Source: an uncultured cyanobacterium
Lineage (GTDB): Bacteria > Cyanobacteriota > Cyanobacteriia > CAKZMO01
Direction: 5' to 3'
Length of the DNA stretch: 64,000 bases
NCBI GenBank assembly: GCA_963719515.1
Contig: CAVRCJ010000003.1
Location: 608,001-672,000 of the forward strand
A program made the translations under genes and the position numbers. Below are positions 1 to 64,000 of the stretch, piece by piece. How positions within the stretch are numbered: the stretch's first letter is position 1; each line of letters opens with the position of its first letter. Below the pieces are notes generated by a model that worked only from the letters and a program-made list of their open reading frames with translations, was not told the DNA's origin and searched no databases.

Positions 1-1
1 C

Positions 2-652
2 TCACAGATGAATCTGCCCCAGAATAATTCTCAGGCGATCGTAGTCGTCTTTAAGCAGCAGGCTGAGAGTGCGCCCCGCTTTTACCAGCCAAGGGCGATC
101 GCCCTTGCGCAGCTGATACACCTCTCGAATGGTGGCGGCGACCAGGCTGTCTACCGGGGCGCCGGCCACCTGCAGTAAAGTGCGTAGGAAGTCTAGAGCC
201 TCTGTAAAGGCAATGACGTCTTCAGGGTCGCACTGATAGACGGGCTGATGGACCTGAGGCGGCCGGGGCGGCAGATATTGGTAGTACGTCTGCCTGTCCG
301 TTTCTAGCTCGCGGCGAAACCCTACAATGGCCGCCTGAAAATCGGTTTTGAGCATCGCAAAAATCTGAGGCTGCTGCTCCCGCAGCTCATCTAGAGACAG
401 ACCCAGGGCCTGAGTGCGATGGATGGCGTCTACAGAGCTGGTGGTGGCGTGATACACCACGCCGTAGACCCAGTTGCCAGAGGCCTCATCCACCGCCTTA
501 ACCCAGCTGCCAAAGGGCGGCATTGTCGCGTAGCTTAAATCCTGTGGCTGCAGGCACTGCGCCAAGAACTGGGTCGTTGAGGTCTCGATGACTTCCGCAA
601 TATGGTCGGGACTGCGGCTGCTAGAGTCAAAAAGTGGGAGGGGAAGTCGCAT
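2..652 (-). CDS. HAS-barrel domain protein (HerA/NurA-associated type)
   Basis: 216-aa ORF; IAEVIETSTTQF, PPFGSWV and YLPPRPPQVH motifs typical of this cyanobacterial family. Confidence 0.7.
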   Translation of the reverse strand: MRLPLPLFDSSSRSPDHIAEVIETSTTQFLAQCLQPQDLSYATMPPFGSWVKAVDEASGNWVYGVVYHATTSSVDAIHRTQALGLSLDELREQQPQIFAMLKTDFQAAIVGFRRELETDRQTYYQYLPPRPPQVHQPVYQCDPEDVIAFTEALDFLRTLLQVAGAPVDSLVAATIREVYQLRKGDRPWLVKAGRTLSLLLKDDYDRLRIILGQIHL

Positions 653-788
653 AGCGAGCGTTCAGTAGGGCAGGATAGGGGATCCGCGCAGGGGCCACTT
701 CAAAGTATAGGCTTCCGTCCATTAGCCTGCACAACATGCGGCACAATGAGAATACTTGCTACGCCAATGCTGCTTAAAGGCTAGGACC

Positions 789-2190
789 ATGTCGATTAAT
801 TTTGCGGACGCTCAAAATTTTTTGAGCGACCAAATTGCTCGTTACCGTCACCGGGTGGATTATCTGGCTATTCGAGTGGAAACCTCCGAGAGCGCTGCGA
901 TTGTGCTGCGCGGGCGGCGGGTCGAGACCCTCAATGAAGGTGTCTCCGTAGGTGGGCAAGTGCGGGCCTGCTATCGAGGCGGCTGGGGGTTTGCCAGCTT
1001 CAACCGTCTGAGTGACCTCATCCACCACGTTGAGGCGGCGATCGCCTCCGCTCGCGCTGTTGGCGACGACGAAACGCTCCTAGCGCCTATCGAGCCCGTT
1101 CAAATGGTCTGCGCCCTGCCCCTAACCGGCAGCAGTCCCCGACACATCTCCTTAGCCCGCAAGAAGGCGCTGTGCGACCATTACTGCGACCTGCTCTACA
1201 GCGTTGACAGCCGCATTGCGGCCACCTCAATTTACTACACCGACCAGTCCCAGCGGGTGCTGCTAGCGACCTCAGATGGTACCCTGCTGGAACAGTCCTG
1301 GAACGACATGGAAATGCGCTTTGCGGCGACGGCTCGCTCCGGAGAAACGGTGCAGACGGGACGAGAGACTACCGGCTCTAGACGCGCCTACGAAGATCTA
1401 GAGCAGCTTGACTCTCAAGTGGCGGCGGCGGCCCGGCGTGCCGTTGAGGCGCTGTCGCTCTCCCCTATCAAAGGCGATGTCTATACCGTGGTCATCGATC
1501 CCTATCTTGACAGGGCTATTTGTGCATGAGGCGTTTGGTCACCTCTCAGAGGCCGATATGACCTACGAAAGCCCGGATCTTCTAGAAGTCATGTCTTTGG
1601 GGCGTCGCTTTGGTCCCGACATTCTCCAAGTGTTTGACGGCGCTGCCCTGGGCGGTCATCGGGGTAGCTACTACTACGATGACGAGGGTGTGCCAGCCAC
1701 CACTACCCAGCTTATTCGTGACGGTCAGCTGGCGGGGCGGCTCCACTCTCGCGAAACGGCCGGCCGGCTGGGCGAACCTCCCACCGGCAACGCCCGCTGC
1801 CTCAGCCACCATTACCCCCCCATCGTTCGCATGACGAATACCTGGATTGAGCGAGGGCAAACTCCGGTTCAAGACCTAATTAGCGGCATTTCCCAAGGGG
1901 TCTACGCCCGCAACTGGCTGGGGGGCATGACCAACGGCGAGCTATTCACCTTCACCGCCGGAGAGGCTCAGATGATCCGCAACGGCGAGCTAGCTGAGCC
2001 GGTGCGGGACGTGACGCTCTCTGGCAACGTGTTTAGCACCTTGGCCGATATCGAAGCCGTCGGCGATGATTTTCAGTGGGACGAATCTGGAGGCTGCGGC
2101 AAAGAAGATCAAAGTGGCCTACCCGTGGGCTGTGGGGGCCCCAGTCTGCGGATTCGTAACGTCGTGGTGGGCGGCGACGCCGGAAAATAG
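789..2190 (+). pseudogene. tldD: TldD/PmbA metalloprotease split by a +1 frameshift near 1500 (pseudogene or sequencing error)
   Basis: N-half (ORF to 1529) and C-half (to 2190; HEAFGHLSEAD, RMTNT, GGCGK..Q.GLPV) join if one C is removed from gatccctatc, giving VVIDPILTGLFVHEAFGH. Confidence 0.85.
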
Positions 2191-2730
2191 GGCGGTTTCG
2201 ACGGTGGCGATCGCCCTGTCTAAGTCGTCATTGACCACCTGCAGATCGAATTCCGCCGCCGATGATATCTCTGTCTTGGCCCGCGCTAGCCGTCGGGCGA
2301 TCGCCTCTTCCGAATCGTGCCCCCGCTCCCGCAGGCGGCGCTCTAGCTCATCTAGGGAGGGCGGCAAAATAAAGATCATGAAGGCATTGGGAAACAAACG
2401 CCGCACCTGCCGCGCTCCCACCAGCTCAATCTCCAGCACCACTGAATGTCCTTCAACAATCTGCCCTTCGACGCCTGAGCGCGGGGTGCCATAGTAATTG
2501 CCTGCAAACTCAGCCCACTCCAGCAGCTCGTTTTGGGCCTGCATCTGCTCAAACCGAGGTCGATCGAGAAAGAAGTAGTTTTCACCCTCTACTTCACCGG
2601 GTCGGGGCGATCGCGTCGTTGCCGATACTGAAAGCTTTAGATCAAGATGTCGCTGCAGCAGCCGATTGAGCAGCGTGCCCTTGCCCACGCCGCTTGGCCC
2701 GGTCAACACAATCAATCGTCCGTTACTCAT
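2119..2730 (-). CDS. gmk: Guanylate kinase
   Basis: [10 protein letters not shown]-loop, [17 protein letters not shown] motifs; 3' end overlaps the convergent tldD end by 72 nt. Confidence 0.97.
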
Positions 2731-2785
2731 GTGCTACGTTCCCAACCCGATACCTACCTATTAGAGCGTACAATCTGGCAGTCCG

Positions 2786-3234
2786 GTGACATACTCCCGA
2801 CGCTCATCTTTTAGATAGAGCGCGGGCTTCTTGGCTCACGCACCACAATTTAATGGATGCCGCGCAAGAAGGTTTCCTGCTTCATCTGGTCCTGTCTAGT
2901 TACGCAGCAAGCCGTGCAACCCCGATTAGATCCCATCGACAGGCGATTTGTTTAATGTCCAGGCAATGACCAACCCCAGACAGTGACGAGTATTCAATTT
3001 CCAGCTACGTTTTCTACCGTCTGCACTGTTCACCAGCCAAGGGCTGTACGTTTGTGTCAGGATAGCAGGCCGCCGCCATGAAATAGTTTGAGCTTGGTTC
3101 AATTGTACCCTTTGCTCGCCTCGGCGCTGCCCTTAATTGCCGCCTTCGGCATCCAGTCAAGGGCGCACCTCGACTCGCTCGCTTACATCCCGACGCTGAT
3201 GCTGCGCATACAGCGCGGGGCTTTCACGAACTAG
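2786..3234 (-). mobile_element. Non-autonomous IS200/IS605-family mini-element (PATE-like)
   Basis: On the minus strand: TTTAG|ctagttcgtgaaagccccgcgctg...agcgtcgggatg left-end hairpin and aagcccgcgct...agcgtcgggagtatgtcac right end, matching the ends of the tnpB element at 38800-40282; no long ORF. Confidence 0.8.
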
Positions 3235-3262
3235 CTAAACATTGAAGGCCAAACCGCAAAAG

Positions 3263-4426
3263 CTAAGCTGGCGAGAGCGCTGGGGCAGGGCAGCGGTCCA
3301 GCACCTGCTTGATTGTCAGGGCGGTCCAGTCTACGTCGGCCTCGGTGGTGTGCCGTCCTAGGGTCAGCCGGATGCCGCACCTAGCCGCGCGATCGCCGTA
3401 GCCCATAGCCTTGAGGATCGGGCTGGGGGAAAGCTTACCGCTGTGGCAGGCGGACCCGGCGCTGATGCCAATCCCCGCCAGGTTCATTTGGCGCACCAAA
3501 GTCTTGCCGCTGAGGAGGACGCCGTCACCCTGAGTTAAGTAAAAGCTGAGATGGTGGGGCAGACGGTGGACCGGATCGCCGGTCAGCCGGAGCCTGGGTT
3601 CGGATTGGAGCTGTTTCCAGAGGCGATCGCGCAGCTGCCGGAGCCGCTTCTCCTCCTGCTCTAGGGTTTGGTGGGCCAGGGCCGCAGCGACGCCAAATCC
3701 CGCGATCGCCGGGGTGGCTTGGGTTCCTGAGCGACGGCCTCCCTCCTGACCTCCCCCCCCGATTAGAGGCACTAAAATGACCCCGGGCCGGATGTACAGC
3801 GCCCCGGTCCCCTGCGGGCCGTAGATCTTGTGGCTCGACAGAGACAGCATATCCACCGGCAGCTGCTGCACGTCTATGGGCAAGCGACCCGCTACCTGAA
3901 CGGCGTCGGTGTGGAACAGGGCTCCGTGACGGCGGGTAATGTCGCACAGCTCCCGAATAGGCTGTAGAGTGCCCACCTCACTCTGACCGTAAATGATGGA
4001 GACCAGCGCCGTATCGGACCTGAGAGCCACTTTTAAATCTTTTGGGTCAACGCGTCCGTGGGCACTCACCGGCAGCCGCGTCACCTGCCAACCCCGCTGC
4101 TCAAGCAGCCGCACGGGTTCCGCGATCGCCGAATGCTCGACGCTGGAGATGATCAGGTGCCGGGGGGCGGGGTAGCGGTCTGCCGTTCCCCTGATGGCGA
4201 GGGTGTTGGCCTCGGTGCCGCCTGAGGTGAAAGCAATAGCGTCGATGGGGGCATTGATTAGGGCGGCAAGGCTACTGCGGGCTTGCTCGACGTAAGTAGC
4301 CGCGCGAATGCCCCACTGATGCAGACTAGAAGGGTTGCCCCATTGGTCTGTCATGACCTGCTGCATAAGGGCCACGGCGTCGGGGTGGGGCGGGGTGGTA
4401 GCGCTGTAGTCTAAATAGATCTGCAT
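3263..4426 (-). CDS. iscS: Cysteine desulfurase (IscS/NifS family)
   Basis: MQIYLDYSATTP start, SSHKIYGPQG PLP lysine, SAGSACHS catalytic Cys. Confidence 0.9.
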   Translation of the reverse strand: MQIYLDYSATTPPHPDAVALMQQVMTDQWGNPSSLHQWGIRAATYVEQARSSLAALINAPIDAIAFTSGGTEANTLAIRGTADRYPAPRHLIISSVEHSAIAEPVRLLEQRGWQVTRLPVSAHGRVDPKDLKVALRSDTALVSIIYGQSEVGTLQPIRELCDITRRHGALFHTDAVQVAGRLPIDVQQLPVDMLSLSSHKIYGPQGTGALYIRPGVILVPLIGGGGQEGGRRSGTQATPAIAGFGVAAALAHQTLEQEEKRLRQLRDRLWKQLQSEPRLRLTGDPVHRLPHHLSFYLTQGDGVLLSGKTLVRQMNLAGIGISAGSACHSGKLSPSPILKAMGYGDRAARCGIRLTLGRHTTEADVDWTALTIKQVLDRCPAPALSPA

Positions 4427-4574
4427 AGTTAGCTTGAGGTCTGGCAGTTTTGCCGCAGCACGGTATTGGAGCGCTGGTTTCGGGATGCCGATTGCGGAGC
4501 GCTGATTGCGGAGTGATGATTGCGAGACAACAGCGCCTACCATTAATCTTGACATCAAACGCAGAGACCTGCGT

Positions 4575-5648
4575 TTACCGAGGCAGCTGAAACACATCCA
4601 TCAAAATTGCGTTCGCCGCCGTTCGCCTCACCGCGTTGGGAGAGTCGTAGACAATCATGAGCGCCTCCGGCTGTCCCAAGCAGGGCATCAGCGCCAGCCC
4701 TTCGGCGTGATCAGAGCCAATCGTGAACGGCAGGTCGAAGATCACCTCGATATCGGCGGGCTGGTCTAGCACAGAATCTTGCGATCGCTCAAACATCCCA
4801 GGAATCCGAAACAGGCGCATCTCTCCCTCTAAGGCCATGGTGGGACCGCCCAGCACAATCAGGTCGTCTCCCTGTAGGCACAGCTCTCGAATGCCCAGTC
4901 CGTTGAGATTGAGGAAATGTTTGCGGTACAAGCGTCCGTCGTCGTCGGGCTTGAGGGTTAGTACCCCAGGTTCTAGCTCTTCCACCGCAATATCGATGAC
5001 GATGGCCCAGCCCCGCAGCACCGGACCCCGTAGCCCTAGCAGTAGACGGTCACCTTGTGCTGCTAGCCCCTCAATGTCCAGCCCGTTGTCCTTGCTGGGT
5101 AAGCGGCTCGCCACGATCTGGCCAATGTGAGAGTCCTCCTTGAGGGCTTCGGTAAGACAGTTCCCGTCTCCAATAGCCTGAAGCCGGGCGGCGTGGATGA
5201 CTTGGTCTACCTGCTTGGGGTCAGAGCAGGTGCGGTGCAAAGAGCCCCCTAGCAGTGGGATGCGACCCAACAGATAGCGGTTTTCGTCTCGCTTAAGCTG
5301 AGACAGACGCTCGATGTCATCTTGAACGTCTTTCCCTTTGACTTTGCTGCGCTTGTAGCTGTGGGAGCCCGTGAACCAGAGATAAGGACTTCCATAGGCT
5401 AGCCCCTCTATATCCACCTCGTCATTAGGATCGTAAAGATCAATCAAATCAGCTAGAGCAAACGACTTATGCTCCCCGTACACCATGTTCCCCAAGGGAG
5501 ACAGACGCTCGATGCTGATATACTCATCCGAGCTGACCCACAGATTACCCTCGGGGGTCAGCGCTGCCGCAGAGAGCTCTTGAATCAAGTCGTCATCATC
5601 ACTGTCGAACTGGAGAAGCGCACGGCTGAGAAGAAAAGGATTGTCCAT
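4575..5648 (-). CDS. DUF3616-family protein
   Basis: EVDIEGLA, TGSHS, DNGLDIEGLA, LGLRGP, DHAEG motifs. Confidence 0.7.
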   Translation of the reverse strand: MDNPFLLSRALLQFDSDDDDLIQELSAAALTPEGNLWVSSDEYISIERLSPLGNMVYGEHKSFALADLIDLYDPNDEVDIEGLAYGSPYLWFTGSHSYKRSKVKGKDVQDDIERLSQLKRDENRYLLGRIPLLGGSLHRTCSDPKQVDQVIHAARLQAIGDGNCLTEALKEDSHIGQIVASRLPSKDNGLDIEGLAAQGDRLLLGLRGPVLRGWAIVIDIAVEELEPGVLTLKPDDDGRLYRKHFLNLNGLGIRELCLQGDDLIVLGGPTMALEGEMRLFRIPGMFERSQDSVLDQPADIEVIFDLPFTIGSDHAEGLALMPCLGQPEALMIVYDSPNAVRRTAANAILMDVFQLPR

Positions 5649-5820
5649 GGATCGCAAGACGATAGAGGAATCAACAGAGGTCAAACTAGCCTGATACTGT
5701 CCCAGACAGTATTTATATTGACCTCTAAGTTAACCTTTTCTTAACTTTCCTTAAATTTGATTAGGATGCCAGAGTTCAAAAAAGAGGGCTACCCTAGCTC
5801 GACCTTGGCTGAGACAAAAC

Positions 5821-6099
5821 TCAAAACTGCTCATCCAACGCAATCGTGCGAATGCGGGCGATATCTGAATCGACGTAGCTGCTGTTCATCTGTCGCTGTA
5901 GAGCGTACCGCTGCTCCACATCGTTCATGTAGTTGTAGGAGTGGCTCGCTAGCATATACACGGCCACAAGACCTGCTGCCGCACTCGACACCAAAAAACC
6001 TGCCAGCATTAAAGAAAACTCCTGATGATCGATGGCTTCCTGCATCAAATGCAGCGCCCATGCCACCAAGGCAATGACAACTATGAGAATTAAAAACAT
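5821..6099 (-). CDS. Small two-TM hypothetical membrane protein
   Basis: 92 aa with two hydrophobic segments and an EFSLMLAG motif. Confidence 0.6.
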   Translation of the reverse strand: MFLILIVVIALVAWALHLMQEAIDHQEFSLMLAGFLVSSAAAGLVAVYMLASHSYNYMNDVEQRYALQRQMNSSYVDSDIARIRTIALDEQF

Positions 6100-6321
6100 T
6101 TCTTAAATGCTACGTAATCATTCGTAACATTCACAGCTTAACATTTATCTCGAGAACGTGGGGCTATTGTGTTGGACTGCTTAACGGTTTGTATCTAGGG
6201 GATATTCGTGATGGGACAGCTCGCAAACCCGCTATAGCTGGAGCGTAGCCTGTTGTTCCCAGTACAGCCGAATGAGAAATGCAGTAATGTGAATCCAAGT
6301 ATGCTCGTAACGGCTGTAAAC

Positions 6322-7083
6322 CTAGCGGCGAACGCTGACCTGATGCTCCTGTAAATGGTCCTTGATTTGGGCCACCGTCAATGTCCCGTAGTGAAGAAGA
6401 GAGGCCAGCAGCGCCGCCTCTGCCCGTCCGTCGGTCAACGCCTCGCGAATGTGATCGCAATTGCCCGCCCCCCCCGATGCAATTACCGGAACCCCAACCC
6501 GCTCGGCGATCGCCTGCGTTAAGGCGATATCGTAGCCGGCCTGGGTGCCGTCGGCGTCCATGCTGGTGACTAGAAGCTCCCCGGCCCCCCGCTCCACAAC
6601 CTGGCTGGCCCAGTCTAGCGCGTCTATGCCGGTGTTTTCCCGCCCGCCCCGCACGTAGACCTCCCACCCGTCACCGGATGCCCGCCGCCTTGCGTCGATG
6701 GCGACCACAATGCACTGGGCTCCGAATCGGCTGCTGGCCTCATTGATAAAGTCTGGATTGCGCACCGCCGCCGAGTTGATGCTCACCTTATCGGCTCCGG
6801 CCCGCAGCAGGGTTTTGATCGTCTCCACCGACTGAATGCCTCCCCCCACCGTCAAGGGAATGAACACCCGCTCCGCCGTACGGTAGACCACGTCGACAAT
6901 AATGCTCCGGTTTTCGTGGGTAGCCGTGATATCGAGAAACACCAGCTCATCGGCCCCAGCATCGTTGTAGACCTGCGCTAGCTCTACGGGGTCACCTGCG
7001 TCCTTAAGGCCGACAAAGTTGACGCCTTTGACGACGCGGCCGGCTTTGACATCCAGACAGGGGACGATTCGCTTAGCGAGCAT
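6322..7083 (-). CDS. hisF: Imidazole glycerol phosphate synthase subunit HisF
   Basis: [32 protein letters not shown]. Confidence 0.97.
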
Positions 7084-7249
7084 AAAACCTTTTGGGGAAA
7101 GAGTTGGGCTATTCGCGCCCCGCAGGGAGGCGGGTGACTTGAGAGAGGCAACAAAATGCAGAAATTCGATTCTACAGGATCTTAATCAATCGCAAGACAC
7201 TGTTAAACTGTGAAATGGTTTTATCACTAACATTGTGCATGGAGTTGTG

Positions 7250-7444
7250 ATGGAGATTGGTCAGCGGGTACGGGTTTTTCGGCTGCGGGATCGGGTGTCG
7301 AGAGACGTGGTTGGTCGTCTCGGAAAAACCGGGACAATTCAGGATTTTAAGATGCTGGACGGCAGCAGCGTCGGCGCTGTCGTTACCTTTGAAGAGGACA
7401 GCTTTACCACCTGGTTTTTTGAGGACGAGCTGCAGGCCATTTAA
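7250..7444 (+). CDS. petP: Cytochrome b6f-associated subunit PetP (DUF2862)
   Basis: MEIGQRVRV.RLRDRV...DFKMLDG..VG..V.F...TWFFEDEL. Confidence 0.85.
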   Translation: MEIGQRVRVFRLRDRVSRDVVGRLGKTGTIQDFKMLDGSSVGAVVTFEEDSFTTWFFEDELQAI

Positions 7445-7474
7445 GCCGCTCGTTTACTGAAAGTAAAATTTCCC

Positions 7475-7510
7475 AGGGCTCAAGCCGATTTAAGCTGGCT
7501 TGAGCCTTCT
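7475..7510 (+). terminator. Stem-loop after petP
   Basis: agggctcaagcc / ggcttgagcctt inverted repeat; short U tract. Confidence 0.5.
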
Positions 7511-7583
7511 CCCACTCAAGCGCTGAGGCTATCCCATAGAGCCGCAACGCCGTACCGAAACGCTAAGCAGAATCTACACCACC

Positions 7584-8696
7584 ATGGCACTCATCCTCAC
7601 ATTTTTGGGCAAAGGCGGTACGGGCCGTACCACCGCCGCGATCGCCGCCGCGAAGCGATTTGCGGCGGAGGGCAAACGTGTTTTGCTCGCCAGCCAAGAC
7701 CCCGGCCCGGCCTTTGAAATGATTCTAGGAGCCGAATGCGGCACCGCACCCACCTCAATTGGGGCGAACCTAGACGCCGTGCAGCTGCAGGCGGCTGTGC
7801 TGCTCGAAGAAAGCTGGGAGGAGGTAAAGCGACAGGAGGCCCGCTACCTGCGATCGCCGTTTCTCAAGTCGGTGTATGGCCAAGAATTAGGGGTGCTGCC
7901 GGGAATGGATTCGGCCTTGGCCCTCAACGCCTTGAGGGAATACGAAGCGGGCAGCTATGACGTAATTGTCTACGACGGCCCCGGTGACCAGACAACGCTG
8001 CGCATGCTGGGGATGCCCGAGATTTTGAGCTGGTATCTGCGGCGCTTCCGCTCGGTATTTTTAGAGTCTGACGTGGTCAAAACTCTATCGCCGTTTTTGC
8101 AGCCCATGGCCGGGGCGGTGCTCAACGTTGACTGGTCGGGAGGCAACGCGTTCAATCAGCCGACCCAGCAGGTGAACGGCATGCTAGACGATGGCCGCAG
8201 CGCCGTAGCCGACCCGCGCCGGGTGGTGGCCTACCTGGTGACCACTGACCAGCCGGATGCGATCGCCACCGCCACCTATCTATGGGGCAGCGCCCAGCAA
8301 ATTGGCCTTACGGTAGGAGGCGTCATTTTGAATCAGGGGGGAATGTCCGATGCGGTCAAGACTGACGCGGTCAAGACCAGCTTTGCTCCCCTAGAGATCG
8401 CCGTGCTGCCCGCGCGCAGCGACAGCTGGCAGCCGCTGATGGAAGCGCTGCCGGATGCGGCCCAGGCGGCAAATGCGCCCCGTTCTGTCTCTGTCGATCT
8501 GGCCGCCAAACAGGTGTCTCTGTTTCTCCCCGGCTTCAGCAAAAAGCAGGTGAAGCTCACCCAATATGGCCCCGAGGTCACCATAGAGGCAGGAGATCAG
8601 CGCCGCAACATCGCGCTTCCCCCCGAACTGCGGGGGCGGGCGGTGTCGGGGGCCAAGTTTGCCGATGGCTATCTGATCATTTCATTTGCGTCGTAG
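7584..8696 (+). CDS. ArsA/Get3-like ATPase with C-terminal alpha-crystallin-like domain
   Basis: FLGKGGTGRTT, ELGVLPGMD, C-terminal FLPGFSKKQVKLTQYGPE. Confidence 0.85.
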   Translation: MALILTFLGKGGTGRTTAAIAAAKRFAAEGKRVLLASQDPGPAFEMILGAECGTAPTSIGANLDAVQLQAAVLLEESWEEVKRQEARYLRSPFLKSVYGQELGVLPGMDSALALNALREYEAGSYDVIVYDGPGDQTTLRMLGMPEILSWYLRRFRSVFLESDVVKTLSPFLQPMAGAVLNVDWSGGNAFNQPTQQVNGMLDDGRSAVADPRRVVAYLVTTDQPDAIATATYLWGSAQQIGLTVGGVILNQGGMSDAVKTDAVKTSFAPLEIAVLPARSDSWQPLMEALPDAAQAANAPRSVSVDLAAKQVSLFLPGFSKKQVKLTQYGPEVTIEAGDQRRNIALPPELRGRAVSGAKFADGYLIISFAS

Positions 8697-8823
8697 CTTA
8701 ATGCTGTAAGACTTCGATGCTCCGGTCTACGGTAGCGCTAGCGCAGTCTTAGCGCTACGGTTTAAACGCTGATGTCTTTCCGGCCTAGCCCTCTGGCTCT
8801 TTAGTCAAACTTTGTGAGTCCCT

Positions 8824-9828
8824 ATGACTAATTCACCGTCCCCGGTCCCCAAGGAAGAAGCGCTCCCCACTCCCGATAATCGCGGCGGTAAGGCACGTCA
8901 GCTTCTAGGGATGAAGGGTGCTCAAGCGGGTGAAACTTCTACCTGGAAGCTGCGCCTGCAGCTGATGAAGCCCATTACCTGGATTCCACTGATCTGGGGC
9001 GTTTTGTGCGGGGCGGCCTCTTCCGGTCAGTACCGGTGGACCTTGGAGAACGTACTGGTTGCCGCCGCCTGTATGCTGATGTCGGGGCCGCTGATGACGG
9101 GCTACACCCAAACCCTTAACGATTTTTACGATCGCGAGATCGACGCCATTAACGAGCCTTACCGACCCATCCCGTCAGGGGCGATCTCCGTCCCCCAGGC
9201 CGTCACCCAAATTCTGGTGCTGCTGGGTCTAGGCATTGGCGTTTCTGTACTGCTAGATCTGTGGGCGGGTCATCGCTTTCCCATCATGCTGATCTTGACG
9301 TTGGGGGGGGCTTTCTTGGCCTACATCTATTCCGCGCCGCCCCTCAAGCTGAAGCAAAATGGTTGGGCGGGCAACTATGCTTTGGGCGCTAGCTACATCG
9401 CTTTACCTTGGTGGGCAGGCCATGCCCTGTTTGGCACGCTGACGCCCACTGTTATGGTGCTGACGCTGTTCTATAGTTTGGCGGGGTTGGGGATTGCCGT
9501 GGTGAACGACTTCAAGAGCGTCGAGGGCGATCGCCAGCTGGGCCTCAAGTCCCTACCGGTGATGTTTGGCGTCAAAACCGCGGCTTGGATCGGCGTTTTG
9601 ACCATCGATATTTTTCAGGCGGGGATTGCGGTTTACCTGATGAGCATCGGTCAGCCGCTGCTGGCGACGGTGCTGGTGCTGCTAATTGTGCCCCAAATTC
9701 TGTTTCAAGACATGTACTTTTTGCGTAATCCCCTGGAGAATGACGTCAAATACCAGGCCAGCGCTCAGCCCTTCTTAGTGTTTGGTATGCTGGCAACTGG
9801 GATTGCATTGGGGCACGCCGTTCTCTAG
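8824..9828 (+). CDS. chlG: Chlorophyll synthase
   Basis: RQLLGMKGA, LMKPITWIPLIWG, NDFYDREIDAINEPYRPIPSG. Confidence 0.97.
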   Translation: MTNSPSPVPKEEALPTPDNRGGKARQLLGMKGAQAGETSTWKLRLQLMKPITWIPLIWGVLCGAASSGQYRWTLENVLVAAACMLMSGPLMTGYTQTLNDFYDREIDAINEPYRPIPSGAISVPQAVTQILVLLGLGIGVSVLLDLWAGHRFPIMLILTLGGAFLAYIYSAPPLKLKQNGWAGNYALGASYIALPWWAGHALFGTLTPTVMVLTLFYSLAGLGIAVVNDFKSVEGDRQLGLKSLPVMFGVKTAAWIGVLTIDIFQAGIAVYLMSIGQPLLATVLVLLIVPQILFQDMYFLRNPLENDVKYQASAQPFLVFGMLATGIALGHAVL

Positions 9829-9839
9829 GACCATATTCC

Positions 9840-12395
9840 ATGACTAACTTTGTGACCCGGTTTAGAGCCATATCCGGCTGGCTAGCGCACCGGTCATCGT
9901 CTCAAGATTCAGCCGTCGTGGGGGAGCCCGGATCTCCTGGGAACGCGCCCCAAGCTGCCCGCGTCAAGCCGGTCTCAGTTGAAGGCGCAACCGTAGACGG
10001 CGCGACCGTAGACGGCGCGACCGTAGACGGCACAAAAGGCAGCTCCCCTGAGCCTACTCCCCCGGCTGAGCCTGTCCGAGTCAACTGGTTGGCCTGGGCG
10101 ATAGCGGGTGCTGGCGCCCTGGCGGCTGGCACTCTGTTTGCGGGCGCATACACCATCGAGACCATCCGCGATGGTCTTCCGGAAACCGATGAGGTGCTGA
10201 CGTTCGTCCGTGATGGCACGCTGACGATCAAGGCGAACGACGGCAACATTCTCCAGCAGACCGGCCCCGCCACCCGGGACAAGCTCTCTTTCGAAGAAAT
10301 TCCGCCTCAGCTGGTACAGGCTTTTGTGGCGGCAGAGGACAAGAAATTTTACGAACATTCTGGCGTCGACTATAAGGCGATCGCCCGCGCCACTTACGCC
10401 AACCTGCAGGCGGGTGGGGTGATTGAGGGCGCGAGCACCATCACCCAGCAGCTGGCCCGCGTCGTGTTTCTTGACCAGTCGCGTACCGCCGAGCGCAAGG
10501 TCCGCGAAGCGCTGCTGGCTCAAGAGATCGAAGATAATCTCAGCAAGCAGCAAATTTTAGAGAGTTACCTCAACCTGGTTTACCTCGGCGGCGGGGCCTA
10601 CGGCGTTGCCGACGCCGCTTGGATCTACTTTTCGAAGCCCACTGAGGAGCTGACGCTGTCTGAAATGGCAACAATCGCAGGGCTGGCCCCGGCCCCGAGC
10701 GTCTATTCACCCCTGGTGGATTTGGACGCGGCTCAAAAGCGGCGGGACCTAACCCTACAGCGCATGGTGGACGTCGAATTCATTACTGCCGGTGAAATGG
10801 AGCAGGTTGCTGCAACGCCGCTGGAGATCGCGCCGAGCCAGCCCAAAAACCTCTACAGCCCCAGCCCTTACTTCACGACGTTTGTAAAGCAAGAGCTGCC
10901 CAACCACGTCTCCTCAGAAGATCTGGCCGCGGGCGGCCTTACGGTGGAAACTACTCTGAACGTCGCCTGGCAAAAGAAGGCAGAAGAGACCGTCGCTTCA
11001 GCTATTGAGCGCTACGGCGGCAGAGAGAACTTCAAGCAGGCGGCACTGGTGGTCATTGAGCCTGACACCGGCGAAATTCGCGCCATGGTGGGGGGCAACG
11101 ACTTTGAAGAAGGCAAGTTCAACCGGGTGACTCAGGCCCAGCGACAGCCCGGCTCCACCTTCAAGGCTATCGTCTACGCGGCGGCGATCGCCGCCGGATT
11201 TTCCCCCTACAAGGCCTACGAAGATGAAAAGGTCGATATTGACGGCTACAAGCCTGAGAACTACGGCAAGACCTACCGAGGCAGCGTCTCTATTCGGGAT
11301 GCCCTCACCTCTTCCATCAATATCGTCGCCATCAAAACCCTAATCGATGTCGGGTTTGACCCCGTCGTCAACCTGGCTCATAAAATGGGCATCAGCTCCG
11401 ATCTGGTTCCTGCCTATTCCCTCGCCTTAGGCACCTCAGAGGTGAACCTGTTAGAGATGACCGCAAGCTACGGTACCCTCGCCGCCGAAGGTCTCTATAT
11501 TCCGCCCCACAGCATTACTCGGGTCCTGAACCGCAATAATGAGGTAATCTACGACGCGAGCTTTGAACCCCAGCGGGCTTTAGACCAAGAGAGCGCCAAC
11601 ATCACCACCTGGATGCTCCGCAACGTGGTCAACAGCGGCACCGGCAGCCGGGCGCGGCTTGACCGACCGGTGGCGGGTAAGACAGGCACTACGGAAGCCC
11701 GCCGAGATCTGTGGTTTGTCGGCTATATTCCCCAGGTTGTCACCGGGGTGTGGCTGGGCAACGACGACGACACCCCCACCTGGGGCGCTAGCGCTACGGC
11801 GGCGCAGGTGTGGCGCAACTTTATGGACACTATTGAGGAAGAGATCCCGTTTGAGGATTTCCCAGAGCGCCCGAGCCTTAACGGCCGCGAAGCCACCATC
11901 GAAGCGCAGCCCGTCAAGCCTAAACGAATGCGATCGCTGGGGGGAGTAACCTCTCCTAGCGAAGGCCGCTCTTCTGGTTCATCCGGCTCGTCGCGCTCGT
12001 CCGGCTCATCGCGCTCTTCCGAGTCCCGCCGCTCGCGTTCCCGCCGCTCCGATCCTGAGCCCTCTCGCCAGTCGAGCGGCTCTTCTAGCCCGAGTCCAGA
12101 ACCGAGGCGCAGAGAGACCTCTGGGGGTACGCCCGCGCCGCGCCCAGACCTACAGCCTAGACAGGACGCCCCAACTAGACCCGCACTTACACCTCGAACA
12201 GATTTAGAGCCTCGGTCAGCACCGCCCCCTAGCGCTGCGCCTGCTCCCCCCCCCGCCCCTGCGCCCGCTCCTGCTCCTGCGCCTGCTCCCCCTCCCGCCC
12301 CTGCACCCGCACCACCGCCCGTGCCTCAGGCCGCACCGATTACCCCGAGCGCCACGCCGACACCGCTGCCTGCAAACCCTGCTCCATCAGAGTAG
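9840..12395 (+). CDS. Class A penicillin-binding protein (PBP1A family) with Ser/Pro-rich tail
   Basis: EDKKFYEHSG, GASTITQQLAR, RKVRE, QPGSTFK, SIN, AGKTGT motifs. Confidence 0.93.
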   Translation: MTNFVTRFRAISGWLAHRSSSQDSAVVGEPGSPGNAPQAARVKPVSVEGATVDGATVDGATVDGTKGSSPEPTPPAEPVRVNWLAWAIAGAGALAAGTLFAGAYTIETIRDGLPETDEVLTFVRDGTLTIKANDGNILQQTGPATRDKLSFEEIPPQLVQAFVAAEDKKFYEHSGVDYKAIARATYANLQAGGVIEGASTITQQLARVVFLDQSRTAERKVREALLAQEIEDNLSKQQILESYLNLVYLGGGAYGVADAAWIYFSKPTEELTLSEMATIAGLAPAPSVYSPLVDLDAAQKRRDLTLQRMVDVEFITAGEMEQVAATPLEIAPSQPKNLYSPSPYFTTFVKQELPNHVSSEDLAAGGLTVETTLNVAWQKKAEETVASAIERYGGRENFKQAALVVIEPDTGEIRAMVGGNDFEEGKFNRVTQAQRQPGSTFKAIVYAAAIAAGFSPYKAYEDEKVDIDGYKPENYGKTYRGSVSIRDALTSSINIVAIKTLIDVGFDPVVNLAHKMGISSDLVPAYSLALGTSEVNLLEMTASYGTLAAEGLYIPPHSITRVLNRNNEVIYDASFEPQRALDQESANITTWMLRNVVNSGTGSRARLDRPVAGKTGTTEARRDLWFVGYIPQVVTGVWLGNDDDTPTWGASATAAQVWRNFMDTIEEEIPFEDFPERPSLNGREATIEAQPVKPKRMRSLGGVTSPSEGRSSGSSGSSRSSGSSRSSESRRSRSRRSDPEPSRQSSGSSSPSPEPRRRETSGGTPAPRPDLQPRQDAPTRPALTPRTDLEPRSAPPPSAAPAPPPAPAPAPAPAPAPPPAPAPAPPPVPQAAPITPSATPTPLPANPAPSE

Positions 12396-12431
12396 GCACA
12401 CCGTAGGTACATGGCGTAGGCATAAGGCAGC

Positions 12432-13301
12432 TTAGACCGTTTCTAGCCAGTCTAAGCAAGTTTGCATGGCTCTAGCCATGGCCTCCCCCCTGCTGTGGTA
12501 GCGCCGTCCATGCCCCGGCAGCACCCATTCAAATGAATAGTCAGCTAGCCGATGCATAGATTCCTTGAGCTGCGGCCAGGAATACCAGCAGTGTCGGCGA
12601 AAGGCATAGAGCTGCTGCAGCGAGTTAGACCAGGCTAGGTGGTCTCCGGTGAACAAGACCTTGTCATAGAGCAGCACTGTATGACCTTTGGTATGCCCTG
12701 GGACAGGAATAATTGTTAGATCGGGTGCAAGCTGAATGGGATCACTGCCGGTGAGCGGCCGCTCTATCCCCCGGGTATCGTCCGTAATGTCGCCTTCGTG
12801 GAGAAGGCGATCGCATCCAAAGCGGTCGCGAAATTTTTGGTGGTCAGCGACGTCGTCTCGGTGGGTGAGATAGAGGTAGCGTATGCCGCCCATGGCTTCT
12901 AGCTGCTTGGCCAAGGGCGGCGTAAAGCGAGGTGAATCAACTAAGACGTTGCCTTCAGGCCGCTGAATGAAGTAGCTAGCTGCGCCAAAAGACTTTTCTG
13001 AGTGATAGCCGCAGTGGTAAACATTACCTTCGATAGGCAGCGGGAACTGCTGCTGCACGGCCTTGATGTCGGACGGTGGGGTGACGGTACCGATAGAGGC
13101 GGTGGGACAGGCAAGCAAAGCCTGTAGAGCGTGCTGCCGCTCAGCTTCGGCCTGAGGCTGGTGGTAAACGGCGGAGCGATCTCCTTGGCGATTGAAGGTC
13201 TCTGGGGCCATCCAGCGACAGGTATCGCAGTCAATGCAGGTGCGATCGACGTAGAGGTCGCCGCCGATGTTTTCGGGTCGGCGCTGGGTAAGCTGTGCCA
13301 T
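12432..13301 (-). CDS. Ferredoxin-fused MBL-fold metallo-hydrolase
   Basis: CIDCDTC...CP N-terminus; THRDDVADH, PGHT, TGDH, PGHG. Confidence 0.88.
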   Translation of the reverse strand: MAQLTQRRPENIGGDLYVDRTCIDCDTCRWMAPETFNRQGDRSAVYHQPQAEAERQHALQALLACPTASIGTVTPPSDIKAVQQQFPLPIEGNVYHCGYHSEKSFGAASYFIQRPEGNVLVDSPRFTPPLAKQLEAMGGIRYLYLTHRDDVADHQKFRDRFGCDRLLHEGDITDDTRGIERPLTGSDPIQLAPDLTIIPVPGHTKGHTVLLYDKVLFTGDHLAWSNSLQQLYAFRRHCWYSWPQLKESMHRLADYSFEWVLPGHGRRYHSRGEAMARAMQTCLDWLETV

Positions 13302-13384
13302 AGAAATCCATTCTCATAACGACTATGGATTTCTATATTAGCTTGCCTCCCAAAGGGTCTTAGCTATGACATTTTGACAGCGCG

Positions 13385-13990
13385 TCAGGACTCATCATTC
13401 ATCACCGTGATGCCTGAGAGAGGCCGGTAAGTGTAGCTCTGCTGCCGGGGCGTCTTCTGAATATCTTCCGTGATAGAGTCCAAATCGATATAGCGATCGG
13501 CAACATTGATCAAGCTGTCGCTCGTCATTGAGCGCAGGCTGACCACCTCAACACGAGCGCCGCGATAGCTGACGGCGTCTACCGCATAGGCCAAATCACC
13601 GTCTCCGCTCACCAAAATAGCGGTGTCGTAAGATCCGACTAAAGCCATCATATCCACCGCAATCTCAACGTCTAGATTGGCTTTTTTAGATCCATCAGGA
13701 AGCTGAACCAAGTCCTTTGCTACGACACGGTAGCCGTTGCGGCGCATCCACAGCAAGAAGCCCTGCTGCTTTTCGTTAGTGCGATCGACGCCGGTGTAGA
13801 AAAACGAGCGAAGGAGGCGGGACCCCCCTGTCAGTCGACACAGCAGCTTCGTGTAATCTATTTCAATGCCGAGCTGCAGGGCGGCATAAAACAGGTTCGA
13901 ACCATCAATGAAGATAGCAATCCGGCCTCGATTTTCAAGCACCTGCTCGGGCGTAAAAACAGTGTCACTATCAAAGCTACTATTCATCAT
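13385..13990 (-). CDS. LabA-like NYN domain protein
   Basis: IFIDGSNLFY, KANLDVEIAVD, LVSGDGDL. Confidence 0.9.
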   Translation of the reverse strand: MMNSSFDSDTVFTPEQVLENRGRIAIFIDGSNLFYAALQLGIEIDYTKLLCRLTGGSRLLRSFFYTGVDRTNEKQQGFLLWMRRNGYRVVAKDLVQLPDGSKKANLDVEIAVDMMALVGSYDTAILVSGDGDLAYAVDAVSYRGARVEVVSLRSMTSDSLINVADRYIDLDSITEDIQKTPRQQSYTYRPLSGITVMNDES

Positions 13991-14136
13991 GACGTCAAAA
14001 CCTCTTAAAAAATGATCTCGTAAAGAGTAATAAAAGCAGTAGGGTCGGTTACTAAAAAGGCGAAAAGTAACTCTGGCGCGCGGCCTGAGAGTTCTTTGTC
14101 TATCGTGATACTAGCAGACTGAACGAAGTACCGATA

Positions 14137-15747
14137 CTACAAGGCCTTTTCAGCCACATCAGCCGAAGGATCGAGACGCTGAAAAATTGGGCTCGCCTCT
14201 CCCAACGGCTGCTGGGCCGGAAGCCTCCCCCAGCTTCCGTGATGTTCAAGAAGTGCGGCATGACGCGGCACATCGTCAAAATCTACGGCGAATCCAAGCT
14301 GCTGATAGATTTTATTGCTCAAGCTAGGAATCACAGGCGCTAGCAGGTATGCGGCCAGTCGAACCGTTTCTAGAACAGCGTATAAAACCTCCTCAACTTG
14401 GGCCTGCTGGCCCTGTTTGTACAAAGACCAAGGAGCCCGGTCGTCGATGTACTTATTGCTCGCCCGAATGAGCGACAGCACAGCTTCACAGCCCTCGCTA
14501 AATGCCAGAGCCTCGAAAGCCTGCTCTACTTTGGATGGAAGCGCCGTTCCGCCGCTTTTAAGGGTGTCATCGTCGCTAATTTTTGCGATCGCCACGTTGG
14601 GGACGCGGCGATCGCAGTATTTGTAGGCCATTTTTAAAGTTCGGTTGAGCAAATTACCCAAATCATTGGCCAGGTCAGCGTTGAGAATGTTGATAAAGCG
14701 CTCTTCACTAAAATCTCCATCTCGCCCTAGCTCAATTTCTTTCATAAAGTAATACCGCACCGCGTCTGAGCCGTATTGATCCGTTAGCCTTACGGGATCC
14801 AAAACATTCCCCAAACTTTTGCCCATCTTCTGCCCATCTTTAGTCAAGAAGCCATGACCAAATACTCGATCCGGCAAGGGCAAACCCGCCGACATCAGCA
14901 TGGCGGGCCAGTACACAGCATGAAAGCGCAGGATATCTTTTCCAATTAGGTGGAGATTAATGGGCCACCACCGCTTGAGCGCGTTGTCTAAGGTCGGGTC
15001 GTCGTCCGGCTCTAGCAGCGCGGTGACGTATCCCAGCAGGGCGTCAAACCACACGTAAAGCGTATGCTTATCGTCTCCCGGTACGGGAAATCCCCAGTCG
15101 AGGTTCACCCGCGAGATCGAAAAATCCTGCAGCCCGCGCTCTACAAAGCTCAAGACCTCGTTGCGGCGCATGCCGGGCTGGATAAAGTCTGGGCGTTCTC
15201 GGTAGAGCGCCTCTAGCTTTTGCTGATAGCGGGACAGACGAAAAAAGTAATTTTGCTCATCCCGCCACTCCACTTTGAGGTTGGGGTGCAGGGGACAATG
15301 CTGATTTTCAAGCAGCTCTCGCTCTTCTTTAAATTCCTCGCAAGCAACGCAGTAGTGGCCCTGCTGCTGCCCGAGATAGATGTCGTCATTCTTCTGTACG
15401 CGCTCAAAAAACTCGCGCACGATCGCCTCATGCTTGGGGGCAGTGGTGCGGCTAAAGCGATCCTGCTGAATATTGAGCTGCTCCCACAGAGCAACAAAGC
15501 TCTTAACCACTAGATCGCAGTGCTCCTGGGGCGATCGCCCTGCCTGCATCGCCGTCCGCTCGATCTTTTGCCCATGCTCATCTGTCCCCGTAATCATCAG
15601 TACAGGGCGTCCCATTAGCCGATGGAAGCGGGCGACTACATCCGCGGCAATGGTGGTATACGCGCTGCCCATGTGGGGCACATCGTTGACGTAGTAAAGC
15701 GGAGTGGTGACCGCAAAGGGGCGGCGCTCAGAAGAGTCAAAGGTCAT
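14137..15747 (-). CDS. metG: Methionine--tRNA ligase
   Basis: TTPLYYVNDVPHMGSAY, GTDEHGQK, YVWFDAL, KMGKSLGN. Confidence 0.97.
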   Translation of the reverse strand: MTFDSSERRPFAVTTPLYYVNDVPHMGSAYTTIAADVVARFHRLMGRPVLMITGTDEHGQKIERTAMQAGRSPQEHCDLVVKSFVALWEQLNIQQDRFSRTTAPKHEAIVREFFERVQKNDDIYLGQQQGHYCVACEEFKEERELLENQHCPLHPNLKVEWRDEQNYFFRLSRYQQKLEALYRERPDFIQPGMRRNEVLSFVERGLQDFSISRVNLDWGFPVPGDDKHTLYVWFDALLGYVTALLEPDDDPTLDNALKRWWPINLHLIGKDILRFHAVYWPAMLMSAGLPLPDRVFGHGFLTKDGQKMGKSLGNVLDPVRLTDQYGSDAVRYYFMKEIELGRDGDFSEERFINILNADLANDLGNLLNRTLKMAYKYCDRRVPNVAIAKISDDDTLKSGGTALPSKVEQAFEALAFSEGCEAVLSLIRASNKYIDDRAPWSLYKQGQQAQVEEVLYAVLETVRLAAYLLAPVIPSLSNKIYQQLGFAVDFDDVPRHAALLEHHGSWGRLPAQQPLGEASPIFQRLDPSADVAEKAL

Positions 15748-16112
15748 AACATCTATTGCACTACCAAAAGCAGGACCAGCCGCAATTAACGCAGCCCTCA
15801 CTGAACTAGATCTATTCTATGGGGGGATCTCGGCGAAGAACCTTAAGTGATTACGTGGTTTGAGCCGCTAGCGCTGCTAGAGGGCAGGATTGACCCATCA
15901 CTTTCTAACCTAGGTCAAGCTGATTCTCACCAACGACGGGTTTGTAACGTTCTGTTAAAAGAGTACAACTATTACAGGGGCATGATAGGACAGCCCGAGG
16001 GCGCAGTGCCCGGCAGACTTAGCGCACCTAGTTTGAAGTGCATTCAATCCCGCTCCGCTAAGGGACTGCTGCTAAATACACAACTTTCGAGAGCTGAAGC
16101 GCTTAGTTAGCC

Positions 16113-16832
16113 ATGGTTGATCGTCGTCCACTCCAACTGTCTCATCAAATTCTCTCTGCGGCAGGAACCCGCCTCTACGTTCACCATCGCGATCGCGTCC
16201 CTCTAGATGACGCGGTCATCGTTGTCAGCAACCACCGTAGCTTCATGGACGCCTGCGTTCTGATGGCGGCGCTAGACCGACCGGTACGCTTCGCCTGTCA
16301 CCACTACATGGGCGAGGTGCCGGTGATGCGAGAGTTCGTAGACCGCTTAGGCTGCTTCCCGCTTAAGACCCCCGATCGCCGTCAGCACGCCTTCTTCCAG
16401 CAGTCCAGCGATCTGCTCAACACCGGCCAGGTGGTGGGGATTTTCCCCGAAGGCACCCAGCCTATGGTCAACCTAATGGCCCCCAGCAGTATTCGTAAGT
16501 TTCAGCGAGGCTTTGCCCACCTTGCCCTTAGAGCTCCCGTTCAAGAGCTGGCGGTTCTGCCGGTGGCGATCGCGGCGACTTCAGAGCTGAGTGGTCCGGC
16601 CTTTCCGCTGCGGGCGCTCCACTGGATTGACCCCTCCGAGCCCCTATTTGACCGCCCCGGCTGGCACCCTATTGTCGTCTATCAGCAGGTGACGGTGTTT
16701 ATTGGTCAGCCCATCTGGATTCGGGCTAGCGATCGCCAGCAGTATGACGGTAAGCAGGCGCGGCAGGCAGTGCAGGCTTTGACCGACCAATGTCACCAGG
16801 AAATTTCTGACCTGCAGCAGCAAGCCTTTTGA
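16113..16832 (+). CDS. 1-acyl-sn-glycerol-3-phosphate acyltransferase (PlsC family)
   Basis: SNHRSFMD and IFPEGT motifs. Confidence 0.88.
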   Translation: MVDRRPLQLSHQILSAAGTRLYVHHRDRVPLDDAVIVVSNHRSFMDACVLMAALDRPVRFACHHYMGEVPVMREFVDRLGCFPLKTPDRRQHAFFQQSSDLLNTGQVVGIFPEGTQPMVNLMAPSSIRKFQRGFAHLALRAPVQELAVLPVAIAATSELSGPAFPLRALHWIDPSEPLFDRPGWHPIVVYQQVTVFIGQPIWIRASDRQQYDGKQARQAVQALTDQCHQEISDLQQQAF

Positions 16833-16936
16833 GTGAACAAGCGCACATGAGTGAACAAGCGCACAGAATCAAACTCATGACATTTTGTAGATTGTTCTCA
16901 AATCGCTTTTTAGAAGTCCCTCAGTAGAAATCAATC

Positions 16937-17776
16937 ATGACCACCGACCCAGCTCCAGACTCAATGTTTTTTCTCAATCCCCAGCGGAAACAGCCCTGTC
17001 AGGAGGACATGCCTCTATTTGTCTTCCTGCCCGGCATGGACGGCACTGGAGAACTGCTCTACCTGCAAACGGAAAGCTTACAGTGCAGCTTCGACATTCG
17101 CTGTCTGGTTATTCCGGCGACCGATAAGAGCAGCTGGGACCAGATGGCAGACAGCGTCGTCGACCTAATTGAGCGAGAGCTAGAGACCCAAACGCGACGG
17201 GTTTACCTCTGTGGTGAGTCCTTTGGGGGCTGCTTAGCGCAAAAGGTGGTGACGCGATCGCCTCATCTTATTGACCGGCTGGTCTTGATTAATCCGGCCT
17301 CCTCTTTTCAGCAGCGTTCCCTACTCACCTGGGGCTCACAATTCACCCAATACATCCCCGATGCCGTTTATCGCTCCTCCTGCGTTTGCCTGATGCCGCT
17401 CTTGGTGCAGATGAAGCAGCTCAGCGCTCACGATAAAAATGAGCTCCTGCGAGCTATGCGATCGGTTTCTCGCGATGGTGCAGCCTGGCGACTGTCTCTT
17501 CTGAAAGACTTTGATGTCACCGACGAGCGGCTGCAACAGCTGCAGCTGCCTGTCTTAGTGATTGCCGGAGGCCGCGACAGGCTGCTACCCTCCGTGGACG
17601 AAGCCGAACGCTTGGCCGAGGCCATCCCCAATGCTCAAATGTACGCCCTCCCCGAAAGCGGCCACGCCTGCTTGCTCGAAGCCAACGTCAACCTCAGCAA
17701 CATTCTAAAGTCAACCCAATTCGCCCCAGAACTGCGCCACGACGCCCCTACTCAGGTCGCCTCAACACCGTCTTAG
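16937..17776 (+). CDS. Alpha/beta hydrolase
   Basis: LPGMDGTG, GESFGG nucleophile elbow, SGHACLLE. Confidence 0.88.
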   Translation: MTTDPAPDSMFFLNPQRKQPCQEDMPLFVFLPGMDGTGELLYLQTESLQCSFDIRCLVIPATDKSSWDQMADSVVDLIERELETQTRRVYLCGESFGGCLAQKVVTRSPHLIDRLVLINPASSFQQRSLLTWGSQFTQYIPDAVYRSSCVCLMPLLVQMKQLSAHDKNELLRAMRSVSRDGAAWRLSLLKDFDVTDERLQQLQLPVLVIAGGRDRLLPSVDEAERLAEAIPNAQMYALPESGHACLLEANVNLSNILKSTQFAPELRHDAPTQVASTPS

Positions 17777-17941
17777 GGCAAAGGGGATCAAGGGGGCCGT
17801 CGCGCTAAAATCCCCCGCTCAGCGCTACTATCAGCACCACGCTAGAGCCGATATGGGACAGGTGAAATGGTAGGCTTCTAAGTAAGTCAAGTACTGTTAT
17901 CGGTGGATCTGGCTGTCCAAAATTTAGGAGAGAATCTTGAT

Positions 17942-18367
17942 ATGAAACGACTGGCAAATATACTTACGCTGGCTGCAATTCTTGTATTTACGAGCGTTGC
18001 TGGTGCCGTAGGACTCCCTGCGCAGGCTAGCCCTTCTCAACTGACCCTATTGACCCCAGCTCCCCTGTTGGCCGTAGAGCGACGCAATTCGGTTGATGAG
18101 AAGGCGCGTAAGGTGGGCTACAAGGTCGACCTGAACAACTCCAACATTCGAGCCTTCATTCCCCTCAGAGGCATGTATCCGACCTTGGGAGGCATGATCG
18201 TTCGCTATAGCCCGTTTGAATCAGTTGACGAAATCTTCGCAATGCCGGGGCTATCGGAACGGCAGAAAGAGGTTCTCGAGAGCCATCGGGATGAGTTTGT
18301 CGTGACGGCGCCTGAGGCTGCCTTTACGGAAGGGGCCGATCGCTTCAACAATGGCGTTTACAAATAA
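17942..18367 (+). CDS. psbU: Photosystem II extrinsic protein PsbU
   Basis: Signal peptide; KVDLNNSNIRAF..LRGMYPTL..., DRFNNGVYK. Confidence 0.95.
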   Translation: MKRLANILTLAAILVFTSVAGAVGLPAQASPSQLTLLTPAPLLAVERRNSVDEKARKVGYKVDLNNSNIRAFIPLRGMYPTLGGMIVRYSPFESVDEIFAMPGLSERQKEVLESHRDEFVVTAPEAAFTEGADRFNNGVYK

Positions 18368-18456
18368 GCTTCTAGCAGCCCAGAAAGGCGGTTCGGATTC
18401 AGACTACCGTGAAGGCACAGGCTGTCTACCCCACTAAGGGAACCCAAGCCGCTTAT

Positions 18457-18491
18457 CAGGACTCCAGGCTATAGCTTGGGGTTCTGTTTTT
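18457..18491 (+). terminator. Rho-independent terminator after psbU
   Basis: caggactccaggc-tata-gcttggggttctg stem followed by ttttt. Confidence 0.6.
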
Positions 18492-18623
18492 AGAAGTCTT
18501 GCCATACTCCCCGTACGCTCCGCCGGACAGTCTTGCGGTTTGACCGCCCTGGTTAAGCTCTAGTTCGAACTGAGAGGATGACCCACTGCGCCCCTCTACC
18601 CCCTATGCCTATCCCTCACCACC

Positions 18624-20369
18624 TTGAGCCCAAGTCGCGTGTCTAATTTTGACGTCCTTGTTGTTGGGGCCGGTGCTGCTGGGCTATATGCCTCGCTATG
18701 CCTGCCCCCTCATCTCAGGGTAGGTCTCATCACAAAAGACACCGTATCCCAATCGGCCAGTGATTGGGCCCAAGGCGGCATCGCGGCGGCAGTGGCCCCA
18801 GATGATTCTCCCCTGCTCCACGTCAACGACACCCTTGAGGCCGGGGCTGGGCTGTGCGATCGCGCTGCCGTCGAGCTGATGGCTCAGCAGGCCCAGGACT
18901 GCATTCAGGCGCTGCTCAGCATGGGGGTCGCCTTCGATCGAACGGGTGAAGGGCTCGCGCTGACTCTGGAGGCGGCCCACTCCCGGCGACGAGTTTTGCA
19001 TGCTGCCGACACTACAGGCCGAGCGATCGTCGCCATTCTGGGCCAGCAGGTGCTGCAGCGCCCCAATATTCAGGTGATCAACCAGGCGTTTGTGCTGGAT
19101 CTGTGGATGGCGGATGAGGGACGACGCTCTGCTGAAGGGACGCAGACCTGCAGCGGCGTCATTTTGCTTTGTCAGGGCAAAGTTCGGTGGGTGGCGGCCC
19201 AGGCGGTGGTTTTGGCCACCGGGGGCGGGGGGCAGGTTTTCTCAAACACCACAAACCCCTCCCTCAGCACAGGGGACGGCGTGGCGATGGCCTGGCGTGC
19301 TGGAGCCGACCTCAGAGACCTAGAGTTTGTTCAGTTTCACCCCACCGCATTGGCCAAGGCCGGGGCACCGCGGTTTTTGATTAGCGAAGCGGTGCGGGGG
19401 GAAGGTGCCCATCTGGTCGATCGAGACGGCCATCGCTTTGCGTTTGAATACCACGAGGCGGGAGAGCTTGCGCCCCGCGACATCGTCAGCCGAGCCATCG
19501 TCAGCCATTTAGAACGGACGGGCGACTCCCAAGTGTGGCTCGACCTGCGCCCCATCTCCCGCGATCGCATCCAGCATCGATTTCCCAACATCATCAGCGT
19601 GTGTCAGCAGTGGGGCGTCGATCCCATGCGGGAGATGATTCCGGTGTCGCCCGCTGCCCATTACTGGATGGGCGGCGTACTCACCGACCTCAGCAGCTGC
19701 ACCACTCTCAGCAATGTCTATGCCGTGGGAGAAACCGCTAGCACGGGGGTTCACGGCGCCAACCGGCTAGCCAGCAACTCGCTGCTAGAGTGCCTGGTAT
19801 TTGGCGCTCAGCTCGCTAAGCTGAAGCTACCGCCCTCTAGCGGAGCGTTGAATGAGGCAAAAACATTGCCAAGCAGAGAAAATTTAGGGGAGCGCGCGAT
19901 CGCCGCTCTTTTGCCTCAGCCCAGTGCGGCGGGGGCCGACGCCTTGTCGGAGCCAGAGCGGCTAGCCGAGCTGACCCAGATTCACCGTGAGCTGCCGCAG
20001 CTGATGTGGACCAGCGCCGGCATCCTGCGTCACCAAGACGCGATCGCTGCGGCGGCGGTGCAGGTGGCGCAGTGGCGCGAGCGGGTGTCTCAGCTTTCCC
20101 CGCTCACGCGAGCCGCCCTCCTGCAAGGGAATCCAGCAGCGGGCAGCAGTCAGCTGTGGGGAGAAACCCGCAACCTATTGGACATTGCGGCTCTCATCCT
20201 TCAAGGGGCTCTATTTCGAGAAGAGAGTCGCGGCGGCCACTACCGCAGCGATTTTCCTAAAGTTGACGCGGCTTGGCAAGCCCATACGCTGATTCGCGGT
20301 GGCGACATCTGGCTAGAGCAGCCTAATTTAGAAGGGCTAGACGCGGCTTCAGTCGAAACGACTCAATAG
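18624..20369 (+). CDS. nadB: L-aspartate oxidase
   Basis: GAGAAG, WAQGGIAA, QFHPT, SEAVRGEG, GVHGANRLASNSLLE, ESRGGHYRSDFP. Confidence 0.95.
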   Translation: MSPSRVSNFDVLVVGAGAAGLYASLCLPPHLRVGLITKDTVSQSASDWAQGGIAAAVAPDDSPLLHVNDTLEAGAGLCDRAAVELMAQQAQDCIQALLSMGVAFDRTGEGLALTLEAAHSRRRVLHAADTTGRAIVAILGQQVLQRPNIQVINQAFVLDLWMADEGRRSAEGTQTCSGVILLCQGKVRWVAAQAVVLATGGGGQVFSNTTNPSLSTGDGVAMAWRAGADLRDLEFVQFHPTALAKAGAPRFLISEAVRGEGAHLVDRDGHRFAFEYHEAGELAPRDIVSRAIVSHLERTGDSQVWLDLRPISRDRIQHRFPNIISVCQQWGVDPMREMIPVSPAAHYWMGGVLTDLSSCTTLSNVYAVGETASTGVHGANRLASNSLLECLVFGAQLAKLKLPPSSGALNEAKTLPSRENLGERAIAALLPQPSAAGADALSEPERLAELTQIHRELPQLMWTSAGILRHQDAIAAAAVQVAQWRERVSQLSPLTRAALLQGNPAAGSSQLWGETRNLLDIAALILQGALFREESRGGHYRSDFPKVDAAWQAHTLIRGGDIWLEQPNLEGLDAASVETTQ

Positions 20370-20508
20370 AGCTCCTTGTAACCGGCGGGGTCGGAGAAGT
20401 CGGTGCTGAGAACTGGGCCGCAGCGATCTAAGATACTGAAAACATCCCTCCTACAGTCCCCTCTAAAGGGGGAGACCTACAGCGGTTTCCCCGCTAACCC
20501 TTCGCGCC

Positions 20509-21906
20509 ATGGCCCAATCCCAGTCCAAATCCCTTTGGCACCACGTCACCCTAGCCTCACTTGCAGACTCATCACGTCTGCGGCAAAACGACTATGTGAC
20601 CCGCATGAGTGGCCTGCTGTCGAGCTGGCAGCGCGATAACTGGCTGCTGCGGTGGGCCGATACGATCGCTGTCGGGCTGGTGCTGCTGCTGTTTGTGGTT
20701 GCCCCCTTCACCTCCACGACCATCATTGGACTAGTGCTGCTGGCCTGCAGTGCGGTCTGGGGGCTACTGGTTCTCCGAGACCGGGCCATGGTCACCCCCA
20801 TCCACTTCGCGGTGCTGGCCTATTGGGGGGTCTCCACGGTGGCCATGGCTTTTTCTCCCGTGCGGGCCGAGGCCCTAGAGGGCTGGATTAAGCTCACTCT
20901 TTACCTAATTTTGTTTGCCCTTTTGGCCCAGCTGCTGCGCTCGCCCCGAATTCGCCGCTGGACGATTGCGGCCTATCTGTTGACCGCGCTCACCGTGGCC
21001 GCCGCTGGGCTGCGCCAGTGGTTTTTTGGGGCAGACGCCCTGGCAACCTGGGTGGACCCGGACTCATCCCTGGCGGGAACCACGCGGGTCTATAGCTACC
21101 TCGGCAACCCCAACCTGCTGGCCGGGTATCTCATTCCTGCCGTGCTGCTGAGCGCCGCCGCAGTTGTTGTCTGGCGCGGCACCGGCAAAGTGCTGGCGCT
21201 CACCATTGCCCTGGTGACCACCCTCTGCCTCGTGTTGACCTTTAGCCGGGGCGGCTGGATTGGCTTTGTGGCCGGAGGCTTTGTGTTTTTGGGGCTGCTG
21301 GTGCAGGGCCTGAGCGTCAAGCTGCCGCCACCCTGGCGTCGCTGGGCGCTGCCCGGCCTGCTGGCCACCACCGCCGCCACCCTCGCCGTTGCCGTGTCGG
21401 CGATCGCCCCCCTCCGGGACCGGGTCTCCACCATCTTCTCGGGCCGAGAGGACAGCAGCAACAATTTCCGCATCAACGTCTGGACTGCCGTCATTGACAT
21501 GATCAAAGCCCGCCCTATCTTAGGGATTGGCCCCGGCAACGATGCCTTCAACAAGGTCTACCCGTTTTACCAAGAGCCTGGCTACACGGCCCTGAGCGCC
21601 TACTCTGTGTTTCTAGAAATTCCTGTAGAGACGGGAATCATCGGCCTAGCCTGCTTTCTATGGCTATTGGTCGTGACCCTGAGCTGCGGCTGGCGAAACC
21701 TGCTGCGGCTGCGCCATGAGCCAGACAGTAGCTGGCTGTGGCTGATTGCCGCGATGGCGACCATGGTGGGAATGCTGGCCCACGGTCTGGTGGACACCGT
21801 TTGGTATCGGCCTCAAATCAGCATTCTCTGGTGGCTGATGCTAGCTCTCGTTGCCAGCTTCGATCGGCCTGCGACGCCGGAGGTCCGGCCAGAAGCGGCT
21901 TCTTAG
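20509..21906 (+). CDS. ictB: IctB family (O-antigen ligase-like) membrane protein
   Basis: RVYSYLGNPNLLAGYL, REDSSNNFRINVW, HGLVDTVWYRPQ. Confidence 0.92.
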   Translation: MAQSQSKSLWHHVTLASLADSSRLRQNDYVTRMSGLLSSWQRDNWLLRWADTIAVGLVLLLFVVAPFTSTTIIGLVLLACSAVWGLLVLRDRAMVTPIHFAVLAYWGVSTVAMAFSPVRAEALEGWIKLTLYLILFALLAQLLRSPRIRRWTIAAYLLTALTVAAAGLRQWFFGADALATWVDPDSSLAGTTRVYSYLGNPNLLAGYLIPAVLLSAAAVVVWRGTGKVLALTIALVTTLCLVLTFSRGGWIGFVAGGFVFLGLLVQGLSVKLPPPWRRWALPGLLATTAATLAVAVSAIAPLRDRVSTIFSGREDSSNNFRINVWTAVIDMIKARPILGIGPGNDAFNKVYPFYQEPGYTALSAYSVFLEIPVETGIIGLACFLWLLVVTLSCGWRNLLRLRHEPDSSWLWLIAAMATMVGMLAHGLVDTVWYRPQISILWWLMLALVASFDRPATPEVRPEAAS

Positions 21907-22124
21907 ATTTGACGCCCCACCTGCGCTGGGTTGATCAGTCCTTCTAGTTGGGAGAGCTGCTCCTCAATAGCGGTGAGCCGCTCCTGACAAGGCTTCATCC
22001 CCAAATACAGGGTTAGTGCCGCAATCATGATGTCCGACTTGGTCTGTCCAGTGGCGTGCATCCGAGCGGCGATCGCCCGCTCTAGCTCGGGTGAAATTCT
22101 TGCACCGATAAATGAATTTGCCAT
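21903..22124 (-). CDS. Small ribbon-helix-helix-like DNA-binding protein
   Basis: FIGARISPEL...GQTKSDIMIAAL..YLG pattern, 73 aa. Confidence 0.55.
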   Translation of the reverse strand: MANSFIGARISPELERAIAARMHATGQTKSDIMIAALTLYLGMKPCQERLTAIEEQLSQLEGLINPAQVGRQI

Positions 22125-22491
22125 GTCGTTGGGGTGGCGCCGATCGGCAGCAAAGGTTCTCACAGGGCGTTAGGGCAAGGAGACGTCAAGGGCACAGTGA
22201 CAATGCTTGCTTCTAGCAGATTTGCCAGAATCATAACAAGTTGCCTAGCGGACTGATGCTACTGTGACAGGAAATTAACATCGCTGCGGCGCATTCTCTC
22301 AAGCCTGCCGCATTCCTACGGCTTTTCACCCAAGGGCTGTCAACGGATGGGTCGACTCGATTCAACCTATGGAATAAAACTTAAGATATGTTGCCAAATA
22401 TTACCGTTATCGTTTGTTATCATAACAAGTAGAAAGCTTTGTAAAGAAGCATTGCTAAGCGCTGATTACGCCGTGAATAGGGGGATAACCG

Positions 22492-23226
22492 TTGACTAGC
22501 AAGTGCAAGATTCTAGTCGTTGACGACGAAGCGGCCATCCGCCAGATTTTGTCGACTCGCCTTGCGATGGGGGGGTATGACGTTGCTGTGGCATCCAATG
22601 GCCAAGAGGCGCTGCAGATGTTTCCTCAAGAAAACCCTGACCTTGTCGTCTTGGACGTGATGATGCCCAAGATCGACGGGTTAACGGTTTGCCGGGAGCT
22701 GCGCAAGACGTCCGACATTCCAATCATTATGCTAACGGCCTTAGGGGAGATCGCCGACCGGATTGTGGGCCTAGAAATGGGGGCCGACGACTATATCTCC
22801 AAACCGTTCTCTCCGAAAGAGCTAGAAGCCCGCATTAAGGCTATTTTGCGGCGCACGGAGCAGGCCAGCCTAAACAGCGACTCCGCCGTAGGGGTCATTC
22901 AGGTCGGAGGGCTGCAGGTAGATGTCAACAAGCGGCAGGTCTATGTCGACGGCAAGCGAATCCGCCTGACGGGCATTGAGTTTGACCTACTGCAGCTGCT
23001 CGTAAACCGCTCGGGCGAGTCTATCCCTAGGGCCGACATCCTCAACGAGATTTGGGGCTATACCCCGAGCCGCCACAGCGACCTGCGCGTAGTCGATGTG
23101 CATGTGTCGCGCCTGCGCTCGAAGCTTGAAGACGATCCGAGCAACCCAGAGTTTATCCACACTGACCGGGGGCGGGGCTACTTTTTCCCGAAGGTGTCAA
23201 CGCTGCCGGAATCGATTAGCGCCTGA
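22492..23226 (+). CDS. OmpR-family response regulator, RpaB/SrrA-like paralogue
   Basis: ILVVDDE, LDVMMP, KPFSPKELEARI, RVVDVHVSRLRSKLEDDPSNPE; diverged from canonical RpaB. Confidence 0.88.
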   Translation: MTSKCKILVVDDEAAIRQILSTRLAMGGYDVAVASNGQEALQMFPQENPDLVVLDVMMPKIDGLTVCRELRKTSDIPIIMLTALGEIADRIVGLEMGADDYISKPFSPKELEARIKAILRRTEQASLNSDSAVGVIQVGGLQVDVNKRQVYVDGKRIRLTGIEFDLLQLLVNRSGESIPRADILNEIWGYTPSRHSDLRVVDVHVSRLRSKLEDDPSNPEFIHTDRGRGYFFPKVSTLPESISA

Positions 23227-23244
23227 AGCGGCTCTCAACTTTAG

Positions 23245-23635
23245 CGACTAGACAAGAAGCCCCGCGCTCTACCCGCTAGGGTGAGCGTCGGGATGAGAGT
23301 CGCGCTAGCCGAAGTGCGCCCGCAAAATGATGCACAGCGGATGTGCGCTCAGCGCTGAGGCTAGCAGTTGGTATGATAGAGATAGCAAGGTGATACACCC
23401 CGCAAAGAGTGTGACGGGCCCGTAGGCGAAAGCTGCAAGTCACCCGTTCCTCAGTTTGCAAATGTATCTGCGACACATAGTGCGTATCCTCCCTCGCGGA
23501 GATGAAAATTCAAAACTCTGCCGTGGGGCATCAGGCGGAGTATAAACCTATCTCAGGATATGTCCCGGCAATAGCTGGGAGTCACTGAGGAAGCCCGCGC
23601 TGTACAGCTTGCTGTCAGCGTCGGGAGGATGTCAC
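23245..23635 (+). mobile_element. Non-autonomous IS200/IS605 mini-element retaining a tnpB 3'/omega-RNA-like end
   Basis: TTTAG|cgactagacaagaagccccgcgctctacccg...agcgtcgggatgagagtcgcg left end and tagctgggagtcactgaggaagcccgcgctgta...cagcgtcgggaggatgtcac right end, nearly identical to 38800-40282. Confidence 0.88.
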
Positions 23636-23637
23636 GA

Positions 23638-23919
23638 CTAAGTTGGAATCAGCTCTCCCGGACGCAGCTTGGCCCACTTGCCTGTTTCTTCCTGGAAGCT
23701 GTTGCAGCCTACGACGTCGTACTCAAAACCGAAGTCTCCTTCCTGCACGATGCGATCGCCTTTGACGCTCACTTTGGGTGGCGTGATGTTGGCGTTGATT
23801 GTGGGGCTGTCGGGCATGAAGCTCGGCGACTCGCTGAGATGGGGCTGTTGATGTTTAGTTTCCACCTCGTGATAGGTGATACAGCGATCAACGTAGTGGC
23901 AATTTATGCAAATGCACAT
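23638..23919 (-). CDS. ycf34: Ycf34 family Fe-S protein
   Basis: MCICINCHYVDRCITYH.VE..H, EYDVVGC.SF, LRPGELIPT. Confidence 0.92.
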   Translation of the reverse strand: MCICINCHYVDRCITYHEVETKHQQPHLSESPSFMPDSPTINANITPPKVSVKGDRIVQEGDFGFEYDVVGCNSFQEETGKWAKLRPGELIPT

Positions 23920-24422
23920 GGCTGATTTTCCTATAACGACACTCTAATAAATTTAGGCGCTGATTAGGCGCTGCTGACGTGAGGTATGCACCCTGCGGGG
24001 ACAGGGCACTGCCATACCCCTACCGCTTAACCTTGGGCTTATCCGAGGCAGCGGATTCACACCTTGGTTCAGCCCCATCCAAATTCAGAACTACAAGCTT
24101 AGATCCATAGGCCCGAAGACCTCAGATTCAATTCCACTGTAGCGCATTTAGAATTAGAGCTAGGTGCCGAGGGGCTAGGCTTGTCCGGCATTCTGAATCG
24201 CTCAACTTTTTCAAGCGGACTCCTCGCTCAGCTGGAGAAGTGGCATAGGGCACTATCTGTAGCTAACGCGACAGTTATAGGATCAAGGCAGTTGATTCAA
24301 AGCATTGATCGTTAAAACCATCTACCCATTCTGTGTTAGTCAACTGCGTGATGTCAGCCTCTAGCGACTCAGGGTCGTGGAAGTAGGCATCAATACCCTA
24401 ATGCGTGTGGAGGATTGAACCA

Positions 24423-24824
24423 ATGATTAACTTTCGTTTTGTACTCGCTACAGCGAGCCTGCTCATTCCCTTGGCCGTGGCCGGACCTGCGCGGGCAGAG
24501 ACCATCAGCACTCCCATCCAAAACTACCAGGTTGGCGGATCGTCCGGCGGCCCCCAGCAAAGCAGCTGCGGGTTCATTGGCGCACCCGCGCTACAAATTC
24601 AGGTCAACGAGCCCCTAGCCTCTCTTCGATTTCGCGCCAGCGGCGGCGGGGCTCTGACCCTTTTGGTCACCGATGGCCAGAGTCAAGACTGCGTCATGTC
24701 TGACGGTCTCTCCGGTGGGGCGGTCTCGCTTCCGGGGGTGTGGGAGCGCGGCACCTACTCCGTCCACGTCGGCGATCGCAACGGAGATTCCCACCGCTAT
24801 CAGCTCTCGGTTACCCAAGAGTAG
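24423..24824 (+). CDS. Secreted hypothetical protein (PPC-like beta domain)
   Basis: Signal peptide ending PARA; SSCGFI, G.YSVHVGD. Confidence 0.65.
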   Translation: MINFRFVLATASLLIPLAVAGPARAETISTPIQNYQVGGSSGGPQQSSCGFIGAPALQIQVNEPLASLRFRASGGGALTLLVTDGQSQDCVMSDGLSGGAVSLPGVWERGTYSVHVGDRNGDSHRYQLSVTQE

Positions 24825-24859
24825 ACAGGTTCAGGGCTGCTGCTGGCGCAAATTGGCGG

Positions 24860-25558
24860 CTACTCTGCGCCAAGGAGAGCCTGCTCAAGTGCAGCGGCGC
24901 TGGCAGCCGGGACTAGATTAGACCGAAGCAAAATTTGCTCTGGTGTCACGTCAGCTTGGGAATAAAAGGCTTCGTTGCGCTCCTCATCGAAGCCGATGAT
25001 GCTGCCGTCGAAGGCAACCCCACCAAATAAACCTGAACTGCGGGAGTAAACCAGAATATCGTCTTCCGCGATTTCAGCTGGGTCTGCCAAGCTATCGCTA
25101 ATCGGTCCGGCGGTCCCAGAGAGATCAGCGCCGAATTCTGCTCCGCCGTTGATGATGTCGGCTACGGTTTGGTTGTCTTGCACCAGCATTACAATATCGC
25201 TGGAGCGCCCGCCAAACTGCAGGCCAATGCTGCCGCCCCCCAAAGAAACAAAGGCTGGGTTGCTCCAAGACCCATCCGCCTCGCGAACGACCATCAGGCC
25301 GTCACCATAGCGCCCGCCGACAATAAAGCCCCCTTGGCCCAAATTTGTGATGATGATGATGGCCTGGCTTTGCTGAATCAATGCGGAAGGAATGCGGGTA
25401 TCGGGGTCGGCGACGATTGTCTCGAAAACGGCCTGAGATTCGGCTATCTCGTCAACTGCCTCCTCGATGTCTTCTTCGATGCTGTCCGCTAGGACTGGGA
25501 TAGCGGCCCCAGTCGTCAACAGTACTGCTGCCGCAGCTACTAGGATTGGTTTCAGCAT
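24860..25558 (-). CDS. SYLF/Ysc84 lipid-binding domain protein
   Basis: GGFIVGGRYGDG, WSNPAF..LGGGSIGLQFG, YSRSSGLFGG. Confidence 0.88.
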   Translation of the reverse strand: MLKPILVAAAAVLLTTGAAIPVLADSIEEDIEEAVDEIAESQAVFETIVADPDTRIPSALIQQSQAIIIITNLGQGGFIVGGRYGDGLMVVREADGSWSNPAFVSLGGGSIGLQFGGRSSDIVMLVQDNQTVADIINGGAEFGADLSGTAGPISDSLADPAEIAEDDILVYSRSSGLFGGVAFDGSIIGFDEERNEAFYSQADVTPEQILLRSNLVPAASAAALEQALLGAE

Positions 25559-25775
25559 GAGGTGGTCTCCTTATACAGAATAGAGGGTTGTAGCGAATAC
25601 AGATACACCGCTAAATCCAATAGCTCATTCAACACCCTATGATATTTAGCTTAGCTCCAGATTAGACAAGAACTGACACCGCCCCGGGTTAGATTTAGAG
25701 GCCATCCGCAAGGCCAGTTAAGATACAATTCAACGGTATTGGGTCATTTGCGATGGATACGACATCAGGCTGGCT

Positions 25776-26207
25776 GTGGTGCCGAAGCTATTTTCCTCTT
25801 TGCTGTCTTCTCTGCTGCTGCTGCTGGCATACAGTAGCTTTAGCTGGTTTCTGAGCCACCAGGCGCTAGGGCCAGTGGCTTGGGCTGTGGCGATCGCCTT
25901 CACCCTAGCGCAAGCGCTGCTGCTCACAATACAGGCCGATCGCTCTCAGCTCGCCCTCAATGGCTGGCTCCAGTCAGACCTAGGCTACTTTTCCTTGGTA
26001 ATTATTGGGGCTATATTCATTGCCTTTGCGTTTGTCTGGGCGCGAATCTTCGGCTATGTCCTAGTCGTGTTTGCTGCAGAGATTTTGGTGCGCTTAGATC
26101 TGCAGCTCATGGGATTTAACCGCGCTCAGTCGCTCGTCATCCTAATGCTTGTTTCGTTTGGCGGGCTATCCGTAGGCTGGGTCGCGAGCCAGTACATTCA
26201 GCCCTAG
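25776..26207 (+). CDS. Hypothetical membrane protein
   Basis: Several hydrophobic segments; SDLGYF, LVRLDLQ..GF. Confidence 0.6.
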   Translation: MVPKLFSSLLSSLLLLLAYSSFSWFLSHQALGPVAWAVAIAFTLAQALLLTIQADRSQLALNGWLQSDLGYFSLVIIGAIFIAFAFVWARIFGYVLVVFAAEILVRLDLQLMGFNRAQSLVILMLVSFGGLSVGWVASQYIQP

Positions 26208-26890
26208 CTTGCTTCACTCTGCTGGAGCTGCTGAATCTGAGAGCACACGGCAGCGCCCGCTGCCGCTGTTGGGCAAGCATCAAGGCAAGGCTGCGCGTAG
26301 GTAGACTGGGGTTCGAGGGAAGGAAGCTGGCCAAAAACCATGTCGCAGCCTAGCGTTTCGAAGTCTGGCGTCATCGTCAACGGAATGCCAAACTGCTCTG
26401 TGAAAAACGCTTGAGTGGGAAGCTTGCACATATTGACGCACATGCCCACGCAGCCGCTGCGCTCTAGGTAGCGGCATTTTTCAATATGGACGCTGCTCTT
26501 TTGAGTCGTGGTGCCCTCGGGCGTTAAGATTTCCGCCGTTTCAACTTGGCAAGGTCCCACCAGCCACTCAAACATGATGCTGGCAAACCAGGCATTGAGC
26601 TCGCAGACCAGCTGGGTGGGCGAAAAGGCGGTGCGGATGAAGGCTAGAACTGGGGATGGAATGAGAGAGTGCAAGATCGTGGTGACGGCCTGCTGCTGCT
26701 CGTCGGCACTGCGGCCCCGCATGATCTGCTGCGATAGATCGACAATGCCGTCATAGCTCTTAATCGAGGTGTGAGTGTTGGACGCCCGGGCCATTTTGCG
26801 GATGAAGAGTAGGATAAAGAGCCGGTCCATAGGGCCGTCATGGTATGCAGTATCGTCGCGGTTGGGGAGGGCTGCGGTCTCTAAAGACAT
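26204..26890 (-). CDS. Beta-carotene isomerase D27-like protein (DUF4033)
   Basis: FEWLVGPC, IEKCRYLE.SGCVGMCVNMCKLPTQ.FF, C.MVFG. Confidence 0.88.
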   Translation of the reverse strand: MSLETAALPNRDDTAYHDGPMDRLFILLFIRKMARASNTHTSIKSYDGIVDLSQQIMRGRSADEQQQAVTTILHSLIPSPVLAFIRTAFSPTQLVCELNAWFASIMFEWLVGPCQVETAEILTPEGTTTQKSSVHIEKCRYLERSGCVGMCVNMCKLPTQAFFTEQFGIPLTMTPDFETLGCDMVFGQLPSLEPQSTYAQPCLDACPTAAAGAAVCSQIQQLQQSEAS

Positions 26891-27038
26891 TTTTTGTAGA
26901 GGCGAATAGCGATGAGGCGGATATCTTCAATTGTAAGGGGGTGGTGCTGAGTAAGCGGGTCGCGCTGAGCTGCAGGGTGAAGTCCCGAGGCTGTGAAGTA
27001 TGCGTTTCTTGCGGACGTGGCACCACGTTCCCACCACA

Positions 27039-27686
27039 CTAATCTTTTAAGCGGCGGGCCATGACCGCGTAAAAGGGGTCACCGCCGCCAATCCCCAGCA
27101 TTCTCAGCATCGCCGGAGCCTCGGAGGTGTGGGTAATCCCTTCCGGCTGCGAGAATCCTGGCGTCGACTGAAAATAGTGCTTCACGAGCTGAACGCGATC
27201 GCCCTCGGACCCCTCTCGCCAGGCCTGGACGGCCTTTTGGTAAAACATGCGGTTGGAAAAGCTGAAGATGGCGACGCCGTCGGGCTTGAGGATGCGGTGG
27301 ACCTCAGCAAAGACCTGGTCTGGGTATTGGAGATACTGCACCGAGACGGCGTTGAGCACAGCGTGAACGGATTGGTCGGGCAGCGGCAGGGTCTGGTTTT
27401 CGTTTAGGTTTTGCACGAAGTAGTGGTCGAACCGGGGGTTGCGGGCCAGCTCTGCCTCGTTGAGGCCATGGCCTTCAATATGCTCAAAGGTGATGTCGTC
27501 GGGGAGATGGGAGACCCAGCTGCTCATCATGTCGAAGATGCGGGTGTTGGGCTGCAGCTGCTCTCGGTAGAGCTGGGTGAGCCGGTCGATGAAGCCCTCG
27601 TCGACGTGGGTGACGAAGCGGGGCTGGTCGTAGAATTGGGCGTCGTTGGTGGGGTCGAGCTTGGTGCGCTGGGTGGGGCTGAGCAT
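27039..27686 (-). CDS. Class I SAM-dependent methyltransferase
   Basis: FYDQPRFVTHVD, DMMSSWVSHLP, SFSNRMF. Confidence 0.88.
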   Translation of the reverse strand: MLSPTQRTKLDPTNDAQFYDQPRFVTHVDEGFIDRLTQLYREQLQPNTRIFDMMSSWVSHLPDDITFEHIEGHGLNEAELARNPRFDHYFVQNLNENQTLPLPDQSVHAVLNAVSVQYLQYPDQVFAEVHRILKPDGVAIFSFSNRMFYQKAVQAWREGSEGDRVQLVKHYFQSTPGFSQPEGITHTSEAPAMLRMLGIGGGDPFYAVMARRLKD

Positions 27687-27745
27687 GTTAATGGTGGGGG
27701 GTGGTTACAATTGACGGCGGAAGTCTCTAATCTAATTGTAAAGTT

Positions 27746-28019
27746 TTGAAACGATCAGGCAATGGGCCGCTGGTGCAGCACTCTTTAGCAGCTGCCGCTT
27801 CGGAGCTATCGGGGGCGCTGTTCTCTCCCTGCGATCGCTATCGCTACAGCCTTTGGCGCACCTGGAATTTGGCGCAGCCCCGACTTTTGATTGTTGGCCT
27901 CAATCCCTCAACTGCAGACGCCACGGCAAATGACCCAACAATCCGCCGCTGCGTCGGCTTTGCCCAGTCCTGGGGCTACGGCAGCGTCACGGTGACGAAT
28001 TTGTTTGCGTGGCGATCGC
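27746..28019 (+). pseudogene. DUF1643-family gene, 3'-truncated
   Basis: ALFSPCDRYRYSLWRTW, GLNPSTADA..NDPTIRRCVGFA, NLFAWR; family similarity stops at the GCGATCGC at 28012-28019. Confidence 0.75.
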
Positions 28020-29015
28020 GCCTTTTTAGACCAGCTTTGGGACGCTGCCCTAGCCGCTATGGCCTGGATTGACCGGCGAAGCCGCGAGGCCGGGTATGTG
28101 GCCTACGAGCGGGAATCTCCTGAGGGGCTACAAAATCAAGGCTGGAAAGATTCTGACAACGGCATTGTCAACGCCCAGGGCGAAATGGCCCAAGGGTCGA
28201 TTACGCTGGCGGAGGTGCAGGGGTACGTCTACGCGGCCCAGGTGCGGCTGAGCCAGATTGCCCGCGTCAAAGGAGAGCTAGAGGCTGAGCCACCGCTGGC
28301 AGCAGCAGGCTGAGCAGCTCAAAGAGCGCTTCGAGCGAGATTTTTGGCTGCCGTCAAGGGCTATCTGGCGATCGCCCTTGACGGCAACGGTAAACCGGCG
28401 AATAGCATCACCTCCAACCCAGGCCACTGCCTCGCCTCAGGCATCCTCTCGCCCGAAAAGGCCCGCAGCGTTGCCGAGCGTTTACAAGCTCCCGATATGT
28501 TCAGCGGCTGGGGCATTCGCACCCTCAGCAGCGCCTCACCCGCCTACAACCCCATGGGCTATCACGTCGGTTCGGTGTGGCCCCACGACAACGGCATGAT
28601 TGTGGTGGGACTACGCGCTCTGGGGTTTACAGAACAGGCGTTTGAAGTGGCCCAAAGTCTATTCGACATGACGGCGCAGCAGCCCTACCACCGCCCGCCG
28701 GAGCTATTTTGTGGCTTTGAGCGCACCCCTGAAAGTGCGCCAGTGCGCTATCCGGTCGCCTGCTCCCCCCAAGCTTGGGCCACGGGTACGGTGTTTCAGC
28801 TGCTGCAAATGATGGCTAACTTGGTGCCGGATGCCCCCAACAACTGTCTGCAAATTGTCCATCCCGCCCTGCCGCCCTCGATTTGTTATCTGTCCCTGCA
28901 AAATCTAAAGATTGGCCAGACGGTGCTGGATTTAGAGTTTGAGCGCGCCAACGGAACTACGGCCTGTCGGGTGGTTCGCAATCGCGGTAATTTGCGGGTG
29001 GTGATTGAGGCGTGA
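28011..29015 (+). pseudogene. Amylo-alpha-1,6-glucosidase (GDE-like) C-terminal remnant, 5'-truncated, two frameshifts
   Basis: GLQNQGWKDS, EVQGYVYAA, SNPGHCL, YHVGSVWPHDN, YPVACSPQAWA; frames shift near 28285 and 28355. Confidence 0.82.
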
Positions 29016-29179
29016 AGGACAGTATTCAATTATGTGGATATCGCACACCCTGAACTGCACCCCCTTAGAATAAATATATTACCGGCCTTCTCTAGCGCTT
29101 TGACTGGGGTCTTCAGACAGGCCTCATTCAAAAAAACGCTGCAGATCCCAAACTTGCCTCTGTAGTAGGTAGGAGCTTG

Positions 29180-29494
29180 ATGATGTCTCAAAAGAATACA
29201 GTGCTTTTTGATGTTCGGTTTGGTGCCTATCCTGATAAGTTTGGCGGCGCTTTGAGATGTGCTGCAGGAAGTCCGCCTACTGTTGGTGAAGGTGCCCAAT
29301 GGGTAGACCCAGCTACCAGCATAATAACCCTGTGGAGAATACAGAAGGTTGAGCACTACGTTTGCTTTGGATGCCCGTCTGACGGAATACCAGCTTCGTC
29401 CAAGGCATTTGGTGCTGTGTGGTTCGAAAAGATTGCTGATCTGGGGACAGAGTTGTACTCCTACAGCACCAAACCTAGACCAGTCAGATCTTAG
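29180..29494 (+). CDS. Hypothetical ~104-aa protein, intact copy of a duplicated gene
   Basis: ORF MMSQKNTVLFDVRFGAYPDK...KPRPVRS; the second copy at 38756-40553 differs largely at synonymous positions, supporting coding status. Confidence 0.7.
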   Translation: MMSQKNTVLFDVRFGAYPDKFGGALRCAAGSPPTVGEGAQWVDPATSIITLWRIQKVEHYVCFGCPSDGIPASSKAFGAVWFEKIADLGTELYSYSTKPRPVRS

Positions 29495-29802
29495 GCAATC
29501 GCGTTTTTATCCCTTGTCAAAACATCAACTGATTGATTACGACGCTCGTTAAAACTCATAGGAAGCGAGCGGCCCCACGCCTACTAATAGAGGCAAGCAG
29601 TAGTACAGCGTTTTTACGCTGATGGAATTTTCTATACATATTCCAGTAGGTAAGCAATGCCTCCAACAGCTGAGTAGAGAAAATTTAGGGTGAAATGAGA
29701 AAAATCTATACAATCTCAAACGCGCCCAGGCTATCAGAAGCATAAAAGCGATCGCCTGTCTTCCCACGTGTACTCTTCATTCACGTCCTATCAGAGGTCC
29801 AT

Positions 29803-30099
29803 ATGGCAACATTAACCAAAGGCACCCTTGTCACGATTATTGGGGAAGCCGTTTTACAAGAGCGCTTAGTTCATTTATTTACTCAGCTCAGAGTATCAGG
29901 CTACACATTGATTCCTGCTAAGGGAGCCGGTAGCCATGGTAAACGTATGGGCGATGTTGAAGGCTACAATACCAACATTGAAATCAAAACCATCGTTAAC
30001 TCAGCAATTTCTGATCAGCTATTAGAGGCCGTTAGACCACTTCAAGCAACCCATGCTCTGATTGCCTTTCGGCAAGAAGTAGAAGGATTATTTGATTAA
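29803..30099 (+). CDS. P-II-like signalling protein (SbtB/DUF190-like)
   Basis: 98 aa; VTIIGEAVL, SGYTLIPAKGAGSHG, NIEIKTIV. Confidence 0.78.
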   Translation: MATLTKGTLVTIIGEAVLQERLVHLFTQLRVSGYTLIPAKGAGSHGKRMGDVEGYNTNIEIKTIVNSAISDQLLEAVRPLQATHALIAFRQEVEGLFD

Positions 30100-30250
30100 T
30101 TGGTGGTGAATCACCAGGTGGTAGGTAAAACCCTGTGGCGTTGCTAAATCAAACTTGAGGTAGTGCAGGATCACACAAACGAAGTGCACCATATAGACGT
30201 ACTTTGAATAGCAAAACGTTTTGCGATATCGACATAGTATTCTCAACTAA

Positions 30251-31948
30251 GTGGTTAGACATCGTCAATTAACGTCAATGCATTCCTCTCAGCGAGCTCG
30301 AGTGAGTTTGTGGCTTGCCGTTCTACTGACTATCGCTGTCGGCGTAGTTAACGTACTCTCCGCTGTGACGCCAAGCCTGCCCGAGCGAGTGGAGTGGCTA
30401 CAACAGATTTTTCCCTTCGAGGTGCGAGCCAGTGCCCATATTTCTGCGGCGATCGCGGGATTTTTGCTGCTGGCCCTTACCGGTAATCTCCTGCGGCGCA
30501 AGCGAATAGCTTGGCTATTGACCATCGCGCTGCTAGGGGTTTCCATCGGCAGCCACCTCATCAAGGGTCTGGACTGGGAAGAGATCGTTTTACCACTGCT
30601 GCTGCTGGTGCAGCTCCTCCTGATGCGGCGGGTGTTCACCGCTGCATCAGATCTGCCGTCAATTGCGCAAGGAGTACGGCTACTCATCGGAGCAGTGCTG
30701 TTTACCTTGGCCTACGGCACTGCGGGTTTCTTCTTGCTAAATCGGCAATATGCTACCCCGTTTAGCCTTCCCGGAGCGATCGCCCAAACCCTGGCAATGT
30801 TATTCACCCTCGATAACGCAGGGCTGGAGCCAATCACCCGCTTTGGCCGCTTCTTTGCGGGTTCTATCTACGTTATTGGTGGGTCCACCTTTATTGCCGC
30901 GCTAGCGATGATGCTGCGGCCCGTGTTGGTACGCAGCGAACCGACAGACCAGCAGCGGGCGCGGGCCGAAGAAATCGTTCAGTACTACGGTCAATCGTCC
31001 CTGGCCCACTTCACGCTCCTCAGCGACAAGCAGTATTACTTTAGCCCTTCAGGGAAGAGCGTCATTGCCTATGTGCCCAAGGGGCGGGGGGCAATTGCCC
31101 TGGGCGATCCTATTGGACCGAAGAGCGATCGCAAGGAAACGATTTTGGGCTTTCGAGCCTTCTGCGATCGCAATGACTGGCTACCCAGCTTTTACCAAAC
31201 CCTGCCCGATGACCTTGAGCTGTACCGAGAGCTGGGTTTTAAGACAGTTCCCATTGGACAGGAGGGAATTGTTGACCTCAAGACCTTTACCTTAGAGGGG
31301 AAAGCGGGGAAGAACCTACGCTCAGCGACGAACAAGCTGACCAAAGCAGGCTACAAGGTGGTTTTCCACAAACCGTCCATTTCTGATGATCTGCTGGCAA
31401 AGCTTCGGGTGATCAGTGATGAGTGGCTAGGGTCGAGAGAGGGGGCAGAAAAGCAGTTTTCCTTGGGCTGGTTCCACGATGAATATCTGCGGGAGTGTGA
31501 AATTGCCACGGTCGAATCGAGCAGCGGCGAGATTGTTGCTTTCGCTAATATCGTGTCGGAGTATCAAAAAAACGACGCCACCGTAGACCTAATGCGGCGG
31601 CGAAACGAAGTGGAACATGGCACCATGGATTTCTTGTTCATTTCCCTATTTCAGCATTTCAAGACTCAGGGCTACGAGGGCTTTAATATAGGCTTATCAG
31701 CTCTCTCTGGCGTGGGGGAAGGGCCGAAATCACTCCGGCTTGAAAAGATTCTGCACTATCTATACGAACATCTCAACAAGTTCTATAACTTCCAGGGACT
31801 GCATACCTACAAAGACAAATTCCATCCTCGCTGGGAGCCGCGCTATCTGGTGTACCCTAACCTAGCGGCGCTCCCCGATGTGGTAGTAGCCTTAGTGCGG
31901 GCCGACTCAGGCGATCGCCTGCTGGACTACTTCAAGCCCGGCGCATGA
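30251..31948 (+). CDS. Aminoacyl-phosphatidylglycerol synthase (MprF/LysX C-terminal, DUF2156) protein
   Basis: N-terminal TMs with LLRRKR.AW and HLIKGLDWEE; ALGDPIG, DLMRR, YNFQGL..YKDKF.PRWEPRYL. Confidence 0.9.
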   Translation: MVRHRQLTSMHSSQRARVSLWLAVLLTIAVGVVNVLSAVTPSLPERVEWLQQIFPFEVRASAHISAAIAGFLLLALTGNLLRRKRIAWLLTIALLGVSIGSHLIKGLDWEEIVLPLLLLVQLLLMRRVFTAASDLPSIAQGVRLLIGAVLFTLAYGTAGFFLLNRQYATPFSLPGAIAQTLAMLFTLDNAGLEPITRFGRFFAGSIYVIGGSTFIAALAMMLRPVLVRSEPTDQQRARAEEIVQYYGQSSLAHFTLLSDKQYYFSPSGKSVIAYVPKGRGAIALGDPIGPKSDRKETILGFRAFCDRNDWLPSFYQTLPDDLELYRELGFKTVPIGQEGIVDLKTFTLEGKAGKNLRSATNKLTKAGYKVVFHKPSISDDLLAKLRVISDEWLGSREGAEKQFSLGWFHDEYLRECEIATVESSSGEIVAFANIVSEYQKNDATVDLMRRRNEVEHGTMDFLFISLFQHFKTQGYEGFNIGLSALSGVGEGPKSLRLEKILHYLYEHLNKFYNFQGLHTYKDKFHPRWEPRYLVYPNLAALPDVVVALVRADSGDRLLDYFKPGA

Positions 31949-32056
31949 GGCCTGATTTTCCCGCGCGCCCCCGCTGTTAAGCGCTATCGGTGCGGGCGAG
32001 GTTTGCCAGTGACGGTTGGGTGAGACGGCCTCGTAGCAATTTATCAGCAGCCTTGC

Positions 32057-32884
32057 TCAATCGACAACGCCTAGCTGGCCAACGAATTGGCCGATTGCCC
32101 TGTTAATCCCCTCAGCGTCCTCTGCCATCATTAGATGGCCCCCGTTGAGCAAGTGCAAGTGCTGCCCATTAATAAACTGATCAGCCAGCTCAACTCCCAT
32201 CTGCTCCGTAAACATTGGGTCCTGTCCGCCGCTGACCACTAGCGCCGGAAGCTGCCGTAGCCGTTTTGAAACGCCGCGAGCAAAGAAGTCATACTGCCAA
32301 AAGATTTCTAGGGCCTCGTAGGGGGAGGCCTCCGTTGGCACTGGGCTTTCGGCAAAAAAGCGATCGAGGCGAGGATGGGTGTGGGTGGTGGACACCGCTT
32401 GAGTCAGCTTCTGCAGACCTGGTAGGCGATACAGGTGGCGACCACCCCATTTGAGAAATCGCATCAGGGGCATCTCCCACCAGGTGGCAAGATCGTGGGT
32501 ACCCCCGGCGATGAGAACCAGACCCCTTGCTGGGTGCTGACGTGCCCACTCCAGGCCCAATGGAACGCCGTAGCTGTGGCAGCACAGTAAAGGACGCTGG
32601 ATGTGGTGCCGTCGCAAAAGCCGTGTCAGATCGCGGCAGTGTTGACCAATAGAATAGCTTGGGTCGGTTTCGGACTGACCGTGGCCAGCTAGATCGTAGG
32701 CCAGCGCCTCCCAGCCTTGGGCAACCGCAAACTCGTACTGCGATCGCCAGTTGTAGCGGTTGCCCAGACCCCCATGGAGAAACACTAGGGTTGGCGTCTG
32801 ACCTGGGCTGTGGCAAACCTGTAGAGAGATGCCCCGCCGCAGTCGAATAGACTTACCACCCAATAGATCTACAGCATCTGACAT
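32057..32884 (-). CDS. Alpha/beta hydrolase
   Basis: FLHGGLG, YDLAGHG, CHSYG, GGHLMM. Confidence 0.85.
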   Translation of the reverse strand: MSDAVDLLGGKSIRLRRGISLQVCHSPGQTPTLVFLHGGLGNRYNWRSQYEFAVAQGWEALAYDLAGHGQSETDPSYSIGQHCRDLTRLLRRHHIQRPLLCCHSYGVPLGLEWARQHPARGLVLIAGGTHDLATWWEMPLMRFLKWGGRHLYRLPGLQKLTQAVSTTHTHPRLDRFFAESPVPTEASPYEALEIFWQYDFFARGVSKRLRQLPALVVSGGQDPMFTEQMGVELADQFINGQHLHLLNGGHLMMAEDAEGINRAIGQFVGQLGVVD

Positions 32885-33149
32885 ATTCGAGCCTCAACAG
32901 TAAACTTAAATCCTGTTGTTGAGATGAGGATAATAGCTTAGGCACTGGTAGATAAGATGCTGGCTTGAGCTACTCTATCTTGCGTTCTCATGGCAATGCA
33001 CACTATTTTTGGTGCGCTAATTATTTTTTATCGCGTTTATTTGATGTGACGATTGTAACCCTACGCATCAGTATGCTAGCTCAAGGCTGTTGCTAGATGG
33101 CGGTCGCCTTGAGCTTCGTAGAAGCGCTGCTGTGGTAGGTAAGTTTCTC

Positions 33150-34259
33150 TTATTTTGAAAGATTGCGAAACCATCCCCGTCGCCAGAAAAAGTACATGAG
33201 ACCAGCAGCGATCACTAACATTAAAAGCCATACCGCCACATAGCCCCAATACCAGTTCAACTCCGGCATATTGAACGGTGATGCCTCCGGGTTAAAGTTC
33301 ATGCCATAAATTCCGGCAATGAAGGTGAGGGGAATAAAAATGGTGGAAATGACAGTCAGGGTTTTCATCACCTCATTCATGCGGTTACTCATGGCAGACA
33401 GGTAGATATCCACCAGTCCCGAGCAGCGATCGCGATAGCTTTCCACAATATCCAGCAGCTGCACCCCGTGGTCGTAGCAGTCTCGCAGGTATACATCAAG
33501 GTGCGGCCCTATAAACTCATCGTTATCCCGGAGCAGGCTGGCAAGCGTTTCGCGCTGGAGCCAGATGGTATGGCGCAGGCTCGCCAGGTTCTGTTTGAGG
33601 CGATAAATCTGATGAAGCGTTTTTTCATTGGGGTGGGATATGACCTCATCTTCTAGGCTTTCGAGCCGATCTCCATAAGCTTCTAAAGCCTGGAAAAAGC
33701 TATCTACGATGGCATCGAGCAGGGCATAGGTCAGGTAATCGGCCCCCATACGGCGAATTACCCCGCGATTGTGCTGAATGCGATTCCGAATCGGCTCAAA
33801 ACAGTCATGGTCGAACTCTTCCTGCACAGTCAACAGGTAATGCTGACCGAGGACAAAGCTGATCTGCTCATGCACCAAGCGGTTCTGCTCAGGCAGATAG
33901 GTGACCATATGGGTCACAATCACCAACTGGTTATCGTAGATTTCTACCTTAGGGCGCTGAGGCACATTTACTAGGTCTTCTAGCACTAGGGGATGTAGGG
34001 CAAAAACCTGACCCAGTTTATGGAGCGTGGCCGCATTGCCCAATCCCCGAACGTTTATCCAGGAAACGGAATCGGTATCTAAATAGGCGACGCAGTCCTG
34101 GGGGGTTGCCAGGGATAGCTTCATCACCATATCGGCATTGTAATCAACCAGGTCAAGCTGAGTGCTGGCCGCGGATGCCGAGATCTGAAGGGTGCCCGGG
34201 ACGGTACCCGGTACATCATGAAAATAGGGCAAGCGGGTGGATGAAGGACGCTGATTCAT
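33150..34259 (-). CDS. corA: Magnesium/cobalt transporter CorA
   Basis: LHPLVLEDL, QRPKVE, YGMNF signature, MPELNW. Confidence 0.95.
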   Translation of the reverse strand: MNQRPSSTRLPYFHDVPGTVPGTLQISASAASTQLDLVDYNADMVMKLSLATPQDCVAYLDTDSVSWINVRGLGNAATLHKLGQVFALHPLVLEDLVNVPQRPKVEIYDNQLVIVTHMVTYLPEQNRLVHEQISFVLGQHYLLTVQEEFDHDCFEPIRNRIQHNRGVIRRMGADYLTYALLDAIVDSFFQALEAYGDRLESLEDEVISHPNEKTLHQIYRLKQNLASLRHTIWLQRETLASLLRDNDEFIGPHLDVYLRDCYDHGVQLLDIVESYRDRCSGLVDIYLSAMSNRMNEVMKTLTVISTIFIPLTFIAGIYGMNFNPEASPFNMPELNWYWGYVAVWLLMLVIAAGLMYFFWRRGWFRNLSK

Positions 34260-34341
34260 GGGGGGAGAAGATAGGGCAAACGCATCCCAAAAGTGAGCAT
34301 TGATTCAGGGGCATGATGCAGGAGATGAGCCACACCCCTGA

Positions 34342-35457
34342 TCAATGCTGTCCGGTAGTAGCCAATCGCTGTTTAAGCCAAAAATCTAAGCATGGCAAAG
34401 CAACGCGGTAGTCGTAGTTTGACCCATAGATCAGACCCTTTTGCTCTAGGCTGTTGAGCGCCCCCTGTAGCCCTCCCCCCCGAGAGAGGTGATGCTTTTT
34501 GATGTAGCTTCGCGACTGCGGGCTATCTGTCGGGTCAAGCGCCAGGCACTCCAGAACACGGACCTGACTGGGCGGAAGTAGCATCACCAGGGACTCAAAG
34601 GTTACGGACATATCTTCAGCGAGTGCCAGCATACTGCGATGAATATGGTGGGCACAAACGGTTTTGTCTGTGTAGCTGTATGCGTTGTGGTGAAGCCAAA
34701 TACGACGGGCCAGAGCGATCGCATCCCCCAAATGCCCCTGGATATAGCTGAGAAATAGGGCGATCGCCTCATCTTCTTTGCTCACCCTGAGCCCTTGCTT
34801 TTCCATGGCTTCCACAAACCATCGCTCTATCGCCCCATCATCAAGGGGCAGCAGATGAATCACCGGCAAGGGACTCTCAGAGGCCCAGGGTTCGACCACC
34901 GTTGTCACCAGGGCATAGCTCACCTGGGTATGGCGCTGCCCCGCCTGCTTTAGATAGTCTCCCCATTTCCCCTGCCGGTCCCAGGAGCGCAGGTGGGAAA
35001 AATTTTGCAAGGCGATCACCATGCGGCAGTCGAGCTTTCCTGCTATAAACTGCGGCAGGGCCAACAGGGCCTCAAACAGCGGCCACTCTTTGCCAGCAGG
35101 GGTATGCCAGACGATCTGTGCCCGCACGCCGAGGGAGACTTCAACGGTAATGGGATAGTTCACTGCCCAAGCCTGGAGCAGGGCGATCTCCTCTGGTGCA
35201 CGGAAGCAGTCTGTAATGCTATTTGCCAACAGTCGTAAGAACTGATGGGCATTAGCGCTACGCAGGCAGTCGATCTCTAATACTCTTGCGTTGGCAGCAC
35301 GGGCCGCTTCGCGCAGCAATAGTTGGCGGCCTGTTCCAGGGGCACCCACCAGTAAAAAGTCCCCCTCTTGGGCCAGGATTTGGTGGATGCGCTGAAATTC
35401 AGCCTCACGGGCGATCGCAGCTTGGGGCGTCAATAGGGTGTTATTCATCTCAAGCAA
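34342..35457 (-). CDS. AAA-type ATP-binding protein with degenerate Walker motifs and C-terminal wHTH-like region
   Basis: LLVGAPGTGR, conserved LSRGGGLQGALNSLEQKGLI. Confidence 0.7.
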   Translation of the reverse strand: MLEMNNTLLTPQAAIAREAEFQRIHQILAQEGDFLLVGAPGTGRQLLLREAARAANARVLEIDCLRSANAHQFLRLLANSITDCFRAPEEIALLQAWAVNYPITVEVSLGVRAQIVWHTPAGKEWPLFEALLALPQFIAGKLDCRMVIALQNFSHLRSWDRQGKWGDYLKQAGQRHTQVSYALVTTVVEPWASESPLPVIHLLPLDDGAIERWFVEAMEKQGLRVSKEDEAIALFLSYIQGHLGDAIALARRIWLHHNAYSYTDKTVCAHHIHRSMLALAEDMSVTFESLVMLLPPSQVRVLECLALDPTDSPQSRSYIKKHHLSRGGGLQGALNSLEQKGLIYGSNYDYRVALPCLDFWLKQRLATTGQH

Positions 35458-35543
35458 AAAGCAACACTAAGAAATAGTGCCAATTTGGTTAGCACGGCTC
35501 TATTATTAAGTGTATATTCTCGCTCATCTTGGAGTCTTCCGCT

Positions 35544-38459
35544 ATGGCTTTGCGAGCACCCGCCCCAAAACCGTCCAGGTCCAAGTCCAAGTCCAAGTTG
35601 CCGTCTTCTCAAGTGTCTACAGCAGTGCCCTCAACGCCACTGGCCTGGCACACCTTCTCGCCAGAGGAAGCAATTCTTCGCCTCAACAGCGATCGCACCC
35701 GGGGGCTGACTGACCAGCAGGCTACGGAGCGGCTGCAGGAAGTCGGGGCCAACGAGCTGGACGAGACAGCGAAGCGAGGCACCTGGGGCATTGTGCTCGA
35801 CCAGTTCAAAAACATCATGCTGGTGATGCTGATTGTGGTCGCCATAGTCTCAGCCGTATTAAACCTGGCTGATGGATCGTTCCCGAAGGACGCGATCGCC
35901 ATTTTCGCCATCGTCATCTTGAATGGCCTATTGGGATATCTCCAGGAAAGCCGCGCCGAGAAAGCGCTAGCGGCGTTGAAACGAATGACCTCTTCCCAGG
36001 TTCGGACGCTGCGGCAGGGGCAGGAGCAGCAGGTCGCTGCCAAAGCGCTGGTTCCCGGCGATGTCATTCTGTTAGATGCAGGCGCACAGGTTGCTGCAGA
36101 TGGCCTACTGTTAGAAGAGCATAACCTGCAGGTGCGGGAGTCGGCGCTTACGGGAGAGGCCGAAGCCGTCAGTAAACAAGCGGGCATGGTTTTACCCAAG
36201 GACGCACCATTGGGCGATCGCCTCAACCAAGTGTTTCAAGGCACCGAGGTCACTCAAGGGCGGGGGACGGTGCTGGTTACCCAGACCGGGATGCAGACCG
36301 AGCTGGGGCGTATCGCGCAGCTGCTTCAATCCGTAGAATCGGAGCCGACGCCGCTGCAGCGGCGCATGGCCCAGCTGGCCAACGTGCTGGTGTCAGGGGC
36401 AATGATACTGGTGGGTCTGGTTGTGGTAGGGGGACTACTGCGAACCGGCGATTTGAGTCTATTCGACGAGCTGCTAGAGGTTTCTCTGAGTATGGCTGTG
36501 GCCGTGGTGCCTGAGGGGTTACCCGCCGTCATCACGGTCACTCTAGCCCTAGGCACCCAGCGTATGGTGCGCCGTCAGGCGCTAATTCGCAAGCTGCCAG
36601 CAGTGGAAACTCTGGGGTCAGTCACGACCATCTGTTCCGACAAAACGGGCACGCTTACCCAAAACAAAATGGTGGGGCGAGAGGTCTATGCGGGAGAACT
36701 GTCGTTTCAGGCGTCGGGTGAAGGCTACAGGCCGACGGGCAAATTTCGTCTGGGTGAGGCAGTGCCAGAGGACCAATCTCACAAAGTAGCAGTAGCGCCG
36801 CATCATTACCCGGCGTTGACGAATCTGCTGTTGACCTGCGCGTTGTGTAACGATGCCACCCTCCAGCACCAGGGCAGTCTATGGACGATCTTGGGCGACC
36901 CTACGGAAGGGGCGCTGCTTACGTTAGCGGAGAAAGGAGGGTTGGATAAAGCAACGCTCTCCGGTGCGTACCCCCGCATTGACGAAATCCCTTTTTCCTC
37001 TGAGCGTAAGCGGATGAGCGTTCTCTGCGCTACGGCATCACCATCTTCTACAATCCCGCTTTTTCACCGTCTAACAGCGCCGTATATCCTGCTCACCAAG
37101 GGCTCTCCTGAGGCGGTACTAGATTGCTGTACCCAGGCCCAGGTCGGGGATTTTACGTCGGTTTTGACGCCTTCTCAGCGCGATCGCATTCTCCAGCAAA
37201 ACAATGCCATGGCCCAGCGCGGACTGCGGGTGCTGGGGCTAGCAATGCGACCGATGACGGACCAAGCTGTCGAAGACGCTGAACAAGATTTGACCTGGCT
37301 AGGGTTGGTCGGCATGCTAGATGCCCCGCGTTCTGAAGTGCGCGAGGCGGTCATGCAATGCCGTGCAGCGGGCATTCGCCCGGTGATGATTACCGGCGAC
37401 CATCCCCTGACAGCGCGGGCGATCGCCAAGGAACTAGGGATTGCTGACGATGAAGACACCTGGGTTACTGGCCAAGCCCTAGCTCAGATGACCTTCCAAG
37501 ATCTGCAAAAGATCGTGCCCCACGCTAGCGTCTACGCTAGAGTTTCCCCCGAGCACAAGCTCAAAATTGTGCAGGCGCTGCAGCGGCAGGGAGAGGTGGT
37601 TGCCATGACGGGCGATGGCGTCAACGATGCTCCCGCCCTCAAGCAAGCGGATATTGGCATTGCCATGGGCATTACCGGCACCGACGTCAGCAAAGAGGCT
37701 AGCGACATGGTGCTGCTCGACGACAACTTTGCCACGATCGTCGCTGCCGTTGAAGAAGGCCGCGTGGTATACGACAATATTCGTCGGTTCATCAAATATA
37801 TTCTCGGCAGCAATATTGGTGAGGTGCTCACCATTGCAGCCTCTCCATTGTTGGGGCTAGGCGGGGTACCGCTCTCTCCTCTGCAAATTTTGTGGATGAA
37901 CTTAGTCACCGATGGACTACCGGCCTTAGCACTGGCAATGGAGCCTGCCGAGCCAGATGCAATGCGCCGTCCGCCCCACAGTCCCCGCGAGAGCATTTTT
38001 GCTAGAGGGATGGGGCTTTACATGGTTCGTGTGGGTGTGGTGTTGGCGATTGTTACCATCGGTCTGATGGTATGGGCATTTTCCTACACCCATGCAGCGG
38101 GTTATCCGGGCCATCCCGACACCTGGAAAACCATGGTGTTTACGACCCTTTGTCTTGCCCAAATGGGTCATGCCTTAGCTATTCGCTCCGATACCCAGCT
38201 CACCTGGCAGCTTAACCCGGCATCAAATCCCTACGTTTGGGGTTCTGTTCTGTTAACAACAGCGCTGCAGCTTTTGCTGATTTACACGCCTGCACTACAA
38301 ACTTTTTTTGGCTTACATCCCTTGACTGCCGTTGAACTGTTGGTCTGTTTTGGCTTTAGTTCCCTGATGTTTGTATGGATTGAAGCTGAGAAGCTTGTCA
38401 TTCGGGCAACCCGTCGCCAAGCCCGTCGCCGCGATCGCCATCTTCCTCGGCATGCCTAA
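35544..38459 (+). CDS. P-type IIA cation-transporting ATPase (PacL-like)
   Basis: [50 protein letters not shown]. Confidence 0.95.
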
Positions 38460-38823
38460 AGCCTGTGGACCATATTTCCCTATGGTTGCAGCCAAATCCA
38501 TCGCTTCCACAATTTTGCTGTTTACCAACACAAGGAGAATGCTTCTCACCGACACACCTCGGAAGAGCCTCATCGGTATCAGTCTAATAACGCCGCGCGC
38601 TTATTTGATTGTGTAGATGCCGTATACCGCGAACTGCACCGCCTAGAATGGATAGATTACCGGCCTTCTCTAGCGCTTTGGCTGGGGCCTTCAAACAGAC
38701 CTCACTAACAAAACGCTGCAGATCGCAATCTTGCCTCTGTGGTAGCAGGATTTTGATGATGTCCCAAAAGAACACAGTACTTTTTGATGTTCGGTTTAGC
38801 TACTAGACAGGAAGCCCCGCGCT

Positions 38824-39006
38824 CTACCCGTCAGGGTGAGCGTCGGGATGAGAGTCGCGGTCGTCGATGGGGCTCAATGCCCCGGAGACGGCCAAACTTC
38901 GGATGTACTCCCTAAGGACATCGTTGATAGTTCTTTCGGTCATCTCATAATACTTGTCAAGATGCTGCTTTTCTCTATCAGCGGCTCTAATAGTTATTTG
39001 TTGCAT
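38824..39006 (-). CDS. Small RHH/CopG-like protein inside the IS
   Basis: ITIR....EK..L..Y.....RT..DVLREYIRSL pattern, divergent from tnpB. Confidence 0.65.
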   Translation of the reverse strand: MQQITIRAADREKQHLDKYYEMTERTINDVLREYIRSLAVSGALSPIDDRDSHPDAHPDG

Positions 39007-39039
39007 GTCGTTCTGATGTCAATATGCTATCATTATTGC

Positions 39040-40236
39040 ATGAAAGTCACTTATCAGTACAAGTTGCGTCCAGCGGCTGAGCAAACGGTTACCATGACCC
39101 AATGGCTAGATATGCTTCGGGCACAGTACAACTGGTTGCTGGCTGAGCGCTTCGACTGGTGGGAGATGAACCGCTGTTCGGTCAACGCCTGCCCACTCAC
39201 CTGTAGCCTTGCGCCACTCAAAGATAATCCTAATTACTACAGCCAGAAGGCTAGCCTAGTACCTCTCAAGCGAGAGCGGCCCTGGTACAAAGATTTGCAC
39301 TCACAAGCGCTTCAGGAGGTGACGAAGCAGGTAAAGCAGACGTTCGAGCGTTTCATCAAAGGTGATAAAAACGGTAAGCGTAGCGGCAAGCCTCGGTTCA
39401 AAGGCGCGGGGCGCTACAGGACGTTCACGTTCCCGCAGATGAAACCTGACTGCATCGATGGAAGTCGTATTACCCTGCCTAAGATTGGCCAGGTGAAGCT
39501 AATCCTTCATCGCCCGATACCTGATGGGTTTACTGTCAAAACGGCCAAGGTGACTCGCAAAGCAGATGGTTGGTATGCGAGCCTGTTACTGGAAAACAAT
39601 GCCGTTCCGATGCTTACTCCGGATGTTGATAGGGCTAAGTCTGTCGGTGTTGACGTTGGGCTGAAGGATTTCTTGGTTACCAGTGACGGTGAGAGCGTTC
39701 CTATCCCTCAGTTCTTTCGACGCTCAGAGCGGCAGCTATCCAAGCTGCAGCGGCAGCTATCGAGACAGAAGAAGGGCTCTAACCGCTGGCGTAAGCAGGT
39801 GAATCGCATCGCCAAACTGCATCTGAAAATATCGCGTCAACGCCGTGATTTCTTTTCTAAGGTGTGGGATTGGCTGTTTTCAAAGTACGATGTTGTCGCT
39901 CATGAAAAGCTCAACATCAAAGGACTTGCTCGAACCAGACTGGCAAAGTCAATCGCTGATGCCGCATGGGGTACATTCTTGGAGATAGGCTCTTTCAAAG
40001 CCGCGAAAGCTGGAAAGATGACCATCGCTGAGAACCCACGCGGAACCAGCATTGATTGCTCGGGTTGTGGTGAGCGGGTACCAAAGACGCTGGCCGATCG
40101 GGTCCATAGTTGCCCGTCATGCGGCTTAACGATCTGTCGCGACCACAACGCGGCTATCAACCTATTGAATAGGGCTGTGGGACATCAAGCCCTTAATCTC
40201 TCAGGAAATGTCTCAGCGGTAGCTGGGAGTCACTGA
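39040..40236 (+). CDS. tnpB: RNA-guided endonuclease TnpB
   Basis: YQYKLRP start, KPRFK, RuvC residues GVDVG / HEKL / RDHNAA, Zn finger CSGC...CPSC. Confidence 0.95.
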   Translation: MKVTYQYKLRPAAEQTVTMTQWLDMLRAQYNWLLAERFDWWEMNRCSVNACPLTCSLAPLKDNPNYYSQKASLVPLKRERPWYKDLHSQALQEVTKQVKQTFERFIKGDKNGKRSGKPRFKGAGRYRTFTFPQMKPDCIDGSRITLPKIGQVKLILHRPIPDGFTVKTAKVTRKADGWYASLLLENNAVPMLTPDVDRAKSVGVDVGLKDFLVTSDGESVPIPQFFRRSERQLSKLQRQLSRQKKGSNRWRKQVNRIAKLHLKISRQRRDFFSKVWDWLFSKYDVVAHEKLNIKGLARTRLAKSIADAAWGTFLEIGSFKAAKAGKMTIAENPRGTSIDCSGCGERVPKTLADRVHSCPSCGLTICRDHNAAINLLNRAVGHQALNLSGNVSAVAGSH

Positions 40237-40607
40237 GGAAGCCCGCGCTGTATGCGTAGCATCAGCGTCGGGAGGATGTCACTGCCTATCCTGACAAATA
40301 TGGCGGTGCTTTAATGTGCGTTGCGGGAAATCCGCCTGCTGTTGGTGAGGGTGCCAAATGGGTAGACCCGGCTACCAGCGTAATAACTTTGTGGAAAATA
40401 CAGCGGGTTGAATATTATCCGTGCTTTGGGTGCCCGTCTGACGGTATACCGGCTTCGTCTAAGGCATTCGGCGCTGTGTGGTTCGAAAAGATTGCTGATT
40501 TAGGGGCAGAGTCCTACCCGATTAGTACCAAGCCTAGACCAGTGAGATCCTAGACAATCGCGTTTTAAATTGTAATGCTGAGGCACAGCGAGCGGAGCAC
40601 CAAACGC

Positions 40608-41651
40608 CTACCCAAATCCTTTCGTCTTCCGCTCTTCCAGACTCCACAGGCCGATTACTCCGGTTGTCCCAGCGATCGCCAGCAGCTCCCCACCGGGGTG
40701 CCAGGCCAGGGCCGAGCAGCCGCCCTCCGGAAACTTGAGCGCTTTGACAAGGCTTTTCGCGTCCCAAAAGCAGACGGTGCCGTCTTCTCCTACCGAGACC
40801 AGCCGCGAGGTTCTGGGCTGAAAGGCGATCGCGTTCACCCGGTCGGTGTGATGCTGCAGGACTTGCGATCGCCAGCCCCGCTTACCCTCAGCGCTCTGGG
40901 TCCAGAGGGTGACCCCCTCAGCGCAGGCCGCCGCCAGCTTGGGCGTTCCCCCAGCGGCCTCAGCCCAAGCCACCTGCCGCACTTTGCCAGGAAAGCCCTG
41001 CATCAGCCAGGGCGGTGGACTGTCCCATTCCACAACTGTCAGGGTGCGGTCTAAGTTGCCCGACGCCAAATAGCACCCATCGGCGGACCAGGCCGCGTAG
41101 AGACCTGCCCCCGGTACGGCGACCGTTTTGTGCTCCACCGTCCAATCTGCCGTATTCCAGACCTTCATCCCCCCATGACCGCTGACGACAAGCCAGTCAC
41201 CCCGAGGGTGCCAGGCTAAGTGCAGGGCGGAAGAGGACTGAAAATCCAGGTCGGCGATCGCGTTAGTCCCGTCCCAAACTTTTACCTGGGAACCGACCCC
41301 ATAGGCCAGATAGGGCTGGCTTGGGTGCCAGGCCAGTTGGTCAATCCAGATGCCGGGGTGGGACTGGCTAAACGCCACAGGGTAACCCGGCTGCAGTGCC
41401 CACACCACCAGGTCACCGCTTTGGCCAGCGGCGGCGAGGTATTGACCCTCTGCAGAAAAGCCCAGGGCATTCACCGCTTTGCCAGTTGTGGGCTGTAGGA
41501 CGACGCGATCTTGGTGGAGGTCAAACAGCGTCACTTCGCCTGCAGCAGAGGCGACGGCTAAGCGGCTGCCATCGGCAGACCAGGCGATCGCCGTCACGTA
41601 GTCGCCCAGGCGATCGCGCCAGCGCTTGGTGAAATTCAGCGCAGTCTTCAC
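40608..41651 (-). CDS. WD40-repeat protein (CobW-associated)
   Basis: Repeated AW/FS.DG..LA.....V..WD units; overlaps the cobW stop. Confidence 0.88.
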   Translation of the reverse strand: MKTALNFTKRWRDRLGDYVTAIAWSADGSRLAVASAAGEVTLFDLHQDRVVLQPTTGKAVNALGFSAEGQYLAAAGQSGDLVVWALQPGYPVAFSQSHPGIWIDQLAWHPSQPYLAYGVGSQVKVWDGTNAIADLDFQSSSALHLAWHPRGDWLVVSGHGGMKVWNTADWTVEHKTVAVPGAGLYAAWSADGCYLASGNLDRTLTVVEWDSPPPWLMQGFPGKVRQVAWAEAAGGTPKLAAACAEGVTLWTQSAEGKRGWRSQVLQHHTDRVNAIAFQPRTSRLVSVGEDGTVCFWDAKSLVKALKFPEGGCSALAWHPGGELLAIAGTTGVIGLWSLEERKTKGFG

Positions 41652-42604
41652 GCCAGGCAGGCGCGAAATCCGCTGCGCAGCTCAGCTTCGTCTAGGTTGC
41701 GGCCAATGAACACCATCTCGCTACGGCGGGACTCGTCCGGCTTCCAGGGGCGATCGCTGCGGCCATCAAAAATCATGTGGACGCCCTGAAAGACGTAGCG
41801 ATTGGGCTCGCCCGCCAGGTTGAGGATGCCCTTGGTGCGAAAGATATCTGGGCCTTTGGTTTCCAGCAGCTTGCTCACCCAGCTGCTCAGCTTGTCGCCG
41901 TCTAGGGGCTTTTCTTCCACAATGGCAAAGGAGTAAACCGACTCGTCATGCTCGTGGGCATCTTCATTGAGAAATTCGGGGTCGACCTCGAGGGCTCGGT
42001 CCAAGTCAAACGCCTTGACGCCTAAAACCGACTCAATAGGCAGCTCAGAGTTCTGGGTGCGGTAAATTTTCACCATGGCGTTCATGTCCAGGATGCGGCG
42101 CTCCAGCTCAGCGAGATCTTCCTCAGACACTAGGTCAATCTTGTTGAGCAAAATCACGTCGGCAAAGGCAATTTGCTCTTGGGCTTCGTCGCTCTCCCAA
42201 TGCTGGTGGATGTGCTTGGCATCGACAACGGTAATCACGGCGTCTAAGGCCAGCTGAGACTGGATGTCTTCATCGACAAAGAAGGTCTGAATTACGGGGG
42301 CGGGATCGGCGAGCCCCGTGGTTTCAATCACCAGATGGTCGAACTGGTCGCGCCGCTGCATGAGATTGCCGATGATGCGAATTAGGTCGCCCCTCACGGT
42401 GCAGCAGATGCAGCCGTTGTTCATCTCGAAGATCTCTTCGTCGGCGTCGATGATCAGCTGGTTATCAATACCCACCTCGCCAAATTCGTTGACGATTACC
42501 GCCACCTTTTTACCGTGCTCGTAGGTCAAGATGCGGTTGAGCAGGGTGGTTTTGCCCGCGCCGAGGTAGCCGGTGAGCACCGTTACCGGGACTGTTGTCG
42601 CCAT
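41648..42604 (-). CDS. CobW/COG0523 metallochaperone GTPase
   Basis: GYLGAGKTT, NEFGE, GCICC, ETTGLADP, NKID. Confidence 0.93.
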   Translation of the reverse strand: MATTVPVTVLTGYLGAGKTTLLNRILTYEHGKKVAVIVNEFGEVGIDNQLIIDADEEIFEMNNGCICCTVRGDLIRIIGNLMQRRDQFDHLVIETTGLADPAPVIQTFFVDEDIQSQLALDAVITVVDAKHIHQHWESDEAQEQIAFADVILLNKIDLVSEEDLAELERRILDMNAMVKIYRTQNSELPIESVLGVKAFDLDRALEVDPEFLNEDAHEHDESVYSFAIVEEKPLDGDKLSSWVSKLLETKGPDIFRTKGILNLAGEPNRYVFQGVHMIFDGRSDRPWKPDESRRSEMVFIGRNLDEAELRSGFRACLA

Positions 42605-42683
42605 AGTCGTTACACCATCTCAGTTAAGCGTATTCAACCTTAGCGATGGGGAGAGCTACAAAAAGTTCGCGGCGAACAGTTTT

Positions 42684-45362
42684 TCAATCCAGCGTGTATT
42701 CGCAATACTGCTGGATCAGCTTGGCCACCAGCGCGGTCCACCCGGTTTGGTGGCTCGCCCCAATGCCTGCGCCGTTGTCCCCATGAAAATATTCATGGAA
42801 GAGCACCAAATCCTTCCAGTGGGGGTCAGACTGCAGCATCTCGATGCCGCCGTAGGTAGGCCGGCGACCTGACGCATCCGGCTCAAAGATCTTGATCAAC
42901 CGGTGAGATAGCTCCGTTGCCACCTCCCACAGGGTCAGCCAATTTCCCGACCCGGTGGGGCACTCCACTTTGTAGTCATCCCCCGCGTAGAAATGGAACT
43001 TTTGCAGAGACTCGATCAGTAAATAGTTCACCGGAAACCATACGGGACCGCGCCAGTTGGAGTTGCCGCCAAACATCCCTGAGCTAGACTCGGCGGGCTC
43101 GTAGCCTACCCGATACTCTTCACCGTCGTATTCGAACACGTAGGGGTTTTGGGCATGGAAGCGAGACAGGGCGCGGATGCCGTAGTCACCGAAGAACTCA
43201 TCTTCATCTAGCATTCTGCTCAGCACCCGGCGGAAGCGATCGCTCTCCACGAATTCGTCGGGAGACAAATAGGTGAGGGCCAACAGGCGACGGGCCTCTT
43301 GCCCCTCGGTCTCCATACAGGCCACGTTCTTCTTCAGCTGGGGGCGGTTTTCAATAAACCACTCCAGCCGCTGCTTGAAGTTAGGCAGCTTGTCTATCGT
43401 GTCGGGCTCTAAGATGGCGATCGCAAACAGCGGAATCAGCCCCACAATAGAGCGAATTTTCAGCGGCATCTTGTCGCCACTCGGTAGGTTGAGCACATCG
43501 TAGTAGAAGCCATCTTCCTCGTCCCACAGCCGGCTGCTTCCCCCCCCAACGTGGTTCATCGCCTCAGCGATATAGAGAAAATGCTCGAAGAACTTAGTGG
43601 CCATGTCTTCATACACGGGGTTCTCTAGGGCTAGCTCTAGGGCAATGGTCAGCATATTGAGGCAGTACATCCCCATCCAGCTCGTGCCGTCTGCCTGCTC
43701 CATGTAGCCCCCGGTGGGCAGGGTAGCGCTGCGGTCAAACACCCCAATGTTGTCCAGCCCTAGAAAGCCACCCTCAAAGGCATTGTTGCCGTCGGCATCT
43801 TTACGGTTCACCCACCAGGTGAAGTTGAGGAGCAGCTTTTGAAACACCCGCTCTAGGAACTGGCGATCGCCCTTGCCGGTGAGCTTACGGTCAATTTGAT
43901 ACACGCGCCAGGTCGCCCAAGCATGTACCGGCGGATTCACATCCCCAAAGGCCCATTCGTAGGCCGGGAGCTGACCGTTGGGATGCATGTACCACTCGCG
44001 GGTCATAATATCCAACTGATCTTTAGCGAACTCCGCATCAATGAGGGCGAGAGGAAGACAGTGGAAGGCCGTATCCCAGGCGGCAAACCAGGGATACTCC
44101 CACTTGTCCGGCATGGAAATTACATCATCTGCATGCAGATGAATCCACTCGCTGTTGCGGCCCTCCTCGCGGGGCTTGGGGGGCTCAGGCCTGTCCGGGT
44201 CTCCGTCCAGCCAGTCTTCCACCACGTAGTGATAGCACTGCTTGGTCCACATCAGCCCTGCGAAGGCCTGCCTCTGGACATTTTCTAGTTCACCGCGCAC
44301 TGAGTCAGGCGTAATGGTGTCGTAAAATTCGTCGGCTTCGGCGATGCGAGCTTCAAATATGTTGCGTACGGCATCCCCCAGAGGCTCCTCCAGCGACTCG
44401 TTGTCCGTCAGCCGCAGGTAAACAATCTGGGAGGCTCCGGACTCTAGGGTGAGCTTGTAGTGGGGCGAAACTTTACTGCCCGAATTGTTTGGGCTAACGG
44501 CGCTCTCATCCCCCTGTACAACGTAGTTGTTGATGCCGTCTTTGACGTAGGGGGATGCATTCTCGCCGTCAAACAGCCGCCGGAAGTTCGTCTCGTTTTC
44601 GGTGAACAGCAGGGACGGGGTGCCATCGCAGTGCAGCCAGCGGGTGCCTAGCGTTGGATGGGTCGCCTCTAGCGTCGTGAAGCCTTCGCACTGCCTGGCC
44701 TTCTTAACCGCCGGCTTCTCTGTTTCGTAGCCCCAAGACCAGATGTTGCGGAACCACAGCGTTGGCAGCAGGTGCAGGGTATGGGCCTCGGGTCCCCGGT
44801 TGGTGACAGTGATGCGGATGGCGATATCTTCGTTAGTTTCCTTGGCATATTCCACAGCCACGTCGTAGTAGCGGCTCTCGTCAAATATGCCGGTGTCCAG
44901 CAGCTCGTACTCCATGCCCTCCCGGCCACGCTGCTGATTCCCATTGAGCAGATCCTCATAGGGAAACGCCCGCTGGGGATACTTATATAGCCCCTTCATG
45001 TAGGAGTGGGTGGGGGTGCTGTCGAGGTAGAAGTAATACTCTTTGACGTCCTCCCCGTGGTTGCCTTGGGGGCCCGTCAGACCGTACAGCCGCTCTTTGA
45101 GGATGGGATCTTCGCCGTTCCACAGGGCCACGGCAAAGCAAAGCCGCTGGTGGGTATCGGAAATACCCATGATGCCATCCTCACCCCAGCGGTAGGCCCG
45201 CGACCTAGCCTGGTCGTGGGGAAAGTAGTCCCAGGCTGACCCGTGGGCGCTGTAGTCTTCCCGCACGGTGCCCCACTGGCGATCGCTGAGGTAAGGGCCC
45301 CATCGCTTCCAGTGCACGAGCCGCTGATTGGAGTCTTCCAGTCGCTGGTGTTCGGGTGTCAT
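42684..45362 (-). CDS. MGH1-like glycoside hydrolase (GH63-like glucosidase)
   Basis: [41 protein letters not shown]. Confidence 0.9.
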
Positions 45363-45431
45363 GGCTGAATGGCTATCAAAGGACGTCGGGCCTCAGTTAG
45401 GATAACCCTAAGAGACCGACATTAAGCTAAC

Positions 45432-45482
45432 CTAAACGACGTCAGAAATCACCTGCCACACCCGCAAAATTTCCGCCACGCT
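45432..45482 (-). repeat. Orphan copy of the last 17 codons of the glucosidase gene at 53884-53934 (left island boundary)
   Basis: Encodes SVAEILRVWQVISDVV* versus SVAEILRVWRAISEGI*; 42/51 nt identical by manual alignment. Confidence 0.85.
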
Positions 45483-45514
45483 GGCCCTCACCCCCGGCCC
45501 CTCTCTCAACGCTG

Positions 45515-45733
45515 ATACCGCTGGCGAATTTCATGTCTTGTTACATCTCGGCTATTTCCTGCCCCGGAGAAGGCCCCCTAAATCCCCCAATTCTGGGGGA
45601 CTTCAGAGAGGTTAGAACTCCTTAAAGTCAATAGCCGCGAATAGTATGGCCACTGCTCCGGTTCCCCCAGAATTGGGGGTTAGGGGGCCTCGAAGGCGTA
45701 CAGCTCGATTACGAAATATTTCGCCAGTGGTAT
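45515..45733. mobile_element. MITE with 14-bp TIRs, inserted in a palindromic repeat and containing an internal inverted repeat
   Basis: ataccgctggcgaa / ttcgccagtggtat TIRs flanked by caacgctg direct repeats; internal IR at 45571-45690. Confidence 0.75.
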
Positions 45734-45941
45734 CAACGCTGGGAGAGGGGAGTCTGATTCCCTCCCCTCGGAATTGAGGGAAGGGCTAGGGATGAGAGCC
45801 TCCCATGGCGCTAAACGGTTACCAGGGGAAACGCCTAGACGAGGTTTATTCGTCAGGGGTCTATAATTTGAGCAGATAAGGATGGCTCGCTAGAGTAATG
45901 AAGAAAGGGCTGGCCTCAGAAGAAGGTAAAACTTAAGGCCT

Positions 45942-46337
45942 ATGGAACCGCTCCCTATGATTCAAATTACCTTCGGACTCAGCAACGCCGACGAGGGCGA
46001 TCGCCTCCGGTTTTCCAAGCAGGTGCTGCCAGAGCTGCGGGACTTGGACGAAGTGCAGCGGGCCGACCGCACCGAGGTGATGGCGGCGGAAGACGGCGTC
46101 AAGGGCTTTGAAACCCTGCTGGGCTTTTTGACGGCGGAGGTGACGCGGGAGAGCCTAACGGAATTCCTCAAATGGATGGGCGATCGCTTTGCGGATAAGA
46201 CCCTGAAGGTGGCGGTTAAAGTAGGGGAGAAGGAAATCGAGCTAGAGGCGACGAGCCGCAAAGAGCTGGATGACCTGGAGCAGCGGGCCACCCGGCTGCT
46301 GGCGGCAATGGATACCGGCAGTTCCGAAGCCTCGTAG
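45942..46337 (+). CDS. EACC1-like small partner of a caspase (effector-associated constant component)
   Basis: 131 aa directly upstream of a caspase gene; L..ELRDLDEV...GVKG...LLG.L...L..FL.W.....K.LKV.V pattern recalled for this family, not confirmed by search. Confidence 0.55.
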   Translation: MEPLPMIQITFGLSNADEGDRLRFSKQVLPELRDLDEVQRADRTEVMAAEDGVKGFETLLGFLTAEVTRESLTEFLKWMGDRFADKTLKVAVKVGEKEIELEATSRKELDDLEQRATRLLAAMDTGSSEAS

Positions 46338-46383
46338 GGTGGGTCCTGACCCACCACCAACCCGTTAGATACCCACCAAATCT

Positions 46384-48498
46384 GTGCCCAGAAAATTAGC
46401 CCTATTGATCGGCGTCAGCGACTATGGCGAGGGATTTGATCCCTTAAGTGCTCCCGTCAAAGACGTTGCCGCCCTGCAGCGGGTGCTGGCAAATCCCGAG
46501 ATGGGTCACTTTGACGAAGTCAAAACCCTGACTAACCCTGGCTTGGTAGAAATGCGGCGGGAAATTGGCACCCTGTTTTCCACCTCCCAAAAAGACGACC
46601 TGGTGCTGCTGTTCTTCTCCGGCCACGGCGTCACCGATGACGACTATCGGCTGTACCTGACCACAAAGGCATCCGCCAAAGATACGTTTAAGTTCGACTC
46701 CTTAGAGGCCAGCTACATCCAAAACTTTTCCGACAGCGCTTGCGCCAAGCGGCAAGTGATTATTTTGGACTGCTGCTACAGCGGCGCGTTTGCCGGGGGG
46801 TGGCAGCCCAAGGGGGCGGAGGTAAAGCTGGAGCTAGAGCGGGAGCTGGGCAAGGAGGGGCGGGTAGTGTTGACGTCGTCCTCTTCGACGCAGGTGTCGT
46901 TTCAGCAGGAGGATGGGGAGCTATCGCTGTATACCCAGTATTTGGTGGAGGGAATTGAGACGGGGGCGGCGGATAAGGACAAGGATGGGGCGATTCGGGT
47001 GCGGGAGCTGCACGAGTACGCGAAGCGGAAGGTGCAGGAGGTGAAGCCGAAGCTGAAGCCGGACATTATTGTGGCGGATGATGAGGGCTATGATATTGTG
47101 CTGAGCCGGGTGAAGCTGGATGCAGCGCTGCGATTTCGGCGGGAGGTGGAGAAGCGGGTTGACCATGAGCGTGGGGAGATTTTAGATATTGACCAGGAGA
47201 CGCTGCAGGTGAAGGCGCAGCGTCTAAATTTGCCCGCTGAGAAGGTCAAGGAAATTATCGACAGCGTACTGGAACCATCGCGGCGCAGGTTGCGGAATTT
47301 GGAGCGGTATCGGCAGAAGTACGAAGAGTATGCCGAGCGGGGCTATCCGTTGAGCGAGCGGGTAATGGAGAGCCTGCGGGACTGGCAGCAGGAGGTGCTG
47401 GGGCTAGAGGACAACGATGTTGCAGGGATTCAGCGGCAAGCTCACCAGCGATATGCGCGAAGTGAACAGGTTAAGGAAGAAGTTGATAATTCCAATTTCC
47501 TCACTTCTCTGACAGCAGATGAGGCAGCGGGAAGACGGCCCACGGCTCCGCCTCAAGTTGATACGGCTTACAAATTTGAGCAGATACTACCTGAACCAAA
47601 TACAACCGACAAACAAGGCAGGCTTGAACAACCGCTGACCACTTTCAGCTTTCAGACCGCTAGAATCACAGGCTGTCAGAAGCAGGGAGGGTTCCTTGGC
47701 GTAGGCGGTGAAGTTGTCTGCGATATTAGACGCGAAACGAAGACAGCACAGGGATTTGTTGAGGGCTTGGGCAACGGCGCGACGCTGGAACTAGTGCAGA
47801 TTCCGGCTGGGCGATTTGTAATGGGCTCGCCAGCAAAAGAGGCCACCTACGGTGATGAGAAGCCTCAGCACGCGGTTAGAGTGCCGCCATTTCTCATAGG
47901 CAAGTTCGTGGTGACTCAGGCTCAATGTGAGGCTGTGATGGGTACTAATCCAGCAGTCCAATACAATGCTGACCATTTTGTAGCGCCTGATAAACCCGTT
48001 GTGGGCGTGAGCTGGAATGACGCGATCGCTTTTTGCGAAAAGCTGTCTCAGCAGACTGGTCGAATGTATCGATTGCCGAGTGAGGCGCAATGGGAGTATG
48101 CCTGCCGGGCTGGAACCGAGACGCCGTTCTACTTTGGAGAGACGCTGACAGTGGCGATCGCAAACTATGACGCTAGCCAAACTTACGGCAGCGGACCAAA
48201 AGGTGAATATCTAAAAAAGACAAAGGCGGTAGGATCTTTCCCTACCAACGCCTTTGGCCTGTTTGATATGCATGGCAATGTCTGGGAATGGTGCCAAGAC
48301 CACTGGCATGGAAACTATAGGGGCGCACCCGCTGATGGAAGCGCCTGGATCGCAGGTGGAGACAGCGATAAACGTGTTCTACGCGGCGGTTCCTGGTTCA
48401 ATCTTCCGATCTTTTGCCGTTCGGCGAATCGGAACAGGAACGCCCCCGGCTACCTCGGCTACGGGATGGGTTTCCGGGTGTGTGTGGCGTCGGCGTGA
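46384..48498 (+). CDS. Caspase (peptidase C14)::helical linker::FGE-sulfatase/C-type lectin-fold protein; DGR target
   Basis: ALLIGVSDY, FFSGHG (His) and ILDCCYSG (Cys) dyad; C-terminal F.MGS, RLPSEAQWEYACRAG, NAFGLFDMHGNVWEWC, RGGSW, GFRV. Confidence 0.92.
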   Translation: MPRKLALLIGVSDYGEGFDPLSAPVKDVAALQRVLANPEMGHFDEVKTLTNPGLVEMRREIGTLFSTSQKDDLVLLFFSGHGVTDDDYRLYLTTKASAKDTFKFDSLEASYIQNFSDSACAKRQVIILDCCYSGAFAGGWQPKGAEVKLELERELGKEGRVVLTSSSSTQVSFQQEDGELSLYTQYLVEGIETGAADKDKDGAIRVRELHEYAKRKVQEVKPKLKPDIIVADDEGYDIVLSRVKLDAALRFRREVEKRVDHERGEILDIDQETLQVKAQRLNLPAEKVKEIIDSVLEPSRRRLRNLERYRQKYEEYAERGYPLSERVMESLRDWQQEVLGLEDNDVAGIQRQAHQRYARSEQVKEEVDNSNFLTSLTADEAAGRRPTAPPQVDTAYKFEQILPEPNTTDKQGRLEQPLTTFSFQTARITGCQKQGGFLGVGGEVVCDIRRETKTAQGFVEGLGNGATLELVQIPAGRFVMGSPAKEATYGDEKPQHAVRVPPFLIGKFVVTQAQCEAVMGTNPAVQYNADHFVAPDKPVVGVSWNDAIAFCEKLSQQTGRMYRLPSEAQWEYACRAGTETPFYFGETLTVAIANYDASQTYGSGPKGEYLKKTKAVGSFPTNAFGLFDMHGNVWEWCQDHWHGNYRGAPADGSAWIAGGDSDKRVLRGGSWFNLPIFCRSANRNRNAPGYLGYGMGFRVCVASA
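48382..48498 (+). repeat. DGR variable region (VR)
   Basis: 117-nt gene end, colinear with 48665-48781; 12 of 17 mismatches lie opposite TR adenines. Confidence 0.9.
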
Positions 48499-48664
48499 GG
48501 ACCTTGCCCTTTGCGCCTTTTCCCTCTTGCCCTCTGTTCCGCACTTAGCGCGGCGAAAAATTTTTCCTTTGGTACTACCTGACCGCGTTTGTAACGAACG
48601 AAGCAACATTAGCCCCCTGCCACCGATGGGCATGGTATATCCCTATGTGGGGCAGGCATTAAAA

Positions 48665-48781
48665 CGCGGCGGTTCCTGGTACAACCATCCGATCAATTGC
48701 CGTTCGGCGAATCGGAACAGGAACACCCCCGGCAACATCAACAACAATGTGGGGTTCCGGGTGTGTGCGGCGTCGGCGTGA
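48665..48781 (+). ncRNA. DGR template repeat (TR)
   Basis: Intergenic copy of VR rich in AAC/AAT codons (tac aac cat ccg atc aat ... aac atc aac aac aat). Confidence 0.88.
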
Positions 48782-49017
48782 GCACTCCCAACGGCCAGAA
48801 TCGGTAGAAGGGATTCTATCGAGCGTGTGACTGGGAGTCCAGACCTGCTCCGGCGAGGGCAGAAATGCTTTCCGAAAATAAAACAGGGCCAGGTCATTGG
48901 TAGGGAAACCGAAGATTATCTGGCCCCCCAGCTAGACAGACCCTAGATCCCTGGAATCTGGTAAGGCTTCGCAAAGCGTCATCCTTGGCCGCTCAGGTAT
49001 CACCGTTGCCCCGTGAG

Positions 49018-49204
49018 ATGTTACCACCGACAGTTGAAGTCTCGCCGCCGACAGATAAACTCTTTCGGGCGAAACGACGGTTAGCGGCGTAGAGGCAATC
49101 GCTGCCTAGCCGACGACGAGCGCCTGGCACAGATGCAGCAAGAGAAGGAGGTGCTGTTGGCGAAACTCCGCTCCCTCGGCATCAACCCAGAAGAGCTGCA
49201 ATAG
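49018..49204 (+). pseudogene. Probable remnant of a Uma2-family endonuclease gene (C-terminal tail)
   Basis: GNRCLADDERLAQMQQEKEVLLAKLRSLGINPEELQ* resembles cyanobacterial Uma2 tails; no in-frame body. Confidence 0.5.
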
Positions 49205-49232
49205 CCTGCCCACCAGCGATCGCCCAAACCTT

Positions 49233-49583
49233 TTACCGGATAGGTCGCTGCTGCACCAGGTAGCTGAGCACCTGACCGTGGGCCGGGGTAATATGGATGC
49301 CGCGATCGCCAATGGTAATCATCGGAGTCCAGTAGTGGCGCTCCACGTAATCCAGCAGGTGCAGGCGGGCTATAGCGTCCTGCACGCCGACCGGGGAGCC
49401 AATCAAGAGGTGCCGTAAGTGCTCGCATCCTGGCGCGGGGGATGGTTCTACCAACGTGGGGATATGAGGATCGGCTTCCATAGGCGAATCTAGCCGTGCG
49501 GCGCGGTCTGCCGCGAGCTGTTGGCGTACGGCGAGCTGGGCAGCCTCTTGAACCAAGGGCAGCCGAGGATATTGGATTGTCAT
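49233..49583 (-). CDS. Conserved cyanobacterial hypothetical protein
   Basis: EHLRHLLIGSP.GV..AI..LH.L.Y.E...W motif; start assigned to MTIQYPRL. Confidence 0.65.
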   Translation of the reverse strand: MTIQYPRLPLVQEAAQLAVRQQLAADRAARLDSPMEADPHIPTLVEPSPAPGCEHLRHLLIGSPVGVQDAIARLHLLDYVERHYWTPMITIGDRGIHITPAHGQVLSYLVQQRPIR

Positions 49584-49886
49584 GAGGGACTCCATTTGTG
49601 TTGTTTTGGAGTCCCCCAAAGAATCTGGACATTCCAGACGTGATAAGGGCTCGGTATGACTCAGGTACAATCGCACAAGGTCATCCAAACAGCTTGCTCT
49701 GTTCTGGTGGCTCAGGGGCTGCATGTTGTTCGTAGCAACATGCGGCTCCGCCAGACCGACTCTTTGGGAGACTAGAACCATGAGGACCACGGCTCATAGC
49801 TCACTAAGGTAGATCATTTATGCGCTGATGGCAAGGGGCACGTAGCGTTTTTAGCGAGGGGGCTGGCTGGCGAGGGCGGCGGGATA

Positions 49887-50180
49887 AGCGATCGCCATTC
49901 TCCAACGAGTGCTAATTACTCTCGAACAAGCGATCGCCACTCTCCAGTGAGTCATTGCCACTCTCGCACGGATGATCATCACTCTCCCACGAGCGATCGC
50001 TAGTCTCCAACGAGTGGGCATTACTCTCGCAGGAGCGATCGCCACTCTCTGCCAAGCGATTGCCACGTTCCGACGAGTCATTATGGCTCTCGCACGAGTA
50101 ATCGCCACACTTCCACGAGCAATGGCCACGCTCTGACGAGTGATCAGGACTCTCACACGAGCGATCGCCAGTCTCCTACA
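49887..50180. repeat. Degenerate 21-bp tandem array, 14 units, built around HIP1
   Basis: Consensus near agcgatcgccactctcgcacg with strict 21-nt period and no spacers. Confidence 0.88.
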
Positions 50181-50190
50181 GGTAACAGCT

Positions 50191-51879
50191 TCAATCTCCC
50201 CAAACTTGAATATGGTAGCGGTACCCCTGCTCCGTCAAGAATAGCTGCCGGTGCTGAGCAAACTCCTCCTCGCAGGTGCGCGAAGACACCAGCGTATAAA
50301 ACTGAGCGCTGCGCCCGTCCCCCTTAGGCCTTAGCACCCGCCCCAGCCGCTGCGCCTCCTCCTGGCGGGAGCCATACTTCCCTGACACCTGAATCAGCAC
50401 GTCCGCATCGGGCAAATCTAAAGCAAAGTTACCCACCCGCGAGAGAATCAGCCCCGTCTCTTCGCCGCTGCGAAAGGCGGCGTAGAGGCGATCGCGCTCT
50501 TTTTGGCTGGTCTTGCCGGTGATCATGGAGAAGTCGACCCGCTCAGCGATCGCCTTCAATTGATCCAGGTACTCCCCAATAATCAGCACCCGTCGCCCTG
50601 CTTCCCGCTCTAGCAGCGCCGCCACCACGTCCACCTTGAGGGGATTTTCGGCGGCGATGCGAAACTGGTAGCGGCGGGAGGCCGTGGCGTAGTCCATCTG
50701 CCGCGCCTCGGTTTGCGGCACCCGGATTTCGGTGCATTCCGCCGCCGCAATAAAGCCTTGGCCCTCCAGCTCTCGCCAGGGTACGTCGTAGCGCTTGGGG
50801 CCAATGAGGGTGAACACATCGCCCTCGCGGCCGTCCTCGCGAATCAGAGTGGCCGTTAGTCCTAAGCGGCGGCGGGCCTGCAGTTGAGCGGTGATGCGGA
50901 ATACGGGGGCGGGCAGCAGATGCACCTCGTCGTAGATGATTAGGCCCCAGCTTTGCTCATCGAACAGCCCCAGGTGCAAGAAATCCTCATCTTGACTGGC
51001 CCGGTAGGTGAGGATTTGGTAGGTGGCAAGGGTAACGGGGCCGGTGGCCTTTTGCTGGCCGCTGTACTCCGCTAGATGGTCTGCCGTGAGGCTGGTCTTG
51101 TCCAACAGCTCCCGCTGCCACTGGCGCACCGAGGTGAGGCTGCTGGTGAGGATCAGGGTCTTTTGCTGCACCGCCGCCATCGCCGCCATGCCTACCATGG
51201 TCTTACCCGCCCCGCAGGGCAGCACAATCACGCCGCTGCCGCCTTTGGCCTGCCCCGACTGGTAAAACAGGTCGGCGGCAGTTTGCTGGTAGGGCCGCAG
51301 GTGAAAGGGCTCGCCCGCGCTGGTAGTAGTAGCCAGCTTCAGCGGTAGGGCATCGCCCTCTAGGTAGCCCGCCAAATCTTCTGCCGGGTAGCCCGCCGTG
51401 AGCAGCGCCTGCTTGAGCAGGCCCCGGTGTCCCAAGGCGACGGCAAAGGTTGTCGGCGAAAGGCGACCAGCCAGCAGCGGCCCCACCTGCTCGTGGCGCA
51501 GTAGCAGTTCGGCCAGGGGCTTGTCGGCCACCTGCAGCAGGAGTTCATCTCCCGAGCCAGCGCCATCACTTGCCTTCAGCGTCGTTAGCCCGTAGCGCTG
51601 CCCCAATGCTTCAAGCTCCTGAGCCACTGATTCGGGCATGGGGTACTTGGCGTGGGTGCTCAGGGCGGTAACCATATCGGCGACGGGCATGCCAGCGGCG
51701 CGGGCGTTCCAAATGCTCAGGGGGCTAAGGCGGTAGGTGTGGATGTGCTCTGGGCTTTTGACCAGCTCGGCAAAGGGAGCGATCGCGGCTTGGGCAGGCT
51801 TGGCCTTGGGGGCGTGGACATCCAGCAGCACGGTGCGATCGCTTTGGATAATTAGGGCGTTGTCGGGGGAGTAGCTCAT
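50191..51879 (-). CDS. XPB/Ssl2-like DNA repair helicase
   Basis: FAELVKSPEHIHTYRLSPLSIWNA, LRPYQ, LPCGAGKT, DEVH, GSRQEEAQRLGR. Confidence 0.93.
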   Translation of the reverse strand: MSYSPDNALIIQSDRTVLLDVHAPKAKPAQAAIAPFAELVKSPEHIHTYRLSPLSIWNARAAGMPVADMVTALSTHAKYPMPESVAQELEALGQRYGLTTLKASDGAGSGDELLLQVADKPLAELLLRHEQVGPLLAGRLSPTTFAVALGHRGLLKQALLTAGYPAEDLAGYLEGDALPLKLATTTSAGEPFHLRPYQQTAADLFYQSGQAKGGSGVIVLPCGAGKTMVGMAAMAAVQQKTLILTSSLTSVRQWQRELLDKTSLTADHLAEYSGQQKATGPVTLATYQILTYRASQDEDFLHLGLFDEQSWGLIIYDEVHLLPAPVFRITAQLQARRRLGLTATLIREDGREGDVFTLIGPKRYDVPWRELEGQGFIAAAECTEIRVPQTEARQMDYATASRRYQFRIAAENPLKVDVVAALLEREAGRRVLIIGEYLDQLKAIAERVDFSMITGKTSQKERDRLYAAFRSGEETGLILSRVGNFALDLPDADVLIQVSGKYGSRQEEAQRLGRVLRPKGDGRSAQFYTLVSSRTCEEEFAQHRQLFLTEQGYRYHIQVWGD

Positions 51880-51905
51880 AGGTTTTGTTTTTAGGCGTTG
51901 GGGCC

Positions 51906-53777
51906 TTAGCTACTCGCCATCGGTAGGCTGTACCCCAGCTTCCGCAGGCCGTTACGAAAGCGGGTTTCTTGGTCTAAGGGCACCACCAAATGGCGATCGC
52001 CCGCCAGCTGGCAATACTTTTTGGTGCGGGAATCGTGGGCAATTAGCGCGGCTAGGCTGGCGTCGGCGCATTCAATCAGGCGGGCTACCCCCTGGGCCTG
52101 CAGGCTCTCCGTGCGGCTGCGGCAGTCTTCGAAGAACTGCGCCACGGTTTTGGGCAAAGCTTCGGCGCTGGCCTGGGTGAGAAAGTCGTAGAACTCTTGG
52201 AGGGAGTGACCCGCTTCAGCGGCCTTAAGGATGGTTTCTCGGTCCAGCTTCCAGACGGCGTCAGAGGTCTGCTGGGTGAAGGTGTTCATCATTAGGGTTT
52301 CGGCGGGGGGGAGAGGGGCTCCCGCCATGACGATGTCGAGGTTGGGCAACACCCGCAGCGTGCTCTCGGTGGTGATAGGGGCCGGGGTATAGGCATCGGT
52401 GAGGCCGAGGCAAAAGTCTCCTAGGGGCGTGAGCCGCACCGCAACCAGGCCATCGTAGCGGCTGAGAAACGAGAGATCGTCGGTGCCCCAGAAGCTGTCA
52501 TAGCTGCCGCGGGGGGCCGCGTAGGGGGTGATGTAGCCCACGTCCAGCAGCCCTAAGGTAGCTGCGTATTCAAACAAAAAGCAGCGCATGTAGCTGTCCT
52601 GGAGAATGCCCCAAGACGCGCCATATTCATTGAGATAGCCGTAGCCCGCTTCGCTGATATAGAGACTTTCGGGGTAGCGGCTGACCTCAAACAGTTGATT
52701 GCTGGCAATCATGTAGCGCTTTAGGTGGTCAAACGTGACCCACTCCCCTGCAGGGCACAGCTGCAGGGCGTCAGTAATCGCAGCGCGCCGTCCGCTGACG
52801 GCAGTGAGGCTGCGCTTGGCTTTGCCGGTTTGCCCTTTAATGGCGTCGATGCGCCGCAGTTCGTCGAGCAGGGTGGTTTTCAGCCACTTTTTCCAAATGG
52901 CCTTGAGGGTTTTGTGGGGAGGCGCGCCCATGGCCTTTTGCCCTGCCTTGGTCAGCTGCAGCTTTTTGCCGTCTAAGCTGGCCAATCCACCCGCCTGCAC
53001 CAGCATCACCCAGGCAAAGGGCTTGATGACGCCGATGGGATCGTGGTAATCGTCGGCGGGTTCGTCGTCCTCGGTGTAGTAGTCGCCGCCCTGCAGCAAA
53101 GGGGCGATCGCCTTCAGGGTGGCCTTGCTGGGCATGTAGGTTTTGTCACTGACGCTCACCTTGCCCAGGTGAATCAGCCGCAGCACCGCGAGCAAGTTCT
53201 GCTGGGCGGCTTGTTCCCTAAGGGCGATGGCGATGGGCACCGCTGCTACCGTCTTGATGGACTTACGCTGCTCGTAGTCAAAGTGACGGTGCTGTACCTC
53301 AAACACCTCCGGCAGCGTTTCACTGCTGTTCAGGGTGAGCAGCGGGGGCTGCGGCACAAATGCCTTGAGCTTTTGCTGCAGCGCTTCTGGCATCAGGGAG
53401 GCAGAGTCATACCGGCTACCGGGATAGAAAAACAGATCGAGCTTGGCGGCGGGCTGGCTGTAGCGCATAAACGAGCCACGATTCTCCCAGGTCGGTAAGT
53501 CGCCGTATTTGGCCCGAAACTGCTCCGCCTCGAAGCGGCCCTCGGTGTAGTAGATCGCTTCTGCAACGGCCGCCTGCTGCAGTTTGTCTAGATCGTTCCA
53601 CAGCGCCTTTACCCCCGGCCCCAGGAGATACCCTTCTATGGCATAGATGAGGTCGGCTTTTCGAGTCGACTTTCCTTGAATGGGTAAAAGATCAAGCAGC
53701 TTTTTAATATCTTCGACGGTGCGAAAAGATAATCCTGCCTGGATCGTGCTCAGCGATGTCAGCGTGGAGTCTGCCAT
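51906..53777 (-). CDS. XPB-associated protein with C-terminal helicase-associated domain
   Basis: 623 aa directly upstream of XPB; RLTPLG..CLG, LRVLPNLDI, WKLDRETIL.A...G...F..FL. Confidence 0.75.
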   Translation of the reverse strand: MADSTLTSLSTIQAGLSFRTVEDIKKLLDLLPIQGKSTRKADLIYAIEGYLLGPGVKALWNDLDKLQQAAVAEAIYYTEGRFEAEQFRAKYGDLPTWENRGSFMRYSQPAAKLDLFFYPGSRYDSASLMPEALQQKLKAFVPQPPLLTLNSSETLPEVFEVQHRHFDYEQRKSIKTVAAVPIAIALREQAAQQNLLAVLRLIHLGKVSVSDKTYMPSKATLKAIAPLLQGGDYYTEDDEPADDYHDPIGVIKPFAWVMLVQAGGLASLDGKKLQLTKAGQKAMGAPPHKTLKAIWKKWLKTTLLDELRRIDAIKGQTGKAKRSLTAVSGRRAAITDALQLCPAGEWVTFDHLKRYMIASNQLFEVSRYPESLYISEAGYGYLNEYGASWGILQDSYMRCFLFEYAATLGLLDVGYITPYAAPRGSYDSFWGTDDLSFLSRYDGLVAVRLTPLGDFCLGLTDAYTPAPITTESTLRVLPNLDIVMAGAPLPPAETLMMNTFTQQTSDAVWKLDRETILKAAEAGHSLQEFYDFLTQASAEALPKTVAQFFEDCRSRTESLQAQGVARLIECADASLAALIAHDSRTKKYCQLAGDRHLVVPLDQETRFRNGLRKLGYSLPMASS

Positions 53778-53883
53778 AGGGGTTTGGGCGTAGACTGCTT
53801 CAATTAAAAATACGCACTCTCAACGCTGGGAGTCGAGGGTTTTGGCTATCACAGTTATCTTAAAAGACCGACGTTAGATTGGC

Positions 53884-55920
53884 CTAGATGCCCTCAGAAA
53901 TTGCCCGCCAAACCCGCAGAATTTCCGCCACGCTCCAGGCCTGGGCAAAGCAGCCGCGCGGGGCGTGGGGGGCATCGCCATCAAAAATTTCGCTGACGGT
54001 GCCTAGGCCTGCGTCTGCTAGATGGTCTGCAAAGGGCTCTAGGTAGGACAACGCCCGCTCTGCGTCTCGATAAACCTTGAAGTGAGCCTGCACAAAAGGC
54101 CCCATCAGCCATCCCCAGACGGTGCCCTGGTGGTAAGCGCCGTCCCGCCGGTAGCGATCGCCTCCGTAGGTCCCCGCGTAGCCTGGGTGGGTGGTAGAGA
54201 GCGAGCGCAGGCCGTAGGAGGTGAGTAGATGAGCCGCCACGACGTCGACGACGGCCTTTTGCCGGTCTGGGGTAAGTAGGCGATCGCCGGGGAGACCATC
54301 GCCGTAGGGCAGCGCCACGGCAAAAATTTGGTTGGGGCGGAGGGTGCTGTTGCTACCGCCAGGAGCGTCGAGCACGTCAAAGCAGTAGCCACTCGCCTCG
54401 CTCCAAAAGCGCTGAAAGCCCTGGCGGCACCGTTCGGCCAGTCGCTCGTAGTCTTGGGCGGGCTTGCCCAGCCGGCGAGCCAGCTCAATCATCACCCGCA
54501 GCGCGTTATACCACAGGGCATTCACTTCCACGGGCTTCCCAATGCGCGGCGTCACCACCCAGTCGTCTACCTTGGCATCCATCCAGGTGAGCTGCACCCC
54601 TGTCTCTCCGGCGTACAGCAGGCCGTCGCCCGGGTCCACTTGAATGCCGTAGCGCGTACCCCGCTGATGCCAGTCCACCACTTCAGCCAGGGCGGGAAAG
54701 AGTTCTGCCATCAGCGCCGTATCCTGGGTAGCGGCGCAGTAGCTGCGAATCGCCTCGAAGTACCACAGAATGGCGTCCACGGTGTTGTACTCCGGATCTT
54801 GCCCTGAATCAGGGAAGAGGTTGGGCAGCATGCCCTGGCTGAGGTGCTGCCCAAAGGTCTGTAAAATAGGCCGGGCCAACTCCGGTTTGCCCGCCGCCAT
54901 GGTGAGCCCCGGCAGGCTGATCATGGTGTCGCGGCCCCAGTCCCCGAACCAGGGGTAGCCCGCGATGACTGTTTTACCGGGGGGCTTGCCGGAAGGGTTG
55001 TCCGGGCCGCCGCTTGAGGGACGATCGACCACAAATGAGTCGGCGGCCAGCACCAGCGGCTGTAGCCAGACTGGAGAACTCTGCTGAGAGGCCTGCCATC
55101 GGGTAACCAGCGCCTCATCCTGCTGCCTCCGGTCATCTAACAGCGCGGCCCCGTCAGTGGGGGTCTGACCGCGATCGCCCTCGGTCGTGGCTACCAGAGT
55201 CAGATCCTGACCGAGCCTGAGCGAAACATTGACTGTCGCCGCCTGGAGGTGAGCGTCGCGATCGCCCGTCCCCCGGTAATGCTCCACCGCTAGCCCAAAG
55301 TGATGCAGCCACTGCGGGTCAATTTGCGGCTGACCCCGGTTGCTTAGGACGTAAAAGGGCGCTTTATTGGGCGCTTCTACCTGGATGCCGCACCCCAAGG
55401 CGCTCACCGGCCAATCTCCGGGAGAGCTGCCGCCGTGGTGATCGCGGTGGTTGACAATTACCTTCAGGGCAAGGTCGAGCCTGGCTCCCCGCGTCAGGGT
55501 ATAGCGAACGCAGGTGGTGTTCTCACCGCGCACCATCCACACCCGCTTTTGTAGCTGCGCCCCCCCAAGGGCGAAGGTCCAGACGGGCACCGTACCCTCT
55601 AGCTCAAAGTGCTCGATATGTCGGTAGCCTTGGGGCTCAACCAGGCTGCCCCAAGGGTCTCCCTTTCCGGGAGCCCAGGCATTGGTAAACAACGGGTAGG
55701 CTTTGCCGCCATAGGTGGCGGTCTCGTCCAGCTTCGTCACCAGCAGCGATCGACCTAAGGGGGGATTGAGGGCCGCTACGAGCAATCCGTGGTAGGCCCG
55801 CGTCAGATGGCCCGCGACGGTCCCGCAGGCGTAGCCGCCGATGCCGTTGGTCACCAGCCACTCCCTAGCGGCAGCGGCCTCTAGAGTTCCACAGATCTCC
55901 CGGCCAAACTGAATCGTCAT
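53884..55920 (-). CDS. Amylo-alpha-1,6-glucosidase (glycogen debranching enzyme, GH133-like)
   Basis: REWLVTNGIGGYA, AGYPWFGDWGRDT, LTWMDAK, AYHQGTVWGW, QAWSVAE. Confidence 0.92.
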   Translation of the reverse strand: MTIQFGREICGTLEAAAAREWLVTNGIGGYACGTVAGHLTRAYHGLLVAALNPPLGRSLLVTKLDETATYGGKAYPLFTNAWAPGKGDPWGSLVEPQGYRHIEHFELEGTVPVWTFALGGAQLQKRVWMVRGENTTCVRYTLTRGARLDLALKVIVNHRDHHGGSSPGDWPVSALGCGIQVEAPNKAPFYVLSNRGQPQIDPQWLHHFGLAVEHYRGTGDRDAHLQAATVNVSLRLGQDLTLVATTEGDRGQTPTDGAALLDDRRQQDEALVTRWQASQQSSPVWLQPLVLAADSFVVDRPSSGGPDNPSGKPPGKTVIAGYPWFGDWGRDTMISLPGLTMAAGKPELARPILQTFGQHLSQGMLPNLFPDSGQDPEYNTVDAILWYFEAIRSYCAATQDTALMAELFPALAEVVDWHQRGTRYGIQVDPGDGLLYAGETGVQLTWMDAKVDDWVVTPRIGKPVEVNALWYNALRVMIELARRLGKPAQDYERLAERCRQGFQRFWSEASGYCFDVLDAPGGSNSTLRPNQIFAVALPYGDGLPGDRLLTPDRQKAVVDVVAAHLLTSYGLRSLSTTHPGYAGTYGGDRYRRDGAYHQGTVWGWLMGPFVQAHFKVYRDAERALSYLEPFADHLADAGLGTVSEIFDGDAPHAPRGCFAQAWSVAEILRVWRAISEGI

Positions 55921-55965
55921 AGGTGTCTTTGGCGTTCGCGTACCGGCATATCGAGGTTCCTACTC

Positions 55966-56595
55966 CTAGGCGCAAACCTTTTTGACGCTCTCCAGGTTCT
56001 GCGCCTGCTGCCACCAGGCTCTTAGCTTTGGCGTCTGGGCCGTAACGGCGTCAAATTCCTTGGTCTTGGACAGGTAGACAAAGATGGGAATCAGGTAAAA
56101 GTCAGCAAGGCTGATCAAGCTGCCCACGAGAAACGGCGTCCCCACGCACAGCGCTTCAATCGCCTCTAGCGCCTTCTTAGCCGGGGCGATCGCCCCCTGT
56201 ACGGCTTGCTCGTCCGGCTCGCCGCCCTGCTGAGGCACAATCAGCCGCTGAATCACGATGGTGCTGATAGCGTGCTGGTAGAGGTAGCTATCGACGATTG
56301 AGATGATTTGACGCATGCGGGCCTGCTTAAGCAGGTCAGACGGCGTAAATTTGTCGTTGGCCAGCTGATTGAAGTAGTAGGCTATGGCCCCCGTCTCATA
56401 CAGCAGGTGGCCGTCTACTTCTGCCGCTGGGACCTTTCCGAAGGGATGCTTCTTTAAATACTCATCGGTTTCGTTGTCTCCGTTGAAGATGCCAACGTCT
56501 TCTAAGGTGTAGTCGGTGTTGGCCTCGGCTAGCAGCAGGCGAATGGTGCGAACGTAGGTACTGACAGGCGTACCGTACAGGGTGATATTGGCCAT
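55966..56595 (-). CDS. Glutathione S-transferase family protein
   Basis: STYVR, HPFGKVP, LYETGAI, SLADFY. Confidence 0.92.
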   Translation of the reverse strand: MANITLYGTPVSTYVRTIRLLLAEANTDYTLEDVGIFNGDNETDEYLKKHPFGKVPAAEVDGHLLYETGAIAYYFNQLANDKFTPSDLLKQARMRQIISIVDSYLYQHAISTIVIQRLIVPQQGGEPDEQAVQGAIAPAKKALEAIEALCVGTPFLVGSLISLADFYLIPIFVYLSKTKEFDAVTAQTPKLRAWWQQAQNLESVKKVCA

Positions 56596-56825
56596 GGTGT
56601 CTTAACCTCCGTGAGTGAAATCGTGCCCTGGCCAAACAGGATAACCCATTCCAAGCTCGGCGCACTCGCCCGCAGATAATACACTATTAGAAAAATTTTT
56701 CAATAAATAATCATAGCGCTTTACCTCAAAAGACAGATTTCTTAGGAAGACATACAGGTCTTCATAAAGTTAAGATGAATATTTCTGTATCATAGATAAC
56801 TATAAGAAGCCTCCAGATCTAAAAA

Positions 56826-57032
56826 ATGCTTATACTGCTCTATGCTTTGCCCGGCGCGCTGACCTTTATCGCGCTGCGGCAGGCGTTTCAGGAAGACGCC
56901 GCAACGCCGTTAAAAGACGTCGACAATTGGGTCGTCCTTCTCGCGGCCTCCATACTGTGGCCTGCGATCGCCTTGCCGGTCCTCAAGACGACAATGCTCA
57001 AAAGACGGCTTCAGCATCAAGCGCCGTCCTGA
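56826..57032 (+). CDS. Small hypothetical membrane protein
   Basis: 68 aa, F..D..TP....W.VL.AASILWP motif. Confidence 0.55.
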   Translation: MLILLYALPGALTFIALRQAFQEDAATPLKDVDNWVVLLAASILWPAIALPVLKTTMLKRRLQHQAPS

Positions 57033-57075
57033 CCGCTGCGCTTTTAGAGGACGCCGGGCCGCATCAGGCTAGGCC

Positions 57076-58596
57076 CTAGGCGCGCGGCTTATCGCCAGGA
57101 CTGACGCTGAAGTTAGCAAAATCGATGTGCGTGTCCTTCGGCGTTGACCAAGAGCGATCGCCGCCGCCAAAAAAGGTAGAGAAGAAGATGCCGTCCAGCT
57201 GCAGGTCGTCTGTTGTCCGAAACATCAGCCCGCTGTCCTGCAGCACCAGGTTGCCGTCGAGCCAGACCCGAACTTGCCCGTCGGACTGGCCCGGTTGGTT
57301 GAGTACTACCTCTTGCTCTACGGTGTGCCACTGACTCGGCGTAAAGGTCCAGGCTCCCCGCCCGATGGAGTCGCCATAGCCTTTGCTCGTAGGTAAGTAA
57401 GCGTAGACTTCGCCCTGTCCCTCCCGTCGCCACATGAGCCGCGTCGAAAAGCCGTCAGTGCCGTCGGGGATATTGCCGCCGCTGGCCCCCGCTCCGCCAA
57501 ATAGACCGGGAAGCTTGCCGCCTTTGACGAAGTCAAAATTGTCGGCAAAGCGCAGGTCATAGCTGAGGCGCAGGCTGTCTTGAGGCGGGACGTCTAAGCC
57601 GGCGTAGAACTGTCCGCCCCCCAGAGGAACGCCTTCCTTACGGCTGACGGAGGGAGCTGCAGAGCCCTTGGGATAGTGGACCCGGAGGACGCCTGGCTCT
57701 CCCCCTGTAGACAGCACCTCAAAGTTCTCTTCTCCCCAAGCGCCTTTTTGCCGGACGTTCCACTGCGCCTGCCAATCGCCTGAGAAATCGTCGCTCCAGG
57801 CCGCGGCTGGGCTGGGCCGGACGCCGGGGCCAGGGTCGGGGGTAGCGGCCGCTGGCAAGATTCTTTCTACCACCGGGGCCTCGCTAAAGGTCGGGCCATC
57901 CGCTTCGACGCCGTTCGCTGTCGCGTTTCCATCAGGGCGACTAAACTCTGGGCTATCTACCGGCGACTCGAGCGGAGAGCCAGCGCGAGTGGAGACAAAC
58001 ATGCTCTCCTCTAGCGCTGCAGACTGGACGTTCTGCAGGCGCGCCAGCTTGCTACCAGACGTGCCATCGATGATAATGGTGTCCTTGCGGGACTGAGAGA
58101 ATTCGAGCTGATCAAACGTCAGGCCATCGGCCAGCCCTAGGCGGTCGGTGCCGACCTGAAAGTCAATGATTCTGTCGGTGCCACTTTGGCGCTCTAGCAC
58201 GAACACATCTTGCCCCTGATGCTTAGAGACATCGCCAATCAGCCGGTCGTCGCCCTGTCCGCCCCACAGCAGGTCGCTACCCGCGTCCCCGCGAATTCTG
58301 TCGTCGCCCTCTCCGCCAAAAAGCAGGTCGTTGCCCTCCCTGCCGCGAATTCTGTCTTTCCCGTCGTCGCCAAAGATGATGTCGTTCAGACTGTCAGCGA
58401 GTCGGCCTGTACCCGCATCGCCCTCAAGGCGATCGCCCTTTGCGGTGCCGTAGATAGGGGCATTGAAGGCGTCAGGGGCCAGCAGGCCGCGATTCTCACC
58501 AGCGCTAGAGGAGCGAAGGCCAGGATCTTCGGATGCGATCGCAGAAAAGTTAGCCAATGCGCCGTCCGGCATTGACTCAAAAGATTGAGGTCTCAC
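57076..58596 (-). CDS. RTX Ca-binding repeat protein with C-terminal PL14-like polysaccharide (alginate-type) lyase domain
   Basis: GGxGxD repeats; LRVHYPKGS, FDFVKGGKLPGL, FSTRLMWR, FFSTFFGG; start uncertain. Confidence 0.82.
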   Translation of the reverse strand: MRPQSFESMPDGALANFSAIASEDPGLRSSSAGENRGLLAPDAFNAPIYGTAKGDRLEGDAGTGRLADSLNDIIFGDDGKDRIRGREGNDLLFGGEGDDRIRGDAGSDLLWGGQGDDRLIGDVSKHQGQDVFVLERQSGTDRIIDFQVGTDRLGLADGLTFDQLEFSQSRKDTIIIDGTSGSKLARLQNVQSAALEESMFVSTRAGSPLESPVDSPEFSRPDGNATANGVEADGPTFSEAPVVERILPAAATPDPGPGVRPSPAAAWSDDFSGDWQAQWNVRQKGAWGEENFEVLSTGGEPGVLRVHYPKGSAAPSVSRKEGVPLGGGQFYAGLDVPPQDSLRLSYDLRFADNFDFVKGGKLPGLFGGAGASGGNIPDGTDGFSTRLMWRREGQGEVYAYLPTSKGYGDSIGRGAWTFTPSQWHTVEQEVVLNQPGQSDGQVRVWLDGNLVLQDSGLMFRTTDDLQLDGIFFSTFFGGGDRSWSTPKDTHIDFANFSVSPGDKPRA

Positions 58597-58861
58597 TTAC
58601 GTCTCCTTTAAGTCGCTTGATTTGAGGCAGCGCGATGCTGCCCTGAGCTCAGTCAAGCGGGAATAATTTGCCTTGCACTCAAACGCTGAATAGGCCGTGA
58701 GGCAAGTGTAGTGACCCTTCAAATACCTGTTGCTGCATAGAGCTCGCCATGGGGCAACTGAACCAGTGCAATAAGCGCTGTATGCCCCATCGGTGCAGCT
58801 CAAAATTTAGCGTTGCACAGCTACTCCATTTGACAGGCGCACCCCCTGAGATGTTCCCAAC

Positions 58862-58886
58862 AAAAAGGGTGCGCCGCAGCGCACCC
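58862..58886 (-). terminator. Rho-independent terminator after the alg8-like gene
   Basis: gggtgcgc-cgca-gcgcaccc stem with aaaaa on its left (U tract on the minus strand). Confidence 0.75.
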
Positions 58887-58923
58887 GGTAACCCAATTTG
58901 ACGAGTTGCTCGTTGACGAATTG

Positions 58924-61101
58924 CTACAGCGTTGACGGTGTCACGGTGGCACCCTCCGCGCTTTCCTCAAAGATCACCCGCTCCATCTCAATGTCTCGGG
59001 TTTCCTCCAGCAGTAAAGCCTCTTCCTGCTGCCGCTCAATCTTAATACGGGTAATCGATCCCCCATTGACCTGATGCATCGCGATCGCTTTTGTCTTCGC
59101 CGCCCCGGCGCGGTTGGCTACGGACCCTCCCCTCTCGTAGCGAATCGTGAACCGCTTGAGGTGAACATCCTGCAGCATTGCTGCAGGCGCCGGGTCAGTA
59201 AGCTGTTCAGCCGGGTCAACCTGGGGCGATTTCGGAGCCGATGTGCTCTGGGCGGCAGGGGCAACTACCACTGCGGCCACGTCCGGCCTGCGGTTTGCAA
59301 CTAGCTGGGCCGCTCCGTTGAACCGTACCTTCAGCACCGTACGCCCAGGGCCTTCTCCTACTAGGGTCAGATTACCGCGATTGATGGTGAGGGGTTCGAA
59401 GAAGTCCAGCTCTCCAATGGGAAGCTTAATCACCAGGTCATCCTCCAGGCTGTAGCGGCGAATCAGCTGGCTAATGGCCGCCGCGTCGTCTTGGCCGTCA
59501 TTCGGCCAAATTCCATGGTCAATGACGCTAACCTGCTGCACAGGCCGCTCTGGGGTTTGGCGGGACAGCTGCAGTCCGGCAATGTCCCAAAGGGGGTTGA
59601 GAACGCCACCCAGAGAGGCCAGAAAGACCACAAAGCAAAAGGCCTGGATTCCCAAGAGTGTATAGGAGGTGCTGCGCTTGGCAAGACGGCTGAAGCCCTT
59701 GCCGTCAGCATTGATGTTTTGATTGCCTCGGTTGGTCCAAGACTGCTGGGCCAGGTTCATCTGAGTCCAGATTTTGACCAAAGACGCCGCCCACTGGGTG
59801 GCCAGCAGCAGCGGGAAGTGGATGGGCTTGAGGACAGACTGTCGTCCCCAAAACACGATACCGAGGGTCAGCGGACGACTAAAGGTGACCCAGGAGAGGA
59901 CGATGCCAACCGCGATCCAGCTGCCCTGAAGCAGCGACAGCAGCAAAAAGCCGGGGGTAATCAGGCAGGTCCAAAAGCTGATGCGCTGGTCGATGAGGCT
60001 GTACCAAACAAACCAGCCCGTTCTCTTGGGCCCTAAGGCGAGCGCCCGCCCGTTGTTGCGTAGCATATTGCCGTACCAGCGGCGCATGTTGTTGTAGGCT
60101 CGGTCCACCACCGACCCCGACACGGTTTCGATGGAGTACACCAGGGCATCTGGAACATAGAGCATCTCGTAACCCTGCTTCAGCAGCCAAAACCAGGTGC
60201 TCTTATCGTCCCCCGAAAGAAACTTGAACCGTCCCCAGAGCCAGTCGTCTAGCGCATCATGCTCTAGCTGATGGATAAAGCTGGGGTCGAACGCGGCTTC
60301 GGCCCGAAACAGCGAAAACCGCCCGGTAAGACACAGGACCTTGCGGGCGAGGCTGTCGGAGCACATCTGCACATGACGCTGGGCAAAGCGGAGGTGAAAC
60401 CATTCTGAAAACAGATAGGACCCCGAAACCGCAGGCAATTCGTCGGTAGTCAAGGCTCCCATTTTGGGAAATAGGCGAAAAAACGGTAGGCATTGGTGCA
60501 GGACGCCGGGTGCTAGCTCAGAGTCACCATCCATCAGCGCTACAACCGTATCTTCGGGCAGCCCCAGCTGCGCTAGCTCCCGGAGACCATCCGCCATTGC
60601 TTTGCGCTTGCCGTCTTTTTGAATCATTGAGATCAGCCGCATCGTGGTGAGGCCAGGGTCTTCTCGCTCCAAAATTGCTCGAATCGCCCTGTTTTCATCC
60701 TCGCTGCTGCTGTTGACCAACAGGGTAACCGGCTGGGCTAAAGTTCTAGCTTCGCGGGCGATCGCCCGGAACACCCGTTCGGTAATCCAGGGCTTCTCTT
60801 TGTAGCTAGGCACCAGGAAGCACATATGGGGCAGCGCCTCCACAGGCACCGCGTTAGCCTGCTGACGCCAGCGGGGAAAGACGCCATGGAGGTAGAGGCG
60901 CGATCGCACCACTCGATAGAAAAACCATAGCCACCGCCAGATGCCAATAATTCCTAGCCCCAGGAGACTAAAGACTTCCCAGAAGGAGAGGTAGCCTGGA
61001 TTTTGAAGGATGAAGAGTCCCGTTAGACCGCAAAGGGAAAGGGCGCAAAGCAAGACGCCGTTGAGCCGAGCGCTGGCTGAGGGGAAAGATTCCTGTGTCA
61101 T
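58924..61101 (-). CDS. Alg8-like GT2 mannuronan synthase with C-terminal beta-helix-like extension
   Basis: IGIWRW, DGKRKAMA, MDGD, LRFAQRH..M.S, LTGRFS.FRA, FLSGDDKSTWF, MRRWYGNMLR. Confidence 0.85.
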   Translation of the reverse strand: MTQESFPSASARLNGVLLCALSLCGLTGLFILQNPGYLSFWEVFSLLGLGIIGIWRWLWFFYRVVRSRLYLHGVFPRWRQQANAVPVEALPHMCFLVPSYKEKPWITERVFRAIAREARTLAQPVTLLVNSSSEDENRAIRAILEREDPGLTTMRLISMIQKDGKRKAMADGLRELAQLGLPEDTVVALMDGDSELAPGVLHQCLPFFRLFPKMGALTTDELPAVSGSYLFSEWFHLRFAQRHVQMCSDSLARKVLCLTGRFSLFRAEAAFDPSFIHQLEHDALDDWLWGRFKFLSGDDKSTWFWLLKQGYEMLYVPDALVYSIETVSGSVVDRAYNNMRRWYGNMLRNNGRALALGPKRTGWFVWYSLIDQRISFWTCLITPGFLLLSLLQGSWIAVGIVLSWVTFSRPLTLGIVFWGRQSVLKPIHFPLLLATQWAASLVKIWTQMNLAQQSWTNRGNQNINADGKGFSRLAKRSTSYTLLGIQAFCFVVFLASLGGVLNPLWDIAGLQLSRQTPERPVQQVSVIDHGIWPNDGQDDAAAISQLIRRYSLEDDLVIKLPIGELDFFEPLTINRGNLTLVGEGPGRTVLKVRFNGAAQLVANRRPDVAAVVVAPAAQSTSAPKSPQVDPAEQLTDPAPAAMLQDVHLKRFTIRYERGGSVANRAGAAKTKAIAMHQVNGGSITRIKIERQQEEALLLEETRDIEMERVIFEESAEGATVTPSTL

Positions 61102-61176
61102 TTTGTTGACCGTTGAAGGGAGTTGCGTTGGTGTGTCGAACAGAGCTGTCGTCAGGGTTAGCGCTTATGACAGACG

Positions 61177-62490
61177 CTACAGCGTGCTCCAAGCATCCAT
61201 TCCAAAGGTCAACTGCGCGTTCTGGCCCACGCCGCAAAACTGGTGCGCCTGAAGCGGGTTTTCAGAGGCGGGGATGGTTACCCGAACTCGGGCCAAGGGC
61301 TGATTGATGAGATTGGGGGGAACGGCGGGAAGAATTGCCTCTGCCCTGGCCTCCGTCAGCTCTCCCATGCTGACAGCTTCAATGACGGTCACTTGCCCGA
61401 GCACGGTCTGGTCGCTTCCCGCCAGCTTGACGCGCACGGGCTTGTCCGCGTCAACTCGGTTGGCTCGATTCGCGCCCACAAGGGTCTCAACCCAAAGATC
61501 GTTGCAGTCTAGCAGGCCGAGTAAGGTCTCGGGGCGGCTGACCTGCTCTCCCGTTTCGTGATACGTCGTATAGACCACGCCGGAAAAGGGAGCCTTGACG
61601 GGAACAATCGCCTCCTGCTTATTCAGCCCTTTGGCCTCGTCTAGCTCAGCCTGCTGGTGACCCAGCGCTAGAGTCAGCCTTTCGACGGCTGCCTCTTGGG
61701 CTTGGACTTCTTTTGCCAAGGCTTCCTGTCGCTCCTGCATGTCGTCAATGGATGAGGCCATTGGGACGCTGGTGCGAGCCGCGCTCAGCATCGTGCTGCT
61801 CGCCTCTAGCTCAGCTCTAGCCGCTTTTACTTTGGCCTGAGCCGCCTTCCAAGAGGCCTCTAGCTGGTCTACCTGCTGCGCTGAAACGGCACCTTCGCTG
61901 AGGAGAGAGCGAAAACGGCTGTAGTCGCTTTGGGCCGCGCTCTCTTCGGCGATCGCCGCGTCGAGGGAGGCTTGGTAGCGATCGCGATCGTCTGTGGCAA
62001 CGGCAACCGTGGCCTGCTGTACCTGCTGATCTTGCTGCTCTAGGCCCTTTTGCTGCTGATTGAGTAAGGCCAGGGTTTGACGGGCGAGCGATAGCTCCGC
62101 TGTCATGGCTTGAACCTGACGCTGTAGTTCAGGAACAAGGCTTTGCCCCTGCTCTCGGGCGAGCGGATTGAGCCTAGCAAGCACTTGCCCAGTTCGCACT
62201 GAAATGCCGGGGCGACTGTAGAAGTCCTGAATTGTCCCGTCGACGGGAGACTGGACCCGCACGGTCCGTCCATTGACAATGCCGGTCTTGATTGTCATGT
62301 GGGTGAACCGGTAGTAGACCGACGTCAGGCCGATGCCCGCTGCACACAGGCCGAGGCCGAGGCAGAGTCCACCGACGGCGAAACGCTTCCAGGTGGCAGG
62401 GCGGGCTTCGGGGTCGCGAAAGGTATAGTCCTGCGCTGATACAGAGGACAAGGTGTCAGCCGATGAGGCTTTAGGTAGAGTTTTAACCAT
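61177..62490 (-). CDS. HlyD/Alg44-like membrane fusion protein
   Basis: Single TM, lipoyl-like halves (VQSPVDG, VKAPFSG) and coiled coil; directly upstream of alg8-like gene. Confidence 0.78.
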   Translation of the reverse strand: MVKTLPKASSADTLSSVSAQDYTFRDPEARPATWKRFAVGGLCLGLGLCAAGIGLTSVYYRFTHMTIKTGIVNGRTVRVQSPVDGTIQDFYSRPGISVRTGQVLARLNPLAREQGQSLVPELQRQVQAMTAELSLARQTLALLNQQQKGLEQQDQQVQQATVAVATDDRDRYQASLDAAIAEESAAQSDYSRFRSLLSEGAVSAQQVDQLEASWKAAQAKVKAARAELEASSTMLSAARTSVPMASSIDDMQERQEALAKEVQAQEAAVERLTLALGHQQAELDEAKGLNKQEAIVPVKAPFSGVVYTTYHETGEQVSRPETLLGLLDCNDLWVETLVGANRANRVDADKPVRVKLAGSDQTVLGQVTVIEAVSMGELTEARAEAILPAVPPNLINQPLARVRVTIPASENPLQAHQFCGVGQNAQLTFGMDAWSTL

Positions 62491-63313
62491 GGGGATTAGC
62501 AGAGCAAGATCTAAAGGACTTGGTGAGCGAACTGGTAATCGAAATGAGCGGAATAAGGTAGGTGAATTTCTGCGGACCAGAGTGATAGCGATCTGGTTGT
62601 TGCAGAGAAGTTATATCTTTTTAGACTGGGTTTAGACAGGAAATAGATTGTTTAGCTTCTGCATCAGCATCAAACTGCAATACAAATGCACAACTTCTGA
62701 GGGCAGGGACTGAAAGATGTAACCTTCTAATTATTTCTTGAGTGATTGGAAGTATCAAATATTACCTTTCACTGAAAAGCATTCAGTTATTCACTTTGAT
62801 GCAGGCTATTGGTGACACACCCTCTTGCTGAATTTGCGCGCTTTCCTGACGGTATTACAAAGAGCTTTGAGGTTCGAAGCGGTTACACAGCTAGGGATTG
62901 AGCTTCTCAGTCATGATTTTTTATGCGGTATAAATTTATCCAAACTGCCAGTCACGTTCACGGAACCGGCTAAATGCTAAACGGTGCTGTGGCCAGCTAA
63001 ATTTTCCGAAAAGCACTTAATGCAACCCTTGATTCGAAGTACCTTTGTCTAGAAATTAGCAGTATTGATGTCAATGTAGCAACTCTCTGAACAAGCAAAT
63101 GCGTGAAGCTTCACCGCAGCCTTACAAAGGTTTGATTCACTTTGTTTTAGCTTCAATATAAATTCTCAGGTAGCATACATAGACCGCGCTTAAGTAGCGC
63201 AGTCTATGCGCTTTGTGTTTGTTTAGTAATGCTTTTTAAACCAAACACAAGCCATCAGCCAATGGTTAGTTGAGTTACGTTAGGGTTATGCAAACTTGCG
63301 AAAATGAAGCGCG

Positions 63314-64000
63314 ATGAAGCACCGACTTTTAGGTCAATCGAGACTGTGGCGATTGGGGCTTGTCGTCGTAATCTTCAATCTGGGATGTCGCTCAGTCCAA
63401 CAGAGTTCCTCTCAGCTAGCGGAGAGCGATCCGGCAGCCGCGGCCCAGATTCAGGAAACCCAACCACAACAGTCGTCTCTTGAAGTGCAGACTGATGTTG
63501 ATGCTGAAGCGATCGCCCGTTGGTTAGCCCAACCCGATGGTGCTGGCCCAGCTCGCTCCTTTCGCGTCCGCTCGGGGAAGTCTTGGGGCTTTGAAAACCT
63601 GTCCTTCATTTCAGACGTCAGTACCGCCGAAGTTCCCGCTTTTCTACGGGTTTATTACCCCGCAGGCTCGGCGAGCCCTTCCGTGTCTCGGGAGAGCAGC
63701 GTGGCCTTGGGCGGAGCGCAGTTCTATGCCGAAATAGAGGCCCCTCAGAAGGCTTTGCGCCTTAGCTATCGGGTCCGCTTCTCGGATGACTTCAACTTTG
63801 TCAAAGGGGGGAAGCTGCCGGGGCTATTTGGCGGGGTGGGAGCCAGCGGCGGCAACATCCCCGACGGCAGCGACGGCTTTTCTACAAGGCTGATGTGGCG
63901 GCGGGAGGGGCAGGGAGAGGTTTATGCCTACCTGCCGACGAGTGAGCGCTATGGGACGTCCATTGGCCGAGGTCGCTGGCAATTTCGCCCTGGGGCTTGG
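63314..64000 (+). CDS. PL14-like polysaccharide lyase, probable lipoprotein (runs off the window end; absent from the ORF track)
   Basis: Manual translation: MKHRLLGQSRLWRLGLVVVIFNLGC...LRVYYPAGSASPS...FNFVKGGKLPGLFGG...FSTRLMWRREGQGEVYAYLP. Confidence 0.85.
   Translation, partial: MKHRLLGQSRLWRLGLVVVIFNLGCRSVQQSSSQLAESDPAAAAQIQETQPQQSSLEVQTDVDAEAIARWLAQPDGAGPARSFRVRSGKSWGFENLSFISDVSTAEVPAFLRVYYPAGSASPSVSRESSVALGGAQFYAEIEAPQKALRLSYRVRFSDDFNFVKGGKLPGLFGGVGASGGNIPDGSDGFSTRLMWRREGQGEVYAYLPTSERYGTSIGRGRWQFRPGAW

Follow-up and report, generated by a model that had tools for sequence, protein, structure and literature searches.

A cyanobacterial EACC1-caspase gene pair with a DGR-targeted, probably frozen lectin-like sensor: a candidate cell-death switch

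The two-gene EACC1 conflict system was defined, mainly from actinobacteria, in PMC7159879 (PF19953 and NF047832), where in 2020 EACC1 was predicted to carry a single conserved transmembrane helix with a patch of small residues; EACC2 is described as an analogous system (PMC8195603). In Ktedonobacter racemifer, a caspase-Avs12 protein was reported to cut EACC1 into pieces of 5.7 and 7.1 kDa, at a position that a model placed at Asp49 (Evans et al., bioRxiv 10.1101/2025.11.14.688446). According to the same 2025 preprint, uncut EACC1 is an autoinhibited monomer, the C-terminal piece alone is toxic, and liposomes leak with cleaved EACC1 only; EACC1 proteases fused to DGR-related domains are already listed there. 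For cyanobacterial diversity-generating retroelements (DGRs), PMC7517822 describes orthocaspase-CLec targets, naming all3226 of Nostoc PCC 7120, as well as remnant template repeat (TR)-variable repeat (VR) pairs without a reverse transcriptase (RT). Degenerate loci without RT, some of them diversified in trans, are reported in PMC10907252.

We analyzed a window of 64,000 nucleotides from an uncultured cyanobacterium (GCA_963719515.1, CAVRCJ010000003.1:608001-672000), by which we mean the whole stretch of DNA, with positions counted from its first letter. An initial annotation of this DNA had described a 131-aa gene lying 46 bp before a caspase with SGHG and DCC motifs, a helical linker, and a DGR-targeted domain. 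ORF calls, Pfam searches, and AlphaFold2 modeling confirmed this arrangement (Table 1). In the 704-aa product of the second gene, Pfam placed Peptidase_C14 at residues 3-219 (E = 1.4e-21) and FGE-sulfatase at residues 469-699 (E = 3.5e-55), and the caspase scored 157.2 bits against NCBIfam NF047832 ("caspase_w_EACC1"), over the cut-off of 140. The SGHG motif corresponds to residues 79-82 and DCC to residues 129-131. C131, like H81 and D129, is invariant across all 28 aligned caspases and C130 is variable, so the second cysteine of DCC is assigned as the catalytic one. D27 is kept in 27 of the 28 and D129 in all of them; we take these two residues to be the specificity-pocket aspartates. The AlphaFold2 model of the 704-aa protein (27-row alignment, mean pLDDT 82) gave the domain limits listed in Table 1, the last domain being beta-rich, and no transmembrane stretch was found in this protein (best hydropathy 0.95). 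PADLOC had no model for the small protein and a generic caspase match only for the large one. The 3′ domain is presumed to adopt a C-type lectin fold, a label taken from PMC7517822 and PMC10907252.

Table 1. Features of the EACC1-caspase locus and of the island that contains it (positions in the window)
Feature	Positions	Strand	Basis and remarks
Left edge of the island: glycogen debranching enzyme gene, 3′ end, 74-bp duplicate	45409..45482	-	Repeat family D9, 78% identical
Multicopy palindromic repeat upstream of the pair, putatively MITE-like	45484..45816		Many copies (70-97%) on other contigs
Small EACC1-type gene	45942..46337	+	131 aa; database gene calls begin at Met6
Caspase-linker-lectin ORF	46384..48498	+	704 aa, GTG start; 46 bp after the small ORF
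Caspase (peptidase C14) domain, EACC1-associated type	46384..47109	+	Residues 1-242; His81/Cys131 dyad; PF00656, NF047832
Helical linker and disordered tether	47122..47625	+	Residues 247-380 / 379-414; AlphaFold2
FGE-sulfatase-like / C-type-lectin-fold domain, DGR target, presumed sensor	47638..48498	+	Residues 419-704; PF03781, AlphaFold2
Variable repeat (VR)	48382..48498	+	Codons 667-704 and stop codon; 17 mismatches to TR, 12 at TR adenines
5′ leader of the template RNA gene	48647..48664	+	Block conserved across 11 aligned TR-RNA genes
Template repeat (TR)	48665..48781	+	283 bp behind VR; 24 adenines in 15 sense codons
Structured spacer (Sp) RNA	48782..48935	+	No avd or RT gene on either side
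Right edge of the island: glycogen debranching enzyme gene (53884-55920), true 3′ end	53861..53934	-	Repeat, translation

The identity of the small protein as EACC1 had been proposed from resemblance only. In a Pfam search the 131-aa protein itself did not match PF19953, whereas its relatives did. PF19953 is carried by 2 of 26 close homologues, these being 68-70% identical; it is matched at E ≤ 1 by 9 of 22 members of a first alignment (best E = 1.4e-5) and at E ≤ 0.01 by 31 of 111 members of a wider one (best E = 4.3e-6), in which a single member matched any other family. The wider alignment comprised the query, 13 close homologues, and 97 of 150 listed representatives, with fragments, long fusions, and some other entries omitted by length. 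Atlas feature matches of 0.92 and 0.91 were obtained to clusters with 29% and 37% EACC1, respectively, and a cyanobacterial cluster without a Pfam family ranked above both. Neither the small protein nor any of the 21 homologues aligned with it had an EACC1-type match in NCBIfam, and Foldseek with the small-protein model returned nothing at E ≤ 0.001. Fold identity was also sought with VIA-align; the best hits (Z up to 6.9) were generic ferredoxin-like folds and nothing specific.

A caspase lies directly behind the EACC1-like gene in 50 of 60 genome loci (49 on the same strand within 600 nt, 1 at about 650 nt); 2 of the remaining 10 loci are at contig ends and 8 have no caspase behind. The 60 were drawn from the top of a list of 112 matches, passing over own-genome copies, two loci already sampled, two at the start of a contig, and another single row. 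A second set, of 28 collection loci and possibly overlapping with the 60, has a caspase in 24, and the other 4 stop at contig ends. The proposed linkage of the small gene to caspases is therefore conserved. Since 31 of 111 homologues match PF19953 and a caspase follows in 50 of 60 loci, the small protein is supported, through its relatives, as a divergent cyanobacterial EACC1, and with the NF047832 score of its neighbor (157.2 versus 140) the initial assignment is upheld. This cyanobacterial clade, present in 68 of 201 class genomes, is common, yet Pfam mostly misses it.

AlphaFold2 (pLDDT 79) predicts a soluble alpha/beta fold for the small protein, with two N-terminal and two C-terminal strands flanking an open loop at residues 47-57. 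This arrangement agrees with the autoinhibited layout reported for Ktedonobacter EACC1. Its most hydrophobic 19-mer has a Kyte-Doolittle value of 0.73; the alignment median is 1.03, and 1.6 or more is reached in 5 of 111 members only, so pore formation is not assured for the cyanobacterial clade. Judged by hydropathy, the protein has no clear transmembrane helix and its central segment is weakly hydrophobic; Gly61, which is 97% conserved, lies inside the apolar stretch. Position 54, within the predicted loop, is occupied by Lys in 95 members and by Arg in 8 (K/R, 103/111). Asp51 also falls in the loop, and some Asp is found there in 69 of 111. In the model, the open loop with its conserved Lys54 looks like a cut site.

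The C-terminal parts of EACC1-linked caspases are diverse. Among 44 such proteins of 300 aa or more, we found FGE in 22, GUN4 in 6, periplasmic-binding domains in 2, TPR in 1, RDD in 1, and no further Pfam match in 12, or at least five domain types. One related locus (L082) is 98% identical to positions 45696-47154 and diverges just after the caspase, placing a module swap point near 47154; contig 17 of run X5 departs from the window at 47153 and rejoins it at 47895, across the linker. C-terminal modules have therefore been swapped among close strains. The same genome holds a second EACC1/caspase-FGE pair, arranged head-to-head and without a TR.

In the window, the last 117 nt of the caspase gene are repeated 283 bp downstream as TR. 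VR differs from TR at 12 of 25 TR adenines versus 5 of 92 other sites (Fisher P = 2.3e-6). The adenine bias is far beyond chance, and the variable repeat is real. Adenines account for 12 of the 17 mismatches (71%), a share below the >80% rule of PMC7517822 that fits ageing of the cassette. Over its 15 codons, TR could encode about 1e14 protein variants. The spacer aligns with those of RT-linked DGRs, folds into similar hairpins, and is matched in 44 of 401 class genomes, counting its own; the template RNA was recovered by nhmmer at E = 1.8e-64 when the window copy was left out of model building. A second TR was not found in the genome. As another possible target of the window TR, we considered a paralogous lectin gene on C6; it was ruled out, having 55 mismatches, 15 of them at adenines. 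One contig from run X7 covers 48414-48721 with 30 differences and 5 gaps, and the layout with VR next to TR is therefore also present in a strain about 90% identical.

The pair resides in an 8.4-kb island (45483-53860) between 74-bp repeats, the left of which translates as the last residues of the glycogen debranching enzyme, as does 53861-53934. In two relatives of the same genus (G003 and G004) the site is empty and the two flanking genes are adjacent; in G002 these genes are on separate contigs. Another relative, G001, carries a different insert at the same site; from its repeats and C-terminal motif, the encoded protein of 947 aa is taken to resemble TPR-CHAT. The density of GCGATCGC octamers is 1.47 per kb, and this octamer is presumably a mark of cyanobacteria; together with the named homologues, it led us to judge the host a cyanobacterium.

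We consider it fairly likely that the locus encodes an EACC1-caspase pair in which a DGR-hypermutated lectin tip, now likely frozen, couples ligand binding to caspase activation, cleavage of EACC1, and a likely lethal membrane pore. The ligand of the lectin domain would be foreign, probably a protein or glycan of a phage or invader, and ligand-bound tips would bring caspase domains together through the helical linker. The activated caspase would then cut the small protein in loop 47-57, most likely after Lys54, and by homology with the Ktedonobacter system a cut fragment would likely form a lethal membrane pore; the infected cell would die and kin would be spared. Three points favor Lys54 over Asp as the predicted cut: Lys54 is conserved, the caspases keep the two aspartates, and non-animal C14 proteases prefer Arg/Lys (PMC5756287). 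A cut there would give fragments of about 5.6 and 8.6 kDa, counted from Met6. Computed N-terminal pieces for cuts at positions 46-54 are 4.8-5.6 kDa, and the loop position agrees with that in Ktedonobacter EACC1.

Structure prediction of the complex had been proposed as a check. The small protein and caspase scored 0.35 versus 0.00 for the best control, with no interface given, in runs with contact agreement of at least 78% and partner pLDDT of at least 70. Of 157 solved pairs, 116 attain the mark used, as do 2 of 215 mismatched ones; at 0.60 or under, it is attained by only 18 solved pairs and by both mismatched ones. The prediction thus lends weak support to pairing of the two proteins.

A different reading follows the original EACC1 model (PMC7159879), in which the pair is a signaling or stress switch and not a suicide pore: the small protein would regulate the caspase or sense for it, and self-cleavage would release or tune the C-terminal domain. 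The housekeeping-like partners of other EACC1-linked caspases (GUN4 in 6/44, periplasmic-binding in 2/44) are consistent with such a switch, as are the weakly hydrophobic center of the small protein and the near-identical VR tails that five related loci keep with no TR nearby; PMC7517822, too, takes a regulatory-tuning view of the DGR targets of cyanobacteria. However, the sole tested EACC1 is a cleaved, toxic, liposome-permeabilizing substrate (bioRxiv 10.1101/2025.11.14.688446), the pair sits in a variable island at a site where another genome has a different, putative protease gene, and the open loop with its conserved Lys resembles a cut site. We regard the signaling switch as unlikely and retain the pore-forming death switch as the preferred reading.

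The initial annotation further proposed that sensor specificity is rewritten by retrohoming. The past tense of this claim stands (12/25 adenines versus 5/92 other sites changed); the present tense is not supported for this genome, with neither RT nor Avd found and five non-adenine differences between the repeats. The assembly totals 5.28 Mb in 21 contigs and is 100% complete and 1.4% contaminated. With this number of contigs, an RT could be unassembled. At the locus and elsewhere in the assembly, Pfam RVT_1, tblastn, and single-protein searches revealed no reverse transcriptase, and tblastn, single-protein searches, and a custom profile revealed no avd; custom RT and Avd profiles run over 157,678 six-frame pieces gave best E values of 3.1 and 4.7. 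The non-adenine mismatches (5/92) compare with 0/95 and 0/96 in two similar cassettes. For two of the five sites, the VR base is in each case the one found in 8 of 10 other TRs, and TR itself has therefore probably changed since the last copying. Because RT and avd were not found in the assembly and TR and VR have drifted at five non-adenine sites, the sensor, hypermutated in the past, is now probably frozen in this genome.

The enzyme-less arrangement of the window cassette is common among 30 loci with a similar spacer, in 28 of which a TR could be placed and in 16 of which a VR lies 280-570 nt upstream. Among those 16, 1 has intact avd and RT downstream, 2 have RT fragments, and 13, including the window cassette and 2 near contig ends, have neither in 1.5-kb flanks. 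A full DGR RT is encoded elsewhere in the genome for 8 of the 13, with 0, 0, 0, 0, 0, 1, 1, and 8 non-adenine mismatches per 96 nt; in the 5 genomes without an RT found, the values are 4 (window), 4, 0, 0, and 0. A link between the presence of an RT and VR/TR synchrony holds only loosely, with 4 exceptions in 13 cassettes, and we do not claim it: G196 has an RT but 8 non-adenine mismatches, and in G138, G014, and G168, the last two with cassettes near contig ends, no RT was found and mismatches are 0. The window cassette is among the drifted ones, and the relation is loose. As for how the enzymes may have been lost, deletion of avd-RT from between VR and TR, modeled on the gene order of L054, L058, and L158, is weakened by L195, with avd and RT downstream of the spacer, and by L186 and L196, with RT fragments there; loss from either side therefore fits.

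Could the sensor still be hypermutable, with RT and Avd supplied by an unassembled plasmid, a prophage, or a subpopulation? In favor are the intact leader, TR, and Sp of the window cassette, an assembly split over 21 contigs, the trans activity described in PMC10907252, and the 0-1 non-adenine mismatches in 7 of the 8 enzyme-less cassettes with a full RT elsewhere. Set against these points are a 100% complete assembly with no RT or Avd trace, the five non-adenine mismatches, at least two of them seemingly TR-side changes, and the four genus relatives, in none of which a TR-Sp or a DGR-type RT was found. We hold continuing hypermutation to be quite improbable and a frozen tip to be the better account. 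As for the entire unit being an inert passenger, decaying in an island gained by horizontal transfer, we find this very unlikely: the DGR part is drifting and relatives are damaged (L156 has an in-frame stop, the lectin of L083 is frameshifted, L140 has a split gene, and L133 an avd stump), but both ORFs of the pair are full length with the His-Cys dyad intact, and near-identical copies of the pair are present in other samples.

Coupling of EACC1-caspase genes to DGRs, for which a survey had been suggested, does occur, but as an exception in the family: a local TR is present in 3 of 60 EACC1 loci. One of these (L158, G128:C1) is a complete EACC1-caspase-lectin-avd-RT-TR locus with 15 adenine and 0 other mismatches. 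The second, L118, is enzyme-less, in a genome with three RT-Avd sets, and has 10 adenine and 0 other mismatches; the third, L156, is enzyme-less with its stop inside the caspase gene. The window cassette may have come by horizontal transfer as a target-TR-Sp module that would work only where another DGR supplies RT and Avd. Tentatively, and with less confidence than in the death switch itself, we extend this to a general possibility: portable, enzyme-less target-TR-spacer cassettes may put a rewritable lectin sensor on a caspase-EACC1 pore-death switch, so that the death trigger would be retargeted somatically, in an antibody-like manner, where a resident DGR lends RT and Avd. Elsewhere, as here, the last selected specificity would stay frozen until an enzyme-bearing element arrives. 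If true, an adaptive receptor would be coupled directly to gasdermin-like lysis, and its mutation would be licensed in trans. The EACC1-caspase fusion would also offer a two-gene life-or-death readout for what DGR-diversified bacterial lectin domains recognize, in which any VR ligand should kill the cell; the window locus would represent a fixed, possibly selected VR variant, and L158, with the same layout and avd, RT, and TR in perfect synchrony, the testable version.

The components of this locus and their combination are already described. We found no paper devoted to a cyanobacterial EACC1-caspase-CLec DGR, in a search that left most subscription journals outside; the accessible portion of PMC7517822 makes no mention of an EACC1 partner for caspase-CLec DGR targets, and the term "EACC" has 0 occurrences in the main text of PMC10907252. 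Compared with the EACC1-caspase system of PMC7159879, the locus has the same plan of a small constant 5′ gene and a 3′ gene whose N-terminal caspase is constant and whose C-terminus varies. It differs in belonging to a divergent cyanobacterial clade that Pfam mostly misses (31/111) and in having what appears to be a weakly hydrophobic center instead of a clear transmembrane helix. The DGRs of PMC7517822 share the orthocaspase-CLec target, adenine-specific VR/TR differences, and TR-VR homology without a nearby RT; in that case RTs lie elsewhere in the genome, whereas none was found in the whole assembly of the window host. The sensors of multicellular bacteria in PMC10907252 likewise include CLec sensors tied to protease effectors and RT-less degenerate loci, but those systems are mostly MoxR-vWA ternary or Trypco-linked. 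Ktedonobacter EACC1-Avs12 (bioRxiv 10.1101/2025.11.14.688446) resembles the window pair in the position of EACC1 upstream of a caspase-sensor fusion, in similar size, and in an N-/C-terminal sheet with a predicted cleavable loop near residue 50. The two differ in their predicted cut, at Asp49 in Ktedonobacter EACC1 and, by conservation, at Lys54 in the window protein, and in their sensor, which is an Avs NTPase detecting phage tail connectors in Ktedonobacter and a DGR-mutated, presumed lectin fold here.

A complete version of the system was found in the compared locus L158 (genome G128, contig C1), in which the EACC1-like gene, caspase-lectin target, avd, RT, template repeat (TR) and spacer are all present in a single row. 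Its variable repeat (VR) and TR are in synchrony, with mismatches at 15 adenines and at no other base, and L158 is the locus best suited to experiments. Among 11 cassettes compared, the enzyme-less ones, which have a target, TR and spacer without adjoining avd or RT (as in the window, L013 and L043), carry 21 to 27 adenines per 117-nt TR, whereas RT-linked cassettes carry 28 to 35; the enzyme-less ones share a distinct spacer subtype.

The window's own genome encodes a second EACC1-like/caspase-FGE pair (L001), arranged head to head and without a TR. In five related loci (L076, L088, L090, L091 and L092), the lectin tail is almost invariant and a local TR is absent, which suggests a fixed sensor under conservation. 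The lectin domain of the EACC1-caspase locus L083 is frameshifted, and its mutated 3′ end continues directly into spacer RNA, as if recombination had merged VR and TR into one. Longer proteins (about 330 aa) at L131 and L134 comprise an EACC1-like domain plus 200 additional residues. A 1,564-bp contig assigned to a Nonlabens MAG (L082) is 98% identical to the window's cyanobacterial locus across 1,459 bp; it was probably mis-binned, although transfer may instead have placed it there.

Insertions recur at a hotspot where the gene for the debranching enzyme meets that for an MGH1-like glucosidase (the window and L106). Among genus relatives, this junction is empty in G003 and G004; in G001 it holds a different gene (947 aa, TPR-CHAT-like), with the gene end duplicated as in the window. 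The G001 insert also contains the window's multicopy hypothetical gene. The island's helicase pair lies at a different location in G002, and its only PADLOC matches were weak ones to the helicases PbeA and HmaA.

Locations of features in the window and compared loci
Feature	Location	Strand	Remark
Debranching enzyme/glucosidase junction	window 45409-45482, 53861-53934		
TR	window 48665-48781		enzyme-less
Small hypothetical gene	window 49233-49790	-	multicopy; no Pfam match
Tandem repeat array, 21/42 bp	window 49886-50179		follows hypothetical gene
XPB-type helicase (562 aa), Helicase_C_3 partner (623 aa)	window 50191-53777	-	within core pair's island
Complete locus	L158:1557-5950		
Second pair	L001:5217-8063 (G000:C6)		
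EACC1-caspase	L083:7383-9266		
Longer EACC1-like proteins	L131:6927-7907, L134:6956-7972

Follow-up and report, generated by a model that had tools for sequence, protein, structure and literature searches.

Within the window, a stretch of 64,000 nt from one contig of the uncultured cyanobacterium assembly GCA_963719515.1, we delineated a compact locus of two genes, a repeat pair and a predicted RNA gene, all on the forward strand (Table 1). A small EACC1-like gene lies directly upstream of a gene encoding a caspase joined by a linker to a C-terminal CLec/FGE-sulfatase domain. The 3′ end of this target gene forms the VR of a DGR, the matching TR lies a short distance downstream, and a structured spacer RNA follows the TR.

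Table 1 Features of the EACC1-like/caspase::CLec locus in window coordinates
Feature	Position	Strand	Basis or remark
EACC1-like gene, 126 aa, likely caspase-activated pore-forming effector	45957..46337 (alternative start 45942)	+	homology
Target gene: caspase (PF00656), linker, CLec/FGE-sulfatase (PF03781), 704 aa	46384..48498	+	Pfam
Putative caspase catalytic dyad: His81 (46624-46626), Cys131 (46774-46776)	46624..46776	+	motif location
VR	48382..48498	+	final 38 codons and stop of the target gene; gapless alignment
Pyrimidine tract after the VR, then a GC hairpin (48539-48553) and an A/T tract; probably a target-recognition element	48499..48568	+	role inferred
-10-like hexamer position upstream of the template RNA	48636..48641	+	window copy misfits TAnnnT at position 6
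5′ strand of the helix closing the TR in the template RNA, G-rich octamer	48649..48656	+	pairs with 48844-48851
TR, AAC-rich	48665..48781	+	gapless alignment; sole TR+spacer locus in the assembly
Structured spacer RNA, Rfam RT-14-like	48783..48927	+	full-length match to RF02921

The target gene encodes a CLec fold at its 3′ end, where the VR is located, as indicated by the match to PF03781 at residues 469–699 (E 3.5e-55) and by the PDB relatives of this domain, which include PvdO (E 6e-43) and the DGR target TvpA (E 8e-22). The N-terminal caspase domain (PF00656, residues 3–219, E 1.4e-21) carries intact FSGHG (His81) and LDCCYSG motifs, in agreement with the intact His/Cys dyad described in a previous sequence-only reading of this DNA. 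From its alignment to the D-x-C caspase motif, we take Cys131 to be the putative catalytic residue, and from the known caspase motifs we presume that His81 and Cys131 form the catalytic dyad.

That reading had correctly recognized the caspase::CLec gene with its TR, but had missed the EACC1-like effector gene upstream and the structured spacer RNA. The 126-aa ORF itself gave no direct match in a Pfam search, and its assignment comes through homologs. Ten of 13 scanned homologs matched PF19953 (EACC1) at E≤0.0075, three of them reaching the cut-off; a homolog with 97% identity matched with an E of 8.6e-4, while homologs with 68–70% identity passed the cut-off. Ranks 2 and 3 in the ESM Atlas were PF19953-bearing clusters (scores 0.92 and 0.91) with the family on 29–37% of their members. 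The EACC1 of this locus would thus be a divergent cyanobacterial form that falls below the Pfam cut-off. Both genes are intact and their adjacency is conserved, with an EACC1-like gene directly upstream of the caspase ortholog in the genomes G012, G009, G010 and G022.

A two-gene EACC1-caspase conflict system has been described by Kaur et al. (PMC7159879), and our two genes have the arrangement given there and by Evans et al. (PMC12642450): a short EACC1-like gene immediately precedes one whose product begins with a caspase domain and ends in a variable domain. The locus is therefore very probably a member of this system, judging by sequence, and with an EACC1-like upstream ORF it would constitute an EACC1-caspase::CLec defence module. 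For the Ktedonobacter pair, Evans et al. (PMC12642450) report that cleavage by the caspase frees a membrane-disrupting, pore-forming EACC1 fragment, and they name DGRs among the fused partners of such systems. By analogy with the published homologs, a ligand bound at the variable CLec tip may activate the caspase, which would then cleave the EACC1-like protein; the resulting membrane pore would kill the cell. KrAvs12, the characterised EACC1-caspase system, has a STAND sensor, whereas here a CLec tip with a private template takes that place.

The VR has been written from the adjacent TR by adenine-specific changes. Both repeats are 117 nt long and align without gaps at 48382–48498 and 48665–48781, exactly where the sequence-only reading had placed them, and they are separated by the 166 bp (48499–48664) given there. 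The formal alignment reproduced its counts as well: 12 of the 25 TR adenines are changed in the VR, against 5 of 92 non-A positions (Fisher one-sided p=2.3e-6), the focus on TR adenines that is typical of DGR repeat pairs. The bias is directional, with only 1 of 14 VR adenines differing. All adenine substitutions lie at codon position 1 (seven) or 2 (five), and the TR allows 15 variable codons, corresponding to ~1.2e14 protein variants with zero stops. The adenine enrichment on which that reading had made its DGR call depend is thus present, which supports the view that this caspase::CLec gene holds the VR of a DGR and carries its own template. Chance or an ordinary partial gene duplication, with no DGR involved, would suit a genome without an RT (see below), but we give this explanation virtually no weight and rejected it: the adenine bias is too strong (p=2e-6) and directional, an RT-14-like spacer follows the TR, and the same spacer motif stands beside DGR RTs in dozens of genomes.

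The TR apparently sits in a structurally complete template-RNA gene, predicted to yield an RNA of ~280 nt; for the Trichodesmium DGR, Pfreundt et al. (PMC4143802) described a similar, separately transcribed TR RNA of 265 nt. The spacer directly after the TR matches the Rfam RT-14 RNA (RF02921) over its full length, with 38.7 bits (E 0.0075) against a gathering score of 48.1 and, unlike RT-14, with no RT alongside. It also aligns with 56 other DGR spacers. The helix closing the TR is present in both the MFE and the centroid fold, with a whole-RNA z of only -2.2. One of its pairs covaries over 142 loci (C-G 90, T-A 35, T-G 17), counts that are partly constrained because the 5′ side was found by motif.

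Upstream of the template RNA, a TAnnnT hexamer occurs in 89 of 149 related loci, in 77 of them at -12/-13 from the G-run (22% in shuffles); a sigma-70 scan of this region in the window yielded no site on the plus strand. The layout of pyrimidine tract, hairpin and A/T tract follows most of the 33 VRs compared. The window's own hairpin is weak (z -0.37) and degenerate, and that of a same-genus relative is cleaner. Downstream of the spacer RNA lies a decayed pseudogene, and one metagenome contig matches positions 48573–48782 and is unlike the window beyond.

The locus works like a DGR target-plus-template module and is not a complete DGR, because we found neither an RT nor an avd gene. The assembly (5.28 Mb, 21 contigs) is rated 100% complete, a value that counts marker genes, and these contigs could miss an RT carried by a plasmid or repeat that did not assemble. 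Searches of the assembly gave no match to PF00078 (RT) and none at E≤10 to a clade RT profile that detects an RT at E≤1e-40 in 77 of 401 genomes; tblastn with eight RTs of the clade reached at best an E of 0.024. For Avd, the best values were 0.4 with profile NF033474 and 0.063 in tblastn with seven Avds. Neither gene was found in the window, and the 166-bp gap and the downstream region gave no significant match to an RT or Avd remnant (best E among the matches listed 0.008–0.2, in unrelated frames). There is no second TR in the assembly, and the VR thus has no match in a TR belonging to a complete DGR at another site. An RT was also lacking in all four other genomes of the same genus (80–93% complete).

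Thus, the absence of RT and avd from the 64 kb noted in the sequence-only reading extends to the whole assembly, and the genome search it had proposed for RT, avd and further TR copies found none of these. Its premise that an RT should follow the TR does not hold. The usual order in complete DGRs of this lineage, first read in seven loci and then in many more, is target-avd-RT-TR-spacer; the missing genes therefore normally occupy the place of the stretch between VR and TR, and it is this gap that is telling.

The cassette appears to belong to a recurring type that consists of a target, a private TR and a spacer, without an RT. A scan of GTDB contigs for the conserved spacer motif yielded at least 120 stretches, 80 among the matches listed, and two overlapping samples of 401 genomes contained the same motif in 77 and 74 cases. 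In the unselected scan, the compact RT-less layout was seen in 12 of the 79 distinct loci among the matches listed, four of them at contig edges. We retrieved chiefly loci with no RT alongside, together with controls; the resulting set of 203 unique TR+spacer loci is enriched by choice and does not reflect frequency. It comprises 84 complete DGRs, 34 partial ones, 29 RT-less target-TR cassettes (four near a contig edge), 14 loci with adjacent target and TR and avd/RT on the flank, 14 orphan templates and 28 edge cases. Read from sequence, the targets include caspase-, kinase- and TIR-like fusions. One cassette (L043) has the same EACC1-caspase::CLec-TR arrangement as the window, shows 0 of 68 non-A mismatches and resides in a genome with three complete DGRs, and a conjugative plasmid of Acaryochloris bears a cassette with three targets whose 4-kb flanks are both free of an RT.

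In a phylogenetic analysis, the TR+spacer of the window grouped in a clade of seven leaves from three families and one metagenome contig (support 0.89; UFBoot 95 on the 40 nearest sequences and 63 for a spacer-only tree). This clade consists of four RT-less cassettes, two contig-edge cases and one VR-spacer fusion, and includes none of the 84 complete DGRs sampled. Its VRs follow their own diverged TRs (7/7 and 5/6 sites), which implies rewriting after divergence. Since the closest TR relatives in three families lack an RT in cis wherever the context is visible, the RT-less layout seems older than this genome. The proposal of a recently decapitated DGR in the sequence-only reading hence agrees with a cassette that looks stalled, but not with the apparent age of its layout. 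A single origin of all such satellites was rejected: the middles of the spacers are unrelated between groups, and the satellites are scattered over the tree.

We consider it rather likely that the sensor tip of this EACC1-caspase::CLec protein was diversified by a cyanobacterial DGR of the clade 5E / Lineage 4 type and is now part of a stalled RT-less cassette. In the 93-nt GGSW-GFR core, 4 of 69 non-A positions mismatch. The nearest upstream VR in complete DGRs has no such mismatch in 51 of 68 cases and four or more in only 4 of 68, so that the window VR is more drifted than 64 of 68 intact DGR targets. As the assembly lacks RT and Avd and the VR has drifted, the cassette is probably stalled instead of borrowing an RT now, and the locus in the window is probably inactive; the borrowing of RT and Avd in trans proposed earlier is not supported for this genome. 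The tip would have been rewritten as long as the cell contained an RT-Avd pair, and drift would have begun once the lineage lost its last RT. The EACC1-like/caspase pair probably remains functional, its sensor sequence being fixed. Lineage 4 DGRs make more non-A changes according to Wu et al. (PMC5758913), and this excess counts against equating drift with stalling, as do the 2–7 such mismatches in 3 of 14 RT-less cassettes from RT-bearing genomes.

Relatives show the locus in further stages of decay, which speaks for stalling. G003, of the same genus, has kept the target and the hairpin with the spacer RNA reduced to its 3′ tip, and G001 has kept the target alone. The EACC1-like gene (63%), caspase (77%), CLec domain and spacer tip are kept in G012, which is devoid of the TR. 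Four DNA read runs were covered as assembled contigs at low depth: one contig of 151 nt matches the TR without a difference, and others from relatives span parts of the locus, none of them informative on VR variants.

That the cassette is active at present, with RT and Avd supplied in trans from an unassembled or transient element such as a plasmid or prophage, appears quite improbable to us. The template-RNA gene looks complete with its closing helix intact, the assembly is in 21 contigs, and six cyanobacterial plasmids possess a related TR+spacer; of three plasmids inspected, one harbours a complete avd-RT-TR DGR and another an avd and an RT split by an IS. These points are opposed by the five empty RT/Avd searches, the 4/69 non-A mismatches, the degenerate hairpin and -10 box, and the result that the spacer motif, searched as an exact pattern, had no match in IMG/VR viral contigs.

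For the RT-less template-carrying satellites as a class, service in trans is plausible. We scored 30 RT-less target-TR-spacer cassettes, 14 from RT-bearing genomes, 8 from RT-less genomes and 8 at contig edges, including L224, L232 and L242 with an avd or RT remnant on the flank and leaving out metagenome loci of undetermined RT status. The median number of non-A mismatches was 0 with a full RT elsewhere in the genome (n=14) versus 3 in RT-less genomes (n=8; one-sided Mann-Whitney p=0.014), in groups assembled by hand after the data had been seen and with kin that are not independent. The p-value was 0.045 once related cassettes were collapsed, 0.063 with the eight contig-edge cases joined to the RT-less group, and 0.004–0.09 under earlier groupings. 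Cassettes in RT-bearing genomes mostly had 0–1 non-A mismatches to their own TR (11/14; 2–7 in the other three), and for four cassettes the RT was confirmed on a different contig. Compared with the TR of the resident complete DGR, satellite VRs differed at 11–21 non-A sites (11 cassettes compared). We therefore put forward, with slightly more doubt than confidence, that cyanobacterial DGRs have a non-autonomous tier of long-lived satellites, each a sensor gene with a private template RNA, which any compatible RT-Avd can rewrite.

Alternatively, the window cassette may be a plain fossil that lost avd-RT at the locus and never functioned afterwards, similar cassettes being independent recent deletions without any service in trans. 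Partial RT or avd remnants are indeed common in the enriched set (the 34 partial loci), and the 14 loci with adjacent target and TR belong to complete DGRs in which avd-RT precedes the target or comes after the spacer, so that loss of the flank would yield the layout of the window. A recent independent loss of the cis RT would give the same snapshot, and complete members of the clade may be unsampled. The pseudogene after the window spacer and the metagenome contig that diverges from the window beyond 48782 point in the same direction, as do the 0–1 mismatches in 3 of 8 cassettes (9 of 16 with the contig-edge cases) whose assemblies contain no full RT. Tuning of the satellite spacer to the resident RT had to be rejected as a general rule, as the spacer of the resident DGR ranked first of 91 in only one comparison and 5th to 82nd otherwise; this, too, counts against service in trans. 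We nevertheless regard the fossil as unlikely, because drift tracks the presence of an RT elsewhere in the genome, the seven-leaf clade contains no complete DGR and holds together in the 40-sequence subset, its VRs follow their own diverged TRs, and the gap between VR and TR is free of RT or Avd remnants.

If the satellite tier is real, one RT-Avd would serve several unrelated templates, the diversification of suicide sensors would toggle with gain (e.g., by a plasmid) or loss of an RT, and the window would represent a dormant member that could be re-awakened. An RT-Avd that accepts foreign template RNAs would be a natural multiplexed hypermutation system and would reveal which RNA elements make a template compatible with an RT, knowledge that matters for DGR engineering. 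RT-anchored DGR searches are blind to RT-less cassettes, and therefore DGR-diversified defence sensors may be undercounted. Moreover, the module gives the idea of a hypervariable antigen sensor a simple readout, because the likely substrate of the caspase is a pore-former whose toxicity can be measured in E. coli with an established assay. The locus by itself is of modest importance.

Degenerate DGR loci, caspase-CLec targets and the link between EACC1-caspase systems and DGRs have already been published. The C-terminal CLec VR and adenine-specific TR are those of cyanobacterial CLec/FGE DGRs (PMC5758913, PMC7517822, PMC4143802), which differ from the window in that the latter lacks avd and RT both in cis and elsewhere in its assembly. 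The N-terminal caspase domain is shared with Tery_2077 and with the cyanobacterial caspase-CLec (orthocaspase) targets reported by Vallota-Eastman et al. (PMC7517822), who also described all3226 as "remnant TR-VR homology" without a proximal RT and interpreted it as removal of the machinery. In Thiohalocapsa PB-PSB1, Dore et al. (PMC10907252) found degenerate DGR loci that likewise miss the RT, inferred diversification in trans for DGR 4 and 5, and proposed that the DGR targets are antigen sensors of a suicide-type defence. The trans-served VRs reported there match the TR of a complete DGR, whereas the satellite VRs described here match only their own adjacent TR. Leftover DGR targets without TR or RT in Treponema (PMC4891356) and partial TR-VR pairs in metagenomes (PMC4159848) have been reported as well. 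In the open main-text literature, we found no description of satellites with private templates as a class; some may appear in Fig. 6A of PMC12642450 or among the loci tabulated in PMC7517822 and PMC10907252.

We also considered other FGE tips in the assembly as targets of this TR. Those on C6 and C10 differ from it at 25 and 27 of 69 non-A sites, respectively, and are therefore not its targets. FGE relatives occur in viral contigs.

Elsewhere among the compared loci, the avd-RT block is not always found in the usual complete order of target, avd, RT, TR and spacer. It lies inverted between the target and the TR at loci of several genomes (L238, L239, L240, L241, L261, L278 and L297), and downstream, 3′ of the spacer, in L243, L268, L296 and L313, while in L066, L207 and L212 a second target is preceded by avd-RT. 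The behaviour of avd-RT is that of a unit that can be rearranged.

The spacer RNA directly follows a VR-like gene end, with a separate TR absent, in L315 (~3370-3650) and L105. This layout is as expected if recombination between VR and TR had deleted the intervening DNA, and such a VR-spacer fusion is a likely end state of compact cassettes, the RT-less loci with target, TR and spacer. A different alteration concerns the template itself: in L290 (G687) and L326, non-AAC codons shared with the VR occur within the TR, and few TR adenines are substituted, namely 3 of 22 in L290 and 6 of 23 in L326. The pattern looks as if part of the template had been converted by mutated cDNA or by the VR.

In the relative G012, which has kept EACC1, caspase and CLec, a short opposite-strand ORF lies downstream of the VR (L432, contig C12), between a hairpin and the spacer remnant, at the expected TR position; its product presumably resembles a four-helix-bundle protein.

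At G000:C6:107258-110047, the window's own assembly carries a second caspase::FGE gene with a 707-aa frame, adjoined by a divergently oriented second EACC1-like gene (35%). Comparison of the tip of this caspase::FGE gene with the window TR gave no match.

The DNA flanking the window module contains several further features. A Pfam search of the window returned no match for the heptad-repeat ORF. One of the inverted repeats spans 31 nt at 87%, the other 17 nt at 100%. By tblastx, the pseudogene weakly resembles two other places in the assembly, C3:801687-801958 and a C-terminal tail on contig C10.

Features in the DNA flanking the EACC1-caspase module
Feature	Position in window	Remark
IS605-family TnpB	38836-40236	~6 kb upstream of the module
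Nested inverted repeats, MITE/REP-like	45498-45750	upstream of the EACC1-like gene
Decayed pseudogene	48960-49205	directly 3′ of the spacer RNA
21-nt periodic repeat	49851-50179	encodes heptad-repeat ORF on the minus strand
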